Shown here: positions 1 through 64,000 of the stretch, piece after piece
Layout: every line of letters starts with the position of its first letter
Numbering within the stretch: position 1 is the stretch's first letter
Source: an uncultured Gammaproteobacteria bacterium
GTDB lineage: Bacteria; Patescibacteriota; Microgenomatia; Levybacterales; UBA12049
DNA: 64,000 nt
Assembly (NCBI GenBank): GCA_965230895.1
Contig: OZ246394.1
Span: 833,955 to 897,954 of the forward strand
Direction of reading: 5' to 3'
Notes under the pieces: model-generated
Told to the model about the DNA's origin: nothing
The model's input: the letters and a program-made list of their open reading frames with translations, nothing else
Databases searched by the model: none
Program-made: the position numbers and the translations under genes

Positions 1-561
1 AACACATTTATATTGCTCGTAACACACTATGACCAAGTATCAAAAGCTGGTGGAAGTACGACACCTCATTATTATCTTAGTCTCTCATTTATGATGATAC
101 TTGCTGTGCTGGGACTTTTCCATGCGCATATAAATAAACTTAAGTTCTTCCCTTACTTAAGTGTCTTACTTATGTTCGTTTTGTTTGCATGGACATGGCT
201 TATCAACTTTAAAAGTACAGATACAGCATTCTGGTCACCCGCAGCGCATTGGCAATTTAAAGACAGCGTGAAAGCATACACGCTCATCAAAGATAACCAG
301 GTTGAAGATTATAATATTGCTGATTTATCAAGTTATAATACCAACGCTTCTGTAATGAAATACCTTTTAAAACGTGACAATATCGAGATTAATACAGACT
401 ACTACCATAACAAACATCTCTTTGTTATAAAGGCTTCAAATACTGATGTGTATGACACGCTTTCGTATGAAGTTGCATTCTTCAAACCTTCAAAAGTGCT
501 CAAAACATGGGAAATAAATGATTATTACAATCTATATTTGTTAGAAAGAACTGGTCAGTAA
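1..561 (+). CDS. C-terminal fragment of a polytopic membrane protein; 5' end lies outside the window. Paralog of the 7423..8958 product and possibly a GT-C-type glycosyltransferase.
   Basis: The frame is open from the window edge. A TM segment is followed by a soluble tail (…KVLKTWEINDYYNLYLLER) resembling the C-terminus of the 7423..8958 protein (…YVTERTWKFQYNTVLKR). Confidence 0.4.
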   Translation, partial: NTFILLVTHYDQVSKAGGSTTPHYYLSLSFMMILAVLGLFHAHINKLKFFPYLSVLLMFVLFAWTWLINFKSTDTAFWSPAAHWQFKDSVKAYTLIKDNQVEDYNIADLSSYNTNASVMKYLLKRDNIEINTDYYHNKHLFVIKASNTDVYDTLSYEVAFFKPSKVLKTWEINDYYNLYLLERTGQ

Positions 562-562
562 A

Positions 563-2020
563 TCAATTTACCTGGAGGATTGTTTCTTCGTCATTTACCT
601 TTATTTCTTTAAATGTATTCGCTGGTGCAGTTGCCTTAAATGCTGTTACATCACTTGTTTTACCATAAATCCACTTAAGCTTTTTCTGCTGCACTCTCGC
701 CAATATTTCTGCTCTAGTAATCCAAAATTGCTCAGTTGAAAGTGTCCCATCTGGTGAAGATAAGATTGTACGATCTGTATAATAAACTGCCGAAGGATAT
801 AAATGATCTAACCGTACAACTGTTTCGCCCGGAGATGTAATTTGATTTATCTTTTTTGCACTTTCAGTCTGGTTTACATTTGCATACGTATCAATAATTG
901 GAATTATATTAATAGTATACGTTCTGTAGGATAACACTGCCGTAATTGCTACGAGAACAATTGCAACTAAAAGATTAATTTGCTTTTGTTTTACAAGCTT
1001 TAAGGCATGATACGTTCCATATGCAATAAGTAATGACCAGAATGGAGTTGCTGGAACCAGATACCAATTATTACTACGTTCAGTAAAACTGAGCTGCGCC
1101 AACAATGCCCCTCCATAAAGTAAAAGTAAAAATGCTTTTGGATCTTTGATATAACGAATTGCAAAAAGAACACCAATGATAAGGATCACTACAAACCGTC
1201 GCTGCAATGAATAATAGGTATAGAGGAAATAATCAGGATTTGCATATTGCAAGCTCACAGTTGCTACACCGTGATCTGCATGAAAGAGAAAATAATTTGC
1301 AAATTCAATCCCGTCCTTGAGTGAACCTCCGATAAGCCAAATTGCAGGCAGAGCAATCATCGCTCCAAACATCTTCAAATATTCAGGGATATTCTTTAGG
1401 ATATTTTTTCTCTCATAGAAGAGTTCATGCAAAACAAAAATAAGTATCGGGAAGAATACTAATTGCGCCCGGGTTAAATAAAGTAGCCCAAAGAGCAACC
1501 CCAGAATAATATACTTGTATTTATGCTTACTTACTTGTACAAGAAAAGCCAGAAGGATTAATAACGTTGGCAGGATATCAATATTCCCACTTCTCATTCT
1601 CCAAACAAATAAATTATTTAGTGCAAGTGTCGCAAACGCCAAAAATGCAGGGACAAACCCATAATTTTTATATGCAAACCACAACACCAACATTAGAACA
1701 GCCACTCCAGCTATCGCAGAAGGAACGCGGACGGAAAGCTCAGAAAGTCCGATGACACTTGAAACAAGGGCAGATAACCACATATAAAGCGGAGGTTTAT
1801 CGAACCACACGGCATTATTCCAATACAGCACAAAAAACTCTTTCGTTTGCAACATATGTCGAGTTGCATCTGCATACCATGCTTCATCCCAGTTTTCTAA
1901 AGGAGATTTGCCTAATTGATAAAAGGCAATGTAGAGAGAAAACAAAAACGCACAAGCAAAAAAGAATTTAATAATAAGAGGAAAATACTTTGACTTGTGT
2001 AGAGTTTTCGCCTGCTTCAC
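563..2020 (-). CDS. GT-C fold membrane glycosyltransferase, family 39 / PMT-ArnT-like
   Basis: About 11 predicted TM helices. The first extracytoplasmic loop carries the acidic motif (ENWDEAWYADATRHM…FDKPPLYMWL) typical of PMT_2/ArnT-type GT39/GT83 enzymes. Confidence 0.6.
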   Translation of the reverse strand: MKQAKTLHKSKYFPLIIKFFFACAFLFSLYIAFYQLGKSPLENWDEAWYADATRHMLQTKEFFVLYWNNAVWFDKPPLYMWLSALVSSVIGLSELSVRVPSAIAGVAVLMLVLWFAYKNYGFVPAFLAFATLALNNLFVWRMRSGNIDILPTLLILLAFLVQVSKHKYKYIILGLLFGLLYLTRAQLVFFPILIFVLHELFYERKNILKNIPEYLKMFGAMIALPAIWLIGGSLKDGIEFANYFLFHADHGVATVSLQYANPDYFLYTYYSLQRRFVVILIIGVLFAIRYIKDPKAFLLLLYGGALLAQLSFTERSNNWYLVPATPFWSLLIAYGTYHALKLVKQKQINLLVAIVLVAITAVLSYRTYTINIIPIIDTYANVNQTESAKKINQITSPGETVVRLDHLYPSAVYYTDRTILSSPDGTLSTEQFWITRAEILARVQQKKLKWIYGKTSDVTAFKATAPANTFKEIKVNDEETILQVN

Positions 2021-2068
2021 TACTTAAGAATAGCATAAGCTCTATGAACTTGGTATAGTAAATATAGA

Positions 2069-2512
2069 ATGAAAAAGCAACTCAAACATAATCTTCATTT
2101 GATAGATAAGAAGCTTCGCTTTAGACTGAGAATTTATTTCATCATCGCACTTGCTTTGATATTGGTACTGCTCTTTAATGTCATTCGTGGTGCATTACGA
2201 ATTGATTTTGGATTATTAGGGCTTATGGCCGGAACAGGTGTTGGGATAATCGCTTCGAGAATGTTTCATACTTCCTGGGATAAAAATGCCAAACAAGTCA
2301 TTAGTAGGATCGACACATTTGGCGTTGGAATCCTTTTACTTTATATTGTTTTCGAGATTTTACGTGAGGATATCGTGAAGGTCTTTACAGGAGACGTACA
2401 AGTAGCTACGACGGGTTTTGCTGTATTGGCTGGAATGATGCTAGGACAACTCATTGGTATGCGAGGGAAGATCATTGAAGTCCTCAAAGAGCAAAAGGTA
2501 TTTGGGAAATAG
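2069..2512 (+). CDS. small 4-TM membrane protein, hypothetical
   Basis: ORF with hydrophobic helices; no recognisable motif. Confidence 0.4.
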   Translation: MKKQLKHNLHLIDKKLRFRLRIYFIIALALILVLLFNVIRGALRIDFGLLGLMAGTGVGIIASRMFHTSWDKNAKQVISRIDTFGVGILLLYIVFEILREDIVKVFTGDVQVATTGFAVLAGMMLGQLIGMRGKIIEVLKEQKVFGK

Positions 2513-2575
2513 TTGACCTATACCACAGCTTTAATTCACCACTTTTTTCTGTCATAATAATCTAAACTATTATTT

Positions 2576-4576
2576 ATGGAAAAAGACGCCAGTGCAAAAC
2601 GATTACAAATGCTTGATGGGATACGCGGCATCGCAATCGTTCTTGTTTTCCTTAACCATGTAGAATTTCCCTTCTCTACACAATTCCTCCATCCTTTAAT
2701 TGCCCAAATGCTTTTTTCAAGTGGCGTTACTGGAGTCTCACTTTTATTTATCCTTTCAGGATTTTTGATGGCATATATTTATCCAAATCCTTCAAGTTAT
2801 AGCCAGTTCCTCCAAAAACGTTATACAAGAATTTTCCCACTCTTCCTTACGATGTCTACAGTCATGCTCTTTTATAAAGTCTTCCCTGAAATGGCGTGGT
2901 ATCTGAAGGCATTGCTTATTCTTGGTTTATCTCTTGGCGTGCATGCCATCTGGGTCTATGGAATCAAGAAAATTGCATCGACACTTTTGAGTAAATTACT
3001 CTTTTATGCATTCGTGGCACTACAGATTTTTGCTGCGCTTTTCTACACACTTTGGATCATGAGACAACCTCCTATTGTCCTCAACCAACAGCTTCCTGAG
3101 ACTTTAAGAAATGGCATCATTTGGCTTACCAATGCTACATTAACCTTACCTTTCGGGACATATATACCTCAACTTGATGGTGTATATTGGAGTCTCACAT
3201 CTGAAATACTTTTTTATGTTGTATATCCAATCATCTGCGTACCATTAATTGGTCTGATGATCAAAAAGAATAGGACCACAAAGATACTTGTACTGTTGGC
3301 ATTGATTCCATTTTTTGCTGGACTCCAAACACTCTCGCAACGGGTGTATGGTTTTGGTATTTTGCAATTTCAACTTTTTTACTATTTCATCTGCGGTATC
3401 ACCCTTGCGTACCTCTACCGAAATCATACAAATATTTTTGACTGGTTAGGAAAGCTCTTCTCAAAGAAAGTACAATTCTTAACAGTACTTCTTTTCCTTA
3501 CTGCCATTTTTGCGAAGACACTTATTTTTGACCAGAAGGCCCAATCACTTGATGTCTGGATACACATTCTTTGGGCTATTCCATTTGGTTTGGTAATCGC
3601 ACTAGCCTTATCAGATAAAACAATGCTTTCTAAGTTTTTGTCTTCAAAGATTCTTGTTTTTCTAGGAACCATAAGCTTTTCTATCTACCTAAGTCATATT
3701 CCTATTGGATTGATCATCAAACAAATCTTTCAACCCACAGATGTCTTTACAAATATCGTCTATGCGTGTCTTCACTTTGGAATGACAGTATTGGTTTCAA
3801 TGCTTCTCTATTACCTTCTTGAACGTCCGTACTTTATGAGAAGAAATGTGAACTCTATCAAGTCTGACACTAAGAAAAAATTGCAAACGGTTATCACTCC
3901 GAAAAAAGCATATTGGACACTGGCTACAATTTGTCTTGTCCTCATTATTGCGATTTTTAATTCATATCAATCAAGCTTTAACTTCTTTTCAAAGGAATAT
4001 GCAATTGATAAATCCACAATAAATCCAGCATCGCTGAGAGAAAGTACTGTTATTTCAATGAGAGAAAATCCGCGAGTTACCGTAGAATTTGTATCTCCAG
4101 ATGATAATCTACAAGTCCTCACAGTAAATGTGGGAGAACAGATTGACGCATCTAATAAAGATCGCAGACAAATATTTACTTTCAAAATTAAAGAAGCTGG
4201 TGCAAAAGACTGGTATGCGACAAATACATATAATCTCGATACGCCTATCGCAAGTGTAAATCACCCTCTTGGATTCCCTACTATTAATAACGCGAAAGGC
4301 AAGAAATATCTCGTCGAATTCAGTGTTGTCTATCCAAGTTCTGGGAAAAATGTCCTGCTCAATACAACACCCACAATGATGTCCAATGTAGTCCCGGTCG
4401 ATAAAAAGAAACTTCTTTCAAACCCGGTAGAATTTATTCTGTTTCTTGAGAATAAATTACAAAATATCTTCAGAAATGATGAGGCAAAAAGAGTACTGAC
4501 GCTCCTTTCACCATTTTTTATAATCACTCTCTATCTTATTTTCAGCGGAATATTTGGTAAAAGAATCAAACAATAA
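2576..4576 (+). CDS. acyltransferase family 3 (OafA/YrhL-like O-acyltransferase) with ~250-aa non-SGNH C-terminal domain and terminal TM helix
   Basis: N-terminal LDGIRGIAIVLVFLNHV motif and ~10 TM helices typical of Acyl_transf_3. The C-terminal soluble domain plus a final TM helix matches the 19700..21658 product. Confidence 0.7.
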   Translation: MEKDASAKRLQMLDGIRGIAIVLVFLNHVEFPFSTQFLHPLIAQMLFSSGVTGVSLLFILSGFLMAYIYPNPSSYSQFLQKRYTRIFPLFLTMSTVMLFYKVFPEMAWYLKALLILGLSLGVHAIWVYGIKKIASTLLSKLLFYAFVALQIFAALFYTLWIMRQPPIVLNQQLPETLRNGIIWLTNATLTLPFGTYIPQLDGVYWSLTSEILFYVVYPIICVPLIGLMIKKNRTTKILVLLALIPFFAGLQTLSQRVYGFGILQFQLFYYFICGITLAYLYRNHTNIFDWLGKLFSKKVQFLTVLLFLTAIFAKTLIFDQKAQSLDVWIHILWAIPFGLVIALALSDKTMLSKFLSSKILVFLGTISFSIYLSHIPIGLIIKQIFQPTDVFTNIVYACLHFGMTVLVSMLLYYLLERPYFMRRNVNSIKSDTKKKLQTVITPKKAYWTLATICLVLIIAIFNSYQSSFNFFSKEYAIDKSTINPASLRESTVISMRENPRVTVEFVSPDDNLQVLTVNVGEQIDASNKDRRQIFTFKIKEAGAKDWYATNTYNLDTPIASVNHPLGFPTINNAKGKKYLVEFSVVYPSSGKNVLLNTTPTMMSNVVPVDKKKLLSNPVEFILFLENKLQNIFRNDEAKRVLTLLSPFFIITLYLIFSGIFGKRIKQ

Positions 4577-4614
4577 GATAGCTGTTATGATACTATTATA
4601 GTGATTCGTAATTC

Positions 4615-5109
4615 ATGAAACGAAACAAGATCTTACTTACTCTTGGCATTTTCCTCCTCTTTTTCCTCGTTGGTGGAGCAACATTTTATTTCTTCGGGCA
4701 AGATATCATGCAATGGTTTGGACCAAAAGATACCAATGTTCCTGGAGGAGCAATTTCAAAAAACGAACCTTTAAAAAAGTGCATCCCTGGAGATAAAAAT
4801 TGCGAAACAAAGAATGATAAAATCATGGCAAACAGACTTGAAGGCCCTGTGGCGAAATTCGTTTCGCATCAATGCGATGGACCAAGAGGATGTCCATCTC
4901 CGACCGATGAAGAAGAAAAAGTGATCGTAAATGCTATCCGAGCATATGTAAAAGATGATACGTTGGAGCTCATACCGATAAATGGTATCACTCCTACAGG
5001 AATAGCATACTATTGCGCAGCAGATAATCGTTGCTGGAGTTATGATACAAAATCTAAAAAAGTAGAGGCATTAAGTACAGAAACTCTTGCTCCTTCGAAT
5101 ACTCAGTAA
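4615..5109 (+). CDS. hypothetical signal-anchored Cys-rich extracytoplasmic protein
   Basis: N-terminal hydrophobic anchor and 8 Cys in the soluble part. Confidence 0.4.
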   Translation: MKRNKILLTLGIFLLFFLVGGATFYFFGQDIMQWFGPKDTNVPGGAISKNEPLKKCIPGDKNCETKNDKIMANRLEGPVAKFVSHQCDGPRGCPSPTDEEEKVIVNAIRAYVKDDTLELIPINGITPTGIAYYCAADNRCWSYDTKSKKVEALSTETLAPSNTQ

Positions 5110-5119
5110 TCATTCCTCA

Positions 5120-6808
5120 TTATTCTTTTGGAGATTCTACGAGTATATATGCAGATTCTGCATATGGGTAAGATATCACCTTCTCATTTTCAGGTAAGAC
5201 AATATTTCTTGTCGGATAAGAAAACTCTTTCAAAACAGCCTTCCCTGCTGCACTATCTTTATCAGTAACGAATAATGTTTTCTTCGATGTAGGATACTTA
5301 TCCCAATTAATTTTCTCAAATCGATATTTGCCTATCTTTTCAGCTGTTAATAAAAGTCCATCTTCTTTGTAGGAAACATTTTTATGATAGATCTCCGGAT
5401 GAAATTTTGTATAAAACACTAATCCTGTATAGGAGAAATCTGTTTTAGGGTCAATAATAATTGCGTCATATTTGCCTTCGTTTGCAGCCAGATATTTACT
5501 CAACTCTGATTCTTGAGAACGCCATATTTTTGCCTGATTGATAGGGAAAACAAAGAAATATGTCACCATGTATGTTAGCACCGCATATGAAACAACAAAG
5601 ATTGATAATATTTGTAATCCCCGTTTAAAAATCAGCTGCTTAACTTTAGTTATGTATTCCCATGCACTTACTGCACCATATGCGGAAAATACAACAAGAG
5701 GGATAACTTGCAAGAAACTTCTCGTTGGATGTGGTACTTCTTGAGTCATGGCAATTACTGCAACCTCAAGTACAAACCATAGGAAGAAAAAGAGAAGGAA
5801 TTTCTCTCTCCTTTTCCATGCAGTCGCGAATCCGATTACTAACGTTATTAATTCAAATATATAGAAGAGTCCATGACCAGCCACTCCGTTTACAGTCTTT
5901 GGTCCAGCCAAAAAGAAAAAATCAATTGAGAATGAGTGGATGAGATTTTTGCAATATTCCCAGATGACAAGCAAATATGAATTGAAAATAAGTTTGGTGA
6001 AAACCTCAGGCAAAAGTACTAAATAGCTTCGGAATTCCATATGTTGCGTCTTAATGAATGGACCATTAAGGAACAGCCCAGATGTCTGATCAACTGTTTT
6101 AGCCATAGAAAGTGTGGCAATAAGAAAAGGCAGCAATGTGACGAAACTAAGTACTATACCAGTAATCTTTGTTGTCACTGACCATCGCGCTATATCTTTA
6201 TAGTGAATTGCTATTAACAAAAGTACTAAAATTGGTGCCATTAGTCGTGTAACATTGTATGCATAGAGGGATAATCCAAAAGCAAAAATGGATATTATCA
6301 AGAACCATATATTTCCTTTTTTCTTTATAGCTAAAGTAAAAAATAGCGATCCTAATAATGCCAAAGATGTTGCTACATTTACCTCAAATCCAGTCCTCGA
6401 AAAGAAAAACTGCCATGGATTGAAAGCCAAGAATAGAGCAGAAGCAACAGCAAAATCATTCCTTTTGGAAGTAATTTTAACTAAAAAGAATAATGAGATG
6501 ATCGCAATTATTCCAAATAACGCGGATGGTAAACGTACAGCAAAAGGTGTAACTCCAAAAACTTTTTCTGATGCAGCAGTTAGATAGATATAAACAGGCA
6601 ATTTATTATCATTAAAGGATTTAAAATATAAAGGGTACGAAACACTATGTTCATCTTTGCCTGTTTCGAGGATAGAATATGCGTTATACCCAATACCAGA
6701 TTCGTCTTTATTGAGGCCTGCAGGTATTGACCCGAGTTGATAAAAGCGGAGAAATAAACTAACACCAAAGAGGAGAACAATAAAAGCTATAAGAAGTTTT
6801 TTTACCAT
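5120..6808 (-). CDS. GT-C fold membrane glycosyltransferase, GT39/PMT family (4-amino-arabinose/mannosyltransferase-like)
   Basis: RFYQLGSIPAGLNKDESGIGYNAYS…LPVYIYL…FAVRLPSALFG matches the PMT_2/ArnT N-terminal signature. Multiple TM helices and a C-terminal soluble domain. Confidence 0.7.
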   Translation of the reverse strand: MVKKLLIAFIVLLFGVSLFLRFYQLGSIPAGLNKDESGIGYNAYSILETGKDEHSVSYPLYFKSFNDNKLPVYIYLTAASEKVFGVTPFAVRLPSALFGIIAIISLFFLVKITSKRNDFAVASALFLAFNPWQFFFSRTGFEVNVATSLALLGSLFFTLAIKKKGNIWFLIISIFAFGLSLYAYNVTRLMAPILVLLLIAIHYKDIARWSVTTKITGIVLSFVTLLPFLIATLSMAKTVDQTSGLFLNGPFIKTQHMEFRSYLVLLPEVFTKLIFNSYLLVIWEYCKNLIHSFSIDFFFLAGPKTVNGVAGHGLFYIFELITLVIGFATAWKRREKFLLFFFLWFVLEVAVIAMTQEVPHPTRSFLQVIPLVVFSAYGAVSAWEYITKVKQLIFKRGLQILSIFVVSYAVLTYMVTYFFVFPINQAKIWRSQESELSKYLAANEGKYDAIIIDPKTDFSYTGLVFYTKFHPEIYHKNVSYKEDGLLLTAEKIGKYRFEKINWDKYPTSKKTLFVTDKDSAAGKAVLKEFSYPTRNIVLPENEKVISYPYAESAYILVESPKE

Positions 6809-6889
6809 TTCTCTCTCTATTTTAACCCTTTACTACAAAAAACCCAATGATCAATTTTAAGAAACTAATTATACTGCTATACTGTCTGT

Positions 6890-7366
6890 ATGAATTTACA
6901 GAGGTTTCGTGCTCAGAAAATAGCGGTGAAGTATGGATTGATTCTTGGAGTATTAATCATTATTCTCAACGCTATACTGACCTTCATCCAGATGACACCA
7001 GCAGCTCATACTATGCTTAGTTATATCACTGTACCGTTCATCATCTTATTTGCAAGCCTTTCTGCATATCAGAGGATGAGACAAACGGGAAATATAGGTT
7101 ATGCAATTCAAAGTAGTATCCTCACAGTAAGCATCAGCATGCTCCTAGGATTTGGGTCACTGTTTATCCTCACGTTTACCTTCATTGAGACTGTCAAGGC
7201 CAATCCAGTGACACTCCACAATTTCGCAGTAAGTGGAGCTAAAGACTTGGATGTCTATATCAGAGATTCTGTCATAGATGCCACGACAAGGTCTGTGCCG
7301 GTCAGTATCGTTATCGGGATAGTATCAGGGGCTTTGGCAGCAAGTATGGTTAAAAGAAACAAATAG
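6890..7366 (+). CDS. small 4-TM membrane protein, hypothetical
   Basis: Hydrophobic ORF, no motif. Confidence 0.4.
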   Translation: MNLQRFRAQKIAVKYGLILGVLIIILNAILTFIQMTPAAHTMLSYITVPFIILFASLSAYQRMRQTGNIGYAIQSSILTVSISMLLGFGSLFILTFTFIETVKANPVTLHNFAVSGAKDLDVYIRDSVIDATTRSVPVSIVIGIVSGALAASMVKRNK

Positions 7367-7422
7367 CTTATGTATGTTGAAAGCGACTAATTAATTAGAC
7401 TAATATAGAATAGCAATCACTA

Positions 7423-8958
7423 ATGAAATCTCGAACAAATAATATTATCCCATCAAAAAAACACTTCTTAAGAATATCTACGATTAGCATTGCAATTCTT
7501 ATCCCTTCTTTTTTTGCAGTGCTTTCACTCATCGGAGGACATCTTTCTCTTTGGTACGATCCTGCAAGAGATCTTTTGAGTGCATGGAACAACCTCTCAG
7601 ATCCCACATTAATTGGTCCAACTTCAGGAATTCCCGGAATCTTTTATGGTCCATATTGGATATGGTTATTAAGTTTTGGCATGCTTTTTTCTAAAGATCC
7701 AGGCGTCATTGCTTTTATAACTGCTTCGTTACCATACCTTATTCTTTTTCCACTTATTTGGTTCCGGTTCTCAAAAATCTGGGGACTCACGACAGTCGTT
7801 TGTGGATGGTTACTCTTTATGTTGAGTACGGGAGGATCGTATGCAACACAATTATGGAATCCTCATCCTGCCCCATTATTTACGCTCATTGTTGTATACC
7901 TTTTATTTGTTATTAATTTTGATAAAGCATCTAAAATGCAAATCATGCTTGCTGCAGTTGCTGGCTTTTTCTTAGGGCTACTCACAACGTTTCATATATC
8001 TTTTGGTATTGCTCTGATATGTGGGGTACTTATTTTTCTCCTTGCACATGCTGTGCATGGCTTCTTAAAAAGTACTAAGAGAAAGCAATTTGTATTAGCT
8101 CGGGCGACATTGTACGGAGTAGTTGCTCTCGGGTTCCTCACTGCATATATCCCTACACTACTCTTTGAGGTACGTCACGGATTTAACCAGACACAAGTAC
8201 TTCTCAATGCGTTAACAAGTTATGGAGATGTTGTAACGGTAAAGGGACTGAGCAAACCACTTATTTTTCAGGAATTTATAAACTCATTTGCAAAGGTTCT
8301 CCATGTACCAGCAAATATTGCTATTGCGATTATTATCCTTTTACCGGCGACGTATATTGTCATGATGAAGCGAGGTATGATTACTATGACACAAGCAGAT
8401 CGTCGCATCCTCATGCTTTTACTTTCGCTTTTAGGTGGTATTCTCCTCATTTACTTTACCGCTCGCAATCCAGTATGGACGTATCACTTTATTGGTGTTG
8501 AGCTAATTCTCTTATTATTAGCTATATTCTTTATTAGCAAAATTTCCTTTTATAAAATAGCTTTGGTTGCATGGACTGTAGTTATAACATTTATGAGCTT
8601 ATCTACCCAAATAACAATGATCAATGCCAAACAGGATACCGGATTCAATGAGCAGAAGAATATTGTTAAAACGGTTGTTGCTGACGCAAAGGGAGATCAG
8701 TATGGAGTTCTTGCGTACAGTGCTTCTATCTATATGTACGATTACAGTTATCTTTTTCAATGGCTTGCAAACAAAGATGTGCCGTATGACCCATCTGCAA
8801 ATAAGGAGGTAGAGACGATATATCTCATTGTCCCAAATGAACGAGATGCAAAGGTGAGTGATTTTATAAATTATCGTACGCCATCTGCCATGTACGTAAC
8901 AGAAAGAACCTGGAAATTTCAATATAATACTGTCTTAAAAAGAGTAAAAGTAGAGTAG
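7423..8958 (+). CDS. polytopic membrane protein, putative GT-C-type glycosyltransferase (paralog of the 1..561 fragment)
   Basis: About 12 TM helices and a C-terminal soluble domain. The first loop has WYDPARD, and the C-terminus resembles that of ORF 1..561. Confidence 0.45.
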   Translation: MKSRTNNIIPSKKHFLRISTISIAILIPSFFAVLSLIGGHLSLWYDPARDLLSAWNNLSDPTLIGPTSGIPGIFYGPYWIWLLSFGMLFSKDPGVIAFITASLPYLILFPLIWFRFSKIWGLTTVVCGWLLFMLSTGGSYATQLWNPHPAPLFTLIVVYLLFVINFDKASKMQIMLAAVAGFFLGLLTTFHISFGIALICGVLIFLLAHAVHGFLKSTKRKQFVLARATLYGVVALGFLTAYIPTLLFEVRHGFNQTQVLLNALTSYGDVVTVKGLSKPLIFQEFINSFAKVLHVPANIAIAIIILLPATYIVMMKRGMITMTQADRRILMLLLSLLGGILLIYFTARNPVWTYHFIGVELILLLLAIFFISKISFYKIALVAWTVVITFMSLSTQITMINAKQDTGFNEQKNIVKTVVADAKGDQYGVLAYSASIYMYDYSYLFQWLANKDVPYDPSANKEVETIYLIVPNERDAKVSDFINYRTPSAMYVTERTWKFQYNTVLKRVKVE

Positions 8959-9087
8959 CATTTAAAAAATTGGACGCTCCTTTATTGGACATATGTCTGT
9001 TTTAAAGAGGCCTTATATCTTTAGTCAATTACACAATGAGCAGGATTAATCCATATGGAGCGTGACAATCAGGTTGTATATCAACTG

Positions 9088-9555
9088 TTAATATTGAATT
9101 TTTTTAAGCCTATCATTGTCAGGAAAAATATAAATAGATATTATCTTTAAATCTCCATCCTCTTCTATATATACCGCTTCTATCCTCCCTGTTGTTCCAT
9201 CTTCATATCGCACAATACCATTGTAATTTGAGGTTGTCGGTCCTCCAATATTTGTCATAAATCGTACATTATATAATTCAACTTCTGAGATATCACTGAA
9301 AAAAAGTTTGGAGTTTACAAATGTTTCTTTAAACTTTTCGTAAGAGATTTGGTTTTGAACCTCTTGTGACATGAAATCATACGCATATTCATATTGTCCA
9401 GCGTCTGTCTTCAACAAAAAGGCATTTGTGATCATTTCAGCTTTATATTTACTAGCTTCTACTTTTTCTGTTAAAAAGCTCGTGGTTATAAAACCTGCTA
9501 TTATTAATACAAAAATTGAAATGAGTGCCCCTTTTAGTATTATGTATTTTTTCAT
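9088..9555 (-). CDS. hypothetical N-terminally anchored extracytoplasmic protein
   Basis: Single N-terminal TM followed by a β-rich soluble domain. Confidence 0.4.
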   Translation of the reverse strand: MKKYIILKGALISIFVLIIAGFITTSFLTEKVEASKYKAEMITNAFLLKTDAGQYEYAYDFMSQEVQNQISYEKFKETFVNSKLFFSDISEVELYNVRFMTNIGGPTTSNYNGIVRYEDGTTGRIEAVYIEEDGDLKIISIYIFPDNDRLKKIQY

Positions 9556-9588
9556 AAGAAGATCTATGCAATTGGGTTCGGTAAGGTC

Positions 9589-10188
9589 TTAAATTTTAAT
9601 CGGCTTTAGGCCTCCATACACAACGTATAATGCAATTCCCCAGATAAATAATCCAATTGGAGAGATTGCGTATTGGAAAAATCCTATAGCTGCTGCTATT
9701 AAACTTGAAATCAGAATAATAAGTTCATCGTCCTTAGGATAGTCTATGAGCATTTGTTCGTGAATATAATGTACGCCTAAGAAATAGTTCGCACCAACGA
9801 TAGCAAGCAATGTAAGAATCATTCCAGTAATTTGTAGTGATGTAGTTGTTCTATTACCTGAACCCATTAAGATAGCTTTAATAACAAGATATCCAATAGC
9901 GATAGCCACAAGTCCGATTTCATAACCGGTAAAAAGAGCGATAAAGTACCAAGCAAGACCGCCCAAAGTCGCAGCTACAAAACCATAGAAAAATGCTTTT
10001 GCGGTGTTGAGTGATTTACTTTCTGCTTCTATTGTTGCAGCAAGCTGTACCTTACAGTTGGCACACATGTTGTAGTCAGAACCATCATTTGCTTGGTAAG
10101 TATGTTGTTTTCCAGCAGGAATACGCTTACCGCAGTTGTTGCAGGTAAGTTTTGTTTTCGTTTTTGAACCAATAGTTAATTTACTCAT
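9589..10188 (-). CDS. zinc-ribbon-containing membrane protein
   Basis: N-terminal CNNCGKR…CANCK zinc-ribbon followed by 4 TM helices. Confidence 0.45.
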   Translation of the reverse strand: MSKLTIGSKTKTKLTCNNCGKRIPAGKQHTYQANDGSDYNMCANCKVQLAATIEAESKSLNTAKAFFYGFVAATLGGLAWYFIALFTGYEIGLVAIAIGYLVIKAILMGSGNRTTTSLQITGMILTLLAIVGANYFLGVHYIHEQMLIDYPKDDELIILISSLIAAAIGFFQYAISPIGLFIWGIALYVVYGGLKPIKI

Positions 10189-10214
10189 AGTAATTTAATA
10201 TAGGATATTATATC

Positions 10215-11087
10215 TTATAGTTTTATTTGTGTCAATACTTTAATTCTCTCTTCAATGGGAGGATGTGTTGATAAAATGCGCTCGACGAAGTCTTTGGATT
10301 TAAAAGGGTTAGAAAAATATAAATGAGCTGTGGAATGAGATGCATTTGGTAACGGCAACTGATCACGACTAATCTTATCTAATGCAGAAATAAGGTGTTT
10401 TGATCGACCTACCATACGAGCTCCTAATGCATCTGCTGCATATTCTCTCTTTCTGGAAACAGCAAGCTTAACAAGTGAAGCACTAATTGGAGCAATCAAG
10501 GCAAATACCATTCCTACCATAGCCATGGCTCCAGATCGATCCTGATCTGCTGCGGTATTAACAATTGATGCTCTCCAATACATATCTGCAATTATTGAAA
10601 TAATACCCGCTAGCGCAGTTGCAATGGCAAGGATCTTCATATCTGAATTCTTAATATGAGCGATTTCGTGAGCAATAACACTTTCAACTTCTTTCTCAGT
10701 TAGCTTTTCAATAAGTCCTCGAGTGACAACGACTGAAGCATGTTTTTCATCTCTACCTGTAGCAAAAGCATTCATAGCATCCTCGTCTATATAATAAATT
10801 TTAGGCATGGCGAGATTATTCGTTTTACAAAGGTTTCCTACTATTTTATAAATTTCTGGTGCTTGTCTCTTGGAAATACTGATAGCCCGTGTTGAAGCAA
10901 TTACGAGCTTGTCAGAGTAATAATATGCTATTAAATTAATTACAGCAGCAATAAGTAAAAAGATACCTGTTCCAGAAAGACCTAAGTTAAAATTACTCGA
11001 AATAATATACCCGAGGATACCTACAGCTGCAGTGAGAGCAGCCATATATAGGTATGAACGAAGAAAATCTATTGAAACAATTTTCAT
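10215..11087 (-). CDS. htpX: zinc metalloprotease HtpX (peptidase M48)
   Basis: HEIAHIKNSDM HExxH motif, two N-terminal TM helices and M48 architecture. The start is taken at MKIV (ATG 11085-11087) rather than the ORF-track start at 11123. Confidence 0.8.
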   Translation of the reverse strand: MKIVSIDFLRSYLYMAALTAAVGILGYIISSNFNLGLSGTGIFLLIAAVINLIAYYYSDKLVIASTRAISISKRQAPEIYKIVGNLCKTNNLAMPKIYYIDEDAMNAFATGRDEKHASVVVTRGLIEKLTEKEVESVIAHEIAHIKNSDMKILAIATALAGIISIIADMYWRASIVNTAADQDRSGAMAMVGMVFALIAPISASLVKLAVSRKREYAADALGARMVGRSKHLISALDKISRDQLPLPNASHSTAHLYFSNPFKSKDFVERILSTHPPIEERIKVLTQIKL

Positions 11088-11094
11088 GTTTGGG

Positions 11095-11123
11095 ACTATA
11101 GCATAACAATAAGAGCATGTCAA
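11095..11123 (-). promoter_or_regulatory. sigma70-like promoter (TTGACA-17-TATAGT) placing the htpX ATG ~7 nt after the -10, i.e. a likely leaderless mRNA
   Basis: Minus-strand TTGACAtgctcttattgttatgcTATAGT lies immediately upstream of the MKIV start. Confidence 0.4.
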
Positions 11124-11254
11124 CTATAGGTCTTTTTGGCAAATTTGATTTTAACACCTTTCCCGGAGGGTGCCTTGTGCCTGCACCTTCAGCCTAGCTT
11201 TTGAAGTGACTCACATGCAGGCTTGGTTCACGCGGAGCGTGGCAATTAAAACAT

Positions 11255-11671
11255 CTATTCACTTAAGAAGTAGAAATCTAATTTTAAACTTGCATTAAGA
11301 CTAGTAATATCTTTTAAGATTTTTTTATCCAAATTAATATATGGATCAAAGTCCGTATAAAGAAGAGTTGACCGAAATTGAGTGTTATATTTTTGAGTTA
11401 ACTCCTGCAGACTATTCTTATGTGATAAGAGTTTAATAAGTAAATGCTCCAAATGATTTTCTATTGGTTCATTTGCATCAAGCTCAGAACTCAAAATCCA
11501 TACATTTTCTTTTATTTTTATTTCAGCTTGAGTTTTCCCTTTTGGCCCTGATCTTTTCAAATCACCTTTTATCCAAGTCTCTGTAGGTTCAATTCCTATT
11601 TTATTTGATATTTCTTGTGGAGAAAAATTGAAACCATATATCTCAAAACTTACTTTCGTATCATTTTTCAT
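11255..11671 (-). CDS. small cytoplasmic protein directly downstream of the RHS toxin gene, a candidate cognate immunity protein (DUF4279-like pattern)
   Basis: Position and orientation are typical of toxin-immunity pairs. VSFEIYGFNFSPQEISNKIGIEPTE…LDFYF resembles DUF4279-type small proteins as I recall them. Confidence 0.4.
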   Translation of the reverse strand: MKNDTKVSFEIYGFNFSPQEISNKIGIEPTETWIKGDLKRSGPKGKTQAEIKIKENVWILSSELDANEPIENHLEHLLIKLLSHKNSLQELTQKYNTQFRSTLLYTDFDPYINLDKKILKDITSLNASLKLDFYFLSE

Positions 11672-11693
11672 ACAATAATTATAACATAAATTT

Positions 11694-14600
11694 CTAAAGG
11701 TTCTTAATATTTATGTTTAATTGATCGGGTTCACCCTTACCGCTTAGTGGTTTTAGGAAGAGTTCTCCAGTATCATCTTTATATATATCTACACCAGATT
11801 GTTGACCTTTAAGATCGTGGATATCAAAGCCTGCTTTCTTTAGCATTTCTATTTCTCCTGAGTTTAATCTCTTCATTTGTGCAGATGCGTTAATTGCATC
11901 AGTTGCATTAAGAATTTTTCCTGCTTTAATTCCTTTTGCTGCAAGTTTAACTTCGCCAAATATAAAGCTTGCACCAATATCAAAACCCGCACCTCCTTTG
12001 TCAGCTAAACTTGAATTTGGATTTCTTAGAGTATTAACAGCTTCTCTATATAATGAGTTATATATTGCTGTAGCTTGTGGTTTTAATACATCCCTTCCTC
12101 CACTCGTATCTTTCTGAGGCTGATTGTTACCTGCACCTGTATTGTAAACGCTATTGTTAATGGAACCATTTTGAATAGATTTTGTCACAACCACATAATT
12201 ATAATAAGTTGCTGTAGTAGGCTTTTGATAATACGCATTCAAAGCTTGATTATATTTAAGAATTTCGTTCACATGTCCAGACGGATCAGTGTACTTAACA
12301 GGATTATTTTGGACATAGGAATAACTATTTAACGTTTGTGGCTCATATACGTTTTTTACAACAAGATCTGGTTGCGTAAACCTCCTCATGTCTGAACTAT
12401 AGTATCGGGCATTATAATAATTCAGTCCTGTCTCACTATCCTTCTCCTGTCCTGTATATTGGAACTTACTCTTCCCTCCACCAGACTTCACCACACCCCA
12501 AGGATCATATGAAGTTTCTTCAGACACAGATCCTCCAGAGTTAGTTAACAAACTCGCAGATCCGAGATGGTCATTTTGATAGTAGAACCTGTTACCACTG
12601 TTATCTCTCTTTGAAAGAAGCTCTCCATTGACCCAGTAATATGCAGTATTCTGTGCAGAACCTCCTACTGGAGTCTTGGTCTCATATCCATCACTCCATG
12701 AGACCACAGTATTTGCGAGAGTCCCAGTGACATAATTCTTCTTCACCATACGGAGACCGTTGTAGTCATAGACATACTCAGCAATAGTATGACTGTTCCC
12801 ACACTCTTTAACTTTAGACAACTGATTTGCTTCATTATATTCATAACATTTCGTCCCATCAGACGTTAAATTCCCATTCGCATCATACGCATATACTGGA
12901 TGCCAGACATTGAAATTATCAAATATTGCTGATGTTGTAGAGGCTTCAGAACTCCATGTACCTACTTGCTGACCGACAATCATCGATGACACAGGGAAAG
13001 GATTGGCGACAGATGCGAAATTACTCCATGTTCCACCATCAGCTGAAGTATCAAAGTACGTCGTACCAGCTGATTCACGTATGCGGAACCATTTATGGAC
13101 AGCTGGATTATAATCATCCTGTGCCAACCAATTAGATGTGCCATTTACTTTTTTGTACGCTCGGATCTTATTTTCTCCGATAAAGAAGAAGAATTGGTTG
13201 GAATTATCTCCATCGACAATGGTGTAGAGTGGGAAGACTTCCCATGAACCTAATGATTGATTCCCAGCATTCACTACCTGCGTAACCACTGAAGAGTTCG
13301 TAAGGTTGTATGCATTACTACTATCAATGCCATAATATCCACCACCTGCGTTACTTGTCGCTGTGAATTGCTGTGCAGAAACAGTCGCGTTGCTTCCACC
13401 CCAGTTCACCCATCTTCCACTATCTATACTTCCCGTACTCCAGTCGTCTACCAAAGTAGCAGTCGGTGCACTCGCATAATTGAAATTATCAAATGTTGCA
13501 CTTGTCGTGGATCCTTCGCTACTCCATGTACCGACTTCTGAACCGATAACCATTTCTGTCACAGCAAATGGATTTGCAACTGATGCAAAATTTGTCCATG
13601 TCGTGCCATTTGCTGAAGTATCAAAATACGTTGTGCCACCAGATTCTCGGATACGGAACCATTTGTGGACTGCAGGATTGTAGTCATCTTGAGCAAGCCA
13701 ATTAGAAGCACCATTTACTTTCTTGTATGCACGAAGCTTGCCCTCTCCGATAAAGAAGAAGAATTGGTTGGAGCTATCGCCATCAATATATGCATATATC
13801 GGATAGACTTCCCAGGATCCGATGCTTTGATTGCCTGCATTGACGACCTCATTGACGATTGAAGAACTCGTCAGATCATACAACTTACCATTTACATCAC
13901 TATCAACTCCATAATATCCACCGCCTGTTGTACTTGTCATTGCAAGTTGATTGCTAGAGACTGTGACTTGTCCACCACCCCAAATATTCCACTTCGTACT
14001 ATTAATAGTCCCAGATGACCACGTGTCAAAAAGTGATGATGTCAAAGGTGTACCAGATCCATTTACATGAGGAGGAGCTACTTTCTCAGTTGACGAAGTC
14101 ATCGCATGGACTTTGCCGTTGGCACCATATCCATAATCAGTATCTACTCCACTATCAGTGAATTTAGTCAGATTACCAATGGAGCTATACTGATATGCAT
14201 AATTGTATCCTGCGGATTCTGAAGCAGTTTTTAGTCGATCAAGATCATCATAGGTAAATGTCTGCGTTTTACTATCTACTGCATCTGTAATACTTGCAAC
14301 GTTACCCACATTATCATAGGCATAGTTCAAGTCTTGCAGACTGCTTGTCTGAATTCTATTTAATCGGAAGTCATTGGTATTGTATGTATAATTCGTCGTT
14401 AATCCATTGTTGAAATTCTTCTGTGTAATCTTCCCCAACGCATTGTAATTCACATTGCTGACGACATTACTGACCGATTCAATCTCTCCCTGATTATTGT
14501 ACGTATTGGTAATAACTTCACTGTCAGGATTTGTTTGTGTTCTGACTCGATCCATCGGATCATACGCAAATTGTGTCGTCTTGGTGACACCACCGACAGT

Positions 14601-17600
14601 TCTGGCTTCCGCAGTTTTGCGAAGAAGATTGTCATAGGTGTAGGAAACACTTCCCGCAGCATCAGTCACACTCGTTAATGTCCCTTTCCTGCTATTCCCA
14701 TCATAGGTGTAGACGACATCAGTATTTGTAGGATAATCTGTCTTCTTGAGTCGATTAATCTCATCATAGGTCTTTACAACTTGCACATCTCTGTTGTCGG
14801 TTTGTTTTGTGAGATTGCCCACTGCGTCATATTCATATTCCCACGTTCCCATGTCAGGATCAGTCATAGATGTTTTACGACCCAAAGCATCATAGGTAAA
14901 AGTAATATCATTGTCTTCATCGTCTGTAATTTGCATTAATAAATCTCGTGAATCATATGCATATGTTGTTTCATATGTTGCTGCGTCATTTACTTCCTCA
15001 ACTTTGACAATCTTATCGAATGCATTTTTATATTCTTTCTTTACGTTACCATTTTCATCAGTTGTTGTTTCTTTCCAGTGGTCATAGGCAATTGTTTTAT
15101 TGTCACCTTTTGGATTGGTAATTGTTACAGGTCTTCCAATTGCATCATATGTTGTTTGTGTATTTCGGATACCACTTAATGGATTTCGATAATAATCATA
15201 GCTATCATCTTCATGTGGAACAGTCACTTTATTGACTTGCCCAGTCGAATCATAATAGGTATTTGTCACGATTTGTTTTGCTGAGGATGTAGCTTCTGCT
15301 TCTGTTCGTGTCGAAATAGTTCGTCCCAGTCCGTCGATCCATGTATATGTATCAAGCGTTGCAGAGGAAGAACCAGTATTTTCTTTCTTTGAAACAAGTG
15401 TCCCATCTACTCCAGCGGTGTAATAGGTGTATTTTGTTGTTGGATAGGTACTGTTATCACCTGGTTTTATCTCTTTGGTAAGCCTTCCATAGACATCATA
15501 TTCATAATCTGTGGTATTACCATTTGGATCAGTTTTGTAGAGAAGATTTCCGGTTCCCAAATCATAATGGACATAGGTTTCATGGTCTTTAGCGTTCATG
15601 CTAAAAGTAGGATATGTTCCTGTCGTATCATAATTTGTGTATGTATAATGTCCATTCGCGTCCTCAACTTCTGTCTGATTTCCAAAAGAATCGTACGTGT
15701 AATTTGTCGTCGGATCGGTCGTAAACAAACCATCAGTCCACTTTACTTCTTTGGTCAAATTACCTTTTGATGGAGCATCACCTAATCCAGAATGTGAATC
15801 ATAATAGAATGAAGTTTCACTTATTTTTGTCGAATCATTTGATGCTTTGAGTGTCGTCTTTTTGGCTGTATTGACGATCCAATCAGTTGTATTGTACGTA
15901 TATTCATTATATGTATAACGCTCGTCCCCACTAACTCCTGTGTCTCCCAATTCAGATTTCTTTGTCACGTTGCCATAACTATCATATTCAAAGTTTGTTT
16001 GCTTTATCTTTGGATTACTAGCTGAGCCATCATAGGTTAAGATTTTCTCTTCTGTTTGTTTCGTCACGGTTACACCATTTGTCGTTGTATAACTCCATGT
16101 TGGCTGCGTCTCACGATATGGATTGTTTGAGCTATCACGTTCTTGCAGCTCACTCAACTTCCCTGTAAGCGTTTCATATTGATGGAAGACATATTTTTTC
16201 TTTGATCCATTTGGCTCAACTGTATTGACGATAGAAAATCCCTGGAACTGTTTAAGATTATGGTCATAAAATCCATCTTGATAACTATATGTTGTGACAT
16301 CATTTGTTTCTTGATCATTGTCCAAACCGTTATTGACAGTCATTTTAGAAACAACCCATACAGGGAAAGAGAGATCAGATTTACTGTCACTACCCGTATT
16401 GTCATAAATTGTTGATGGCTTATATTCAAAATTAACTACTCCGCCTCTATCTGTTGTTACTTGTTTAAGAAGATGAGGAGCATTTCCGTTATTTTTATAA
16501 ACCTTCCATGATGAAAAATCTCCCTTCACAATATCAGGGAGCCCATCACCAGTAACATCAGTCAATTTTGTTTTATTATCATTAGCATTTATATCAACAT
16601 TTGCAGAATACTCTATCCAATTGTCCCATTGATCTGTCCAATGATCGCCCCTACTGACGAGAACCTTCCATCTATCAGCTCCACCTGGATCCTGATTTTC
16701 GTTCCTGACAATATCAATAAGCCCATCCCCATTAGCGTCAGATATTGTCGATTGAGGCTCTTGGAAATGTGCATTGACGGAATAATCAAGCCATATTGTA
16801 AAGCCCCTGAACCCGCTACCAGTATTGAGCCAAACATACCACGTAGCCCAATTGCCATCGTAAACAGTACGGACAACATCTGATATACCATCATTATTTA
16901 CATCAATCAAACGTACTTGAGGACTTCCAAGTCCTGCTGGCATATTTGTTCCATCAACCCAAACATCACGAGTAGTACTCCAACCTGATCCAGTATTTTT
17001 AAATACTTCCCACTGATAACCTCCGTTATTTGCTTTTGTATGGACGATATCAGGAAGTCCATCTCCGGTCATATCAGCTAAAGTGACATCATTCTCTCGA
17101 AGTTTTATAGATCCATCAACACCACTAAGATTCGTCCAATTTTCAGCTGTAGTATTCCAACTAGTACCAGTATTCCTAAATACTTGCCATACATCTGCAT
17201 CAGGAGAACGAACAATATCCGGTAAATTGTCCCCTGTTACATCAATCAATCGTACATACGGAGTGAATTGTGGATCCAGTCCAGCATTTATACCAGCATT
17301 AGTCACCCAATTTGTCCATTGAGTTGGCCATGAGGTTCCCGTATTTATTAAGACTTTCCATGTAAAGTTAATACCTCCATTAAAATCTGTTCCAACCACA
17401 TCCATATAACCATCACCATTTACATCTGACAAAGTGACATTATCTTGCCCTAAATTAAGATTTATATCTTGATTAATCCATGTCTCAGGCGTGGCATTCC
17501 AGCTTCGAGGCTCATTATTATATTCGAAAGAGGTGGTTAAGTAATTAGATCTATCATCGCCTTTCTCAATTATAGAAGTTAAAAGTGGTTGATTACTGAA

Positions 17601-18491
17601 AGTCGGTGTGTAATTCAAATCATACTCTCTGACAAGATCCTCTCCTATGTATACTTCTATATTGTCAAGATTATTGGGATCAAACATGTAACAACCTTGA
17701 ACGAACACTGGACGTGTATAGCCATGTGCAGGGTTGGAACTTCCACTATCTACATAATGAAATTTGATAATACGGGATTGATCGTTGTTATATTTGATTC
17801 TTTCCAGATAGGACCACCCATACGTCTCACCATATGTATAATAAATCTTATTACTATTGGTATCTGTCACAAGGTCGAGATTCCACATGGTAACAAAATC
17901 ACGATCATTACATTCTCGTTCTGATTGCGATTCATAACCGAAACGGTACTTCGTCCCATCTGGTGTGGTCACAACCCAATACTCACCTTTGACATTAGAC
18001 CCCCCAGTAAGCTTTTGAATTTTCAAATAAGATTCTATCTTTGTATGGTACAAACCGTCTGAAGATACATACACAAGTTCATATACCGCACCTTTGAAAT
18101 ATAATTTAAATTTATCATCGCTTGTATTGGTCGGAGTTCCGTTAACGTCACGCTGAATATACTGCTGGTTTAGAAGCCATCCAATACCAGAGTTCATTTT
18201 CATATCCCTCAAACCTGTACTACTATAATTTATTGAAACTTCAGGTGTTAGATCATTGGTACCTTTTGGAACTTTTATTGGATAAGAATAATTCGCAGAA
18301 CCAGTAAAGATATCAGTCGTAAATCTATCACGTTGATATTTTGGTTCTGTAGTATTTTGGATAGAATAATCAGCAAGTATATCACCGCCCCCAGAAAAGA
18401 GAAGAGCAAAAGAACCAAGGAAACCTAAAGCTAACTTTAATTTAAACGAATGCATATGGTAGTAGGGACAGCTACTATCGATACTCAACAC
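11694..18491 (-). CDS. secreted RHS/YD-repeat polymorphic toxin, TcB/TcC-fusion-like, with SpvB-type N-domain, FG-GAP-like repeats, YD shell, RHS core and a variable C-terminal toxin domain
   Basis: Signal peptide, with the probable ATG start at 18455. SpvB-like GSANYSYPIKVPKG…INYSS…GIGWLL, then six or more DxxGDGxxDxV repeats. Dozens of YD repeats follow (YTYDALGRKT, YEYDAVGNLT…). The core ends in NPVKYTDPSGH (~12273), followed by an unassigned ~190-aa tail. Confidence 0.85.
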   Translation of the reverse strand: MLSIDSSCPYYHMHSFKLKLALGFLGSFALLFSGGGDILADYSIQNTTEPKYQRDRFTTDIFTGSANYSYPIKVPKGTNDLTPEVSINYSSTGLRDMKMNSGIGWLLNQQYIQRDVNGTPTNTSDDKFKLYFKGAVYELVYVSSDGLYHTKIESYLKIQKLTGGSNVKGEYWVVTTPDGTKYRFGYESQSERECNDRDFVTMWNLDLVTDTNSNKIYYTYGETYGWSYLERIKYNNDQSRIIKFHYVDSGSSNPAHGYTRPVFVQGCYMFDPNNLDNIEVYIGEDLVREYDLNYTPTFSNQPLLTSIIEKGDDRSNYLTTSFEYNNEPRSWNATPETWINQDINLNLGQDNVTLSDVNGDGYMDVVGTDFNGGINFTWKVLINTGTSWPTQWTNWVTNAGINAGLDPQFTPYVRLIDVTGDNLPDIVRSPDADVWQVFRNTGTSWNTTAENWTNLSGVDGSIKLRENDVTLADMTGDGLPDIVHTKANNGGYQWEVFKNTGSGWSTTRDVWVDGTNMPAGLGSPQVRLIDVNNDGISDVVRTVYDGNWATWYVWLNTGSGFRGFTIWLDYSVNAHFQEPQSTISDANGDGLIDIVRNENQDPGGADRWKVLVSRGDHWTDQWDNWIEYSANVDINANDNKTKLTDVTGDGLPDIVKGDFSSWKVYKNNGNAPHLLKQVTTDRGGVVNFEYKPSTIYDNTGSDSKSDLSFPVWVVSKMTVNNGLDNDQETNDVTTYSYQDGFYDHNLKQFQGFSIVNTVEPNGSKKKYVFHQYETLTGKLSELQERDSSNNPYRETQPTWSYTTTNGVTVTKQTEEKILTYDGSASNPKIKQTNFEYDSYGNVTKKSELGDTGVSGDERYTYNEYTYNTTDWIVNTAKKTTLKASNDSTKISETSFYYDSHSGLGDAPSKGNLTKEVKWTDGLFTTDPTTNYTYDSFGNQTEVEDANGHYTYTNYDTTGTYPTFSMNAKDHETYVHYDLGTGNLLYKTDPNGNTTDYEYDVYGRLTKEIKPGDNSTYPTTKYTYYTAGVDGTLVSKKENTGSSSATLDTYTWIDGLGRTISTRTEAEATSSAKQIVTNTYYDSTGQVNKVTVPHEDDSYDYYRNPLSGIRNTQTTYDAIGRPVTITNPKGDNKTIAYDHWKETTTDENGNVKKEYKNAFDKIVKVEEVNDAATYETTYAYDSRDLLMQITDDEDNDITFTYDALGRKTSMTDPDMGTWEYEYDAVGNLTKQTDNRDVQVVKTYDEINRLKKTDYPTNTDVVYTYDGNSRKGTLTSVTDAAGSVSYTYDNLLRKTAEARTVGGVTKTTQFAYDPMDRVRTQTNPDSEVITNTYNNQGEIESVSNVVSNVNYNALGKITQKNFNNGLTTNYTYNTNDFRLNRIQTSSLQDLNYAYDNVGNVASITDAVDSKTQTFTYDDLDRLKTASESAGYNYAYQYSSIGNLTKFTDSGVDTDYGYGANGKVHAMTSSTEKVAPPHVNGSGTPLTSSLFDTWSSGTINSTKWNIWGGGQVTVSSNQLAMTSTTGGGYYGVDSDVNGKLYDLTSSSIVNEVVNAGNQSIGSWEVYPIYAYIDGDSSNQFFFFIGEGKLRAYKKVNGASNWLAQDDYNPAVHKWFRIRESGGTTYFDTSANGTTWTNFASVANPFAVTEMVIGSEVGTWSSEGSTTSATFDNFNYASAPTATLVDDWSTGSIDSGRWVNWGGSNATVSAQQFTATSNAGGGYYGIDSSNAYNLTNSSVVTQVVNAGNQSLGSWEVFPLYTIVDGDNSNQFFFFIGENKIRAYKKVNGTSNWLAQDDYNPAVHKWFRIRESAGTTYFDTSADGGTWSNFASVANPFPVSSMIVGQQVGTWSSEASTTSAIFDNFNVWHPVYAYDANGNLTSDGTKCYEYNEANQLSKVKECGNSHTIAEYVYDYNGLRMVKKNYVTGTLANTVVSWSDGYETKTPVGGSAQNTAYYWVNGELLSKRDNSGNRFYYQNDHLGSASLLTNSGGSVSEETSYDPWGVVKSGGGKSKFQYTGQEKDSETGLNYYNARYYSSDMRRFTQPDLVVKNVYEPQTLNSYSYVQNNPVKYTDPSGHVNEILKYNQALNAYYQKPTTATYYNYVVVTKSIQNGSINNSVYNTGAGNNQPQKDTSGGRDVLKPQATAIYNSLYREAVNTLRNPNSSLADKGGAGFDIGASFIFGEVKLAAKGIKAGKILNATDAINASAQMKRLNSGEIEMLKKAGFDIHDLKGQQSGVDIYKDDTGELFLKPLSGKGEPDQLNINIKNL
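12910..14065 (-). repeat. tandem in-frame duplication (2 x ~570 bp) inside the RHS gene, encoding two ~190-aa β-sandwich/lectin-like modules
   Basis: ccgataaagaagaagaattggttgga occurs at 13177 and again at 13747. The protein copies SGTINSTKWNIWGGG…FFFFIGEGKLRAYKKVNG…TFDNFN and SGSIDSGRWVNWGGS…FFFFIGENKIRAYKKVNG…IFDNFN are ~70% identical. Confidence 0.8.
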
Positions 18492-18681
18492 TTGAGTACA
18501 AATCTATAATACACATATACTCAACTCTACTGTCAATTGGAATTAAATGCGAAAAAATACTATTTGGCAAAGTTGAAATTACATATACATTGCTGTGCCG
18601 GATAAAATTCAGTTTTTCTTAAGACTATATTAAGAAATTCATCTCTGGTATTCTTTTTTTCTTTTCTGCATAATAGAGAGT

Positions 18682-19224
18682 ATGGCTGAGACAGAGCATC
18701 ACAAATTACGTACGCATAAGACCGCTTCTTATCATAAACGTCTTCATAGTCGTCGTCATATCATCAAAAGCTTCAAAGCAGAAGCAAATGCAAAACGAAC
18801 TGTTTCAGAAAAGATTGCTGATACCTTAACAGCTCGATTAGGAACAATGGTATTTCTCATCGCAAATGCTTTGTTCTTTGTAGTATGGATTGCACTGCAT
18901 ATGGGTATCTTTCCCTACTCTGCACAATTTGACCCGTATCCATTTAACTTTTTAACATTTGTCGTTTCACTTGAGGCAATCTTTCTAGCAATTATAGTTT
19001 TGATTTCTCAGAACCGATCCGCAAAAATTGATGAGATACGAGAAGAAACAGCACTTCAGATCAATACAATCGCCGAAGAAGAAATTTCAAAGATGCTTGA
19101 GCTCCAAATCAAAATCCTGCAGAAGCAAGGAGTTGATCTATCAAAAGATCCTGAAATTATGGAAATGCTTGAACCGACATCACCAGAAGAGATTGAAAGA
19201 GCGCTGGAAAAGGAAAATAAATAA
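18682..19224 (+). CDS. DUF1003 family membrane protein
   Basis: FDPYPFNFLTFVVSLEAIFLAIIVLISQNRSA matches the DUF1003 signature. Confidence 0.6.
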   Translation: MAETEHHKLRTHKTASYHKRLHSRRHIIKSFKAEANAKRTVSEKIADTLTARLGTMVFLIANALFFVVWIALHMGIFPYSAQFDPYPFNFLTFVVSLEAIFLAIIVLISQNRSAKIDEIREETALQINTIAEEEISKMLELQIKILQKQGVDLSKDPEIMEMLEPTSPEEIERALEKENK

Positions 19225-19698
19225 TTACCTCTTTTCTAACCCAAGTAAAAATTCTTTACATTGTATTCCAGCGACATATCCTCCAAAAGTTCCATTACTG
19301 GCCAGCACTCTGTGACAAGGGACGATAATACAAATCGGATTTCTTCCGACTGCTGATCCGACAGCTCGCACAGCTTTTGGTTTTCCGATCTTTTCAGCCA
19401 AAAACGTATAGGAAACTGTTTTACCCGCTGGTATTTCTCGTAGTGCGTTCCATACTGATTCCTGAAAAGGAGTCCCAGCAAACGTTACTGGAAAGCTAAA
19501 CGTATTTCGTTTCCCTTCAAAATATTCGAGTAGTTCTTCCTTTGCTTTTTTCAAGATTGGATCATCAGAATCTTCCATCCAATCCGATGGAATGCTTGTA
19601 AAATACCTGTCACCTTCTATATGTAAATGTGTAATTGCCTTGGCATCTGATGCAATAGTAATTATACCGACGGGTGAACTTAATTTTAAGTACTTCAT
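19225..19698 (-). CDS. ogt: methylated-DNA-protein-cysteine methyltransferase
   Basis: IPCHRV-type active site (IIVPCHRVLASNG) and VSYTFLAEKIGKPKAVRAVGSA helix-turn-helix. Confidence 0.85.
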   Translation of the reverse strand: MKYLKLSSPVGIITIASDAKAITHLHIEGDRYFTSIPSDWMEDSDDPILKKAKEELLEYFEGKRNTFSFPVTFAGTPFQESVWNALREIPAGKTVSYTFLAEKIGKPKAVRAVGSAVGRNPICIIVPCHRVLASNGTFGGYVAGIQCKEFLLGLEKR

Positions 19699-19699
19699 A

Positions 19700-21658
19700 T
19701 TATTTTTTTCTTTTTAGATATTCCTGCAATGGAATGAGGAGTGTTAGTATACTAACAAAAACAACGGCGAAAACAAAATGAAGATTTGTAAATACAAAGA
19801 GTATTCTATTTGCTATGTAGTGAATTGGATTATGTAATAGGTTGTTTCTCGAATTCGCATAAACACTGACCATACTGGTTGAGGAAGAATCAATAAATAT
19901 CTGATCATGTTCTTCTCCATCAGTTAATGACAACTCTAACACATACTTCTTATTGTCTGATTGAGGGAGCTTTTCCGCCAACTCAAACTTTAATATCTGT
20001 GAATTTTCGAGATTATATGCTTTCTCATCATATTGTTCTAATAGCTTACCGTTGCTATCAAATAGTCTCGCATGTACATATGCTTTCTTTTCTTTCTCTG
20101 GCCCTGGCCTGTCGACACTATCAACATACCGAATACGTGCTGACATTTCTTCTAAATCATTTTCTTTTGCTGTAAATGGTATTTTCAAATCTGATTTTAG
20201 TAGTGATATTTCACCAGCAGATGATTGAAGCATATGCCGGTGCAATAACTGAGTGGCCGAATAATTCCCAGAATATAGTAAGAATAAAACTAGCATAACG
20301 GAGACAGAGATAATTATCGATTTTCGAGAGAAAGTATATGGGTCGCCTTTGCTTTTTACTTTTATATCTTTTCGCGAAGGCTTACTCAAAAAGTATTGCC
20401 TTTCAACAAAATAGAAAAGAACCCATGCTATTATCACAGAAGAAGCAAGTGCGATAAAAAATAAAAGTAATTCAGAAGGGATATACGGAGGAAGTATTTG
20501 TTTCATCGCATTCATAAACGACTTAAGCCATTCACCAATATGTGCATGAATAAGATAAAGCGAATAACTAATCAGACCTAGAGAGACAAAAACCTTTTTA
20601 CTAAAGATACTATATATAATAGTACGAGTATTAATTGCTGTGAGAACAACAAATGCAATAATCCAACTTGATATGAGGTAATAAAGGTTCATTCCATAGA
20701 CACTTTGTCCATAACGTATATTTGCATCTCCCCACTGTATGAAAATAAGTAAAAATAAGCCGATGAACCCGATAATAGGATTACTGACAATTGGTTCTAA
20801 TTTCTTCCAAATAGTTCCTTGCGATTGATAGATAACTCCAATCACTACACCAGCAACAAAACCACTTGTCCTAGCAATATTCATACTTTGTAAAGCAGCG
20901 ACAGAAGCAACTGCATAATCCAAATCGAATAAAATTTTCGTTACACCAAGAACAATACAAATACCCAGAATTACTCCAAATCGTTTTGCTAAAAAGATAA
21001 GTGGTATAACAATAAATGGATACACAATGTAAAAAAGTATTTCCGGAGCTAGACTCCAAAATACTGCTCCTAATCTAGGTATTTCTTTTGCAAATGGTGT
21101 CGTTAATGTGAGATTAGAAAGTAATAGTACGTAGTCTTTCAAAAGCGGAGAGAGAGTTGCTTCATGATAAATGTTTGGTGTTATAAAGAGATTAAAAAGT
21201 AACATCCCAACTTGCAGTGAAATAAAGATCCAAAAAATCCACTTCCCTATTTTCCCAGCATTGGATGATGTACGTAAAAAATTCCACCCATAATAGACAA
21301 GCAATGTTACACAGGTAAGGATACATAAGCTAATATAATATGGGATCGTTGGATCTAAAGAGATGAACCAAAGCGCAAAAACGATTACAGCATAAACTGG
21401 AAAAATTCGCAGATACCGCTTCTGAATAAATTTTGCTGCATGAGGGATAGATGGGTACAGCAGAGCCATTAAAAAACCCGACAATACAAAAAGAATTTGT
21501 ACAGCATTTGATCCTCCAGAAAAAACATCAAATATTGTGATGAAAATTGGATGTGGAAAAAGTACTGGAAGTGAATATCCGATATGTGTCAGTACAACCG
21601 ATAATGCAGCAAAACCTCGTAGACCATCGAGTGCAGGTAATCTATTATTCACTCGCAC
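19700..21658 (-). CDS. acyltransferase family 3 protein with C-terminal soluble domain and terminal TM (paralog of the 2576..4576 product)
   Basis: LDGLRGFAALSVVLTHI N-terminus and ~10 TM helices. The C-terminal domain architecture is the same as in 2576..4576. Confidence 0.7.
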   Translation of the reverse strand: MRVNNRLPALDGLRGFAALSVVLTHIGYSLPVLFPHPIFITIFDVFSGGSNAVQILFVLSGFLMALLYPSIPHAAKFIQKRYLRIFPVYAVIVFALWFISLDPTIPYYISLCILTCVTLLVYYGWNFLRTSSNAGKIGKWIFWIFISLQVGMLLFNLFITPNIYHEATLSPLLKDYVLLLSNLTLTTPFAKEIPRLGAVFWSLAPEILFYIVYPFIVIPLIFLAKRFGVILGICIVLGVTKILFDLDYAVASVAALQSMNIARTSGFVAGVVIGVIYQSQGTIWKKLEPIVSNPIIGFIGLFLLIFIQWGDANIRYGQSVYGMNLYYLISSWIIAFVVLTAINTRTIIYSIFSKKVFVSLGLISYSLYLIHAHIGEWLKSFMNAMKQILPPYIPSELLLFFIALASSVIIAWVLFYFVERQYFLSKPSRKDIKVKSKGDPYTFSRKSIIISVSVMLVLFLLYSGNYSATQLLHRHMLQSSAGEISLLKSDLKIPFTAKENDLEEMSARIRYVDSVDRPGPEKEKKAYVHARLFDSNGKLLEQYDEKAYNLENSQILKFELAEKLPQSDNKKYVLELSLTDGEEHDQIFIDSSSTSMVSVYANSRNNLLHNPIHYIANRILFVFTNLHFVFAVVFVSILTLLIPLQEYLKRKK

Positions 21659-21664
21659 ATTATA

Positions 21665-22135
21665 CTAATTTCCATGTGCTGAGTGAACTACTGCATGGCC
21701 TTTCCCTCGAGAGATTAACCAATAGTTCACAGGATAAGCGAAAATAAATGCGACAGCTAAAGCAAAAACTAAGCTTCCCCAAAAGAGTATTGATGTAATG
21801 TGCGCATCCATTGCACCAGGAATGAAATACATAATCGCATTATCAACGATTTCCATAATTGCGATAGACATAGTATCTGACGCAAAAGAGAGCGGTAGTG
21901 CTTTTCTTAAAGAAAGTCCTGATTTCAGAAGTGGCATCATTGTTAATGAATATCCAAAAAAGAAAGCGAGAATAACTGATACAATTATCGTTTCGATATT
22001 TGGCCAATTAAAAATTGTTCCTAATGTCATACCAAGTATTTCCCCAATTGCGCACCCTGTCAGGCAATGTACTGTCGCCATAAATGCGACGCTTTTAAGT
22101 TTTGTTTGCGTGTGATTATGATGTTCGTGGTTCAT
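21665..22135 (-). CDS. DUF4396-like membrane protein with CxxGC motif and His-rich N-terminus
   Basis: MNHEHHNHT… HCLTGCAIGE motif and four TM helices. It lies in an operon with DUF305 and CsoR genes. Confidence 0.4.
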   Translation of the reverse strand: MNHEHHNHTQTKLKSVAFMATVHCLTGCAIGEILGMTLGTIFNWPNIETIIVSVILAFFFGYSLTMMPLLKSGLSLRKALPLSFASDTMSIAIMEIVDNAIMYFIPGAMDAHITSILFWGSLVFALAVAFIFAYPVNYWLISRGKGHAVVHSAHGN

Positions 22136-22136
22136 A

Positions 22137-22721
22137 TTATTTTTGTTTTTTAAGTAAACTTTGCATCAATGTAATTTCTTCATTTTGTGTAGAAACGATG
22201 TCATTTCCTAATGTCTTTAGTTCAGTTCTTTTTGTAATTGGTTGGATTGCTTTTGCCATGGAGACAGCCGCTTGATGGTGGATAATCATATCGTTCAAAT
22301 AAGATTGCTCTGCTTCTTCTGCACTTTTTCCAGCAAATGATTTCATCATTGGTTGATAGGATCCATTGTCTTTGTATTCTTGATGAAACCACTCCCTGTA
22401 CAAGTTTTTCATCTGAGTAATTTCCTTTTCTTGTGCAGAAATTATATTTTGAGCAAGCTCTTTCACTTCCGGTGTTGTAGCAATTTGTAGTATTTCTTGC
22501 GATGATTTGACCGCTTCTTCGTGATGAGGAATCATCCCTTCAATGAATGATTTGTCATCCTTCACCATCATTGCATGTTGATCATGTCCCATGGATGAAT
22601 GCATGTCTTGAGATATTTTCTCCATTCCTTGATGCACTGCATTGTCATGATCCTTATTTTGAATAAACCATCCTCCAATACCAATAAGTATGAGTATAGA
22701 TACAATTACTACGTATTTCAT
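22137..22721 (-). CDS. DUF305 domain secreted/anchored protein (metal-homeostasis associated)
   Basis: Two copies of the DUF305 HH motif (MIPHHEEAVKSS and MIIHHQAAVSMA) and an N-terminal TM helix. Confidence 0.6.
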   Translation of the reverse strand: MKYVVIVSILILIGIGGWFIQNKDHDNAVHQGMEKISQDMHSSMGHDQHAMMVKDDKSFIEGMIPHHEEAVKSSQEILQIATTPEVKELAQNIISAQEKEITQMKNLYREWFHQEYKDNGSYQPMMKSFAGKSAEEAEQSYLNDMIIHHQAAVSMAKAIQPITKRTELKTLGNDIVSTQNEEITLMQSLLKKQK

Positions 22722-22990
22722 TTGCTGTTGCGCTTAAAAAGTTTCACTAATTCTTCTGTTGCTTTCTCTGGTTCTTCTTTAAACATCTCAGAAACATGTG
22801 TTGTGAGATGTCTTTCAAAGAGAACTGTATCAAGGCTTCGGAGAGAACTTTGAATGGCCAGGCTTTGGGTAAGAAGGTCCATACAATATTCATCATTGTC
22901 AATCATCTTTTGCAAACCATCCAATTGGCCTTTGATGATATTAATTCGCTTCTGAGCATGAACTTTCACGTCTTCGTAATGTGATTTCAT
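22718..22990 (-). CDS. csoR: CsoR/RcnR family metal-sensing transcriptional repressor
   Basis: RINIIKGQLDGLQKMIDNDEYCMDLLTQ…HLTTH is the DUF156/CsoR signature with C and H ligands. Its stop overlaps the DUF305 gene start. Confidence 0.75.
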   Translation of the reverse strand: MKSHYEDVKVHAQKRINIIKGQLDGLQKMIDNDEYCMDLLTQSLAIQSSLRSLDTVLFERHLTTHVSEMFKEEPEKATEELVKLFKRNSK

Positions 22991-23043
22991 GAATTTATGA
23001 TATACCCCTAGGGGGTATATGTCAAGTGGATAATTAGAGTATA

Positions 23044-24129
23044 ATGTTGATTATGACAACTGCTGACATTCTCAGAATAAGACTATATAACGAACAACTC
23101 GTTGATCATCAATTTAAAGAGGTTGCAGAACTCGTTAAACACTTAGGCGCAGTCCAATCACAAGATTATGCAGGAGCAAAATGGGGTTTGGCGCAAAGAC
23201 TTTCAAACGTATCTGATGCAGATTTGGATAAAGCATATGACAATGGAGAGATATTACGAACACATGCACTTCGTCCGACATGGCATTTTGTCCATCCTGA
23301 AGATATCTTATGGATCCTTAGCTTGAATGCACCGGGATATAAAAGAATTGCGAGATATTATTACACACAGTTAGGATTAGATGAAAGAGTGATGAAGAAA
23401 TCTCAAGAAATTATTCACGATGCATTACATGGAGCAAAAGCTTTAACTCGGACAGAACTCGGTGAACATTTACTCAAAGCGGATATCCCAGGCAAGGGAC
23501 AAGCACTTGGACATATTATGGGAGAAGCTGAGATTGATGGAGTTATCTGTAGTGGACCTCGCCAGGGGAAACAGTTTACCTACATGCTCATCGAAGATCG
23601 TGCGCCACAAGCAGGGAAATTGGAGTGGGATGAGGCGCTGGCCGAACTAACGAAACGATATTTTACTAGTCATGGACCTGCACAAATCAAAGACTTTGCT
23701 TGGTGGGCTGGATTGCCAATGGCTGAAGTGAGAAAGGGATTGGATATAAATAAAAATAATTTAGTAAAAGCAACTATCGATGGCAGTGACTATTGGTTTT
23801 CTGAGCAGACTCAAGTGAAAAGTTCTCTGCCAAAAGATGTATATCTTCTTCCGAACTATGATGAGTATGCTATTGCTTATAAAGACCGTTCGGCATTTTA
23901 TAATTCAGAGCTGGGAGCAATTTCAAGTGCACGAGGAAATCTCATCTTTAACCATATGATTTTTATCGAAGGAAAGATTGTCGGGATGTGGAAGAGAACA
24001 GTTCAGAAAAAGACAGTCGAGATAGAAACACTATTGCATCGAGAACTAACTACTGATGAAACCACCCGTCTTCATGAAGCGGCCGAACGGTACGGAAACT
24101 TCCTTGGCCTTAATGTTACGATTAAGTAG
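23044..24129 (+). CDS. winged-helix DNA glycosylase AlkZ/YcaQ-like (HTH_42 family)
   Basis: N-terminal catalytic-type motif AVQSQDY (Q-x-Q) and winged-helix repeats; the length fits the AlkZ family. Confidence 0.5.
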   Translation: MLIMTTADILRIRLYNEQLVDHQFKEVAELVKHLGAVQSQDYAGAKWGLAQRLSNVSDADLDKAYDNGEILRTHALRPTWHFVHPEDILWILSLNAPGYKRIARYYYTQLGLDERVMKKSQEIIHDALHGAKALTRTELGEHLLKADIPGKGQALGHIMGEAEIDGVICSGPRQGKQFTYMLIEDRAPQAGKLEWDEALAELTKRYFTSHGPAQIKDFAWWAGLPMAEVRKGLDINKNNLVKATIDGSDYWFSEQTQVKSSLPKDVYLLPNYDEYAIAYKDRSAFYNSELGAISSARGNLIFNHMIFIEGKIVGMWKRTVQKKTVEIETLLHRELTTDETTRLHEAAERYGNFLGLNVTIK

Positions 24130-24205
24130 CCTTAGACCTCTTTTGACATATTACATATTGCATCATTCAATATATTATTATATAAATAAGTAACAAGCTT
24201 TATAT

Positions 24206-25459
24206 ATGTCTGCCCCATATAAAAAGAATTATAAGAAATTGTTTTCTGCTGTATTTATCATATTCAGCCTACTTGGTGCATTTCAAGCCACCATTGATCA
24301 TCAAACACCTACTCACACTACGGTGTTAGGTGCCGAGCGAAAAATTACCCCAACTCCAAAGCCTTTAAAGGTAAAAGCTACGCCAACCCCTATAAATAAG
24401 CCTAAAATAATTACTCCTGAAACTACTCTCTCTGGCCTGAAAGTGCAAGGGAATACTCTTGTAAATAATCAAGGAAGATCCGTCATTCTCAGAGGTGCTA
24501 ATAGAAGTGGTACTGAATATGCATGCGTTGGTGGAGGATTTTCAGAAGGTCCAACTGATGCAAATTCACTACAGGCAATGAAAAAATGGAAACTTAATAC
24601 CGTTCGTGTTCCATTGAATGAATCCTGCTGGCTCGGCATTAATGGTGTTAAATATGGTGGATCAGCGTATCAAAAATCAATTCAAACCTATGTAAACACA
24701 ATCACTAATAATAATATGGTCGCTATTTTGGATCTTCACTGGAATGCGCCTGGAACTATAAAAGCCGAAGGACAAAATCCTATGCCAGATGCAGATCATT
24801 CACCTACATTCTGGAAAGAAGTTGCAACGACATTTAAATCAAATGACAGAGTAATCTTTGATATCTTTAATGAGCCTGATCCTATCCCATATCGAGATAA
24901 TTACCCTGGTGGTTTTTCAAAATGGCAACAGGATGATTTCAACTGTTTACTCAATGGATGCGAAGTAACAACGAAAAAAGATAATGTAAAATATCAGGCT
25001 GTCGGGACACAAAAGTTAGTTGATACAGTAAGAGCAACTGGAGCAAAAAATATTATTATGGTTGCTGGCATCCAATCCGCACAAACAATCACACAATATA
25101 AAGGCAATAAAAACTCAAATCCAAGCGGTTACATGCCAATTGACCCACAAAAGAATTTAGCTGTCGCAATGCATCAATACAATAAAGCTGCCTGTTCAGA
25201 TATAAAGTGTTGGGAAGATACTGTCGCACCAGTCGCAAAAGTCTACCCAATTATTACGGGAGAATTTGGTGATACTGATTGTTCAGATACCTACACAAAA
25301 CAATTACTTCCGTGGCTGGATAAGAATAAAATTAGCTATGTTGGCTGGACATGGGATGTTTGGGCAAATAGTTGCGAGACCTTGATCAAAGATTACAATG
25401 GGACTCCAACCCAACCGTACGGCCAAGCATATTACAATCACCTCCAAAAAGTTAATTAA
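24206..25459 (+). CDS. glycoside hydrolase family 5 (cellulase-like), signal-anchored
   Basis: IFDIFNEP (acid/base Glu) and IITGEFG (nucleophile Glu) GH5 signatures, preceded by a Pro/Thr-rich linker. Confidence 0.75.
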   Translation: MSAPYKKNYKKLFSAVFIIFSLLGAFQATIDHQTPTHTTVLGAERKITPTPKPLKVKATPTPINKPKIITPETTLSGLKVQGNTLVNNQGRSVILRGANRSGTEYACVGGGFSEGPTDANSLQAMKKWKLNTVRVPLNESCWLGINGVKYGGSAYQKSIQTYVNTITNNNMVAILDLHWNAPGTIKAEGQNPMPDADHSPTFWKEVATTFKSNDRVIFDIFNEPDPIPYRDNYPGGFSKWQQDDFNCLLNGCEVTTKKDNVKYQAVGTQKLVDTVRATGAKNIIMVAGIQSAQTITQYKGNKNSNPSGYMPIDPQKNLAVAMHQYNKAACSDIKCWEDTVAPVAKVYPIITGEFGDTDCSDTYTKQLLPWLDKNKISYVGWTWDVWANSCETLIKDYNGTPTQPYGQAYYNHLQKVN

Positions 25460-25486
25460 TAAACACTTCGAATGGTATAATAAGGT

Positions 25487-26083
25487 ATGACATTTACATA
25501 TCCTCTCAAACTTAATTTTAAACTAATCGCTCTCGCTCCACGAATATCAGTTGTTGATTCAAAAGATCAGGAAATCTTTTACATCGAACAGAAAGTACTT
25601 GCTCTGAAAGAAGCAGTAAAAGTTTTTGATAATCAAAAAGATAAAAATCTCTTGTATACAATGCAGGCTAATCAAATAATTGATTTTGGGGCGACATATA
25701 CTTTTAGAGATAAAAATGGCCATGAAATTGGAACGATACAACAAGAAGGTATGCGGTCGTTGTTTCAAGCAAGTTATACAATTACAGATAAAAAAGGCGC
25801 TTCTTTATACACTATCAAGCAAACGAATCCTATGATCGCAGTTCTTGATTCATTAATTAACATTATTCCCTTTGCAGAACTTGTAAGTGGATTTATCCTT
25901 AATCCTACATATGCCGTCACAAAAAATGATAGTCAGCAGGTAATTTTTACAATGAAAAAGAAACCAAGCTTTTTTGAATCAAATTTCGAAGTTATAAATG
26001 ATGAAGAAATCTCAGATAAGGATGAACTATTACTCATACTGTCGATGCTTATGCTTGTACAATTAGAGCGAAATAGAGGCTAA
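25487..26083 (+). CDS. hypothetical protein (possibly tubby-like/LOR fold)
   Basis: ORF only; a weak resemblance to LURP-one-related proteins that cannot be confirmed. Confidence 0.3.
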   Translation: MTFTYPLKLNFKLIALAPRISVVDSKDQEIFYIEQKVLALKEAVKVFDNQKDKNLLYTMQANQIIDFGATYTFRDKNGHEIGTIQQEGMRSLFQASYTITDKKGASLYTIKQTNPMIAVLDSLINIIPFAELVSGFILNPTYAVTKNDSQQVIFTMKKKPSFFESNFEVINDEEISDKDELLLILSMLMLVQLERNRG

Positions 26084-27070
26084 TTACTTATAAAACTCGA
26101 AGATTATGAACAGTAAGTAGATGACAAGCAAAGCAATCCCGTTTCTTCTCGAGATAAACTTCTTTGTGGTAAAGAACACATAAAATAATCCCAATGCGGT
26201 AGCAATAAATATAAATGTTACGAAGAAATTATCGACAGTTATTACTTCCCCATTGTGTAGCAATGTAAACACACCAAAAAGAATTGTATTAACTGCTGCT
26301 GATCCAAGATAATCTCCCATTGCCACTTCTTTTTTCCCTGAAACCACAGACCGAATCGCTATAGAAAGCTCTGGTAGATTAGTTCCCAGAGAAATGATAA
26401 TTAATCCGATATAAAACGTCGAAACATTAAAAACATCGGCGAAATAAACAGTCTTATCAACGATAATATTACTTGAGAGAAAGACTAAACCTATACCTAC
26501 AAGCATCGTGAGAATATCCTTAAGAGAATATGCTTTCGAATTTAGAAGTTCTTTGTTTTCACGATTGAGAATACCATCTTTCCTCTCCACAAGATACAGT
26601 AATGCAATATACATAACTACCAATAATGCACCTTCAATATTTGTAATCTTTTTATCTAAAACCAATAACGATGGAGCAGATATAACCGCGAGCGTTGCAA
26701 TTAATGTTTTTTTATCCAGTTCGTGTTTGAGGCTAATTCCTTTTCCAAAAACTGCAAGAACGGGAATAATAAAAAGAAACATAACAACTATGCCTCCAAG
26801 GAGATTTCCTACAAATATTTCAGCGTCGTGATCCGCCACGGCTTGTATACCCACAGAAAATTCAGGGATAGAAGTAAGTAATCCGAGGAAAATAAATGAA
26901 AATGCAAAAGCCGAAAGCCGAAGCCTACTTGAGAATTTTGTGGCTGCTGCGACGATTAACCCCGAACCATACCAGATAAGTACGAAAGCAGCGATGTAGA
27001 GTAGTGTGTTGATTGTATTATCAAAAAGCATTCCTCTCTTTAGTATATAAAGAAAAGCTGAGGCTGACAA
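26084..27070 (-). CDS. Ca2+:cation antiporter (CaCA, YrbG-like)
   Basis: Two alpha-repeat motifs (LLTSIPEFSVG and LGTNLPELSIA) in a 10-TM protein. Confidence 0.6.
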   Translation of the reverse strand: MSASAFLYILKRGMLFDNTINTLLYIAAFVLIWYGSGLIVAAATKFSSRLRLSAFAFSFIFLGLLTSIPEFSVGIQAVADHDAEIFVGNLLGGIVVMFLFIIPVLAVFGKGISLKHELDKKTLIATLAVISAPSLLVLDKKITNIEGALLVVMYIALLYLVERKDGILNRENKELLNSKAYSLKDILTMLVGIGLVFLSSNIIVDKTVYFADVFNVSTFYIGLIIISLGTNLPELSIAIRSVVSGKKEVAMGDYLGSAAVNTILFGVFTLLHNGEVITVDNFFVTFIFIATALGLFYVFFTTKKFISRRNGIALLVIYLLFIIFEFYK

Positions 27071-27078
27071 GTCAACGC

Positions 27079-27501
27079 TTACTCATCAATCTGCTTTGAA
27101 ATCCTTTGCAACAATTCATCCATCGAGAAGGGTTTCTCCATAAAATCATCAGCTCCCGCCTTCAAAGCTGACCAACCGATATCTCGGCTTGCTGAAAACA
27201 GAATAATTGGAATATTCTTTGTTTCGGAATTATTTTTAAAGAATCTACAAAAATCTCTCCCATCCTGCCCTTGCATCCATACATCCATAAGGATTAAATC
27301 TATTTCCTTAGAATTGATATCATAGAGTTTTTCAGGATCTGTAATGATTGATACCTGATAGCCTTCATCCATGAGCATTAACTTAACAGCTTCGCAGATC
27401 GTTTTATCATCATCTGCAATGAGGACTCTTTTATTATATTTCGCTTGATATTTCTGGGACCCTCCAGATATATACGGATTGTATTTTTGATGGAATTCCA
27501 T
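27079..27501 (-). CDS. single-domain response regulator (CheY-like receiver)
   Basis: LIADDD…LILMDVWM… receiver signature and a conserved Lys. Confidence 0.75.
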   Translation of the reverse strand: MEFHQKYNPYISGGSQKYQAKYNKRVLIADDDKTICEAVKLMLMDEGYQVSIITDPEKLYDINSKEIDLILMDVWMQGQDGRDFCRFFKNNSETKNIPIILFSASRDIGWSALKAGADDFMEKPFSMDELLQRISKQIDE

Positions 27502-27597
27502 AATACAATTATTCTATATTGTATTTATTTGATAATCGTAAGAAGGATGCTAAAGAAATGTTTACGTTATTTCAAAAAAGTGTAAGTATACTCAAGT

Positions 27598-28149
27598 TTA
27601 CTTTCTAAATCTTCTTGGGGCATCTGCTGGGATTTTTGATGTATTCAATGGCAATTTTGTTGGAGAACTATCAACATCATAGGTTTGTCCTCGTTCCATG
27701 GAGACAGTTGGTTTACTAAATCGTTCAGGATAAAGACGTACTGCATGTGCTTCAAAGATACTTAAGGCAGAATTTCTAGCCGAGAAAATGTGGGTAGCTT
27801 TTTCAGAATCCATTTCCCCTGAAAGTTTTTTACCATTCTGTCCTAAAGGATCGGAAATGGTTGATAAACGATCAGTAGGGACTCCACCAACTACACGAGC
27901 AAGAGCATCCCTCAAATGTATTCTACCATCAGAGCCATTCTCTTTTAAATAACTTGCGGCCGCTTCTTGATATTCTAAAGCAGCATCTACAATGGCTTTC
28001 TTTGATGTTAATGAATCCGGATCAACAATGACTTCCGGCAGCAGCAATGCTGGAACAGGTAAAGGCTGCTCAACAATTGGTTGTTGAATAGCTTCAGGTG
28101 CTATTATTTCTTTATAGTCCGGCAGATAACCGGCTTCAATTAAACTCAT
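27598..28149 (-). CDS. hypothetical protein
   Basis: ORF between lon and a receiver gene; no motif. Confidence 0.35.
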   Translation of the reverse strand: MSLIEAGYLPDYKEIIAPEAIQQPIVEQPLPVPALLLPEVIVDPDSLTSKKAIVDAALEYQEAAASYLKENGSDGRIHLRDALARVVGGVPTDRLSTISDPLGQNGKKLSGEMDSEKATHIFSARNSALSIFEAHAVRLYPERFSKPTVSMERGQTYDVDSSPTKLPLNTSKIPADAPRRFRK

Positions 28150-28228
28150 CCATACATTGTAAAGCTTATTGGAAAAACCACTTGACTATAGGATGACGTA
28201 AACCTGACAAAATTTTTGGGGTTTTTGG

Positions 28229-30598
28229 CTATATTGCCTGATGTGCGGTAACTACTGGCTCTTCTTCAACTTCTTTATCCGCTACTTTGGCTTTTGGAAG
28301 AGGCTTTGTAAGAGCAATCTTCAATACTTCATCCATCTGACTTACGAACTTAAAGTGTAAGTCTTTGACAACTTCTTGTGGGATATCTTCAAGATCCTTC
28401 TTATTATCCTTTGGTAAGATAATAGTTTTCAAACCAGCTCTGTGCGCAGCAATAACCTTTTCTTTTACTCCGCCAATTTCAAGCGCTCGTCCTCGAAGGG
28501 TAACTTCACCAGTCATAGCAACTTTGCGATTAACCGGAATCTTTGTGAGTGCAGAAACAATTGCTGTTGAAATTGCGAGTCCTGCTGAAGGACCATCTTT
28601 TGGAACTGCACCTTCAGGAACGTGTACATGAATATCAGTTTTCTGGAATAATTTATCTGAGATTCCCATTGTATGAGCTCGTGATCTGATATATGAAAGT
28701 GCTGCTTGAGCAGACTCCTTCATAACATCTCCCAATTGACCGGTCAATGTAAGGACACCTTTACCTGGCATGAGTGCAACTTCGATAAAGAGGATATCTC
28801 CACCAGCTTCAGTCCATGCTAATCCGGTGGTCTGACCTATTTCATCTTTCTTTTCCATCATTGTACCGTGATACTTCATAGGACCAAGATACTTTGGAAT
28901 ATCTGCAGCTTTAATTACAATCTTTCCTTTTTCACCCTCAGCTACTTTCTTTGCAACTTTTCGGAGAACCGTAGCGATTCTTCTTTCGAGATTACGGACA
29001 CCAGCTTCACGAGTGTAATGATGAATGATGTATTGCAAAGCTTCATCCGTTAATTCAACTTGTTTATCCTTCAAACCATGATTTTCAAGTTGCTTGTTGA
29101 TCAAGAAGTCATGAGAGATCTTAAACTTTTCGTCATGTGTATATCCTGCGAAATGAATGATTTCAAGTCGGTCACGAAGTGCCGGTGGGATTGTATCCAA
29201 AACGTTTGCTGTAGTGATAAACATTACATTTGAGAGATCAAATGGAACTTCAAGGTAATGATCTGAAAATGTACCATTTTGTTCTGGATCCAGAGCTTCA
29301 AGAAGCGCACTTGATGGATCTCCTCTGAAATCTGATCCTACTTTATCAATTTCATCAAGCATAAAGACTGGATTTTTTGTACCTGAATCTTTGATACCCT
29401 GGATAATACGTCCTGGAAGTGCGCCAACGTATGTTCGGCGGTGTCCCCGAATTTCAGCTTCATCACGGATACCACCGAGTGATACACGAACGAACTTTCG
29501 ACCTAAAGCACGGGCAATTGATTTACCAATTGAAGTCTTACCAACACCTGGAGGCCCTGCAAAACAAAGGATCGGACCCTTCATCTTTCCTGAAAGCTTA
29601 TGAACTGCGAGGTATTCGATAATACGCTCTTTTGCTTTGGATAAACCATAATGATCCTGATCCAAAATCTTTTCCGCAGTCTTGATATTTGAACTATCTT
29701 TACTTTCCTGACCCCATGGAAGTGCAACCATCAAATCGAGATAGTTACGGATATATCCAGCTTCAGGATTGAATTGATTCATGTTCTGGAGCTTATTAAG
29801 TTCTTTGCGTGCCTTTTCTTCAACTTCTTGAGGCATCTTTGCTTCTTTAATCTTGTTGAGTAACACTCGGATTTCTGAGTTTTCTTCTTTATCACCTAAT
29901 TCTTCTTCAATGGTTCGGAGTCTTTCCCGAAGCATTGCTTCTCGTGCACCTTTTTCAAACCGTTCTTGTGTCTTTGAAGCAATTCGGCGTTCTAATTCAA
30001 GAATCTTGATTTCTTTTGCAAGAAGCTCAGTTAATTTCTGCAAACGTGCTTTTACATCAGTCATTTCAAGAAGATCTTGACGTTCTTGAGGCTTCAAATC
30101 CAATGCTGAAGCAATAAGATCTGAAAGTTCTGCTGGAGAAGTTTCTGACATGATATTCATGAATAAAAGAAAATCTGCTGACTTACCGAAGTTCATAGCT
30201 TTTCGGAATTCATTTGTTAGGTGATTGCAGAGCGCTTTTATTTCTTCATTCTTTTCAACTTCTTCTGGGAGCTCGACAACTCGTGCCATAAAGTATGAAT
30301 CATGTCTCTCATATCCAAGGATCTTAACACGGGACAAACCTCGAACTTGCGCATTGATTTCACCATCAGTTCTGATCATGCGTTCGATTCGGGATAATGT
30401 ACCGATCTCATAGAGATCATCAGAACTTGGATCATTGAGACGAGCATTCTTTTGAAGAACAAAACATACAACTCGTTCTTTTTGAAATGCTGATTCAAGG
30501 GCTGCAAGACTCTTTGGACGTCCAAAGGTGAGGACTGAATCCGTACTTGGGAAGATTATTCCGTCTCTAATTGGGATTACTGGGACAACTTTTTCCAT
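28229..30598 (-). CDS. lon: ATP-dependent Lon protease
   Basis: LON N-domain, GPPGVGKTS Walker A, DEIDK Walker B and the PKDGPSAG catalytic Ser motif. Confidence 0.95.
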   Translation of the reverse strand: MEKVVPVIPIRDGIIFPSTDSVLTFGRPKSLAALESAFQKERVVCFVLQKNARLNDPSSDDLYEIGTLSRIERMIRTDGEINAQVRGLSRVKILGYERHDSYFMARVVELPEEVEKNEEIKALCNHLTNEFRKAMNFGKSADFLLFMNIMSETSPAELSDLIASALDLKPQERQDLLEMTDVKARLQKLTELLAKEIKILELERRIASKTQERFEKGAREAMLRERLRTIEEELGDKEENSEIRVLLNKIKEAKMPQEVEEKARKELNKLQNMNQFNPEAGYIRNYLDLMVALPWGQESKDSSNIKTAEKILDQDHYGLSKAKERIIEYLAVHKLSGKMKGPILCFAGPPGVGKTSIGKSIARALGRKFVRVSLGGIRDEAEIRGHRRTYVGALPGRIIQGIKDSGTKNPVFMLDEIDKVGSDFRGDPSSALLEALDPEQNGTFSDHYLEVPFDLSNVMFITTANVLDTIPPALRDRLEIIHFAGYTHDEKFKISHDFLINKQLENHGLKDKQVELTDEALQYIIHHYTREAGVRNLERRIATVLRKVAKKVAEGEKGKIVIKAADIPKYLGPMKYHGTMMEKKDEIGQTTGLAWTEAGGDILFIEVALMPGKGVLTLTGQLGDVMKESAQAALSYIRSRAHTMGISDKLFQKTDIHVHVPEGAVPKDGPSAGLAISTAIVSALTKIPVNRKVAMTGEVTLRGRALEIGGVKEKVIAAHRAGLKTIILPKDNKKDLEDIPQEVVKDLHFKFVSQMDEVLKIALTKPLPKAKVADKEVEEEPVVTAHQAI

Positions 30599-30647
30599 AA
30601 TTTATTTAAGTAATTTACTGACTGTTTGTGGATGTCTGTAAATCGTA

Positions 30648-30682
30648 TTAGCAATCTATCATAGATTCTGCTAATTGTCAAT
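30648..30682 (-). promoter_or_regulatory. lon promoter (-35 TTGACA at 30677-30682) overlapped by a CIRCE-like inverted repeat (30648..30674)
   Basis: TTAGCAATC-tatcataga-TTCTGCTAA compared with CIRCE TTAGCACTC-N9-GAGTGCTAA gives 14 of 18 half-site positions. An extended palindrome TTAGCA..ATCTAT c ATAGATTCTGCTAA overlaps the spacer and -10 region. Confidence 0.35.
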
Positions 30683-30788
30683 GACTCAGACTAGATCATT
30701 GTTTTTTCTATAAGTACTGAGCCAATTTAGGATTACAATGTATCAACTTAACCTAAAACTGTCAACCCTAATTCGCGTATTGAAAGTA

Positions 30789-31154
30789 TTATTTAGCCTT
30801 AGTATGCTTCTTCACCATATAGAGAAGATCATCTATATTAAAGGGTTTTAGAAGAAAATCATCAGCTCCAGCTTCCTTTGTAATTTTTTCAGTTTCATTA
30901 TTTGCGGACATCATAACGAGAGGAATATGTTTAGTGTGCGGTTTGGATTTAATATTTTTGGCAATTTCGCCACCGTCTTCTCCGAAAAGCCAAATATCCA
31001 ATAGGATCATATCCGGAACATGTTTATCCACTGTCTTGTAAACAAGTTCACCTTGATCTGCAGTTAAGACATCATAGCCTTCGTTTTCTAAAATTATCTT
31101 AACTACTTCTATGATTGCTTTATCGTCTTCTGCGACGAGTATCTTTTTCTTCAT
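30789..31154 (-). CDS. single-domain response regulator (receiver), co-transcribed with sortase
   Basis: VAEDD…ILLDIWL… receiver signature; the start abuts the sortase stop. Confidence 0.75.
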   Translation of the reverse strand: MKKKILVAEDDKAIIEVVKIILENEGYDVLTADQGELVYKTVDKHVPDMILLDIWLFGEDGGEIAKNIKSKPHTKHIPLVMMSANNETEKITKEAGADDFLLKPFNIDDLLYMVKKHTKAK

Positions 31155-31763
31155 CTACTTTTCTACTAATTTCGAATATATCACGTGTCTATCCGAATAT
31201 CCGTTTTCTTTATTCCAATCACCATCACATGTGATGAGATTAAGCATTGGGGCTGAAGCATTACCAAAAACCTTTTCTATAGGAAATTCTTTATTTGGAT
31301 ATTTCTCAGAATCTGTGACTTCAAATGTCCAATCCTTTCCCTTGTCATCAGTTACAATTATTTCGTCTCCAACTTTCAACTTTGCTAAGTCCCAGAATAC
31401 AGCAGCTGTTCCATCTTTTTTATCATAATGGCCGGCAAGAACAGCATTTCCGTTCATTCCTGGTCGAAACCCTGGATTATACCAAGCTGTATTTTCATCA
31501 TTGCTAGGAGTATCCATTCTTCCTTGAGAATCATTTGCTACGGATTCTATTTCCGCATCAACGTTAATTGATGGGATACGAACCTTCTTTGGCAAACCTG
31601 GAAGTGGAGCTTCAGGCTTTTTAGCCAGTTCTTCTTCTGTTTGTTGAGACTGGGTTGAAAGGACTTGTTTGTCATTATCATTTTTGACGAAGTGTGAGGC
31701 AGATGTCCCGATTATTATCCCAGAAACAATAATTACGACTATTGTTACGAGTACTTTTAACAT
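31155..31763 (-). CDS. sortase family transpeptidase
   Basis: N-terminal TM anchor, catalytic His (LAGHY), TLITC-type NLITCDG Cys motif and downstream Arg. Confidence 0.8.
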   Translation of the reverse strand: MLKVLVTIVVIIVSGIIIGTSASHFVKNDNDKQVLSTQSQQTEEELAKKPEAPLPGLPKKVRIPSINVDAEIESVANDSQGRMDTPSNDENTAWYNPGFRPGMNGNAVLAGHYDKKDGTAAVFWDLAKLKVGDEIIVTDDKGKDWTFEVTDSEKYPNKEFPIEKVFGNASAPMLNLITCDGDWNKENGYSDRHVIYSKLVEK

Positions 31764-31793
31764 AATAAATTAAAATTTTAATTTGCTTTCAAC

Positions 31794-31833
31794 GGAGCAA
31801 GATGTATCAACAATGGTCAACACATCTTGCTCC
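31794..31833 (-). promoter_or_regulatory. perfect 12-bp stem hairpin between the small peptide gene and the sortase gene (attenuator or stability element)
   Basis: GGAGCAAGATGT-N16-ACATCTTGCTCC. Confidence 0.4.
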
Positions 31834-31871
31834 ATATATTTAAACGACATATTAGTTTAACTAATAGAAGC

Positions 31872-32054
31872 TTAGTTAGCTCTGAGACCAGTTGCTGGTG
31901 CTTCACTTGGCATAGCTGCACTAGTAGTTGGTGTTACAGTTGTCGTGTTGTTTGTTGTGTTTGTTGGTGTTGCTGTTTGTGCAAATGTCATTGTTGCCGC
32001 TGCCATTGCTGAAACTGCGAATACACCTGTTGCGATTACTGCTTTTTTGATCAT
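31872..32054 (-). CDS. small secreted Thr-rich peptide (signal peptide plus ~35 aa) ending in …EAPATGLRAN
   Basis: Strong SD (GGGAGGTG) before the ATG. A cleavable signal peptide, then a T/N-rich mature part. The gene sits first in the operon with the sortase. Confidence 0.5.
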   Translation of the reverse strand: MIKKAVIATGVFAVSAMAAATMTFAQTATPTNTTNNTTTVTPTTSAAMPSEAPATGLRAN

Positions 32055-32448
32055 ATACTCACCTCCCTTCGTGCAATTGAATTTACTCTTTTATTTTAAA
32101 GCTTAAACGAGTAGAAGCTTCACCGTTCCCATCAATAAACTGATGAGGAACGATAATTCATCCTAACATACTTTTTATTTTGACGTCAACCGCATAGCTA
32201 TTTTCTTACATCTAAAAGTACCTGACTCTTTAAATATTCATACATAAGGATTAGTTTTTTACATTAAAAAAGCAGTTTTTTTGATTTTTTCTATTAAGTA
32301 ATTACATAAAACTTAAGAAAAATAGCTCAACATTTCTTTCTAATTCCTTACAAGATTTTGGTAGATCTCTTATTGTTAAGCATTATCCTAACTCTATAAC
32401 GAACAGATTAATAAATTTACGATATGTATGAAAGGAGGTGAATAGATA

Positions 32449-32634
32449 ATGGCAAAAACAATGAAAAAAGGAAAAGGTCGTGGATTTGCTTCAATGAGCA
32501 AAGACAAACAGCGAGAAATCGCAAGTAAAGGAGGTCGTGCTGCACATAGCAAAGGTACAGCTCATAAGTGGACGAGCGAAGAAGCTCGAAAAGCTGGACA
32601 ACTTGGTGGCCGAGCACGCCAAAAGAAGTCTTAA
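32449..32634 (+). CDS. KGG-repeat general stress protein (YciG/Con-10-like)
   Basis: SKGGRAAHSKG… KGG repeats and a perfect SD (AAAGGAGGTG). Confidence 0.65.
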   Translation: MAKTMKKGKGRGFASMSKDKQREIASKGGRAAHSKGTAHKWTSEEARKAGQLGGRARQKKS

Positions 32635-32724
32635 TGACTTTAAAAGTCTTAACCGTTATATACGGGAAGCGAAATGATTTCGCTAGGTACTGCCCAATGC
32701 AGAGAAAGGAGGTGTAAAAAACGT

Positions 32725-32976
32725 ATGAATATTTTATCTTGGTTAATCTTTGGAACTATTGTAGGAATCGTTGCAAATGCAATTGATCCTTCGCCTAATA
32801 GAGGAGGTATCTTTGGATCTATCTTATTAGGAATTGTAGGAGCATTGGTCGGTGGATTCCTAGCCAATCTTATATTCGGTATAACGGTAACCGGATTTAA
32901 TGTAACATCATTCTTAGTCGCTATTGCAGGATCGCTATTATTACTCTTTGTCGGTAAGGCAATGCGGAGAGCCTAA
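32725..32976 (+). CDS. GlsB/YeaQ/YmgE family (transglycosylase-associated) stress membrane protein
   Basis: MNILSWLIFGTIVGIVANAI…GGIFGSILLGIVGALVGGFLANL is the Transgly_assoc signature. The SD is AAAGGAGGTG. Confidence 0.8.
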   Translation: MNILSWLIFGTIVGIVANAIDPSPNRGGIFGSILLGIVGALVGGFLANLIFGITVTGFNVTSFLVAIAGSLLLLFVGKAMRRA

Positions 32977-33007
32977 GAAATATGTTTAACAATGTTAAAG
33001 GGAGATG

Positions 33008-33055
33008 AGCAATCCCAGTAGTTACGAAGAAATAATTGGGATTGCTTTTCTCTCT
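33008..33055 (+). terminator. rho-independent terminator after the YeaQ-like gene
   Basis: AGCAATCCCA-N19-TGGGATTGCT followed by TTTCTCTCT. Confidence 0.5.
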
Positions 33056-33086
33056 AAATAAAATCTCTTGAAAGGAGGTGAATAAT

Positions 33087-33395
33087 ATGCAACTTATGCA
33101 AAATCAACAAAAAAAGAATAAACAAATAAGCCCACTTGCTGCTGGAATAACCGGTGTGGTGATTGGAGCAGCAGGAGCAGCTGCTATTGCGCTATCTGAT
33201 AAAGATACACGCAAAAAAGTAACTGTTAAAGCAATGAAAGCAAAGGATGATCTTCAGAAATGGAGTACAAAGACTGTCAAAGATATGCAAAACCGCAGAG
33301 AAAAGATAAAAACTGACTCTAAAGAAACAATCGATGACAATAAAGCAGCTGTCTCAAAGCAAATAAAAGATAAAATTGATGAGACGTTCAAATAA
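33087..33395 (+). CDS. YtxH-like small stress protein (N-terminal TM plus coiled-coil)
   Basis: GAGAAAIALSDKDTRKK… pattern; SD GGAGGTG 6 nt before the ATG at 33087. Confidence 0.5.
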   Translation: MQLMQNQQKKNKQISPLAAGITGVVIGAAGAAAIALSDKDTRKKVTVKAMKAKDDLQKWSTKTVKDMQNRREKIKTDSKETIDDNKAAVSKQIKDKIDETFK

Positions 33396-33423
33396 GCAAA
33401 TACATTAAAGCATTAAAAGGAGG

Positions 33424-33455
33424 AGATCTAATCTTCTCCTTTTTGCTTTAGAGAG
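33424..33455. terminator. bidirectional intrinsic terminator between the convergent stress gene and crp
   Basis: AAAAGGAGGAGAT-ctaa-ATCTTCTCCTTTT with A- and T-tracts on either side. Confidence 0.55.
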
Positions 33456-34137
33456 CTGTTTGAAGATGTGAACTGTTTTGCGAAAATAATGATATTTCTT
33501 CTTCAAATCGTTTAATATTTTTAATGGAGAGCAGCTTCCCAGACCTGCCTATAAACCCTTTCTTCTCAAGCTTTTTCATCTCAAGAGAGGTGGTTTCTCT
33601 CGTCAATCCGACTAATGCCGCGATATCACGATGTGTCAAAGGAACTTCAATAAGTACTTCATTATCCCCACTTGGCTTTCCGAAGCGCTTTGCACAAATA
33701 AGTAACGTTGTCGACACCTTCACATACGCATTACTTAAGATAAGGTATTCCATCCTGCTAAAGACGCTATCAACTTTACCCATTGCTTGAGAGGCTAAAT
33801 CATATAAGATATCGGGTTTAGTAGTAATAAACTTAATGAATTCATCTTGAGGAGCACTCCATAATTCGAGTTGCGTAAGTGCTTCAAGATAATATCCATT
33901 TACATTTTTACTGAAACCTGACGTAAAAGGGAAAAAGTCTTTTGGTTTGAGAATCGATAAAGTTAGCTCTTCACCATCCTCTGTAATTTTATATACACGC
34001 ACAAAACCATTCTTTATATAAAACACACTTTTGGGAGAATCATTTGGATGGAGGATCATAACACGCTTTTTATAATAGTGGAGAGGGTTTCGTTCAAAGA
34101 ATTCATCTAACTGAGTAGCAATTGTCTTTTTTATCAT
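33448..34137 (-). CDS. Crp/Fnr family transcriptional regulator
   Basis: N-terminal cNMP-binding β-roll and C-terminal HTH (RDIAALVGLTRETTSLEMKKLEKKGFI). Confidence 0.8.
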   Translation of the reverse strand: MIKKTIATQLDEFFERNPLHYYKKRVMILHPNDSPKSVFYIKNGFVRVYKITEDGEELTLSILKPKDFFPFTSGFSKNVNGYYLEALTQLELWSAPQDEFIKFITTKPDILYDLASQAMGKVDSVFSRMEYLILSNAYVKVSTTLLICAKRFGKPSGDNEVLIEVPLTHRDIAALVGLTRETTSLEMKKLEKKGFIGRSGKLLSIKNIKRFEEEISLFSQNSSHLQTAL

Positions 34138-34266
34138 ATTCTTAGATTAATATATATAATACGAATACGTCTTGATAGAAAAATGTGTATTATGTAAGAA
34201 ATCATTAAGAAATGGCTATAGACTCTTTGTGATTCGCTTGTAATTTGGTAAGATTACCTTTGTAAA

Positions 34267-35439
34267 ATGAAAATTGATATTTTGGAGCAGATATATCTGA
34301 CTTCCACGGATCTTCTCAATGCAAATTCACCGAAAAAGCTTGAAACTACAATCGTAGAATCAGCGAAAAGATTAAGCGGAGCTGATTACTCACAACTTTA
34401 TTTTAATCAAAAAGACAGATTGAAAAAGGTGCAAAGCTCAGATGCCGAGGTAAAGAAATGTACCATGGTTAAAATGCCAGGGTTTAAAAAATACGCATTA
34501 AAACATAATATTGTTTCTGTGCCCCAGGATGTTTTAAAAACATGGAATATTGATCATATGCCTCCTAATATCCATGCAATTAACATTCTTCCCCTTCTAC
34601 ATAAAGAGGCTACATTAGGTTTTGTTGTATTATTCTTTACAGAGAAAAAGGAGATTCCGGATCATATTAAACATGCACTCTTTACACTCAGCCAGATAGC
34701 GGTTTTGGCTGTAACAAAGTCCAGAATTCAAGAGGAATCAAAAAAGGCTTTAGAAATTAGAGATAGATTTATATCATTAGCATCACATGAATTGAGAACT
34801 CCTCTAACATCGCTCCATGGGTATATTCAACTATTACATGCACGAATGACTGGCAAAGATTCCGTGGAAGCACGCTGGATTAACGAACTCCATATTGAAA
34901 GTATCCGTTTAACTACTCTTGTAAAAGAACTTCTTGATGTAAATAGAATTAAACAAGGCCAATTTGCTTTTGTATTTAGTGAAGTTCCTATGCAAGAGGT
35001 CATCCAACGAGCAATTGAACATTACCGATTAACAAGCGCTGATCACCCCATTGTTTTTCAGAATAAACTCGAAGATGACGGCAAAGTTGTTGGAGACTTC
35101 GATAAATTAGTTGAAATGGTGTCAGGACTCTTAGGGAATGCTATTAAATTCTCAAAACCTCAGGAGAAAATTACAATTACGCTTAAAAATTTGCAAGGTA
35201 CACTTTCGCTTACAGTAAGAGATACTGGAAAAGGAATAAGTAAAAAGGATCTTGCTGCAGTATTTGATGGATTTTATAAAAGTTCGCATGCAAGTCATTT
35301 AGAAGGAATGGGTGTAGGATTACTTTTGGCAAAGCATATTGTAGAAAATCACCGTGGCAAGATTAAAATTACATCGAAAGAAAATAAAGGTACGAAAGTA
35401 GAAATTATTCTCCCGTCAATTAAAGCGACTCCCCTTTAA
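34267..35439 (+). CDS. cytoplasmic sensor histidine kinase (sensor domain, HisKA and HATPase_c)
   Basis: H-box SHELRTPLTSLHGY, N-box GNAIKFS, G1 DTGKGI and G2 GMGVGL; no TM helices. Confidence 0.85.
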   Translation: MKIDILEQIYLTSTDLLNANSPKKLETTIVESAKRLSGADYSQLYFNQKDRLKKVQSSDAEVKKCTMVKMPGFKKYALKHNIVSVPQDVLKTWNIDHMPPNIHAINILPLLHKEATLGFVVLFFTEKKEIPDHIKHALFTLSQIAVLAVTKSRIQEESKKALEIRDRFISLASHELRTPLTSLHGYIQLLHARMTGKDSVEARWINELHIESIRLTTLVKELLDVNRIKQGQFAFVFSEVPMQEVIQRAIEHYRLTSADHPIVFQNKLEDDGKVVGDFDKLVEMVSGLLGNAIKFSKPQEKITITLKNLQGTLSLTVRDTGKGISKKDLAAVFDGFYKSSHASHLEGMGVGLLLAKHIVENHRGKIKITSKENKGTKVEIILPSIKATPL

Positions 35440-37026
35440 AATGCAGGCTTCGTAAGGTTTTAATGTGATTTTTGTAGTATGAGAATCTTTGTGCTGATCA
35501 AAAGCCGTACTTAAAAGCAATTCACCATTCTTTACTGAGCACTCCTGCTCCTGATCTGTAAAGTTCAATAAGATTAATCTTGAATCATCTTCAACCGATC
35601 TTGTAAAAGCGAATACATTATTATTCTGGGCATCAAAATCATCATATGCTCCATTTAAGAAAACAGTATCTTCAATGCGCAACTTTAAGAGTTTCCTATA
35701 AAGTTTTAACATTGACGTCTCTTGAGAATCTTGCATTGCCACATTTCTTTCCTTCCAAACATCTTCTAGCGGTAGCCATGGTCTTCCTTTCGTAAATCCG
35801 GCATTGTCTGATGTATCCCACTGCATTGGCGTCCGCACAGGATCACGTCCAAAACCTGGCGAACCAAATTCTTTCATATCGTGAACCATTTCCCGTGGAA
35901 TATGAACGTCTTCCATCCCAAGTTCTTCACCATAGTAAATGACTGGCATTCCAGGGAGAGTGAGCAATAATACAGCGGCAATCTTTGCTTGTCCGCGACC
36001 AAATCGTGTAGCAACTCGAGGTTTGTCATGATTGCCGAAAACAAAAGTTGGAAGCTCTTTTGGCGTCAGTGCTTTAATGTACGCTGTTACAAATTTTCGA
36101 TATGATTCAGCACTCCAGGGAATTCGTTGAAGTTCAAAATTGAAAGGGATGACATTGCCACTCGAAATACTTTCGTAGTACTGTTTATAAAGAGGAATTG
36201 CATCGGTACCTTTTTTATTGAGATATGACTCTGTAACAAGAAAGCCTTCTTTACTGTTTTCACTGATAAACTTCCCGAGATCATCGATAATGTCGAAGAG
36301 TTCCGCTTGATCACGCATGTAAATATGTAATTTCTTATAAAATGGTTGGATTTTCCCTTCTTGATATGTAGGATCATCAGGTTCATCAAGAAAACGTTGG
36401 TCTTTCCACAAATAATTCGCTGCATCCAATCGAAAGCCATCGACTCCCCGATCAATCCAGAACTTAATAATATCTTTGACCGCTTGCATCACTTCAGGAT
36501 TTGTCCAATTCAGATCTGGTTGTTCTGTTAGAAAAGAATGGAAATAGTATTGTCTTGTTTTTTCGTCAAATTCCCAGGCGGTGGGTTCAAAAACACTCAT
36601 CCAATTATTTGGGACACTTCCATCAACTGGATCCTTCCATATGTACCAATCTCTTTTGGGGTTGTCGCGGCTTGATCTCGATTCTTTAAACCATGGATGC
36701 TGGTCAGAAGTATGATTAACGACTAAATCTATAACTACTTTTATATCACGGGCATGACACGCATTGATAAGATCTTCAAAATCATTAAGTGTTCCAAATT
36801 CTGTGGATACATCGCAGTAATCCACAATATCATAGCCGCCATCTTTCATGGGTGAGGGATAAAAAGGAGTGATCCAAATAGCATTAATGCCTAAATCGTG
36901 GAGATATTCGAGTCGTGAGATTATACCTGGGATATCACCATAACCATCACCATTGGAGTCTTGAAAACTACGAGGATATATTTCGTAAAGTACGAGATTA
37001 TTCTTTGATAACATAACCAAAGCCAC
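35416..37026 (-). CDS. GH13 alpha-glucosidase / oligo-1,6-glucosidase / trehalose-6-P hydrolase family
   Basis: YEIYPRSFQDSNGDGYGDIPGI…DLVVNHTSDQHPWF, GVDGFRLDAANYL nucleophile region, and EELG…NHD. Confidence 0.85.
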   Translation of the reverse strand: MALVMLSKNNLVLYEIYPRSFQDSNGDGYGDIPGIISRLEYLHDLGINAIWITPFYPSPMKDGGYDIVDYCDVSTEFGTLNDFEDLINACHARDIKVVIDLVVNHTSDQHPWFKESRSSRDNPKRDWYIWKDPVDGSVPNNWMSVFEPTAWEFDEKTRQYYFHSFLTEQPDLNWTNPEVMQAVKDIIKFWIDRGVDGFRLDAANYLWKDQRFLDEPDDPTYQEGKIQPFYKKLHIYMRDQAELFDIIDDLGKFISENSKEGFLVTESYLNKKGTDAIPLYKQYYESISSGNVIPFNFELQRIPWSAESYRKFVTAYIKALTPKELPTFVFGNHDKPRVATRFGRGQAKIAAVLLLTLPGMPVIYYGEELGMEDVHIPREMVHDMKEFGSPGFGRDPVRTPMQWDTSDNAGFTKGRPWLPLEDVWKERNVAMQDSQETSMLKLYRKLLKLRIEDTVFLNGAYDDFDAQNNNVFAFTRSVEDDSRLILLNFTDQEQECSVKNGELLLSTAFDQHKDSHTTKITLKPYEACILKGSRFN

Positions 37027-37669
37027 GAACTGAATGCAGTAGCTTTTTCTCTGAATCTGAGTCTACTTTCTTTCGGAGATAGCCCATATAGACGTCAACA
37101 ACACGGGTTTCAACATCGCTTGAATAGAGCCAAATTCTTGAAAGAATCATTTCTCGAGTAAGAATACGACCTTTATTGCTCATAAGGTATTGGAGTAATT
37201 TAAATTCCTGAGGAGTAAGCTGAATTTGTTTGCCACTTCTTTTGACTTCCATTGTCTTTGAATCAAGTTCAAGATCTGCAACTTTAAGAATTGCTTCATT
37301 ACTCACTTGCTTTCGAAGTCGAGCTTTAATGCGGGCTAGGAATTCATCAGCCACAAATGGTTTGGTCATATAATCATCCGCTCCAAGATTTAATCCCTCA
37401 ACGATATCGTTGATAGAATCTTTTGCTGTAAGAATAATAATTGGAAGGTCTTTATATTTCTTGCGGATTTCACGAGTTACAGCCTCACCAGACATAACTG
37501 GAAGACCAAGATCCATGACAACCAAATCAGGTTCAGTTTTTTTGAAGTAATCTAAGGCCGCGATTCCATCAGAAACGGTATGAACGGAATATCCGTTATC
37601 AAGAAGAAGTTCTTTAAGATATTTTTGCAATCCACGGTCGTCTTCGACCACAAGTATTGTTTGCATCAT
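36998..37669 (-). CDS. OmpR-family response regulator (receiver plus winged-helix)
   Basis: ILVVEDD…LVVMDLGLP receiver and LTPQEFKLLQYL…RVVDVYMGYLRKK trans_reg_C domain. The start is taken at MMQTIL, and the stop overlaps the GH13 gene start. Confidence 0.8.
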   Translation of the reverse strand: MMQTILVVEDDRGLQKYLKELLLDNGYSVHTVSDGIAALDYFKKTEPDLVVMDLGLPVMSGEAVTREIRKKYKDLPIIILTAKDSINDIVEGLNLGADDYMTKPFVADEFLARIKARLRKQVSNEAILKVADLELDSKTMEVKRSGKQIQLTPQEFKLLQYLMSNKGRILTREMILSRIWLYSSDVETRVVDVYMGYLRKKVDSDSEKKLLHSVRGFGYVIKE

Positions 37670-37926
37670 AACTCGTGACATTATAGCAACAAATGTAAGA
37701 ACGCACAACTCATAAAATTGTTTTACCCGTAATCGACTATAAGACAAGAATAATTGTTGCATTCAGTACAACGATGAGCTTGACTGAAAAGTAAGTAATT
37801 GTTATAAATTTACATAATACTTCAATCACTTCAAACTCTTCCGTATCTAGAAACTCATCTTTTTTACAAAATATTTCATTATTTACACATTTCTTACCTC
37901 TTTATGATTGAAAATTTATATGGGTC

Positions 37927-37955
37927 TTGACATAATAAAAGGTTGTTCATATACT
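37927..37955 (+). promoter_or_regulatory. sigma70-like promoter TTGACA-17-TATACT upstream of the GH18 gene (short or leaderless 5' end)
   Basis: Consensus -35 and near-consensus -10 lie 16 nt before the ATG. Confidence 0.35.
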
Positions 37956-37971
37956 GACTCTCATAGATCCC

Positions 37972-39315
37972 ATGAACATGTCTCTGCCCAAAAATTCCAA
38001 AATAGAAAGTCCTGCTGAGAGTAAAAACTTGAGTAACGAACTTATTAAAAAATCTAAAAAAGGTACACTTTTCGCTTTTGTAAATTGCTTCCTTATTATT
38101 GTATGTCTTCTTTTAGCAGTCGCTTCAGACCAATATAATGTGCATGCCTTAACACACCTCATTTCCCCTAAAGCAGCAGCATCTGATACTAAACCATCGC
38201 TGACTCCATTGAAGGAAACGAAAAAAGGGTATCAAGTATACGGATACGCTCCTCATTGGACATTCAATAAACTTGATGATGTCGACTTCAACGCTTTAAC
38301 AACATTTGCATACTTTGGCGTTCCAATCCAAATAGATGGAAGTTTGGACAGAAAGGATAAAGGCTATGAAGTATTTAAAAGTGATGAAGCAACAAGAATC
38401 TTTCAAAAGGCTCATGATGCCGGGACAAAAGTAAACCTTACCGTCACAATTATGGATAACGATAAGATCCTTGCGTTCTTAGATAATCCAATAGCCCAAG
38501 ATGCTGCAGTCAATGAAATTGTTACAGAAGTAAAAGCTCGCGGCATTGATGGTGTCAGTATCGATGTAGAATATGTAGGGAAACCGGATGATCAATACCG
38601 TGGAAAGTTCAGCAATTTTGTCGCTCATGTTACTGAAAGCATGCACCAAGAAGTTCCAGGGTCACAAGTAACAGTTGCTGTTTATGCACTTTCAGCTAAA
38701 CAACCGCAACTTTATGACATCGCTGCTTTAGGAAAAAGTGCAGACAGCATTTTTATGATGGCATATGACTTCTCTGTAAAAGGATCGAAGACGTCATCAC
38801 CGACAGCACCTCTTTATGGACATCAGAATGGGAAATATTCATATGATATTGCCACCGCTGTTGAAGACTTCTTAAAAGTTATGCCTGCTGAGAAGTTAAT
38901 TCTTGGAGTTCCCTACTATGGATACAACTATGTTGTCACAACTCCTGTGGTTAAAAGCGCGACGAAACCAGCAACATGGAAAAGTAGTCCATCTGTCCAA
39001 ACCTATGCGCTTGCGCAATCCAACGTTAATGCGAACATGGACGGAATAAAAGCGTATCAAGAAGGCTGGGATGATGATGCGCAAGTCGGATGGAGAGCAT
39101 ATAAACTTGCAAATACCAACACATGGAGAATGATCTTCGTTGAAGATGAGAAATCACTCGGTATCAAATATGACTTCGCAAAGTCTCAAAACCTTGGCGG
39201 TGTCGGGATTTGGGCTTTAGGATTTGATCACGGACATACAGAACTTTGGTCTCTATTACGAGACAAATTTGGGACAAAAGATATCGCTGACAGCCGAGGA
39301 CTTTTATATAAGTAA
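37972..39315 (+). CDS. glycoside hydrolase family 18 (chitinase-like), N-terminally anchored
   Basis: DGVSIDVEY catalytic DxxDxDxE motif and (β/α)8 signatures; TM anchor. Confidence 0.8.
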   Translation: MNMSLPKNSKIESPAESKNLSNELIKKSKKGTLFAFVNCFLIIVCLLLAVASDQYNVHALTHLISPKAAASDTKPSLTPLKETKKGYQVYGYAPHWTFNKLDDVDFNALTTFAYFGVPIQIDGSLDRKDKGYEVFKSDEATRIFQKAHDAGTKVNLTVTIMDNDKILAFLDNPIAQDAAVNEIVTEVKARGIDGVSIDVEYVGKPDDQYRGKFSNFVAHVTESMHQEVPGSQVTVAVYALSAKQPQLYDIAALGKSADSIFMMAYDFSVKGSKTSSPTAPLYGHQNGKYSYDIATAVEDFLKVMPAEKLILGVPYYGYNYVVTTPVVKSATKPATWKSSPSVQTYALAQSNVNANMDGIKAYQEGWDDDAQVGWRAYKLANTNTWRMIFVEDEKSLGIKYDFAKSQNLGGVGIWALGFDHGHTELWSLLRDKFGTKDIADSRGLLYK

Positions 39316-39317
39316 TT

Positions 39318-40427
39318 ATGAATAATCAAAACATGCCCAACAATTTCTTTGATTCGTTACCAGTATCAAGAAAGCAATTACGCATCTTCCTCTGCACCTT
39401 CCTTGCAATGTTTATAATGGTTTGCCTTCAGCATCTAGGTGTACATGCTCCAGCAAATCCCATAAAACTCGTCATGCCAATTCCCCAGGAAAAAGCTGTT
39501 GAAGAGACTGGTGCAATGAAAATGATTCGCCCACTTCTTGAATCAGTACCAAACACCTTTGTACTAAAGAATCCTACAAGTCCTTTCTTTTCCCCGGCGC
39601 ATGCTTCCTCAATTATGGATAGTGCTGCAGGATATGCAGTTATAGATCTTGATACAGGTGAGGTCATTGCTGCAAAGGAAGGAAATGCTCGATTGCCAAT
39701 AGCATCGATTACGAAAACAATGACAGCTATTGTGGCATTAGATCTTGCAGATCCTTCAGAGCTTTTTACAGTATCAGAACATGCAGCAAGTATTGAACCT
39801 ACAAAGATTGGTGTCATACCAGGAGAAAAGATGACATTAGATGAATTACTTCATGGATTGATGCTCGTATCAGGAAATGATGCAGCTGAAGTCATAAGAG
39901 AAGGCGTTGATGCAAAATATACTGAAAGGATCTTTATCAAAGCAATGAATGAGAAAGCAAAGTTCTTAGGGCTCAAGAATACTCATTTTGCCAATCCTCA
40001 AGGCTTTGATGATCCCCAGAATTATAGTTCTGTCGAAGACCTCGCGATATTAACACATTATGCTCTGAACTATTATCCAGAATTGGCTTCAATTGTCTCA
40101 AAGGATTATTATTTCCTTCCAGCAAATGCAAACCACAAACAATTTGATATGTATAACTGGAATGGTTTAATTGGCGTCTATCCAAATGCTCAAGGAGTCA
40201 AAATCGGAAATACCGATGATGCAGGAAAGACAACGATCGTCACAGCAACCCGAGGTGGTAAACGCATGGCTGCTATCGTTTTGGGTGCACCAAGAATTCT
40301 CGAACGAGATCTTTGGGCAGCACAACTCCTTGATCTTGGGTATCAACGAACACTCGGTTTAAAACCGGTACATGTTACAGAAGAACAACTTGGTAAGAAA
40401 TACAGTACGTGGAAGTATTGGAATTAA
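39318..40427 (+). CDS. D-alanyl-D-alanine carboxypeptidase (peptidase S11, PBP5-like)
   Basis: SITK (SxxK), SGN (LVSGNDAAE) and KIGNT (KTG-like) active-site motifs with a signal anchor. Confidence 0.85.
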   Translation: MNNQNMPNNFFDSLPVSRKQLRIFLCTFLAMFIMVCLQHLGVHAPANPIKLVMPIPQEKAVEETGAMKMIRPLLESVPNTFVLKNPTSPFFSPAHASSIMDSAAGYAVIDLDTGEVIAAKEGNARLPIASITKTMTAIVALDLADPSELFTVSEHAASIEPTKIGVIPGEKMTLDELLHGLMLVSGNDAAEVIREGVDAKYTERIFIKAMNEKAKFLGLKNTHFANPQGFDDPQNYSSVEDLAILTHYALNYYPELASIVSKDYYFLPANANHKQFDMYNWNGLIGVYPNAQGVKIGNTDDAGKTTIVTATRGGKRMAAIVLGAPRILERDLWAAQLLDLGYQRTLGLKPVHVTEEQLGKKYSTWKYWN

Positions 40428-40438
40428 TGGCTTTATCA

Positions 40439-40491
40439 GTTTCGGTTGGTAGTATCACCGTGGCTTTATTATCACCGCTACCAACCGAAAC
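40439..40491 (+). promoter_or_regulatory. 14-bp perfect-stem hairpin immediately after the carboxypeptidase gene
   Basis: GTTTCGGTTGGTAG-N25-CTACCAACCGAAAC; the loop contains TATCACCG twice. Confidence 0.4.
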
Positions 40492-40522
40492 ACGTCTCAT
40501 AATTTCAATGAAAGGAGGAAGT

Positions 40523-40606
40523 ATGCAGGAAATAATTAGAATCATAGTTGAAGCATTAACAGGGAAAAAACCGGCAGTACAACCTGTTTATGTTCCTAGT
40601 AAATAA
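40523..40606 (+). CDS. possible 27-aa small protein
   Basis: AAAGGAGGAAG SD 4 nt before the ATG; there is no other support. Confidence 0.2.
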   Translation: MQEIIRIIVEALTGKKPAVQPVYVPSK

Positions 40607-40712
40607 CTAGAAGCTCATCAATAATCTTACATATATCTTACGTAGTTGTTATTCTTTTCTTATTTGACTCTTGACAGTCTTTTAAAAATTACCGTATAGT
40701 AATAGATGTCCC

Positions 40713-40847
40713 ATGATGAAAGAACTTATAAATGCAATCGGAATCACTCCAACACAGGTAAGAATTTTCTTATTTACGTTCATTACTGTTTCAGTTGTTG
40801 TGACTTTACAGCACCTTGGAATTCGATCTCCTTTACACCTCTTTTAA
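40713..40847 (+). pseudogene. 44-codon ORF duplicating the N-terminal signal-anchor of the 39318 carboxypeptidase (gene remnant or small anchored peptide)
   Basis: TPTQVRIFLFTFITVSVVVTLQHLGIRSP aligns with SRKQLRIFLCTFLAMFIMVCLQHLGVHAP. Confidence 0.35.
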
Positions 40848-40888
40848 GCTTGACAAATAGTTCATAATTTAACATCATAAAGTACACC

Positions 40889-42109
40889 ATGTTTTTTTAC
40901 GCGGGTATTGCTCTGTCCATTTTCCTAGGTGCCCTCACTCTGTACATTATCAACAGGAGCTATTCTAACGGAATCAAAAAAGCCCAAGAAACAATTATAG
41001 AATCAATCAACAACGGTATTATCGGCGTTGATACAAACCGAAATATTATTATGGCAAATACAGCTTTTACAAAGCTTGTGAAGATGCCTAAAGAGAAGAT
41101 CCTTGGACAGCACGTTGATACAATAATGAAGCTTTACGGCGGACAAACACTTGTTCCATTTGAAATTTACAGCCAACCTTCTGAAGCAACATCTCGAAAT
41201 GGAGTTAAGTTACGAGACGCTGAAGGAGAAATCCCCCTCTCTTTGACAATCTCTCCATATGTTTTCGGTGATCAGAAAAAAGGCTTTCTTATTACAACGC
41301 ATAATCTATCGCAAGAGCATCAACTTGAGGAAATGAAAGTTGATTTCGTTTCAATGGCAGCACATGAACTTCGTACACCACTCACTGCGATTAGAGGATA
41401 TGCTTCCCTGCTTCAGATGCATTACTCTGCGCATTTAGAAGAAGCAGCAAAAGAATTATTGACTCGACTTATTGTCAGTACAACTAATTTAACCAATCTT
41501 ATTGACAATCTCCTCAGTGTCTCACGTATTGAACGAAATAATTTAACAATTGATACCAAACCAATCGAGTTAAATATAATTGTGAATGATATCTTTGAGA
41601 GTTTCCGCCAACAAGCACAAACGCGTAAGCAAACCTTTACCCTTTCAATGCCTGAACATCTACCACCCGTTATGGCTGATCCTTTCAGGATTGGACAAGT
41701 ATTTATTAACCTCATAGGCAACGCAATTACGTATACTCAAGAAGGAGGAGCCATTTCTGTCACAGTCTTAGTTCGAGATAGATACCTCGAAGTTGCGATA
41801 CAAGATAATGGTGAAGGCATCCCAGCAGAAGCTTTGCCTCGATTATTTACTAAATTCTTCCGTGTTTCAGGATCGCTTGAGCAAGGTTCAAAAGGTACTG
41901 GACTTGGTCTCTATATTACAAAATCAATTATTGAGATGCATAAAGGTAAGATTTGGGCGGAAAGTACTATTAATAAGGGATCCATATTTACATTTACATT
42001 ACCTATTGCAACACAAGACGAAATTACAAAGCAAAAAGAGCATCCTATGAACGATTTCTTGACAGTCAAAAATGGACAAGGTATCATAGTTAAGAAAACA
42101 GAATCATGA
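40889..42109 (+). CDS. membrane sensor histidine kinase (TM, PAS, HisKA and HATPase_c)
   Basis: AAHELRTPLTAIRGYASLL H-box and GNAITYT, DNGEGI, GTGLGL ATPase boxes. N-terminal TM and PAS-like region. Confidence 0.85.
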   Translation: MFFYAGIALSIFLGALTLYIINRSYSNGIKKAQETIIESINNGIIGVDTNRNIIMANTAFTKLVKMPKEKILGQHVDTIMKLYGGQTLVPFEIYSQPSEATSRNGVKLRDAEGEIPLSLTISPYVFGDQKKGFLITTHNLSQEHQLEEMKVDFVSMAAHELRTPLTAIRGYASLLQMHYSAHLEEAAKELLTRLIVSTTNLTNLIDNLLSVSRIERNNLTIDTKPIELNIIVNDIFESFRQQAQTRKQTFTLSMPEHLPPVMADPFRIGQVFINLIGNAITYTQEGGAISVTVLVRDRYLEVAIQDNGEGIPAEALPRLFTKFFRVSGSLEQGSKGTGLGLYITKSIIEMHKGKIWAESTINKGSIFTFTLPIATQDEITKQKEHPMNDFLTVKNGQGIIVKKTES

Positions 42110-42510
42110 GAAAAGTACTCATCGCAGAAGACGATTTCTTTATCCGGGATATATACAGTAAAGTTTTTACTTTATCTGGATATGAAGTTGCTGTCGCTGT
42201 TGATGGAATGGATGCCCTCGAAAAAATTAAAGCACAACAATATGACATGGTCCTTCTTGATATCATGATGCCCCGAATGACAGGTATTGATGTTCTTAAA
42301 AATATTAGAACTATGGAAACTCCTGCAAAGAACACTCCAGTTTTTATTATTACAAACCTTGGACAACAAAATGTTATTGAAGAAGCGTTCAAGCTTGGCA
42401 TGGATGGATATATATTGAAGTCACAGGTTACACCACAACAGATAGTTGATGAAATAAATAATTTCTTTCTTACGAAGGAATCTATGCCTCAAGGAGAAAC
42501 TAATCAGTAG
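42106..42510 (+). CDS. single-domain response regulator (receiver), translationally coupled to the kinase
   Basis: ATGA start/stop overlap and the LIAEDD…MVLLDIMMP receiver signature. Confidence 0.8.
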   Translation: MRKVLIAEDDFFIRDIYSKVFTLSGYEVAVAVDGMDALEKIKAQQYDMVLLDIMMPRMTGIDVLKNIRTMETPAKNTPVFIITNLGQQNVIEEAFKLGMDGYILKSQVTPQQIVDEINNFFLTKESMPQGETNQ

Positions 42511-42898
42511 TTTTCAAAATCTTTATAATAAGCTCCCGTTCTCGTGGCCCATCAAGCTCTACAATGATCAGTCTTTGCCATACACCAACATCAAGGCGGC
42601 CTTCATTAATTGGTAGCACGACTGAAGTTCCTATCATACTTGTAAGTATATGATCAACCACATGCGCAGGGTTATGAGGATGACGATATTGGAGCTTGGG
42701 CATTATTGCTTCAAATGCATCGAGCATATCAAGATCTGTTCCAGGATCAAGATCTGCGGTCGTTAGTGCTGCAGTTGTATGTTTAATTGTAATGACACAA
42801 ACACCTTGCTCAATTTCTCGCTTTGCAAGATGCGCATCAACTATATCCGTAATATCGACAATTGCTTTCTTTCTGGGAGTTTTTATATGCAGCTGCAT
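42500..42898 (-). CDS. yjbQ: YjbQ/UPF0047 family (secondary thiamine-phosphate synthase-like)
   Basis: Full-length match to the YjbQ pattern (…ITDIV…GVCVI…HTTAALTTADLDP…NPAHVVDHILTSMIG…). Confidence 0.75.
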   Translation of the reverse strand: MQLHIKTPRKKAIVDITDIVDAHLAKREIEQGVCVITIKHTTAALTTADLDPGTDLDMLDAFEAIMPKLQYRHPHNPAHVVDHILTSMIGTSVVLPINEGRLDVGVWQRLIIVELDGPRERELIIKILKTTD

Positions 42899-43006
42899 AA
42901 GGTCATTATATCAGCTATTACCAAACGCTCTCCATAGCAGGATATTGACAAGAAAGCTTCACAAAGCATATTATTAATATAGAACCTTTTTTAAGATTCT
43001 ATAATA

Positions 43007-43588
43007 GTGAAAGCATTTATCTCATCACCTAAATTTATTATGATAACGGTCGCCGTATTGGCGCTTATTGTCATCCCTCTCACAATCATTCAATCTCAAT
43101 CGCAACAAAATACACAACAGCAAGCGGATGAAGTTTCATGGGATACAGACCAGTCTGCCTCAACGACATGTCCTGATGACGGAAGTGGAGTTATTATTTC
43201 TGCAACATTTTCCAATACAGAACCGAAAAGAACCTCAACTGATATGGATGTTGTCGTGAAAGACCAACAAACAGGTAAATCAGTTGATATGGGTATGGTC
43301 CGAGGAGGAGAAACTAAAACAGTAGAAATCCATACAGAGAAATCTACGCTCAAGGCTGGATCTGTAACATTTACTCTTAAATGGAGTGATGGACATAGTG
43401 GTGTTGATAGTAGAACCGCAAGCTATAAAGCAGTTAGTGATTGTATTAAACCAACTGCAACGCCAACACCTTCACCAACAGTTACACCAACTCCTGTTCC
43501 TTCAGGTGAACCAACTCCTACTCCAACTGTTTGCCCAACATTGGGACCTGTAAAGAACGTCACCATCGAGTGCCCGAATTGTCCATAA
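43007..43588 (+). CDS. anchored surface protein: a novel ~110-aa Cys-pair domain followed by a TPTPSP linker
   Basis: N-terminal TM. The domain SWDTDQSASTTCPDDGSG…TASYKAVSDC is paralogous to the N-domain of the next gene. Confidence 0.5.
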   Translation: MKAFISSPKFIMITVAVLALIVIPLTIIQSQSQQNTQQQADEVSWDTDQSASTTCPDDGSGVIISATFSNTEPKRTSTDMDVVVKDQQTGKSVDMGMVRGGETKTVEIHTEKSTLKAGSVTFTLKWSDGHSGVDSRTASYKAVSDCIKPTATPTPSPTVTPTPVPSGEPTPTPTVCPTLGPVKNVTIECPNCP

Positions 43589-43594
43589 TAATGC

Positions 43595-45022
43595 GTGAAT
43601 ACACTAGAGTCTAAACCATCACAAAAAGTACCATTTTTAATCCTTCTCGGAGTTGTTCTCCTTGGAATCCCGCTAACAGTGTTCGCACTGCAGCAAACGC
43701 AAATTTTTCAACAATTTGCTTGGGGTACAGAACAATCTGCGGAGGCTATTTGTTCTACTGAAAATGGCGGTGCAGTTGTAAAAGTAAGCTTCACAAACAC
43801 TGAGCGATCCAAAGCAATGGACGTTGTCGTGACAGATATCCAATCAGGGAAAACAGTTGATTTAGGGACAGTTAATGCCAAAGAGACGAAAGAAGGAGAA
43901 ATCATCACCGAATCGCAAACGCTCGAAGATGGTGGAGTTAAATTTGATTTAACATGGACTGATGGTACATCAGGGAAAGATAGTCGTACAGCAACATATA
44001 AAGGCGTTTCAGAATGCGCACCTCCTCCTCCATTCTGTCCAGCAAACCCAGACATAAATCGTGGCACATGTAAATGGGATGCTCTTGAAGGAGCTGAGGG
44101 CTACGATGTCGTTGTAACAGACAAAGAAACTGGTGAACCAGTCAAAAATGAAAGTGTTGGCAAAGACACTACTGAAACAACATTTGTTATGACTCCTGGA
44201 AAGGCTTATACATGCAAAGTAACACCAGTAAATGCTTGTGGCAAAGGTGTAGATACGGAAAGTCCAGAGAAGATTTGTACAGTTCCGACACCAACTCCTA
44301 CAGTTTCACCAACGCCACCAGTTTGTCCTGAGCCTCCATTAAAGAATGGTGTCTGTAAATGGGATGCGCTTGAAGGAGCTACAGAGTATAAGATTACTAT
44401 CCGAGATGCTGACAAAGATGAAATTATCAAAACTGGTACAGTAAAAGCACCAGATACATCATTCCAATATCCTGCTAATCCAACAACAAAGTATCAATGT
44501 ATAGTCACCGCTGTGAACAAATGTAGTGAAGCACCACCAGTGGAAAGTCCACCAATATCATGTGTCCAACCATCACCAACACCTACATTGCCTGGTCCGA
44601 CGCCAACTCCTACAACGCCGTCGCCAACTCCGACACCTACAGTTGTGCCGCCAACGGCTACACCAATACCACCGACGCCAACACCTACGGTGCCAGCGCC
44701 AACTCCAACACCTATTGTTATAGTCCGTGTACCAACGTATATTACGCAACCACCGGTCCAACAGCCACCTGTACAACAACCGCCGGTTCAACAACAACAG
44801 CCACCTGTTGTGGTACAGCAACCACCTGTTGTCGTACGACAGCCAGGCCAGGTCATTCAGCAACCAGGACAGACTGTGGTAATTCAACCTACCCTTGCAC
44901 CTGGACAACCATCACCAGTACCAACAATGAAGCCAACAGGAAGTGTATCTAATTCAGTTATGCTTGTTAGTGCAAGTGTTGTTCTTTTGATCGCTGGAAC
45001 GCTTGTATTCTTTATTCTCTAA
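43595..45022 (+). CDS. large anchored surface protein: paralogous N-domain, two ~90-aa Cys-containing Ig/FN3-like modules, a Pro/Thr/Gln-rich low-complexity stalk and a C-terminal TM
   Basis: Modules GTCKWDALEGAEGYDVVVTD… and GVCKWDALEGATEYKITIRD…. PTPTP and PPVQQ repeats. Terminal hydrophobic helix VMLVSASVVLLIAGTLVFFIL. Confidence 0.55.
   Translation: MNTLESKPSQKVPFLILLGVVLLGIPLTVFALQQTQIFQQFAWGTEQSAEAICSTENGGAVVKVSFTNTERSKAMDVVVTDIQSGKTVDLGTVNAKETKEGEIITESQTLEDGGVKFDLTWTDGTSGKDSRTATYKGVSECAPPPPFCPANPDINRGTCKWDALEGAEGYDVVVTDKETGEPVKNESVGKDTTETTFVMTPGKAYTCKVTPVNACGKGVDTESPEKICTVPTPTPTVSPTPPVCPEPPLKNGVCKWDALEGATEYKITIRDADKDEIIKTGTVKAPDTSFQYPANPTTKYQCIVTAVNKCSEAPPVESPPISCVQPSPTPTLPGPTPTPTTPSPTPTPTVVPPTATPIPPTPTPTVPAPTPTPIVIVRVPTYITQPPVQQPPVQQPPVQQQQPPVVVQQPPVVVRQPGQVIQQPGQTVVIQPTLAPGQPSPVPTMKPTGSVSNSVMLVSASVVLLIAGTLVFFIL
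44560..44900 (+). repeat. low-complexity coding repeats (ACNCCN PT-rich and three 15-nt CCACCGGTCCAACAG-like units)
   Basis: Visible direct repeats; they generate spurious ORFs in the other frames. Confidence 0.6.
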
Positions 45023-45037
45023 ACGTATACTACAACC

Positions 45038-46195
45038 ATGATTAACCGGTTGGAGCCTGTAAACTTTCTCCTTGTTAGCATTATTCCCCATGATATAAGC
45101 GACGAAGAAACCTTTAAAGACTTGAAAGAGCTAAAAGCGCTCGTTGAAGCTCATGGAGGAAAAGTTGTTGAATTCGTAATACAGCGCCGAGAAGTACATG
45201 ATAAAGGATTATACATAGGCAAAGGGAAAATATTTGAAATAGCTGATCTCATCAAAGAGCATAATGTTGATGCAGTAGTGCTGAATGCTGTTGTAAAACC
45301 TGGCCACATATTTGAAATTAAAAATATGCTGCATCAAGCTAAGCAAGGTATTGAAGTCTGGGATAGGGTCGATTTAATTCTGCAAATTTTCTCGAGACAC
45401 GCAAGTACAGCAGAGGCAAAACTACAAATAGAGCTCGCTGCAATGCGACATATGGGACCAAGGATTTATGGCATGGGTAAAGTAATGTCACGACAAGGAG
45501 GAGGAATAGGAACGCTGGGTGTAGGAGAAACCAATACTGAACTTATGAAACGACATTGGCGCACTCAGATGAAGAAAGTTCAAGATAAACTAAAAAAACT
45601 CTCGATAGATCGTGAGAGACAACTGACGAGAAGAGAAAAAAATGGATTAAAAACTGTTTCAATTGTTGGATATACAAATGCTGGAAAATCTTCTCTTTTT
45701 AACTTTGTCACTGGCAAGAAGAAGAATGTAGAAAACGCTCTCTTTGTCACTCTTGATAGTAGCGTCGGAAAGATTAAACTTCCAAAATCAAAAGAGATGA
45801 TCCTTCTCTCAGACACAATCGGCTTTATACGTAATCTCCCAACAGAACTTATTGACGCTCTCCGTTCTACGCTTATGGAATCGATGCACGCAGATCTTCT
45901 TATCCACGTGATTGACGCTTCTGATGATGATATAGAACGGAAAGTACAAGCTGTCGAAGATGTTTTATCAAGCTTGGATATTCAACAAAAAAAGCGTATC
46001 TATGTATTCAATAAGATCGACCAGATAGACAGAACTTCTTTAAATCTATTTAAAGAACAGTTTAATGATTTTCATCCACAGTTCATTTCTGTAAAGCAGG
46101 AGACTGGTATTGAAAAATTACTTGAAGCAGTGGATGACGTAATAAATAATAATGACACCCATATTCTTCGAAAGAAAAAGCGCATTCATGTATAA
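45038..46195 (+). CDS. hflX: GTPase HflX
   Basis: HflX N-domain followed by G1 GYTNAGKSSLFN, G3 DTIGF and G4 NKID motifs. Confidence 0.85.
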   Translation: MINRLEPVNFLLVSIIPHDISDEETFKDLKELKALVEAHGGKVVEFVIQRREVHDKGLYIGKGKIFEIADLIKEHNVDAVVLNAVVKPGHIFEIKNMLHQAKQGIEVWDRVDLILQIFSRHASTAEAKLQIELAAMRHMGPRIYGMGKVMSRQGGGIGTLGVGETNTELMKRHWRTQMKKVQDKLKKLSIDRERQLTRREKNGLKTVSIVGYTNAGKSSLFNFVTGKKKNVENALFVTLDSSVGKIKLPKSKEMILLSDTIGFIRNLPTELIDALRSTLMESMHADLLIHVIDASDDDIERKVQAVEDVLSSLDIQQKKRIYVFNKIDQIDRTSLNLFKEQFNDFHPQFISVKQETGIEKLLEAVDDVINNNDTHILRKKKRIHV

Positions 46196-46197
46196 CG

Positions 46198-47724
46198 TTA
46201 TACTTTTCCTTTTTTAATTCGTTCTATTGTGAAGAATGATATGATCGCACTGAGAAAAGCAAGCGCAGCCCCAATACCGATAACTATTCTAAACGAATAG
46301 AGAAAAGCTTCATCTATCCGTTGCTTTGCTTCAGAAGAAGTATGGCTATCAAAATTTTCTGGTATTTGAATCCCACCTAATTTATTTTTTTGTGAAATAA
46401 TTTGTTCTTGTTGTGATTGAGATAGATTAGACTTCTGCACCGAATCAATAAGATGAGAAGAAAAAGTCATAGACATAATTGCACCTAATAATGCGATGGC
46501 AAGCAACGCGGCAACTCGAGATACAGCATTGTTAACACCTGAAGCAGCACCAGAATAACGTTTATCAACAGCTAATGCTGACTTCGTAAGAGGAGCAATT
46601 ACGAGAGACATACCAAGTCCAAATAAAATTAGTCCAGGCAAAAATGCTACAAAATAATTTGCATTCATTCCTGGCAAAATCATCGAAACCATACCAACAC
46701 CTACAATAATTGGTCCGAGAATCATTGGAATTCGTGGACCAATTTTGTCACTTAGTGAACCAGCTGGACCTGAAAGAAATGTGATTAGGAGAATTGATGG
46801 TAGCATTCCTAACCCTGCAATAATTGGCGAATAGTGCTGTAATTGTTGGAAATTAAGGATCAGAAAAAAGATAATTCCATTGAGAGCAAAATAGAGAAAA
46901 AGAGTAACGAGATTAGCGCCAGTAACTAATTTTGATTGAAAGATCTTCAATGGAAAAATAGGTTCTTCAATCCTTTTCTCCATAAATGCAAACGTACAAA
47001 TTGAAGCAACTCCAAAGATAAGACTTCCTATAACCCATGTATTATAAAGTCCTTGGACAGGAGCTTCGATCAATGCATACGAAATGCCAAGTAGTCCCAC
47101 TAATAGCAAAACTGTCCCAAGAATATCAAGTCGTTGTGAAGCATCATTGCGTGTTTCGGGAACATACTTCAATGTTAAAAATATTGCGAGTAAGCCAATA
47201 GGGATGTTTATATAAAAGATTGATTGCCAACCCAAGACTTCAACCAACCATCCTCCAAGAAATGGTCCAAGTGCTGCAACTCCCCCCGCAAAGCCGGACC
47301 ATAATCCAATTGCTTTTCCCTGCTCTTTATCTTCAAATGCAGTACTTATAATACTGAGACTTCCAGGTATCATCATCGCAGCGCCAATTCCTTGAAACGT
47401 CCGAAACGCAATTAATTGCTCTATTGTTTGCGAGATGCCGCAAAGAAAAGAAGCAAGGATAAACAACCCAATTCCATAAAGAAAAACTTTTTTTCGTCCA
47501 AAGCGATCTCCGAATGAACCACTAATCAATATTAATGATGCTAATATTAATGCATAACTGTTAACGATCCATTGCATGTTATCAAGGGTTGCATTGAGGG
47601 AAGTTTGGATAACGGGGATAGCGATATTGACAACAGTTCCATCAAGAAATGCCATACCACTTGCTAGGATAGTACCAGCGAGAACCATTTTGCCTGCAAA
47701 ATTGCTTACAGTATATTTGCTCAT
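46198..47724 (-). CDS. MFS transporter, DHA2 (EmrB/QacA) 14-TM family
   Basis: 14 predicted TM helices and MFS motifs (GRKKVFLYG, LQGIGAAMM). The start is taken at MSKYTV. Confidence 0.8.
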   Translation of the reverse strand: MSKYTVSNFAGKMVLAGTILASGMAFLDGTVVNIAIPVIQTSLNATLDNMQWIVNSYALILASLILISGSFGDRFGRKKVFLYGIGLFILASFLCGISQTIEQLIAFRTFQGIGAAMMIPGSLSIISTAFEDKEQGKAIGLWSGFAGGVAALGPFLGGWLVEVLGWQSIFYINIPIGLLAIFLTLKYVPETRNDASQRLDILGTVLLLVGLLGISYALIEAPVQGLYNTWVIGSLIFGVASICTFAFMEKRIEEPIFPLKIFQSKLVTGANLVTLFLYFALNGIIFFLILNFQQLQHYSPIIAGLGMLPSILLITFLSGPAGSLSDKIGPRIPMILGPIIVGVGMVSMILPGMNANYFVAFLPGLILFGLGMSLVIAPLTKSALAVDKRYSGAASGVNNAVSRVAALLAIALLGAIMSMTFSSHLIDSVQKSNLSQSQQEQIISQKNKLGGIQIPENFDSHTSSEAKQRIDEAFLYSFRIVIGIGAALAFLSAIISFFTIERIKKGKV

Positions 47725-47769
47725 CTTTCCAGAGTATAGCAAAAGTAAAAATACATGTATAATACTTTT

Positions 47770-48144
47770 ATGGAAATTTTGTATACCATTCAAGGAATCA
47801 TCAAAAAAGGTGCTGGAAAAGGTCGTGAATTTGGTTATCCAACTGCAAATGTAAGCTTACAAGATCATGTCCCTCCTGGTGTTTATATATCGCAAGTTAT
47901 TTTAGAAGAGAAAGTATATAACGCAATAACATTTATAGGAAGTGCAGTAACATTTGGGGATCCTGAATATAAATCAGAGACAACTCTTCTTGATTTCGAT
48001 CAGGATATTTATGGAAAAGAAATAACAGTAAACTTACTCAAGAAAGTACGAGATAATGCAAAATTTGAAAGTGAGGAAGCATTAATTAAACAAATGGATA
48101 AAGATATGTTAACTACGAGAAGCTTTTTCGATGATATCCGCTGA
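47770..48144 (+). CDS. ribK: monofunctional riboflavin kinase
   Basis: GIIKKGAGKGREFGYPTANVSL and …LLDFDQDIYGKEITVNLLKKVRDNAKFES flavokinase signatures. The start is taken at MEILYT. Confidence 0.75.
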   Translation: MEILYTIQGIIKKGAGKGREFGYPTANVSLQDHVPPGVYISQVILEEKVYNAITFIGSAVTFGDPEYKSETTLLDFDQDIYGKEITVNLLKKVRDNAKFESEEALIKQMDKDMLTTRSFFDDIR

Positions 48145-49050
48145 TTTCTTTTGTAACGGTTTCGTAACTTGATAGATAGCAACCAGTAACAATGCTACAC
48201 CAAAAATCTGTGTCCAACTTAACACTTTTCCAAACACGAAGTAATCAATCAGAATTGCCGATGCAGGCCAGACAAGTTCGCACAATGTCGTAATTCTTGC
48301 AGGTGTTTTCTTCAATCCATAATAGTAAAAACCTAAAGCAAGCATACCAGTAGAGAATGTAATAATGAGTAGTGTCTGTAGTTGAGAGAATGTAATCGCG
48401 GTAAGCGCTGTTCCTTGGTTGCTTGCAAGAATAATAAGGAGTGCAAAAACAGGAGCAAGAAGAAAACGTAATGCTGTCGCCGCAAGGAACGAAACTTTAT
48501 TGAGAACAAACTTACTGATTGCCGTTGATGACCCCCAAAGAACTCCAGCAAGTAATGCAAGGAGTCCCGCCATTGCTGTTTCACTTCCAGTATTGAGATT
48601 TACTGTCAGGTCTTTAAACGAGATAAAGTATGCAGCAACCAATGCAACAATTGCCCACAAAATAAACTTTTTGCTAACTTTTTCTCGTAATAATATTGCT
48701 GCTGTCAGAATTGCCCAAATTGGTTGGAGCTGTTGTTGTAATAATACTACAACTGAGTATTGTGAATACTGAATCTTACCCAATGCTGCGGTATAAAGCA
48801 TTGTCCCCAAAGCACCTGAGAATAAAGCAACTGCGAGAATCGCAATCCATTCTTTCCTTGTAAGCTTTTTTAATTCTTTAAACCAATATCTGGAAAGGAA
48901 AAGAAGCACGACAGCACCTATAATATGTTCATAAAATACGATGACTGCAGGAGGAAGCGAGTATAGATTTATCCGTAGGAGTCCATCAAAACTCCACAAT
49001 AAAGCTGCAATAATAACAAACAGCGGACCAAAGGCTGCAATTTTTTTCAT
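48109..49050 (-). CDS. EamA/DMT superfamily transporter, predicted riboflavin importer (RibN/ImpX-like) because of the upstream FMN riboswitch
   Basis: 10 TM helices in two EamA repeats, with an RFN-like element in the 5' UTR. Confidence 0.6.
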   Translation of the reverse strand: MKKIAAFGPLFVIIAALLWSFDGLLRINLYSLPPAVIVFYEHIIGAVVLLFLSRYWFKELKKLTRKEWIAILAVALFSGALGTMLYTAALGKIQYSQYSVVVLLQQQLQPIWAILTAAILLREKVSKKFILWAIVALVAAYFISFKDLTVNLNTGSETAMAGLLALLAGVLWGSSTAISKFVLNKVSFLAATALRFLLAPVFALLIILASNQGTALTAITFSQLQTLLIITFSTGMLALGFYYYGLKKTPARITTLCELVWPASAILIDYFVFGKVLSWTQIFGVALLLVAIYQVTKPLQKKSADIIEKASRS

Positions 49051-49100
49051 ATAATCTTCCTTTCTTTCTGATCAAAGATCAGAATAGCAAAATAAATTTG

Positions 49101-49205
49101 CTTCCCGACTGTACGGTCGCTGTCTGAGTTACACAGACTCGTGATGCGCTATGCGTATCTCGTGGAGTTTTACCACCGATGTTGAATTACACAAACCCCT
49201 GAAAG
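49101..49205 (-). ncRNA. FMN riboswitch (RFN element), divergent variant
   Basis: Minus strand CAGGGGUUUGUGUAAUUCAACAUCGGUGGUAAAACUCCACGAG…GAGUCUGUGUAACUCAGACAGCGACCGUACAGUCGGGAAG resembles the RFN consensus …GCAGGGUGAAAUUCCCGACCGGCGGUAGUAAAGCCCGCGAGC…GGAUUCAGUUUAAGCUGAAGCCGACAGUGAAAGUCUGGAUGGGAGAAG. Compensatory changes keep the stems (GUGG/CCAC for GCGG/CCGC, and GUCUG/CAGAC for UUCAG/CUGAA). Confidence 0.5.
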
Positions 49206-49215
49206 AATTGTATTT

Positions 49216-49244
49216 ATAATAGATGGTGTAGAAGAGGTTGTCAA
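49216..49244 (-). promoter_or_regulatory. sigma70-like promoter TTGACA-17-TATTAT driving the riboswitch and transporter
   Basis: Consensus -35 and a good -10 lie ~10 nt upstream of the RFN element. Confidence 0.45.
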
Positions 49245-49259
49245 CAGATGTTTGGAGAA

Positions 49260-49745
49260 TTAATGTTTAATATCACGTGCAACGTCCAACGCTTTCAGAA
49301 CAGCTTGTGCACCTTCAATACCTTTATTATGATCATTATCACCTGCACGAGCTTCTGCTTGCGCTTTTTCAAAAACAGCAAGAATTTCTATCGCTACCGG
49401 CATTTTATAATCTTGTGATAATTGCATTAATGCTCTTGCACATTCATTAGCGATCATTTCAAAATGATATGTCTCACCTTTTACAATAATTCCAAATGTG
49501 ATAATTGCATCAAACTTTTTTGATTCGGCTGCGACTTTGGCAACGAAGGGAATTTCCCAAGCACCAGGAGCATTAAAGATCTCAATATTTTCTTCATGAA
49601 CACCTGCATCTAAAAGCGTATTCTTTGCATGTTTTTCTAAGTTATCATTAAGTTCCTGATGATAATCAGTTCTAATAATTGCTATACGGATATTCGCTGG
49701 ATTAAGTACGTGCAACACTAATTTTTTATCTTGCTTTTGTATCAT
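49260..49745 (-). CDS. ribH: 6,7-dimethyl-8-ribityllumazine synthase
   Basis: APGAWEIP and GIIVKGETYHFEMIA lumazine synthase motifs. Confidence 0.85.
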   Translation of the reverse strand: MIQKQDKKLVLHVLNPANIRIAIIRTDYHQELNDNLEKHAKNTLLDAGVHEENIEIFNAPGAWEIPFVAKVAAESKKFDAIITFGIIVKGETYHFEMIANECARALMQLSQDYKMPVAIEILAVFEKAQAEARAGDNDHNKGIEGAQAVLKALDVARDIKH

Positions 49746-49746
49746 C

Positions 49747-50328
49747 TTATTTATTTATAACAAATTTCTCTAAATATTTTGCCAATACATCAACTTCAAT
49801 ATTTACAATATCGCCAGGTTTAGTCGTATGTACCATGGTTTTATCCCATGTATGAGGAATGATACCAACCGTGAAAGTTTCTTTATCTACTGAGATCACT
49901 GCCAAGGAAATTCCATTCATTGTTATTGAACCCTTCGCAACAATATATTTTGCAATCGATTCGGGGATGAAGACTGAGAAGATTCTACTATTCCCTTCGT
50001 CTTTTATTGACTGTATCTTCCCTACTGCATCGACATGTCCTTGGACAATATGACCAGCAAGGAATGTTTCACTCGTTGCAGGCAATTCTAAATTTACCAG
50101 ACTTCCAATTTCTAATTGCTGAATATTTGTTTTGGCAGCTGTCTCTGGCATAAATTCTATAGAAAATGTTTCATTATCAAAAGCGACAGCAGTGAGACAA
50201 ATTCCATCGACAGCGATACTCATCCCCAAGCTTAACTTATCGAGAAGACCTGCATCAGTTGTAACTACTAATTTATTTGAAGTTTTTTCTTTGATAGTAC
50301 CAAGATGCGTAATGATTCCAGTGAACAT
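49747..50328 (-). CDS. ribE: riboflavin synthase alpha subunit
   Basis: MFTGIITHLG start and two Lum_binding repeats. Confidence 0.85.
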   Translation of the reverse strand: MFTGIITHLGTIKEKTSNKLVVTTDAGLLDKLSLGMSIAVDGICLTAVAFDNETFSIEFMPETAAKTNIQQLEIGSLVNLELPATSETFLAGHIVQGHVDAVGKIQSIKDEGNSRIFSVFIPESIAKYIVAKGSITMNGISLAVISVDKETFTVGIIPHTWDKTMVHTTKPGDIVNIEVDVLAKYLEKFVINK

Positions 50329-50399
50329 TTCCAAATTATATCACCCTTTATCTTTTTGTGGACAAGCAATAGATATTTATAAAAGATAGAGAAAGAGCA

Positions 50400-50978
50400 T
50401 TAAACTTCAAGCGGATGACGTTCTACATTTTGAACAGTTCCATCTGATAATGTTACTTCTATAATTTCACCGCGTTGGATAACTTTCTCAGCATTTTCAG
50501 GATCCCAGAAATAACGCGGCGCTTCCTCCTGAATTAAATAATAATAAAGTACTGTCAAAGGGTCTCCGTGCGAAATAAGAATTGTATCTCTGCCATCGGC
50601 AACGGTCTCATCACAAATACTTTTCATTCTTTGCAGCATAGATTTGTGTGTCTCACGAGTTCTATTATCTTCTTCTTCAATCCAATGCTTTTCTGATGCA
50701 TGTACTTTTCCTTGCAATTCTGGACATGATGATTCAATGAGCCTTCGGTCAATTATCACCATTGATTTCGTCTGAGCAGCAATAATCTCTGCAGTTTGTA
50801 CAGTGCGGACAATTGGGCTGGCGATAATTGGCGTTTTATGTAACTCTCTTTTTATGAACCATTCTCCTAGCGTATCTGCCTGTCTTCTGCCAAACTCTGT
50901 TAGATGAAAAGGGAGGTGAAAAGCGTAAAGATGTGCTGGATTGTAGTATTCTGTGTGACGAACAAAATAAAGTTTCAT
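50400..50978 (-). CDS. histidine phosphatase superfamily protein (PGM-like branch)
   Basis: VRHTE (RHG variant), SPIVRTVQTAEI and LISHGDPL motifs. Confidence 0.6.
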   Translation of the reverse strand: MKLYFVRHTEYYNPAHLYAFHLPFHLTEFGRRQADTLGEWFIKRELHKTPIIASPIVRTVQTAEIIAAQTKSMVIIDRRLIESSCPELQGKVHASEKHWIEEEDNRTRETHKSMLQRMKSICDETVADGRDTILISHGDPLTVLYYYLIQEEAPRYFWDPENAEKVIQRGEIIEVTLSDGTVQNVERHPLEV

Positions 50979-51005
50979 ATATAGAGTATATGGTACAATT
51001 TATGC

Positions 51006-51629
51006 ATGAATCAAGAGTTTGATCGTCAAATCCAAAATCTCCTCGATAAAGAGTATCCAAAACTCCTTGGGATTTCTGAAAATGAATTGAAAGAAAAGCT
51101 TGAACTGCTGAGAGAAAACTTACCGATAAGTGGTGAGGTAAACATTGAAAATGGTACATTACCGTTTGTAATTGTGATCAAAAGCCCTCAGAGTGAGTCT
51201 GAGCGGCTAATGGACCTCGTTATAAGAGATGGCAAACAAGGATTCTCAAAAATGTTTCCTCATGAAGCGAAAGAGTTTTTTCCAACTGATTTAGTTAAAA
51301 TTCCAGATAGTATTGCGTATTTACTGATAAATATTGACCGAGGAAAAGAAAATTTGAATGTTGCTCCAAATGACGCTCTTAAAACGATTAAGAACCAGAA
51401 ACGCACACCGCTCACAATTGATGAAGGAATTGCATTAATAACACAGTATCCAGAATTCCTATTTAAAAATAATTGTTTCTCGCTCCTTGGATCACGATGT
51501 CCGGGAAATAAACGGGTTCCGGCAATATGGATTAATGCTGCGAAACGACCAAATCTTGGTTGGTGCTGGGATGGTAATCCTCATACTTGGCTTGGCTCAG
51601 CATCATGTGAGAAGAGAGTTGGAATATAA
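51006..51629 (+). CDS. hypothetical protein
   Basis: ORF only. Confidence 0.35.
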   Translation: MNQEFDRQIQNLLDKEYPKLLGISENELKEKLELLRENLPISGEVNIENGTLPFVIVIKSPQSESERLMDLVIRDGKQGFSKMFPHEAKEFFPTDLVKIPDSIAYLLINIDRGKENLNVAPNDALKTIKNQKRTPLTIDEGIALITQYPEFLFKNNCFSLLGSRCPGNKRVPAIWINAAKRPNLGWCWDGNPHTWLGSASCEKRVGI

Positions 51630-52463
51630 TTATTTTAACTGAGTATCCTCAAATTCTTGTAATGCTACCTCAAGCTTTTTTCCGTATTGTTCTTCGAAGA
51701 TAGTCCTATGGAGCGATGGTGTTTTGAGATATTCATGATTAAATGTATTAAACTTTTCCTGCCCATACGATTCAATCAGATATTTAATAAATTCACCATA
51801 CAATGTATGCGAGACTTTATATCGCTCTGCGGATTCTTCATTTAACCCTTTAAAAGCATCTGCTACATAAGGAGAATCGCCTTCAGTAGATTCTTCAAGT
51901 CGTGCTTTTTTCAAATGCTCAATGAACTCATCATGCGAATAAAATCTTGGGCCACCGACATAAAATGGAACACCTTCTGAAATGTATGTAATACTTCCCG
52001 CCCTGGAAGCATTAAAAATATTTGTATTTTGATGATGCAGCAAATGTACTAATTCATGCTTTACATATTCTTCTTCATTTAATTCTTGTTCAGCAATTTT
52101 CTCTGCGTTAATATATAGAATATCGCCTGTCATTAAAGCTACTCCGCCTAAGCCATCAGTATGTAACCAAGGGATATATCCTCTCATGTGATCTTTATCC
52201 GTACGAATAATTTTTATGCTTCGTGAAATTGGTAAATCAAATGTTGTACTTGTATCTGAGAGGAATGTTTCAAGAGACTGATAATACGAGGGTAATGCAG
52301 TATCCTGTGCAAAATACACAGAATATGTTTGCGATTTATATTCTTTATATCCCGATTTTATTGGATTCCACGGAAATAAGGGACCCCATACAAAAAGGTA
52401 ATAAACGAGGATGACACAAATTGCTGATATCCAATATCGTTTTTTAAACTTTCGAAATTTCAT
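51630..52463 (-). CDS. membrane-anchored putative zinc metallopeptidase (HExxH…E)
   Basis: N-terminal TM; KHELVHLLHH followed by ISEG, a gluzincin-like arrangement. Confidence 0.4.
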   Translation of the reverse strand: MKFRKFKKRYWISAICVILVYYLFVWGPLFPWNPIKSGYKEYKSQTYSVYFAQDTALPSYYQSLETFLSDTSTTFDLPISRSIKIIRTDKDHMRGYIPWLHTDGLGGVALMTGDILYINAEKIAEQELNEEEYVKHELVHLLHHQNTNIFNASRAGSITYISEGVPFYVGGPRFYSHDEFIEHLKKARLEESTEGDSPYVADAFKGLNEESAERYKVSHTLYGEFIKYLIESYGQEKFNTFNHEYLKTPSLHRTIFEEQYGKKLEVALQEFEDTQLK

Positions 52464-52468
52464 TGCGG

Positions 52469-53821
52469 TTATGCGTTTTTATGATTTTTACCCAACCAAA
52501 AACCGAGTGCAATCCAAAATGCAGTGACAAGATACGCGATGATAAAAGCAATGCCAGAACCAAATTCATGGATGACAATTGCAGCCATTGCGGTAACAAT
52601 TCCCCCACCCATAAATGGTTCAAAGGCCAATTGCTTGTATGAAAAAGTTTCCTTTGCTTTCACGTCATTTCGAGGATCAACGAGACGATTAAGTAACAAC
52701 CCTGTTGCTGTCATTCCCATTGATTGCCCGACGTTAGTAATACCATTTACAAACCAATGCTGTGGGAAAAACTTTGGAGCAAAGAAATAGAAACTTCCTA
52801 AAATCCAAAGAACCCCAGCGCCAGCAAGAATTAAAAAGACTGCCCAGTTCTCACCGATGACTTTTAGAGACACTGTGGCAATTGCACTAGCAATTAATAA
52901 GTCTAAACTAATGGAACTGAAATTCTCGACAGTTCGACGCTTTATCAAAGATTGCTTATCCATTTTCTTCATACCAAGTTGCACAAATAATCCGCCAAGC
53001 ATTGCAAGTGTAAATAGTGGAAGATACGTAAAGAATCTAATGTCGGTAAATTGTTGCATAACAACTTCTTCAAGTTGTATGAGCCCTTGCAATAGTACCC
53101 ACCCAATTCCTATAGATGCTGCGAATGCTCCAATTGCAGTAAGAAGAATCCTGGGATGTTCATTAAACTTACTTGCCAGATCAAGAAGATCATAACCACT
53201 TTTGATAAGTTGTTTTTCCTGTTCCTTCCAGACTTCTTCATCATCCAATTTTGTCCGTCGTCGGTTATAAAGATTTACTAGGATTACTCCACTAACAATG
53301 GCTGCTATCAAACTAAAGGTCGCCAAACCTAATGCAATATCTGTACCTTCTGACCAACCGAGCTCTTCAAAGGTTGGAGCAAGTCCGGCAGCAGTACCAT
53401 GTCCTCCTTCAAAACTTATTTCGATTAGCGATCCAACCATAGGATTTGTCCCAAATAACGGAGACAACACAAAAAGAGAAAGTGCGATGCCGATAACATA
53501 TTGTCCCCAGGCCAGTGTATTTCCAAATGCGATCATCGGTGCAGAAGTTTTCCAAATTTCTTTCATGCTTGGGATAAACTTGCCGAGGAAAAGTCCTGCG
53601 AATACAACGTTAATGAGATATTTGGGAAATTGCTCCCAAAAGCTAGTGACGTCAGTTCCTATGTATCCAAGAATTTGTGGACCGAGGAGTAATCCAATTA
53701 TTCCTGCAATGAGCGAACTGGGTATAAAAAGATGCTGAAAGAAGGGCGTTCGTCTTTTGATAAAACGAGCAACGAGGATAATTATCAGAAGTAAGATGAA
53801 GCTATCAACAATTGGTGGCAT
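52469..53821 (-). CDS. gltS: sodium/glutamate symporter GltS family
   Basis: EISFEGGHGTAAGLAPTFEELGW matches the GltS SGGHGTGAA motif. N-terminus FFQHLFIPSSLIAGIIGLLLGPQ. Confidence 0.6.
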   Translation of the reverse strand: MPPIVDSFILLLIIILVARFIKRRTPFFQHLFIPSSLIAGIIGLLLGPQILGYIGTDVTSFWEQFPKYLINVVFAGLFLGKFIPSMKEIWKTSAPMIAFGNTLAWGQYVIGIALSLFVLSPLFGTNPMVGSLIEISFEGGHGTAAGLAPTFEELGWSEGTDIALGLATFSLIAAIVSGVILVNLYNRRRTKLDDEEVWKEQEKQLIKSGYDLLDLASKFNEHPRILLTAIGAFAASIGIGWVLLQGLIQLEEVVMQQFTDIRFFTYLPLFTLAMLGGLFVQLGMKKMDKQSLIKRRTVENFSSISLDLLIASAIATVSLKVIGENWAVFLILAGAGVLWILGSFYFFAPKFFPQHWFVNGITNVGQSMGMTATGLLLNRLVDPRNDVKAKETFSYKQLAFEPFMGGGIVTAMAAIVIHEFGSGIAFIIAYLVTAFWIALGFWLGKNHKNA

Positions 53822-53863
53822 ATAAAAAGTATAGCAAAAATAAGGTAAAACGAACTGATCTAT

Positions 53864-54472
53864 TTAAGGTGTCGTTGACGGATCAGGAGTAGCTGTCGAT
53901 GGAACATCTGTCGGGGGTACTGAAGTTGGAACTGCAGTTGGGTCTGGAGCTTTTGTCGCTGTCGGTTCTGGTGCCTTTGTTGGAGCAGATGTTGCTGTTG
54001 GTGCAGTAGTAGAAGCAGGCTTTGTCGGAATAGGTGGCGTTTTCTTCGAATCTGCTGTTCCTTCATTAGCTCCGTAAACTTCCGGCATTGGTAGCTCTTG
54101 TTGCTTCTCTTGTTGTTGTACTGGCGTTATCTGTGTCTGCTTTTTAGATACATCAAGATTTTTTGAAGGATCGTCCTTCCCCATGAACATATCGATAGAA
54201 AAAATTGCAATAAAAGCAACAGCTAGAACTCCTCCAACAATCCCTAACCATTTCGTCATTGAATCTGGAGTGGCATTAAGGTCCGCAAAGAAACCAGTTT
54301 TTTCTTCCTTTTCTTTATTCTCAAAATTTTCGACAATCACTTCTGGCTCCGTCTCATCGTTTTTTTTCTCGGTTCCTTCTTTTGCTTCTTCAACTGATTC
54401 TTCTTTTGCCACTAATTCCGCATTCCCGTCTTCCACTTGCGAATCTTCTTTCTTTGTTTCGGAAGTATCCAT
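53864..54472 (-). CDS. anchored protein with acidic N-terminus, one TM and a Pro/Thr/Ala-rich extracellular tail
   Basis: TAPTATSAPTKAPEPTATKAPDPTAVPTSVPPTDVP low-complexity tail. Confidence 0.4.
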   Translation of the reverse strand: MDTSETKKEDSQVEDGNAELVAKEESVEEAKEGTEKKNDETEPEVIVENFENKEKEEKTGFFADLNATPDSMTKWLGIVGGVLAVAFIAIFSIDMFMGKDDPSKNLDVSKKQTQITPVQQQEKQQELPMPEVYGANEGTADSKKTPPIPTKPASTTAPTATSAPTKAPEPTATKAPDPTAVPTSVPPTDVPSTATPDPSTTP

Positions 54473-54511
54473 ATGATCTAAGTATAAACAAATGGGGTTG
54501 ATTTAACAATA

Positions 54512-55108
54512 TTATTTGGCTATTTTTGCAGGCGTGTAGTATACACCGAGAACTCCAGAGGACTCGAAAGCTTTTGCGTATGTAAGCTGCAATTTATTTC
54601 TTTCCTCAAGATCTTTAAACAATGGCATCCCTTTCCCAAGAACAATTGGCTGTACTTTGAATCGGTATTCATCAACAAGATTGAGTCGTACCAATGTCTG
54701 AGCTAAGCTAACTCCTCCGAATAGGACTATATCGCCTCCTTGAGACGCTTTAAGATTTGTTACTTCTCTAATAATATCTTCATCGTTTTGTACAGAAAGG
54801 ACAAAAGAATTATTCCACTCTGCTTTTTGAAGTGTTTTGGATACAACGTACTTTGGAGAATCAATCAACCAATTTGCAAACTCTACAAGTTCTTTTGGAC
54901 TATTCGGATCCTTCGCCATTGCAGGCCATGCTTGAGAAAAACCTTCATAAAGAACTCTGCCCATAATCATACTATCCACAGTCTTGAGAAGATCTGGGAT
55001 AAGTGACATTGAGACCACAGGATCCTGGATTTCCCAATCCAGTTCCCCTTTTGGACCACTGACATACCCATCGACAGAAAGTACCATGTATAAAATTATT
55101 TTTCTCAT
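54512..55108 (-). CDS. dihydrofolate reductase-like (RibD_C family) protein
   Basis: MRKIILYMVLSVDGYVSGPKGELDW signature; length ~198 aa. Confidence 0.7.
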   Translation of the reverse strand: MRKIILYMVLSVDGYVSGPKGELDWEIQDPVVSMSLIPDLLKTVDSMIMGRVLYEGFSQAWPAMAKDPNSPKELVEFANWLIDSPKYVVSKTLQKAEWNNSFVLSVQNDEDIIREVTNLKASQGGDIVLFGGVSLAQTLVRLNLVDEYRFKVQPIVLGKGMPLFKDLEERNKLQLTYAKAFESSGVLGVYYTPAKIAK

Positions 55109-55109
55109 A

Positions 55110-55481
55110 TTATGCAGCTGCCTCATTAACTTCGAAGATACCAAATGTATTTCCCTGCGTATCTATAAAATATCCTTGCCAACATCGACCTGGGACAGCA
55201 AATTTTTGCATTGCAACTTTCCCTCCGAGAGAAAGAATTTTCTGTGCCATTGAATCAAAATTATCTACCTCTATCGAACAGACAAAGGCATTTGCGCCAC
55301 CAGAAACAACTGGAGCAGAACGTTTAAGTAGACCTCCATTTATGCCATTTGTTTTAATATCATAAAATTCCACTGGGGCTCCTTCTTGTTTGGTGAACTC
55401 CCATCCAAAAAGCTGTCCATAAAAATCTTTTGCTGCAGCAGGATCATCTGCATGAATTTCAAAGAACATGACGTTATTCAT
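55110..55481 (-). CDS. VOC/glyoxalase family protein
   Basis: FEIHADDPAAAKDFYGQLFGWEF; paralog of the 57267 product. Confidence 0.75.
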   Translation of the reverse strand: MNNVMFFEIHADDPAAAKDFYGQLFGWEFTKQEGAPVEFYDIKTNGINGGLLKRSAPVVSGGANAFVCSIEVDNFDSMAQKILSLGGKVAMQKFAVPGRCWQGYFIDTQGNTFGIFEVNEAAA

Positions 55482-55582
55482 AAATCATAGTGTATCAGAA
55501 ATAGCTCATCTTAAAAATAATAATTCTGTAAGAAGAGTACTCTTACAGAATATCGAACAGTTTTTACTTATACTGTTGCTCT

Positions 55583-55849
55583 ATGCTTAAAGACTTTTTC
55601 TTTATGGGAGTTTTTATAGTGGGTTTGATTACTGCACAAATTGCTGGCATCGCTTTAGGAGAACAATTCGCAGGTGTTGAGAGTTCTGTAGAGCAACAAC
55701 CTTCGAGAACAACTCCCAAGGATATAATCTCGCCAACTGTAAGCCCTGCTATTTCTCCAGACGCATCAGAACTTGAAGACAATCCGGAACGAGAAGATGA
55801 TGATAATCCTGGAGAAAGCAGTAGAAATAGACGAGGAAGAGACCACTAA
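55583..55849 (+). CDS. small anchored acidic protein, hypothetical
   Basis: ORF with an N-terminal TM. Confidence 0.3.
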   Translation: MLKDFFFMGVFIVGLITAQIAGIALGEQFAGVESSVEQQPSRTTPKDIISPTVSPAISPDASELEDNPEREDDDNPGESSRNRRGRDH

Positions 55850-55852
55850 AGC

Positions 55853-56416
55853 TTAGATAAAAGCATATCGCTTGCTGTCACCATCCATATACGACTCTGC
55901 TAATCCTTCATCAACAAGTGAGTCCCAAATACTTCGCGCTGCATCTGCTATTGTTACACCAGAGTGTAAAGGTACATCATAAAGCATCTGCGCCATACCG
56001 TTCATCATCTCTACACGTCTTTTCCCGAAACCTTTTCTTTTCTCTTCGCTAAACGTGTATCCGACAAATGGTTTGCCTGAGTTACCTCGAGCCATTTCTC
56101 CATATCCTTGCATGCCACCATGCGAATTGGTATCAAAGAAATACGTCCAATCAAATGTTGATCCATTTTCATTCTTCACTGTCTTCTGAGCAATATATGT
56201 CGCATCTCCACTATCATGTTCTACTCTATAAAACGAGTCAAATTTTCCATTTATATGATTCATTGTCCGCAAACCCAAACGGCTATCAAAAAGATCCATT
56301 GCTGCAGTAGGAATATCTTGGGAAGCTATGGATTTTACCTTTCCTTGGGGAAATTCTTTTGAGAACTTTATGCTATCAATTTTAGGACGGATTGGAAGAT
56401 CAACTTCAACAGGCAT
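55853..56416 (-). CDS. hypothetical protein
   Basis: ORF only. Confidence 0.35.
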   Translation of the reverse strand: MPVEVDLPIRPKIDSIKFSKEFPQGKVKSIASQDIPTAAMDLFDSRLGLRTMNHINGKFDSFYRVEHDSGDATYIAQKTVKNENGSTFDWTYFFDTNSHGGMQGYGEMARGNSGKPFVGYTFSEEKRKGFGKRRVEMMNGMAQMLYDVPLHSGVTIADAARSIWDSLVDEGLAESYMDGDSKRYAFI

Positions 56417-56438
56417 TAGATTATTGTAGCACGGAAAA

Positions 56439-56879
56439 TTATGCTTTTTTAAGTCGGAGTTTGCCTCCCCACCAGACGAGAGGATATGCTGTCACTGCTA
56501 GAGCAATTGGATACCAATGTTCAGATAAATTCCATCCAACAATCATACCGATAACTCCACCAATTGTTCCAATAACCGCTAGAACTTTCACATGCTTCAT
56601 TGGGTTCTGTGGAGCTAGCATCGCAGTGACGTAACCACCTAAAACTGTATACGCACTTCTGTATAGTAATGCTAAAAAGAGCATCCATCCCGGCATATAA
56701 GCATTTGCATCTGGTTGCGGGAAAAGACCTGCTGATTCCAGAAGAGAATCCGTCATTGTCGAGAGAAGTACGACGACAAGAAATCCTGCAAGGACAGCCC
56801 AAATGCTTTTCAAAACATTGCCTTTAGACTTTGTGGATTTAGTCTTTTTTGCTACCTTTTTCTTTACTGCTTTTGCCAT
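56439..56879 (-). CDS. membrane protein with Lys-rich N-terminus, hypothetical
   Basis: KKKVAKKTKSTKSKG followed by 4 TM helices. Confidence 0.4.
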   Translation of the reverse strand: MAKAVKKKVAKKTKSTKSKGNVLKSIWAVLAGFLVVVLLSTMTDSLLESAGLFPQPDANAYMPGWMLFLALLYRSAYTVLGGYVTAMLAPQNPMKHVKVLAVIGTIGGVIGMIVGWNLSEHWYPIALAVTAYPLVWWGGKLRLKKA

Positions 56880-56981
56880 CTACTTAAAGTATATGGAGAA
56901 GATTTTTGTTTGACAATAGATCAATATTGTTAATACTTTACTTACAAAGATCAGCAAAAAGTGATAGTATAGTACCTACAT

Positions 56982-57254
56982 ATGGACATCCAAACATTAC
57001 AAACGGTCTATTATTCGATGAGCATTGTCTTTATGACACTTTTTCTCATTGCAATAATTGCTTTAATTATCGTTGGCATTAAACTTCTTATCAAAGTAAA
57101 TAGGATTCATCGCCAGATTGATGATATCCTGACTCAATTTCAGGAAAATCCGACAGGAAAAGCTTCTGAAATATTAATGAGTGTCGGTGCCGGGCTTGCA
57201 AATGCAGGAGTACAAAAAGTAAAGGAAATCATTGAAGATAAAAAGCGAAGGTAA
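56982..57254 (+). CDS. small single-TM protein, hypothetical
   Basis: ORF. Confidence 0.35.
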   Translation: MDIQTLQTVYYSMSIVFMTLFLIAIIALIIVGIKLLIKVNRIHRQIDDILTQFQENPTGKASEILMSVGAGLANAGVQKVKEIIEDKKRR

Positions 57255-57266
57255 AAGAAGTGTCAT

Positions 57267-57641
57267 ATGAATAAAGTTATACATTTTGAAATTCCATTTG
57301 ATGATAAGGAACGTGCAAAGAAGTTTTATGGTGAAACCTTCGGATGGGAATTTGACGAGATACCAGAAATAAACTACACCGGCATCAAAACAACTCCAAC
57401 AGATGAAACGAGTTTGCCTTTGGAACGAGGAGTGATCAATGGTGGATTAACAGAAAGAGCAAAGGACACGCCAACTCCAGTGATAACAATCGAGGTCGAC
57501 TCAATTGATGATTATGTAAAAAAGGTCGAATCAGCCGGCGGACAAAGCATTAGCCCAAAAGGCGAAGTCCCACAAATGGGATATTATGCGTATGTAAAAG
57601 ATAGCGAAGGTAATGTGATTGGTTTGTGGGAGAATATATAA
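57267..57641 (+). CDS. VOC/glyoxalase family protein (paralog)
   Basis: FEIPFDDKERAKKFYGETFGWEF. Confidence 0.75.
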   Translation: MNKVIHFEIPFDDKERAKKFYGETFGWEFDEIPEINYTGIKTTPTDETSLPLERGVINGGLTERAKDTPTPVITIEVDSIDDYVKKVESAGGQSISPKGEVPQMGYYAYVKDSEGNVIGLWENI

Positions 57642-57642
57642 T

Positions 57643-59880
57643 TTAAATATATTTACTTGTCAATGAATTCTTTGCTTCTTTGAGATCTTTTGGAGTTCCT
57701 TCGAACATTACTTCCCCACCTTTATGGCCACCTTCAGGACCCATATCGATGATCCAGTCAGCATTTCTTATAACATCCAAATTATGCTCGATCACAACGA
57801 CAGTATTTCCTGCATCAACCAAACGATTCATAATAGTGAGCAAATGCTCAATGTCACTCATGTGCAGACCAGTTGTCGGTTCGTCCATCACATAAATACT
57901 TCCCTTTTTGTGGAGTTCACTCGCCAATTTAATCCTTTGGCATTCTCCACCAGATAATGTATTTAATGGTTGCCCCAATTTGATGTATGTTAATCCTACA
58001 TCGTTCATCGCCTGCAATTTCTTCTTCACTTCTTTCAGTTCAAAGAATTCTAAAGCTTCAACGACAGTCATATCCAGAACATCTGCAATGGATTTACCAT
58101 GCAGTTTGTATTCCAACACTTCATCTTTAAATCGTTTTCCCTGGCAAATGTCACATGGTGTTTTAACTCCTTCAAGAAATGCCAAATCTGTATACACAAC
58201 TCCTTGACCCTGGCAGTTCTCACAAGCACCTTTGGAATTGAAACTAAACAATCCCGGTTGCACTTTATTGGCATCTGCAAAAGCTTTGCGGACATCATCC
58301 ATAATTCCAGTATACGTTGCTGGATTACTTCGTGAATTTGCGCCAACTGCTGATTGGTCGATGACAATTGCATCAGGATGTTGTTTGAGGAAGACTTGAT
58401 GAATTAAGGAACTCTTACCGGATCCTGCAACCCCTGTGACAGCGGTTAAAATACCTGTTGGGATATCTACACTAACATCCTTTAAATTATTTGCCTTTGC
58501 ATTTTTGATACTCAATGCTCCAGTGGCTTTTCTAAAAGAATCTTTAATTGGCATCTGTTGATTAAGATGCGTCCCGGTTAATGTATCTGATTTGAGAAGC
58601 TCTTCCAAGCTTCCTTCGAAGACAACTTTTCCACCACCACTTCCGGCTTTTGGTCCGACATCAATGACATGATCTGCGACTTTGATAACATCTGGATCAT
58701 GTTCGACGACGATGACTGTGTTTCCTTTGTCTCGAAGCTTCTTTAATAAATCGTTTAAGCGATGAACATCCCGAGGATGAAGACCAACACTTGGTTCGTC
58801 AAAGATATACATGACATCGATCAGACTTGAACTCAAATGCTTCACCATTTTTATACGCTGTGATTCTCCACCGGATAACGTATCGGTTTCGCGGTTCAAA
58901 CTCAGATATCCCAAACCAATATCCACAACATGCTGCAGGCGCTCTTTCAAAGTCTTAATCATTGATTCTGCCATTGGCTCATCGATCTTTTCGACTTCTT
59001 TGATCAAATCTCCAACTTCCATTGCAGCAAGTTCTGCAATATTTTTGCCGTTAATTTTAGATGCTAAAACCTTTTTATTAAGACGAGCTCCATGACACTC
59101 GTTACATGGACCATATTCGAGATATGGAGCAACTGCTTTCTGTGTTCTTTCAGAAAGTGTTTTTAAATCTCTTTTGATGTATGAACGAGTAAGCTTTTCG
59201 ATAATTCCCAAATATGTAGCATTCATAGTATTGCTTCCAATTTGTAATTTAAACTTTCTGTCTTTTCCATTCATAAGAAGATCCATTTCTTCTTCGGTAA
59301 AGTCTTTCAGCTTTTTGTCATTATCAAAGAAACCTGATCCTTTATATGCTTCTTTTTCCCAACCAGAAAAGAGAGGAACTTGTATAGCATCTTCATTAAG
59401 AGATTTTTCCATATCTAGGAAGCCTGCAGTATTAAACTGAATTTTCTTTCCCAATCCATTACATTCAGGACACATTCCTTGTGGATCGTTGAATGAATAA
59501 ACATTGGAGAAGCCAGCAGATGGATGACCAACTCTCGAAAAAAGTAATCGAAGGATCGTGTAAATATCAGTGATCGTTCCCATTGTAGAATGAGATCCAC
59601 CACCCATTCTTTTCTGGTCAACCATAATTGTCATACTGAGGTTTTCAATTGCATCCACTTCAGGTTGAGAATACTTCGGGAGGAAGTTGCGGACGAACAT
59701 ACTGAACGTTTCGTACTCTTGTCTCTTTGCTTCAGTTGCAATCGTGTCAAAAACAATTGAAGATTTTCCACTTCCTGAAACTCCAGTAAAAATATTGATT
59801 TTGCGCTTTGGGATCTGAAGAGAGATATCTTTGAGATTATTTTCGCGCGCACCTTTAAGGACGATGTATTCTTGATTCAT
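57643..59880 (-). CDS. UvrA-family ABC ATPase, short (class II-like, 745 aa)
   Basis: Two ABC cassettes with zinc-finger insertions (CPECNGLG, CENCQGQG). The protein is ~200 aa shorter than canonical UvrA. Confidence 0.9.
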   Translation of the reverse strand: MNQEYIVLKGARENNLKDISLQIPKRKINIFTGVSGSGKSSIVFDTIATEAKRQEYETFSMFVRNFLPKYSQPEVDAIENLSMTIMVDQKRMGGGSHSTMGTITDIYTILRLLFSRVGHPSAGFSNVYSFNDPQGMCPECNGLGKKIQFNTAGFLDMEKSLNEDAIQVPLFSGWEKEAYKGSGFFDNDKKLKDFTEEEMDLLMNGKDRKFKLQIGSNTMNATYLGIIEKLTRSYIKRDLKTLSERTQKAVAPYLEYGPCNECHGARLNKKVLASKINGKNIAELAAMEVGDLIKEVEKIDEPMAESMIKTLKERLQHVVDIGLGYLSLNRETDTLSGGESQRIKMVKHLSSSLIDVMYIFDEPSVGLHPRDVHRLNDLLKKLRDKGNTVIVVEHDPDVIKVADHVIDVGPKAGSGGGKVVFEGSLEELLKSDTLTGTHLNQQMPIKDSFRKATGALSIKNAKANNLKDVSVDIPTGILTAVTGVAGSGKSSLIHQVFLKQHPDAIVIDQSAVGANSRSNPATYTGIMDDVRKAFADANKVQPGLFSFNSKGACENCQGQGVVYTDLAFLEGVKTPCDICQGKRFKDEVLEYKLHGKSIADVLDMTVVEALEFFELKEVKKKLQAMNDVGLTYIKLGQPLNTLSGGECQRIKLASELHKKGSIYVMDEPTTGLHMSDIEHLLTIMNRLVDAGNTVVVIEHNLDVIRNADWIIDMGPEGGHKGGEVMFEGTPKDLKEAKNSLTSKYI

Positions 59881-59909
59881 AGGAGAGTGGAAAAATTATA
59901 TCACAGATA

Positions 59910-60266
59910 TTATTTTGAAGAGGTTTCTTTTTGCCAAGGCCAGCGACCTTCAATTTCCATATCAAAAGTTATACTGAGGAATGAACGGATTACCACAATC
60001 ACAGCTAAAACCCCTACGCTTGTAAAGCTTGGCTCTCCAGTAACAGAACGGATGATATCTCCTGCAACAAGGAATTCTAATCCAAGCAGAATACAACGAC
60101 CAAGATTCTTTCTAAACGATTTATAAAGAAATGTATAGGATTTACCGTCAAAGAATTCTATCCCTACAAGTATTATTGATGCTACAACTCCGACGATAAT
60201 GACAAACACACCAACTAAATCTAATATTTCTCCTGCTATTTGGGCTAAAGCTAATGGATCAAACAT
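59910..60266 (-). CDS. DUF1622 family membrane protein
   Basis: MFDPLALAQIAGEILDLVGVFVIIVGV… pattern; start at the ATG with a GAGGAC SD. Confidence 0.5.
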   Translation of the reverse strand: MFDPLALAQIAGEILDLVGVFVIIVGVVASIILVGIEFFDGKSYTFLYKSFRKNLGRCILLGLEFLVAGDIIRSVTGEPSFTSVGVLAVIVVIRSFLSITFDMEIEGRWPWQKETSSK

Positions 60267-60333
60267 AAAAGTCCTCACTATTAAGAGTGGCAAAGAACAG
60301 CAATTTTGTCAAATAGAACTGAGCAAAAAGATT

Positions 60334-60520
60334 TTGGATTTGCGGAAACATGTGGTATACTGGATGTACTCCAAAGGGGAGTAACTGACGATCACTTGAT
60401 CGGAGATAGAATCAACATCACGAACACTGGTTCTATCAGCTAATTTTAGCTCCAGCCAGACCTTTGGCCTATTTTCGCATACGCGAGAAGATGAGGCCGA
60501 AGGTTTTTTTGTTTTTAACC
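60334..60520 (+). ncRNA. candidate sRNA or cis-regulatory leader with promoter (TTGGAT-16-TATACT) and strong intrinsic terminator, upstream of the zinc-ribbon gene
   Basis: Several hairpins (UACUCC/GGAGUA, GAUAGAAUC/GGUUCUAUC, AGCUAA/UUAGCU) followed by ACCUUUGGCC-N25-GGCCGAAGGU and UUUUUUUGUUUUU. Confidence 0.4.
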
Positions 60521-60566
60521 CCACAGCCTCATTAATACATTCTTACTATGAAAGGAGGTGATACAC

Positions 60567-60821
60567 ATGAAATGTCCAGTAGACGGAGCAGAACTAAAAG
60601 TATCTGATCGCGAAGGAGTCGAAATCGATTATTGTCCAAAATGTCGTGGGATTTGGTTGGATCGTGGAGAGCTCGACAAAATTATCGATAGATATGACGG
60701 CGGCAACATGAACGATGAGGATGATCGTCGTGGTGGTCGTAGAAACAATCGAAACGATGACGATGAAGAAGGCGGATTTTTGGGTAATATATTCGGCGGA
60801 TTCGGAGGTCGTGACGACTAA
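60567..60821 (+). CDS. TFIIB-type zinc-ribbon protein with Gly/Arg/Asp-rich tail
   Basis: CPVDG…CPKCRGIWLDRGELDKII (zf-TFIIB-like) and SD GGAGGTG. Confidence 0.6.
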   Translation: MKCPVDGAELKVSDREGVEIDYCPKCRGIWLDRGELDKIIDRYDGGNMNDEDDRRGGRRNNRNDDDEEGGFLGNIFGGFGGRDD

Positions 60822-60873
60822 TAAAATATTTTTATGTCCGGTGCTGGTAGTGTATTGTTATCAGCACCGGATA

Positions 60874-61221
60874 TTATTTCCAGCGAGAAGTTACTTCTTC
60901 TTCTGACGAAACAAATAAATAATCTCCCTGCTTATTACTTTCATAAATAAATGCCTTTAAACTCTCACTCTTATATTTTGAAAAGTCACCGATAATTGCC
61001 AAGCGAACATGATAGTTACTAAATTTCTGCAAAACATCACCTAATTTCTTTGTACTTAGGTCAAAGAAGTCTTTTCCGAAATTGTACTCATGAAGAATAA
61101 TGAAATCAGAAGATGCACTTGCCATAATATCTAATGCGTCGTCAGTATTTGAAATTAAGACATCTTTTGAAGTAACTTCACATATTTCAACACCATGGTT
61201 ATGGATAACTCTCATGTCCAT
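60874..61221 (-). CDS. DUF4180 family protein
   Basis: …DALDIMASA…IILHEYNFGKDFFDLSTKKLGDVLQKFSNYHVRLAIIGDFSKY…FIYESNK matches my recollection of DUF4180. Confidence 0.5.
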   Translation of the reverse strand: MDMRVIHNHGVEICEVTSKDVLISNTDDALDIMASASSDFIILHEYNFGKDFFDLSTKKLGDVLQKFSNYHVRLAIIGDFSKYKSESLKAFIYESNKQGDYLFVSSEEEVTSRWK

Positions 61222-61246
61222 AGAAAAATTGTAACATATACAGCAA

Positions 61247-61615
61247 TTATTTTTTTTGCTCTTCGAGGTAGGTTTTGAGTCGGAGGGAAACTATTTTGCG
61301 GATCAATGGCAATGGTAAAGGCTTATTCATTGGAAATTGTATTGTCCCTTTTCCGGATGTATTATATTCTGCACTTTCAGGAAACTTCTCAATCATTTCA
61401 TTTGTAAAAGGATAAAGAGAAATATGTTTTTTCCATGCAGCAAAATAAATAATATAATCACCATTGAGAAAAAATGTCGGCATATTATAACGAATACCTT
61501 CTTCTACATTTGGGATTTCCTCTTCGATAGTTTTTTTTAATGTACGGAGGATAGGTTGTACATCATCGGGAAATGTCTTTATATAATTATCAATTGTTGC
61601 AATTTCGTTTGCCAT
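61247..61615 (-). CDS. DUF1801 (YdhG-like) protein
   Basis: IDNYIKTFPDDVQPILRTLKKTIEEEIPNVEEGIRYNMPTF pattern. Confidence 0.65.
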   Translation of the reverse strand: MANEIATIDNYIKTFPDDVQPILRTLKKTIEEEIPNVEEGIRYNMPTFFLNGDYIIYFAAWKKHISLYPFTNEMIEKFPESAEYNTSGKGTIQFPMNKPLPLPLIRKIVSLRLKTYLEEQKK

Positions 61616-61691
61616 AAAGTAGAACAACTATTAAAATCTTGGCTGGCACTACTGGACTATGTAGGAACTTTCTATAGAACAACTAATGATG

Positions 61692-62327
61692 TCATATTTT
61701 GCTAAAAAAGTACTTAAATAGTTCTCTATTTGCATCCTCATCAAATTGAAGATAAACAGTATCATTTACTTTGATTATTTTATCTTTATTTTCTATTGAT
61801 TCATTAATAGTCTTCAGAAGATCCATTTTTTTCTCAAATAACATATTTGCTTGCTCGATCCAGTCGTATTTACTTTTATTATTCCAGGATAACGTCATTC
61901 CAGCGAAGTCATCTGCATCAATTTCGGTTGGTGGCTTTTTTAAGAGAAAGCTCAGAAGACGATCTTTATAAAAAGATTTTATATTGCTCGCTCGCTGTTG
62001 GACGTGCTTTAATTCATGAGAGATTACGTGATCCGGGTCATACTTATCTATAGCTGCTGTTCCAATCCAACTAATAAGCTTCACATCATTAACGAATAAG
62101 TCCTCAAGTTCGCTAATCTCTGGATATAATCGCTTAAGCCATTGAAACTCTTCTTTCGGAATTAACACAGCTGGAGTATGTTCTCCTAAGGATAGTTCTA
62201 TATCTCCATAGAACCTGGACTGATATAAAGCTACCTCAATATTTACATCTTTGAAATATTGATCGTTTAAGTTCAAAGCCCGACCAATAACAACTGGATC
62301 TACATCATTTATTTTTTTTATTTTCAT
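61692..62327 (-). CDS. hypothetical protein with HExxH motif
   Basis: SHELKHVQQ; AT-rich gene. Confidence 0.35.
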   Translation of the reverse strand: MKIKKINDVDPVVIGRALNLNDQYFKDVNIEVALYQSRFYGDIELSLGEHTPAVLIPKEEFQWLKRLYPEISELEDLFVNDVKLISWIGTAAIDKYDPDHVISHELKHVQQRASNIKSFYKDRLLSFLLKKPPTEIDADDFAGMTLSWNNKSKYDWIEQANMLFEKKMDLLKTINESIENKDKIIKVNDTVYLQFDEDANRELFKYFFSKI

Positions 62328-62388
62328 AATTTAAAACTTATACTACATACCCAGGGTTATCTCTAAAAACGCAACTTCCATCTCAATA

Positions 62389-63240
62389 TTAACTTGGATA
62401 TCCTTCCACTGACATTGCACTGTAAATCAACATCAAGTCTTTTGCAGTACGGTTTCTATCAATTATTCTTTTAATTTCATCATATCGATCATAATATTGT
62501 TTTAAGAATAAAGCCATGCTTACAAAGCAAGAGGTAAGAGCAACACTTATCATATTAATCTGGTTTTCTCTTCCATGAATACTTTCAAGTTCATGTAAAG
62601 TTGTTAAATCTGTATGTACACTTGCAGATAAATGACTATATATATCATCATAGAGATATTCATTAAAGTTTGCAGCCAAAGCAATAGTTTTCCAACCCCC
62701 TTTAGGCTTCCAATCAAAATATTTAATCTTTTTTGATATAACTTTTGTATGCTCCTTTGGAGAAATATTTGCAGATAAAAACTTAGATATTTTAATTTGT
62801 CGGATTATTTTATTAATTTGTTTTCTTTCGGCTTTTTGTGTTTGCCTAATAAGTTCAGTTGGAGCATTTATTTTTTGTCTATTAACTAAGTACGTTAGCT
62901 CCCAAAGTTTCCATCGAAGTTTCTTCTCATACAGCTTTCTATTATCAAAATACATATAAAACATTGTCAAATATGCTTCTTGTGCAGCCCGGGAAAGTAC
63001 ATTAATTGAATGAAAATCCATATAGTTTACTTGCGTATCTAAGTAGGAAATCGAAGGTTTGGTAAATTCCATTAAATCAGCAATACTAAGCAAATGGGTA
63101 GAGAACTTTAAGGATATTTTCTCCATATCCACGATCCATTCCGTATTTCTATCAACAACTATCCCCTTATTTCCTTCAATTACATCTAAACAAGCTGCTA
63201 ATAAAATGTGATATGCTTCAATCTTTTGCTCGTATGTCAT
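62389..63240 (-). CDS. hypothetical protein
   Basis: ORF in the AT-rich block; no motif. Confidence 0.35.
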   Translation of the reverse strand: MTYEQKIEAYHILLAACLDVIEGNKGIVVDRNTEWIVDMEKISLKFSTHLLSIADLMEFTKPSISYLDTQVNYMDFHSINVLSRAAQEAYLTMFYMYFDNRKLYEKKLRWKLWELTYLVNRQKINAPTELIRQTQKAERKQINKIIRQIKISKFLSANISPKEHTKVISKKIKYFDWKPKGGWKTIALAANFNEYLYDDIYSHLSASVHTDLTTLHELESIHGRENQINMISVALTSCFVSMALFLKQYYDRYDEIKRIIDRNRTAKDLMLIYSAMSVEGYPS

Positions 63241-63251
63241 TTTTAATATAT

Positions 63252-63806
63252 TTATTTTCTGAGTTTTTCGACAATCATTCTGTCGCGTCGTTTAATTGCC
63301 ATTACTTCTCCATAAATCTTATCAATAAGCTCTTGAGGAACATCTTGTGGAATGCCTTCCTTTAGTTTTTCAGCAAATCGAATTGCCATCTTCGCTCTTT
63401 CCTGAAGTTGTTGTGGTAAGTCTCCAAGTTTCAAATGGTGATCGGCTTTTTTGTATCCATACTTCTCGTATTTTTGAAAAAAAGAATTGATATCCTTTAC
63501 ATATTTACTGCTACCCCCTGGATTGCGTGTATATAAAATGAATTCTTCATAACGGAAGCCAACGTTAACTATAAAATCTTGCTTAAAAATAGGCTCCTTT
63601 AATTTATGATGGTATGTGTAAACACCAATTACTTCATCCCCGGTGGGAGGGTAAGATGTCACGATCATAGCAGGTGAAACAAACTTTTCTGGATAAATAT
63701 TTTTTAGAGCTCGGAAAAAATCAGGATGTTTTTTACACCAGTTTACAAGCTCTTCGGAGAAAGGCTGTAGTTCAAGTATTACCTCTTCTAATGTAATCTT
63801 AGGCAT
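63252..63806 (-). CDS. hypothetical protein
   Basis: ORF lying 11 bp upstream of the next gene and 17 bp downstream of ispH. Confidence 0.35.
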   Translation of the reverse strand: MPKITLEEVILELQPFSEELVNWCKKHPDFFRALKNIYPEKFVSPAMIVTSYPPTGDEVIGVYTYHHKLKEPIFKQDFIVNVGFRYEEFILYTRNPGGSSKYVKDINSFFQKYEKYGYKKADHHLKLGDLPQQLQERAKMAIRFAEKLKEGIPQDVPQELIDKIYGEVMAIKRRDRMIVEKLRK

Positions 63807-63823
63807 AATTTTTTATAATTATA

Positions 63824-64000
63824 CTACTTTAATCTTACTGGCAATCGAGGGAATTTCTCTGTTTCTTCCACGCCATCAACAAATTTTATACCTCTTTGCG
63901 GATCCAATCGAGACATAATATCTAATATCTGCTCTCCCGGGGTTGATGCAGCTGCAGTAATCCCGACTACAGTATCTTCAACCTCCCTTGGAAGTTCCTC
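63824..64000 (-). CDS. ispH: C-terminal fragment of 4-hydroxy-3-methylbut-2-enyl diphosphate reductase (IspH/LytB-like); 5' part outside the window
   Basis: …VVGITAAASTPGEQILDIM… resembles the IspH GITAGASTP C-terminal motif. Confidence 0.4.
   Translation of the reverse strand, partial: EELPREVEDTVVGITAAASTPGEQILDIMSRLDPQRGIKFVDGVEETEKFPRLPVRLK

Follow-up and report, generated by a model that had tools for sequence, protein, structure and literature searches.

What kind of RNA precedes the small zinc-ribbon gene at position 60,567 of the window (the whole 64,000-nucleotide stretch of DNA analyzed here), and what might it sense? A preliminary description of this DNA had placed a promoter in the intergenic region, followed by a transcript of about 150 nt with several clean hairpins and an intrinsic terminator, and had proposed either an independent small RNA or a transcription-attenuation leader, belonging to no RNA family that could be named. 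The window probably derives from a member of the Patescibacteria (CPR); its Lon protease shares 94% identity with a protein named Candidatus Levybacteria, 88-90% with Candidatus Saccharimonadales and 84% with entries of the Patescibacteria group. We examined the region by Rfam searches, folding, alignment of orthologous leaders and comparison of gene neighborhoods.

A structured leader lies between a promoter and an intrinsic terminator

Both hexamers of the proposed promoter were found on the forward strand: a -35-like TTGGAT at 60334-60339 (+) and a -10 hexamer TATACT at 60356-60361 (+), separated by a 16-nt spacer. The first is weak, and TTGATT occupies the -35 position in the closest orthologue (L085). 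Because only three of its six positions match TTGACA, the promoter is absent from the output of a simple consensus scan, and the call therefore rests on a conserved extended -10 element, TGGTATACT (60353-60361, +), with its TG at 60353-60354. In six orthologous leaders the pattern T-x-TG-x-TA-x-A was invariant (T60351, T60353, G60354, T60356, A60357 and A60359 in the window), and the extended -10 was separated by 6-8 nt from a conserved ACUCC that marks the start of the element. Transcription is predicted to begin around A60368, about 7 nt past the extended -10.

The RNA that would be made from this promoter is strongly structured. The minimum free energy (MFE) of the 158-nt leader was -55.5 kcal/mol, compared with -33.3 +/- 3.8 kcal/mol for 200 dinucleotide shuffles (z = -5.9), none of which folded as well. 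At its 3' end lies an intrinsic terminator (60458-60516, +) composed of a stem (60458-60470/60494-60506), an upper hairpin (60472-60489) and a U7GU5 tract (T7 G T5 in the DNA, 60504-60516, +). The 10-bp arms read from the sequence are ACCTTTGGCC (60460-60469, +) and GGCCGAAGGT (60495-60504, +). A simple terminator scan did not list it because the internal hairpin, in place of a short loop, makes the loop exceed the limit of the scanner. About 50 nt further on is the zinc-ribbon gene (60567-60821, +; ATG at 60567), preceded by a strong Shine-Dalgarno sequence, AAAGGAGGTGA (60551-60561, +), that is invariant in six orthologues. Its 84-aa product matches the TFIIB-type zinc ribbon of Pfam (PF13453, Zn_ribbon_TFIIB) over residues 2-42 with 70.1 bits against a cut-off of 22 (E = 9.7e-20). 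The promoter, the structured leader, the terminator and the gene that it precedes were thus all as first described. A coding explanation of the region was rejected: open reading frames at 60306-60443 (+) and 60309-60524 (-) overlap the leader, but indels of 1 and 2 nt in the loops of the orthologous leaders leave no reading frame conserved across it.

The leader matches the Mn2+ riboswitch family below its gathering score

A scan of the whole 64-kb window at the Rfam gathering scores gave no match, and it is because this default scan returns nothing that the element appears unannotated. When positions 60200-60650 were scanned by E-value, RF00080, the Mn2+ riboswitch family (yybP-ykoY), matched 60364-60534 over its full length (model positions 1-177 of 177) with 37.6 bits and an E-value of 8.5e-9; the next-best matches in this region had E-values of at least 1. 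The NiCo (czcD) and M-box Mg2+ riboswitches are also leaders that sense metals and combine multi-helix junctions with a terminator platform (PMC6754395), but neither these nor T-box or protein-dependent attenuators found Rfam support between 60200 and 60650 even at E <= 10, and the conserved loops of the element are those of yybP-ykoY.

The score of 37.6 bits falls below the RF00080 gathering score of 45, and the orthologous leaders score 27-36 bits. In the same copy of Rfam 15, the validated leader of E. coli K-12 mntP (L181:2462-2558) obtained 41.6 bits, also below 45, and the E. coli alx leader (L182) was not reported for RF00080 at E <= 1. Thus, the gathering score of this copy fails to set true members apart, and by this comparison the score of the window element is one that a genuine member could have. 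Since the gathering score excludes even mntP, Mn2+ riboswitches are probably under-annotated in divergent lineages such as the Patescibacteria. The RF00080 consensus as printed in this copy of Rfam 15 shows no P1 base pairs.

The aptamer is conserved in sequence and structure

The yybP-ykoY class is defined by two coaxial legs on a four-way junction, P1.1-L1-P1.2-P2 and P3.1-L3-P3.2-P4 (PMC12153347). An adenosine in L1 makes a cross-helix A-minor contact, an adenosine in L3 contacts Mn2+, and P1.1 is the switch helix (PMC12153347, PMC6649816, PMC6754395); the metal-contacting bases of L3 are a C and an A, the latter being A41 in L. lactis and A48 in X. oryzae (PMC6649816, PMC6754395). All these parts can be assigned in the window, where the RF00080 match, the aptamer-only MFE, pairing statistics and the covariance model R1 described below place a four-way-junction aptamer at 60370-60468 (all coordinates in this paragraph are on the + strand). 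A weak closing helix, P1.1 (CCAAAGG/CCUUUGG, 60371-77/60461-67), is the counterpart of the switch helix. It is followed by L1, with GGAGUAA (60378-84) as its 5' strand, in which A60380 is the A-minor adenosine by alignment, and CCAGA (60456-60) as its 3' strand. P1.2 (60385-87/60453-55) and P2 (60389-93/60398-402) complete the first leg. The second consists of P3.1 (60405-11/60431-37), L3 (UCAACA, 60412-17), P3.2 (60418-20/60428-30) and P4 (60438-43/60446-51); within L3, A60414 would be the Mn-contacting adenosine, an assignment by homology and alignment only.

We aligned seven leaders (those of the window, L085, L170, L171, L173, L174 and L178) with MAFFT and wrote the four-way junction onto the alignment by hand. 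They share the core ACUCCAAAGGGGAGUA(A/G)CU ... GAUAG..UCAACA ... CUAUC ... CAGC(C/A)AGACCUUUGGCC, followed by the terminator. Aptamer-only folding gave the four-way junction with P1.1 in all seven. Standard pairs filled 93.5% of the pair cells, compared with 22-48% when the 3' partners were slid by 1-3 columns. Four pairs, located in P2, P3.1 and P3.2, change on both sides, and the covariation score was reached by one of 500 shuffles. The fold is conserved, with covariation, across these homologous loci. When mntP and a held-out locus (L183) were added, 19 of 32 pairs changed on both sides, 94.9% of the cells were paired and none of 500 shuffles did as well, in an alignment that is model-fitted and so favors the structure. 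Within the CPR set there is no variation in P1.1, L1 or L3, and covariation in P1.1 therefore comes solely from the comparison with mntP; the least-supported helix is P3.2, which has 3 bp in the window and is 82% paired. GGAGUAA (60378-84) and CCAGACC (60456-62) do not vary among eight CPR lineages and correspond to GGAGUAG and GAGACC of mntP, and the eight CPR sequences share UCAACA with one another and with mntP.

The relationship with mntP also holds in the reverse direction. When two regions of E. coli K-12 were scanned with a covariance model built from the seven CPR sequences only (R1), the aptamer in the mntP 5' UTR (L181:2464-2574) was recovered at full length, with 38 bits, an E-value of 6.7e-8 and all six helices aligned. 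In this alignment GGGGAGUAG, GUCAACA and GAGACC of mntP stand opposite GGGGAGUAA, AUCAACA and CAGACC of the window. The alx aptamer, a three-way junction, was matched in its 5' part only (11 bits), and the held-out L183, outside the training set of R1, scored 80 bits. The mntP leader thus has the same six helices in the same order, with L1 as GGGGAGUA(G/A), L3 as UCAACA and a 3' strand AGACC, but its P2, P3.2 and P4 are longer, its gene encodes a Mn2+ exporter and its control acts at translation and through Rho (PMC12153347, PMC11647493), whereas the window element has an intrinsic terminator. With the full-length match to RF00080, the recovery of mntP by the reciprocal model and the presence of all the conserved loop nucleotides, the earlier statement that this RNA matches no known family has to be given up.

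Aptamer and terminator are mutually exclusive folds

P1.1 and the terminator share a strand: CCUUUGG (60461-67), the 3' side of P1.1, is contained in the 5' arm of the terminator stem (60458-70), and all seven leaders that were folded keep this overlap. In the MFE structure of the full leader the terminator was formed and P1.1 was lost, again in 7/7, so the two folds exclude each other. The terminator itself varies by lineage: in L171 it is without the upper hairpin and has a 10-bp lower stem, and in L174 and L178 it uses a different 3' arm while still drawing on the P1.1 strand. The full-leader MFE also contained an alternative hairpin near the 5' end, UACUCC/GGAGUA (60367-60383, +), which sequesters the 5' strand of P1.1 together with L1; it was found for the window and for four of the six other leaders. 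ACUCC is kept in six of the seven leaders and replaced by AUUCC in the seventh, with no covariation. Judging from these folding models, the hairpin may be part of the terminated OFF state. The ability of a conserved ACUCC at the 5' end to pair with L1 in such a state is a feature known here from CPR sequences.

In the published transcriptional mechanism of yybP-ykoY elements, Mn2+ docks L1 on L3 and stabilizes P1.1, which blocks invasion by the terminator strand and permits read-through (PMC6754395). B. subtilis yybP/ykoY, L. lactis yoaB and the X. oryzae element are ON switches of this kind, in which Mn2+ stabilizes P1.1 against the terminator (PMC6754395). Since the platform in the window matches this mechanism, the element is expected to switch the zinc-ribbon gene on when Mn2+ is high. 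Transcription would start near 60368, and the first ~100 nt would fold as the four-way junction. With Mn2+ abundant, the ion would be bound between L1 (GGAGUAA) and L3 (UCAACA), the two helical legs would dock and the weak P1.1 would be stabilized; CCUUUGG would then be unavailable to the terminator, and RNA polymerase would read into the zinc-ribbon gene. At low Mn2+, CCUUUGG would pair downstream in the strong terminator, the 5' strand of P1.1 and L1 would form the ACUCC/GGAGU hairpin, and a terminated leader of ~150 nt would be released. Taken together, we conclude with high confidence that the leader is a riboswitch of the yybP-ykoY (Mn2+) class that acts by transcription antitermination.

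The leader accompanies the zinc-ribbon gene in eight lineages

By exact-protein look-up, we gathered metagenome contigs that encode close orthologues (56-76% protein identity) of the zinc-ribbon protein. In 8 of 13 such loci, whose other neighbors differ, the riboswitch immediately precedes the zinc-ribbon gene in the same orientation; it is absent from the remaining five (L001, L176, L177, L179 and L180). Genes for Mn2+ homeostasis, namely MntP, TerC, P-type ATPases and YybP, are typical of the class. In three riboswitch loci (L174/L175, L178 and L183), a TerC gene follows the zinc-ribbon gene on the same strand. It encodes 306 aa and begins ~65-85 nt past the zinc-ribbon gene (L174:2501-3754, L178:2501-3778, L183:746-2012). 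TerC (YkoY) is one of the two targets after which the class is named, and a TerC-family gene likewise lies downstream of the B. subtilis ykoY element (PMC8632737). The arrangement suggests a two-gene Mn-responsive operon of zinc-ribbon protein and TerC under riboswitch control in three lineages. Compared with the members in Firmicutes and Xanthomonas, the window element differs in its lineage, Patescibacteria/CPR, and in having an 84-aa PF13453 zinc ribbon as the product of its first and only predicted target gene.

Some of the loci without a riboswitch have other metal-related neighbors. In one (L180:1759-2767), VIT1 immediately precedes the zinc-ribbon gene and has the same orientation; CsoR-like, DUF305, HMA and P-type ATPase genes lie downstream in another (L179:2501-5291), and a convergent MgtE gene adjoins in a third (L177:2501-3778). 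Among the matches listed in a protein-based survey of GTDB genomes and JGI metagenomes, mostly from alphaproteobacteria and actinobacteria, the element was absent from all 160 distant family loci; the best GTDB match of the zinc-ribbon protein among those listed is a Patescibacteria MAG. A neighbor census of 80 distant family loci revealed no dominant partner gene; genes related to cations were merely scattered, with raw counts of FTR1 and ArsR-type (three each), P-type ATPase and CorA (two each), and TerC and a Na/Ca exchanger (one each).

These neighborhoods bear on the nature of the signal. The same fold and the same antitermination could serve another divalent cation, such as Ca2+, Fe2+ or Co2+, or alkaline pH. 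Riboswitch-less close orthologues adjoin VIT1, MgtE or CsoR/copper-ATPase genes, as just described, and the regulated gene encodes neither a known Mn2+ transporter nor any other known Mn2+ protein. In vitro, the specificity of class members for Mn2+ is reportedly not strict, and the mgtA element of S. pneumoniae responds to Ca2+ as well (PMC6649816); for E. coli alx, coupling to pH is reported (PMC13594968). Against this, the validated mntP aptamer has the same L1 and L3 as the window element, down to the adenosine homologous to A41/A48, and TerC, a Mn-linked target, would be co-transcribed in three lineages. We therefore regard a signal other than Mn2+ as improbable.

The constant position of the element bears in turn on whether it could act in trans. 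The promoter-to-terminator unit is strong, and its OFF state would yield a terminated leader of ~150 nt, which might be a stand-alone small RNA for which control of the downstream gene is incidental. However, in eight lineages with otherwise differing neighbors the element is always the immediate 5' neighbor of the zinc-ribbon gene and shares its orientation, the nucleotides conserved in it are precisely the ones that characterize a cis-acting aptamer class, and no single-stranded region complementary to a target stands out; a trans-acting role is very unlikely. Of the two possibilities raised in the preliminary description, the attenuation leader is thus the one favored by the overlap of the P1.1 and terminator strands in 7/7 leaders, and the independent small RNA gained no specific support. 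The empty Rfam gathering, simple promoter and simple terminator scans might be taken to indicate a chance or non-functional fold of AT-rich intergenic DNA, but this we consider already refuted by the conservation data, given the folding z-score of -5.9, the RF00080 E-value of 8.5e-9, the compensatory changes and R1 scores of 80-117 bits in eight lineages, the held-out locus included, whose proteins are 58-75% identical.

A Mn2+ riboswitch remains the preferred reading, and what it adds to present knowledge can be stated briefly. The yybP-ykoY class is described as ubiquitous. Both the aptamer and the terminator platform are canonical for it, and knowledge of the class itself is unchanged. The new points are limited to an instance missed by standard annotation, the occurrence in Patescibacteria, a target gene not reported before and a possible 5' hairpin of the OFF state; no paper found in our literature searches connects yybP-ykoY with either zinc-ribbon proteins or Patescibacteria. 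For the element itself, which default Rfam annotation misses, a known mechanism and a probable ligand can now be assigned. This provides a concrete candidate regulatory circuit for a CPR genome, in organisms whose regulation is little known.

The putatively regulated gene encodes a widely distributed small zinc-ribbon protein

An alignment of the orthologues shows a ribbon with CxxD and CxxC knuckles, a helix, a low-complexity linker of Asp, Glu, Arg and Asn, and a conserved C-terminal GGFLGNIFGGFGG. The CxxD form of the first knuckle occurs in 113 of the 120 best homologues, across several phyla, which rules out that it is specific to the riboswitch-linked proteins. Of the 120 nearest homologues, 76 carry G-F-[LI]-x-x-[LI]-F as a C-terminal motif. 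The subfamily is one of uncharacterized, widely distributed small proteins: NCBIfam has no model for the zinc-ribbon protein, and for a related 82-aa protein of known structure (PDB 8yoz, E = 9e-14) a literature search found no paper. An AlphaFold2 model made from a 29-sequence alignment had a mean pLDDT of 54.8, which made it unsuitable for a fold search.

For genes with no assigned role, control by a riboswitch is among the few hints at function. In the present case it connects a small zinc-ribbon family of broad distribution with Mn or other metal stress and, physically, with TerC. From the riboswitch control and the TerC linkage, our best guess is that the protein takes part in responding to Mn2+ excess, either by buffering or chaperoning the ion or by assisting TerC. 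By extension, and more tentatively, the small PF13453 subfamily with CxxD...CxxC, an Asp/Glu/Arg-rich disordered linker and a C-terminal GFLxNIFGGFG might be an unrecognized effector of Mn2+ excess, either a cytoplasmic Mn2+ buffer/chaperone or a partner of a TerC-type exporter, and in some Patescibacteria the sole direct output of the riboswitch.

In the window the zinc-ribbon gene is followed by a convergent DUF4180 gene. Between the two lies a 17-bp hairpin at 60834-60874 (no strand assigned; MFE -25.8 kcal/mol, z = -5.7), which by its predicted fold is likely to be a bidirectional terminator that closes a monocistronic unit. A similar CCGGTGCTGG sequence is found 3' of the orthologous gene in L001. 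On the other side of the leader, a gene for a small DUF1622 membrane protein (59910-60266, -) diverges from the riboswitch promoter, an arrangement kept in L085 and not in the other riboswitch loci. Beyond it, a gene at 57643-59880 (-) encodes a 745-aa UvrA-like double ABC ATPase, which may be a UvrA paralogue; its match to the UvrA DNA-binding domain reaches 22.9 bits against a Pfam cut-off of 23.2, and the gene is syntenic in L081 and L085. ARAGORN detected no tRNA genes in the 64-kb window. The window also contains a giant ORF of 2265 aa (11694-18491, -) and encodes several glycoside hydrolases (GH5, GH18), and the exact zinc-ribbon protein is found on a contig of 1.6 Mb, which is large for a Patescibacteria genome.
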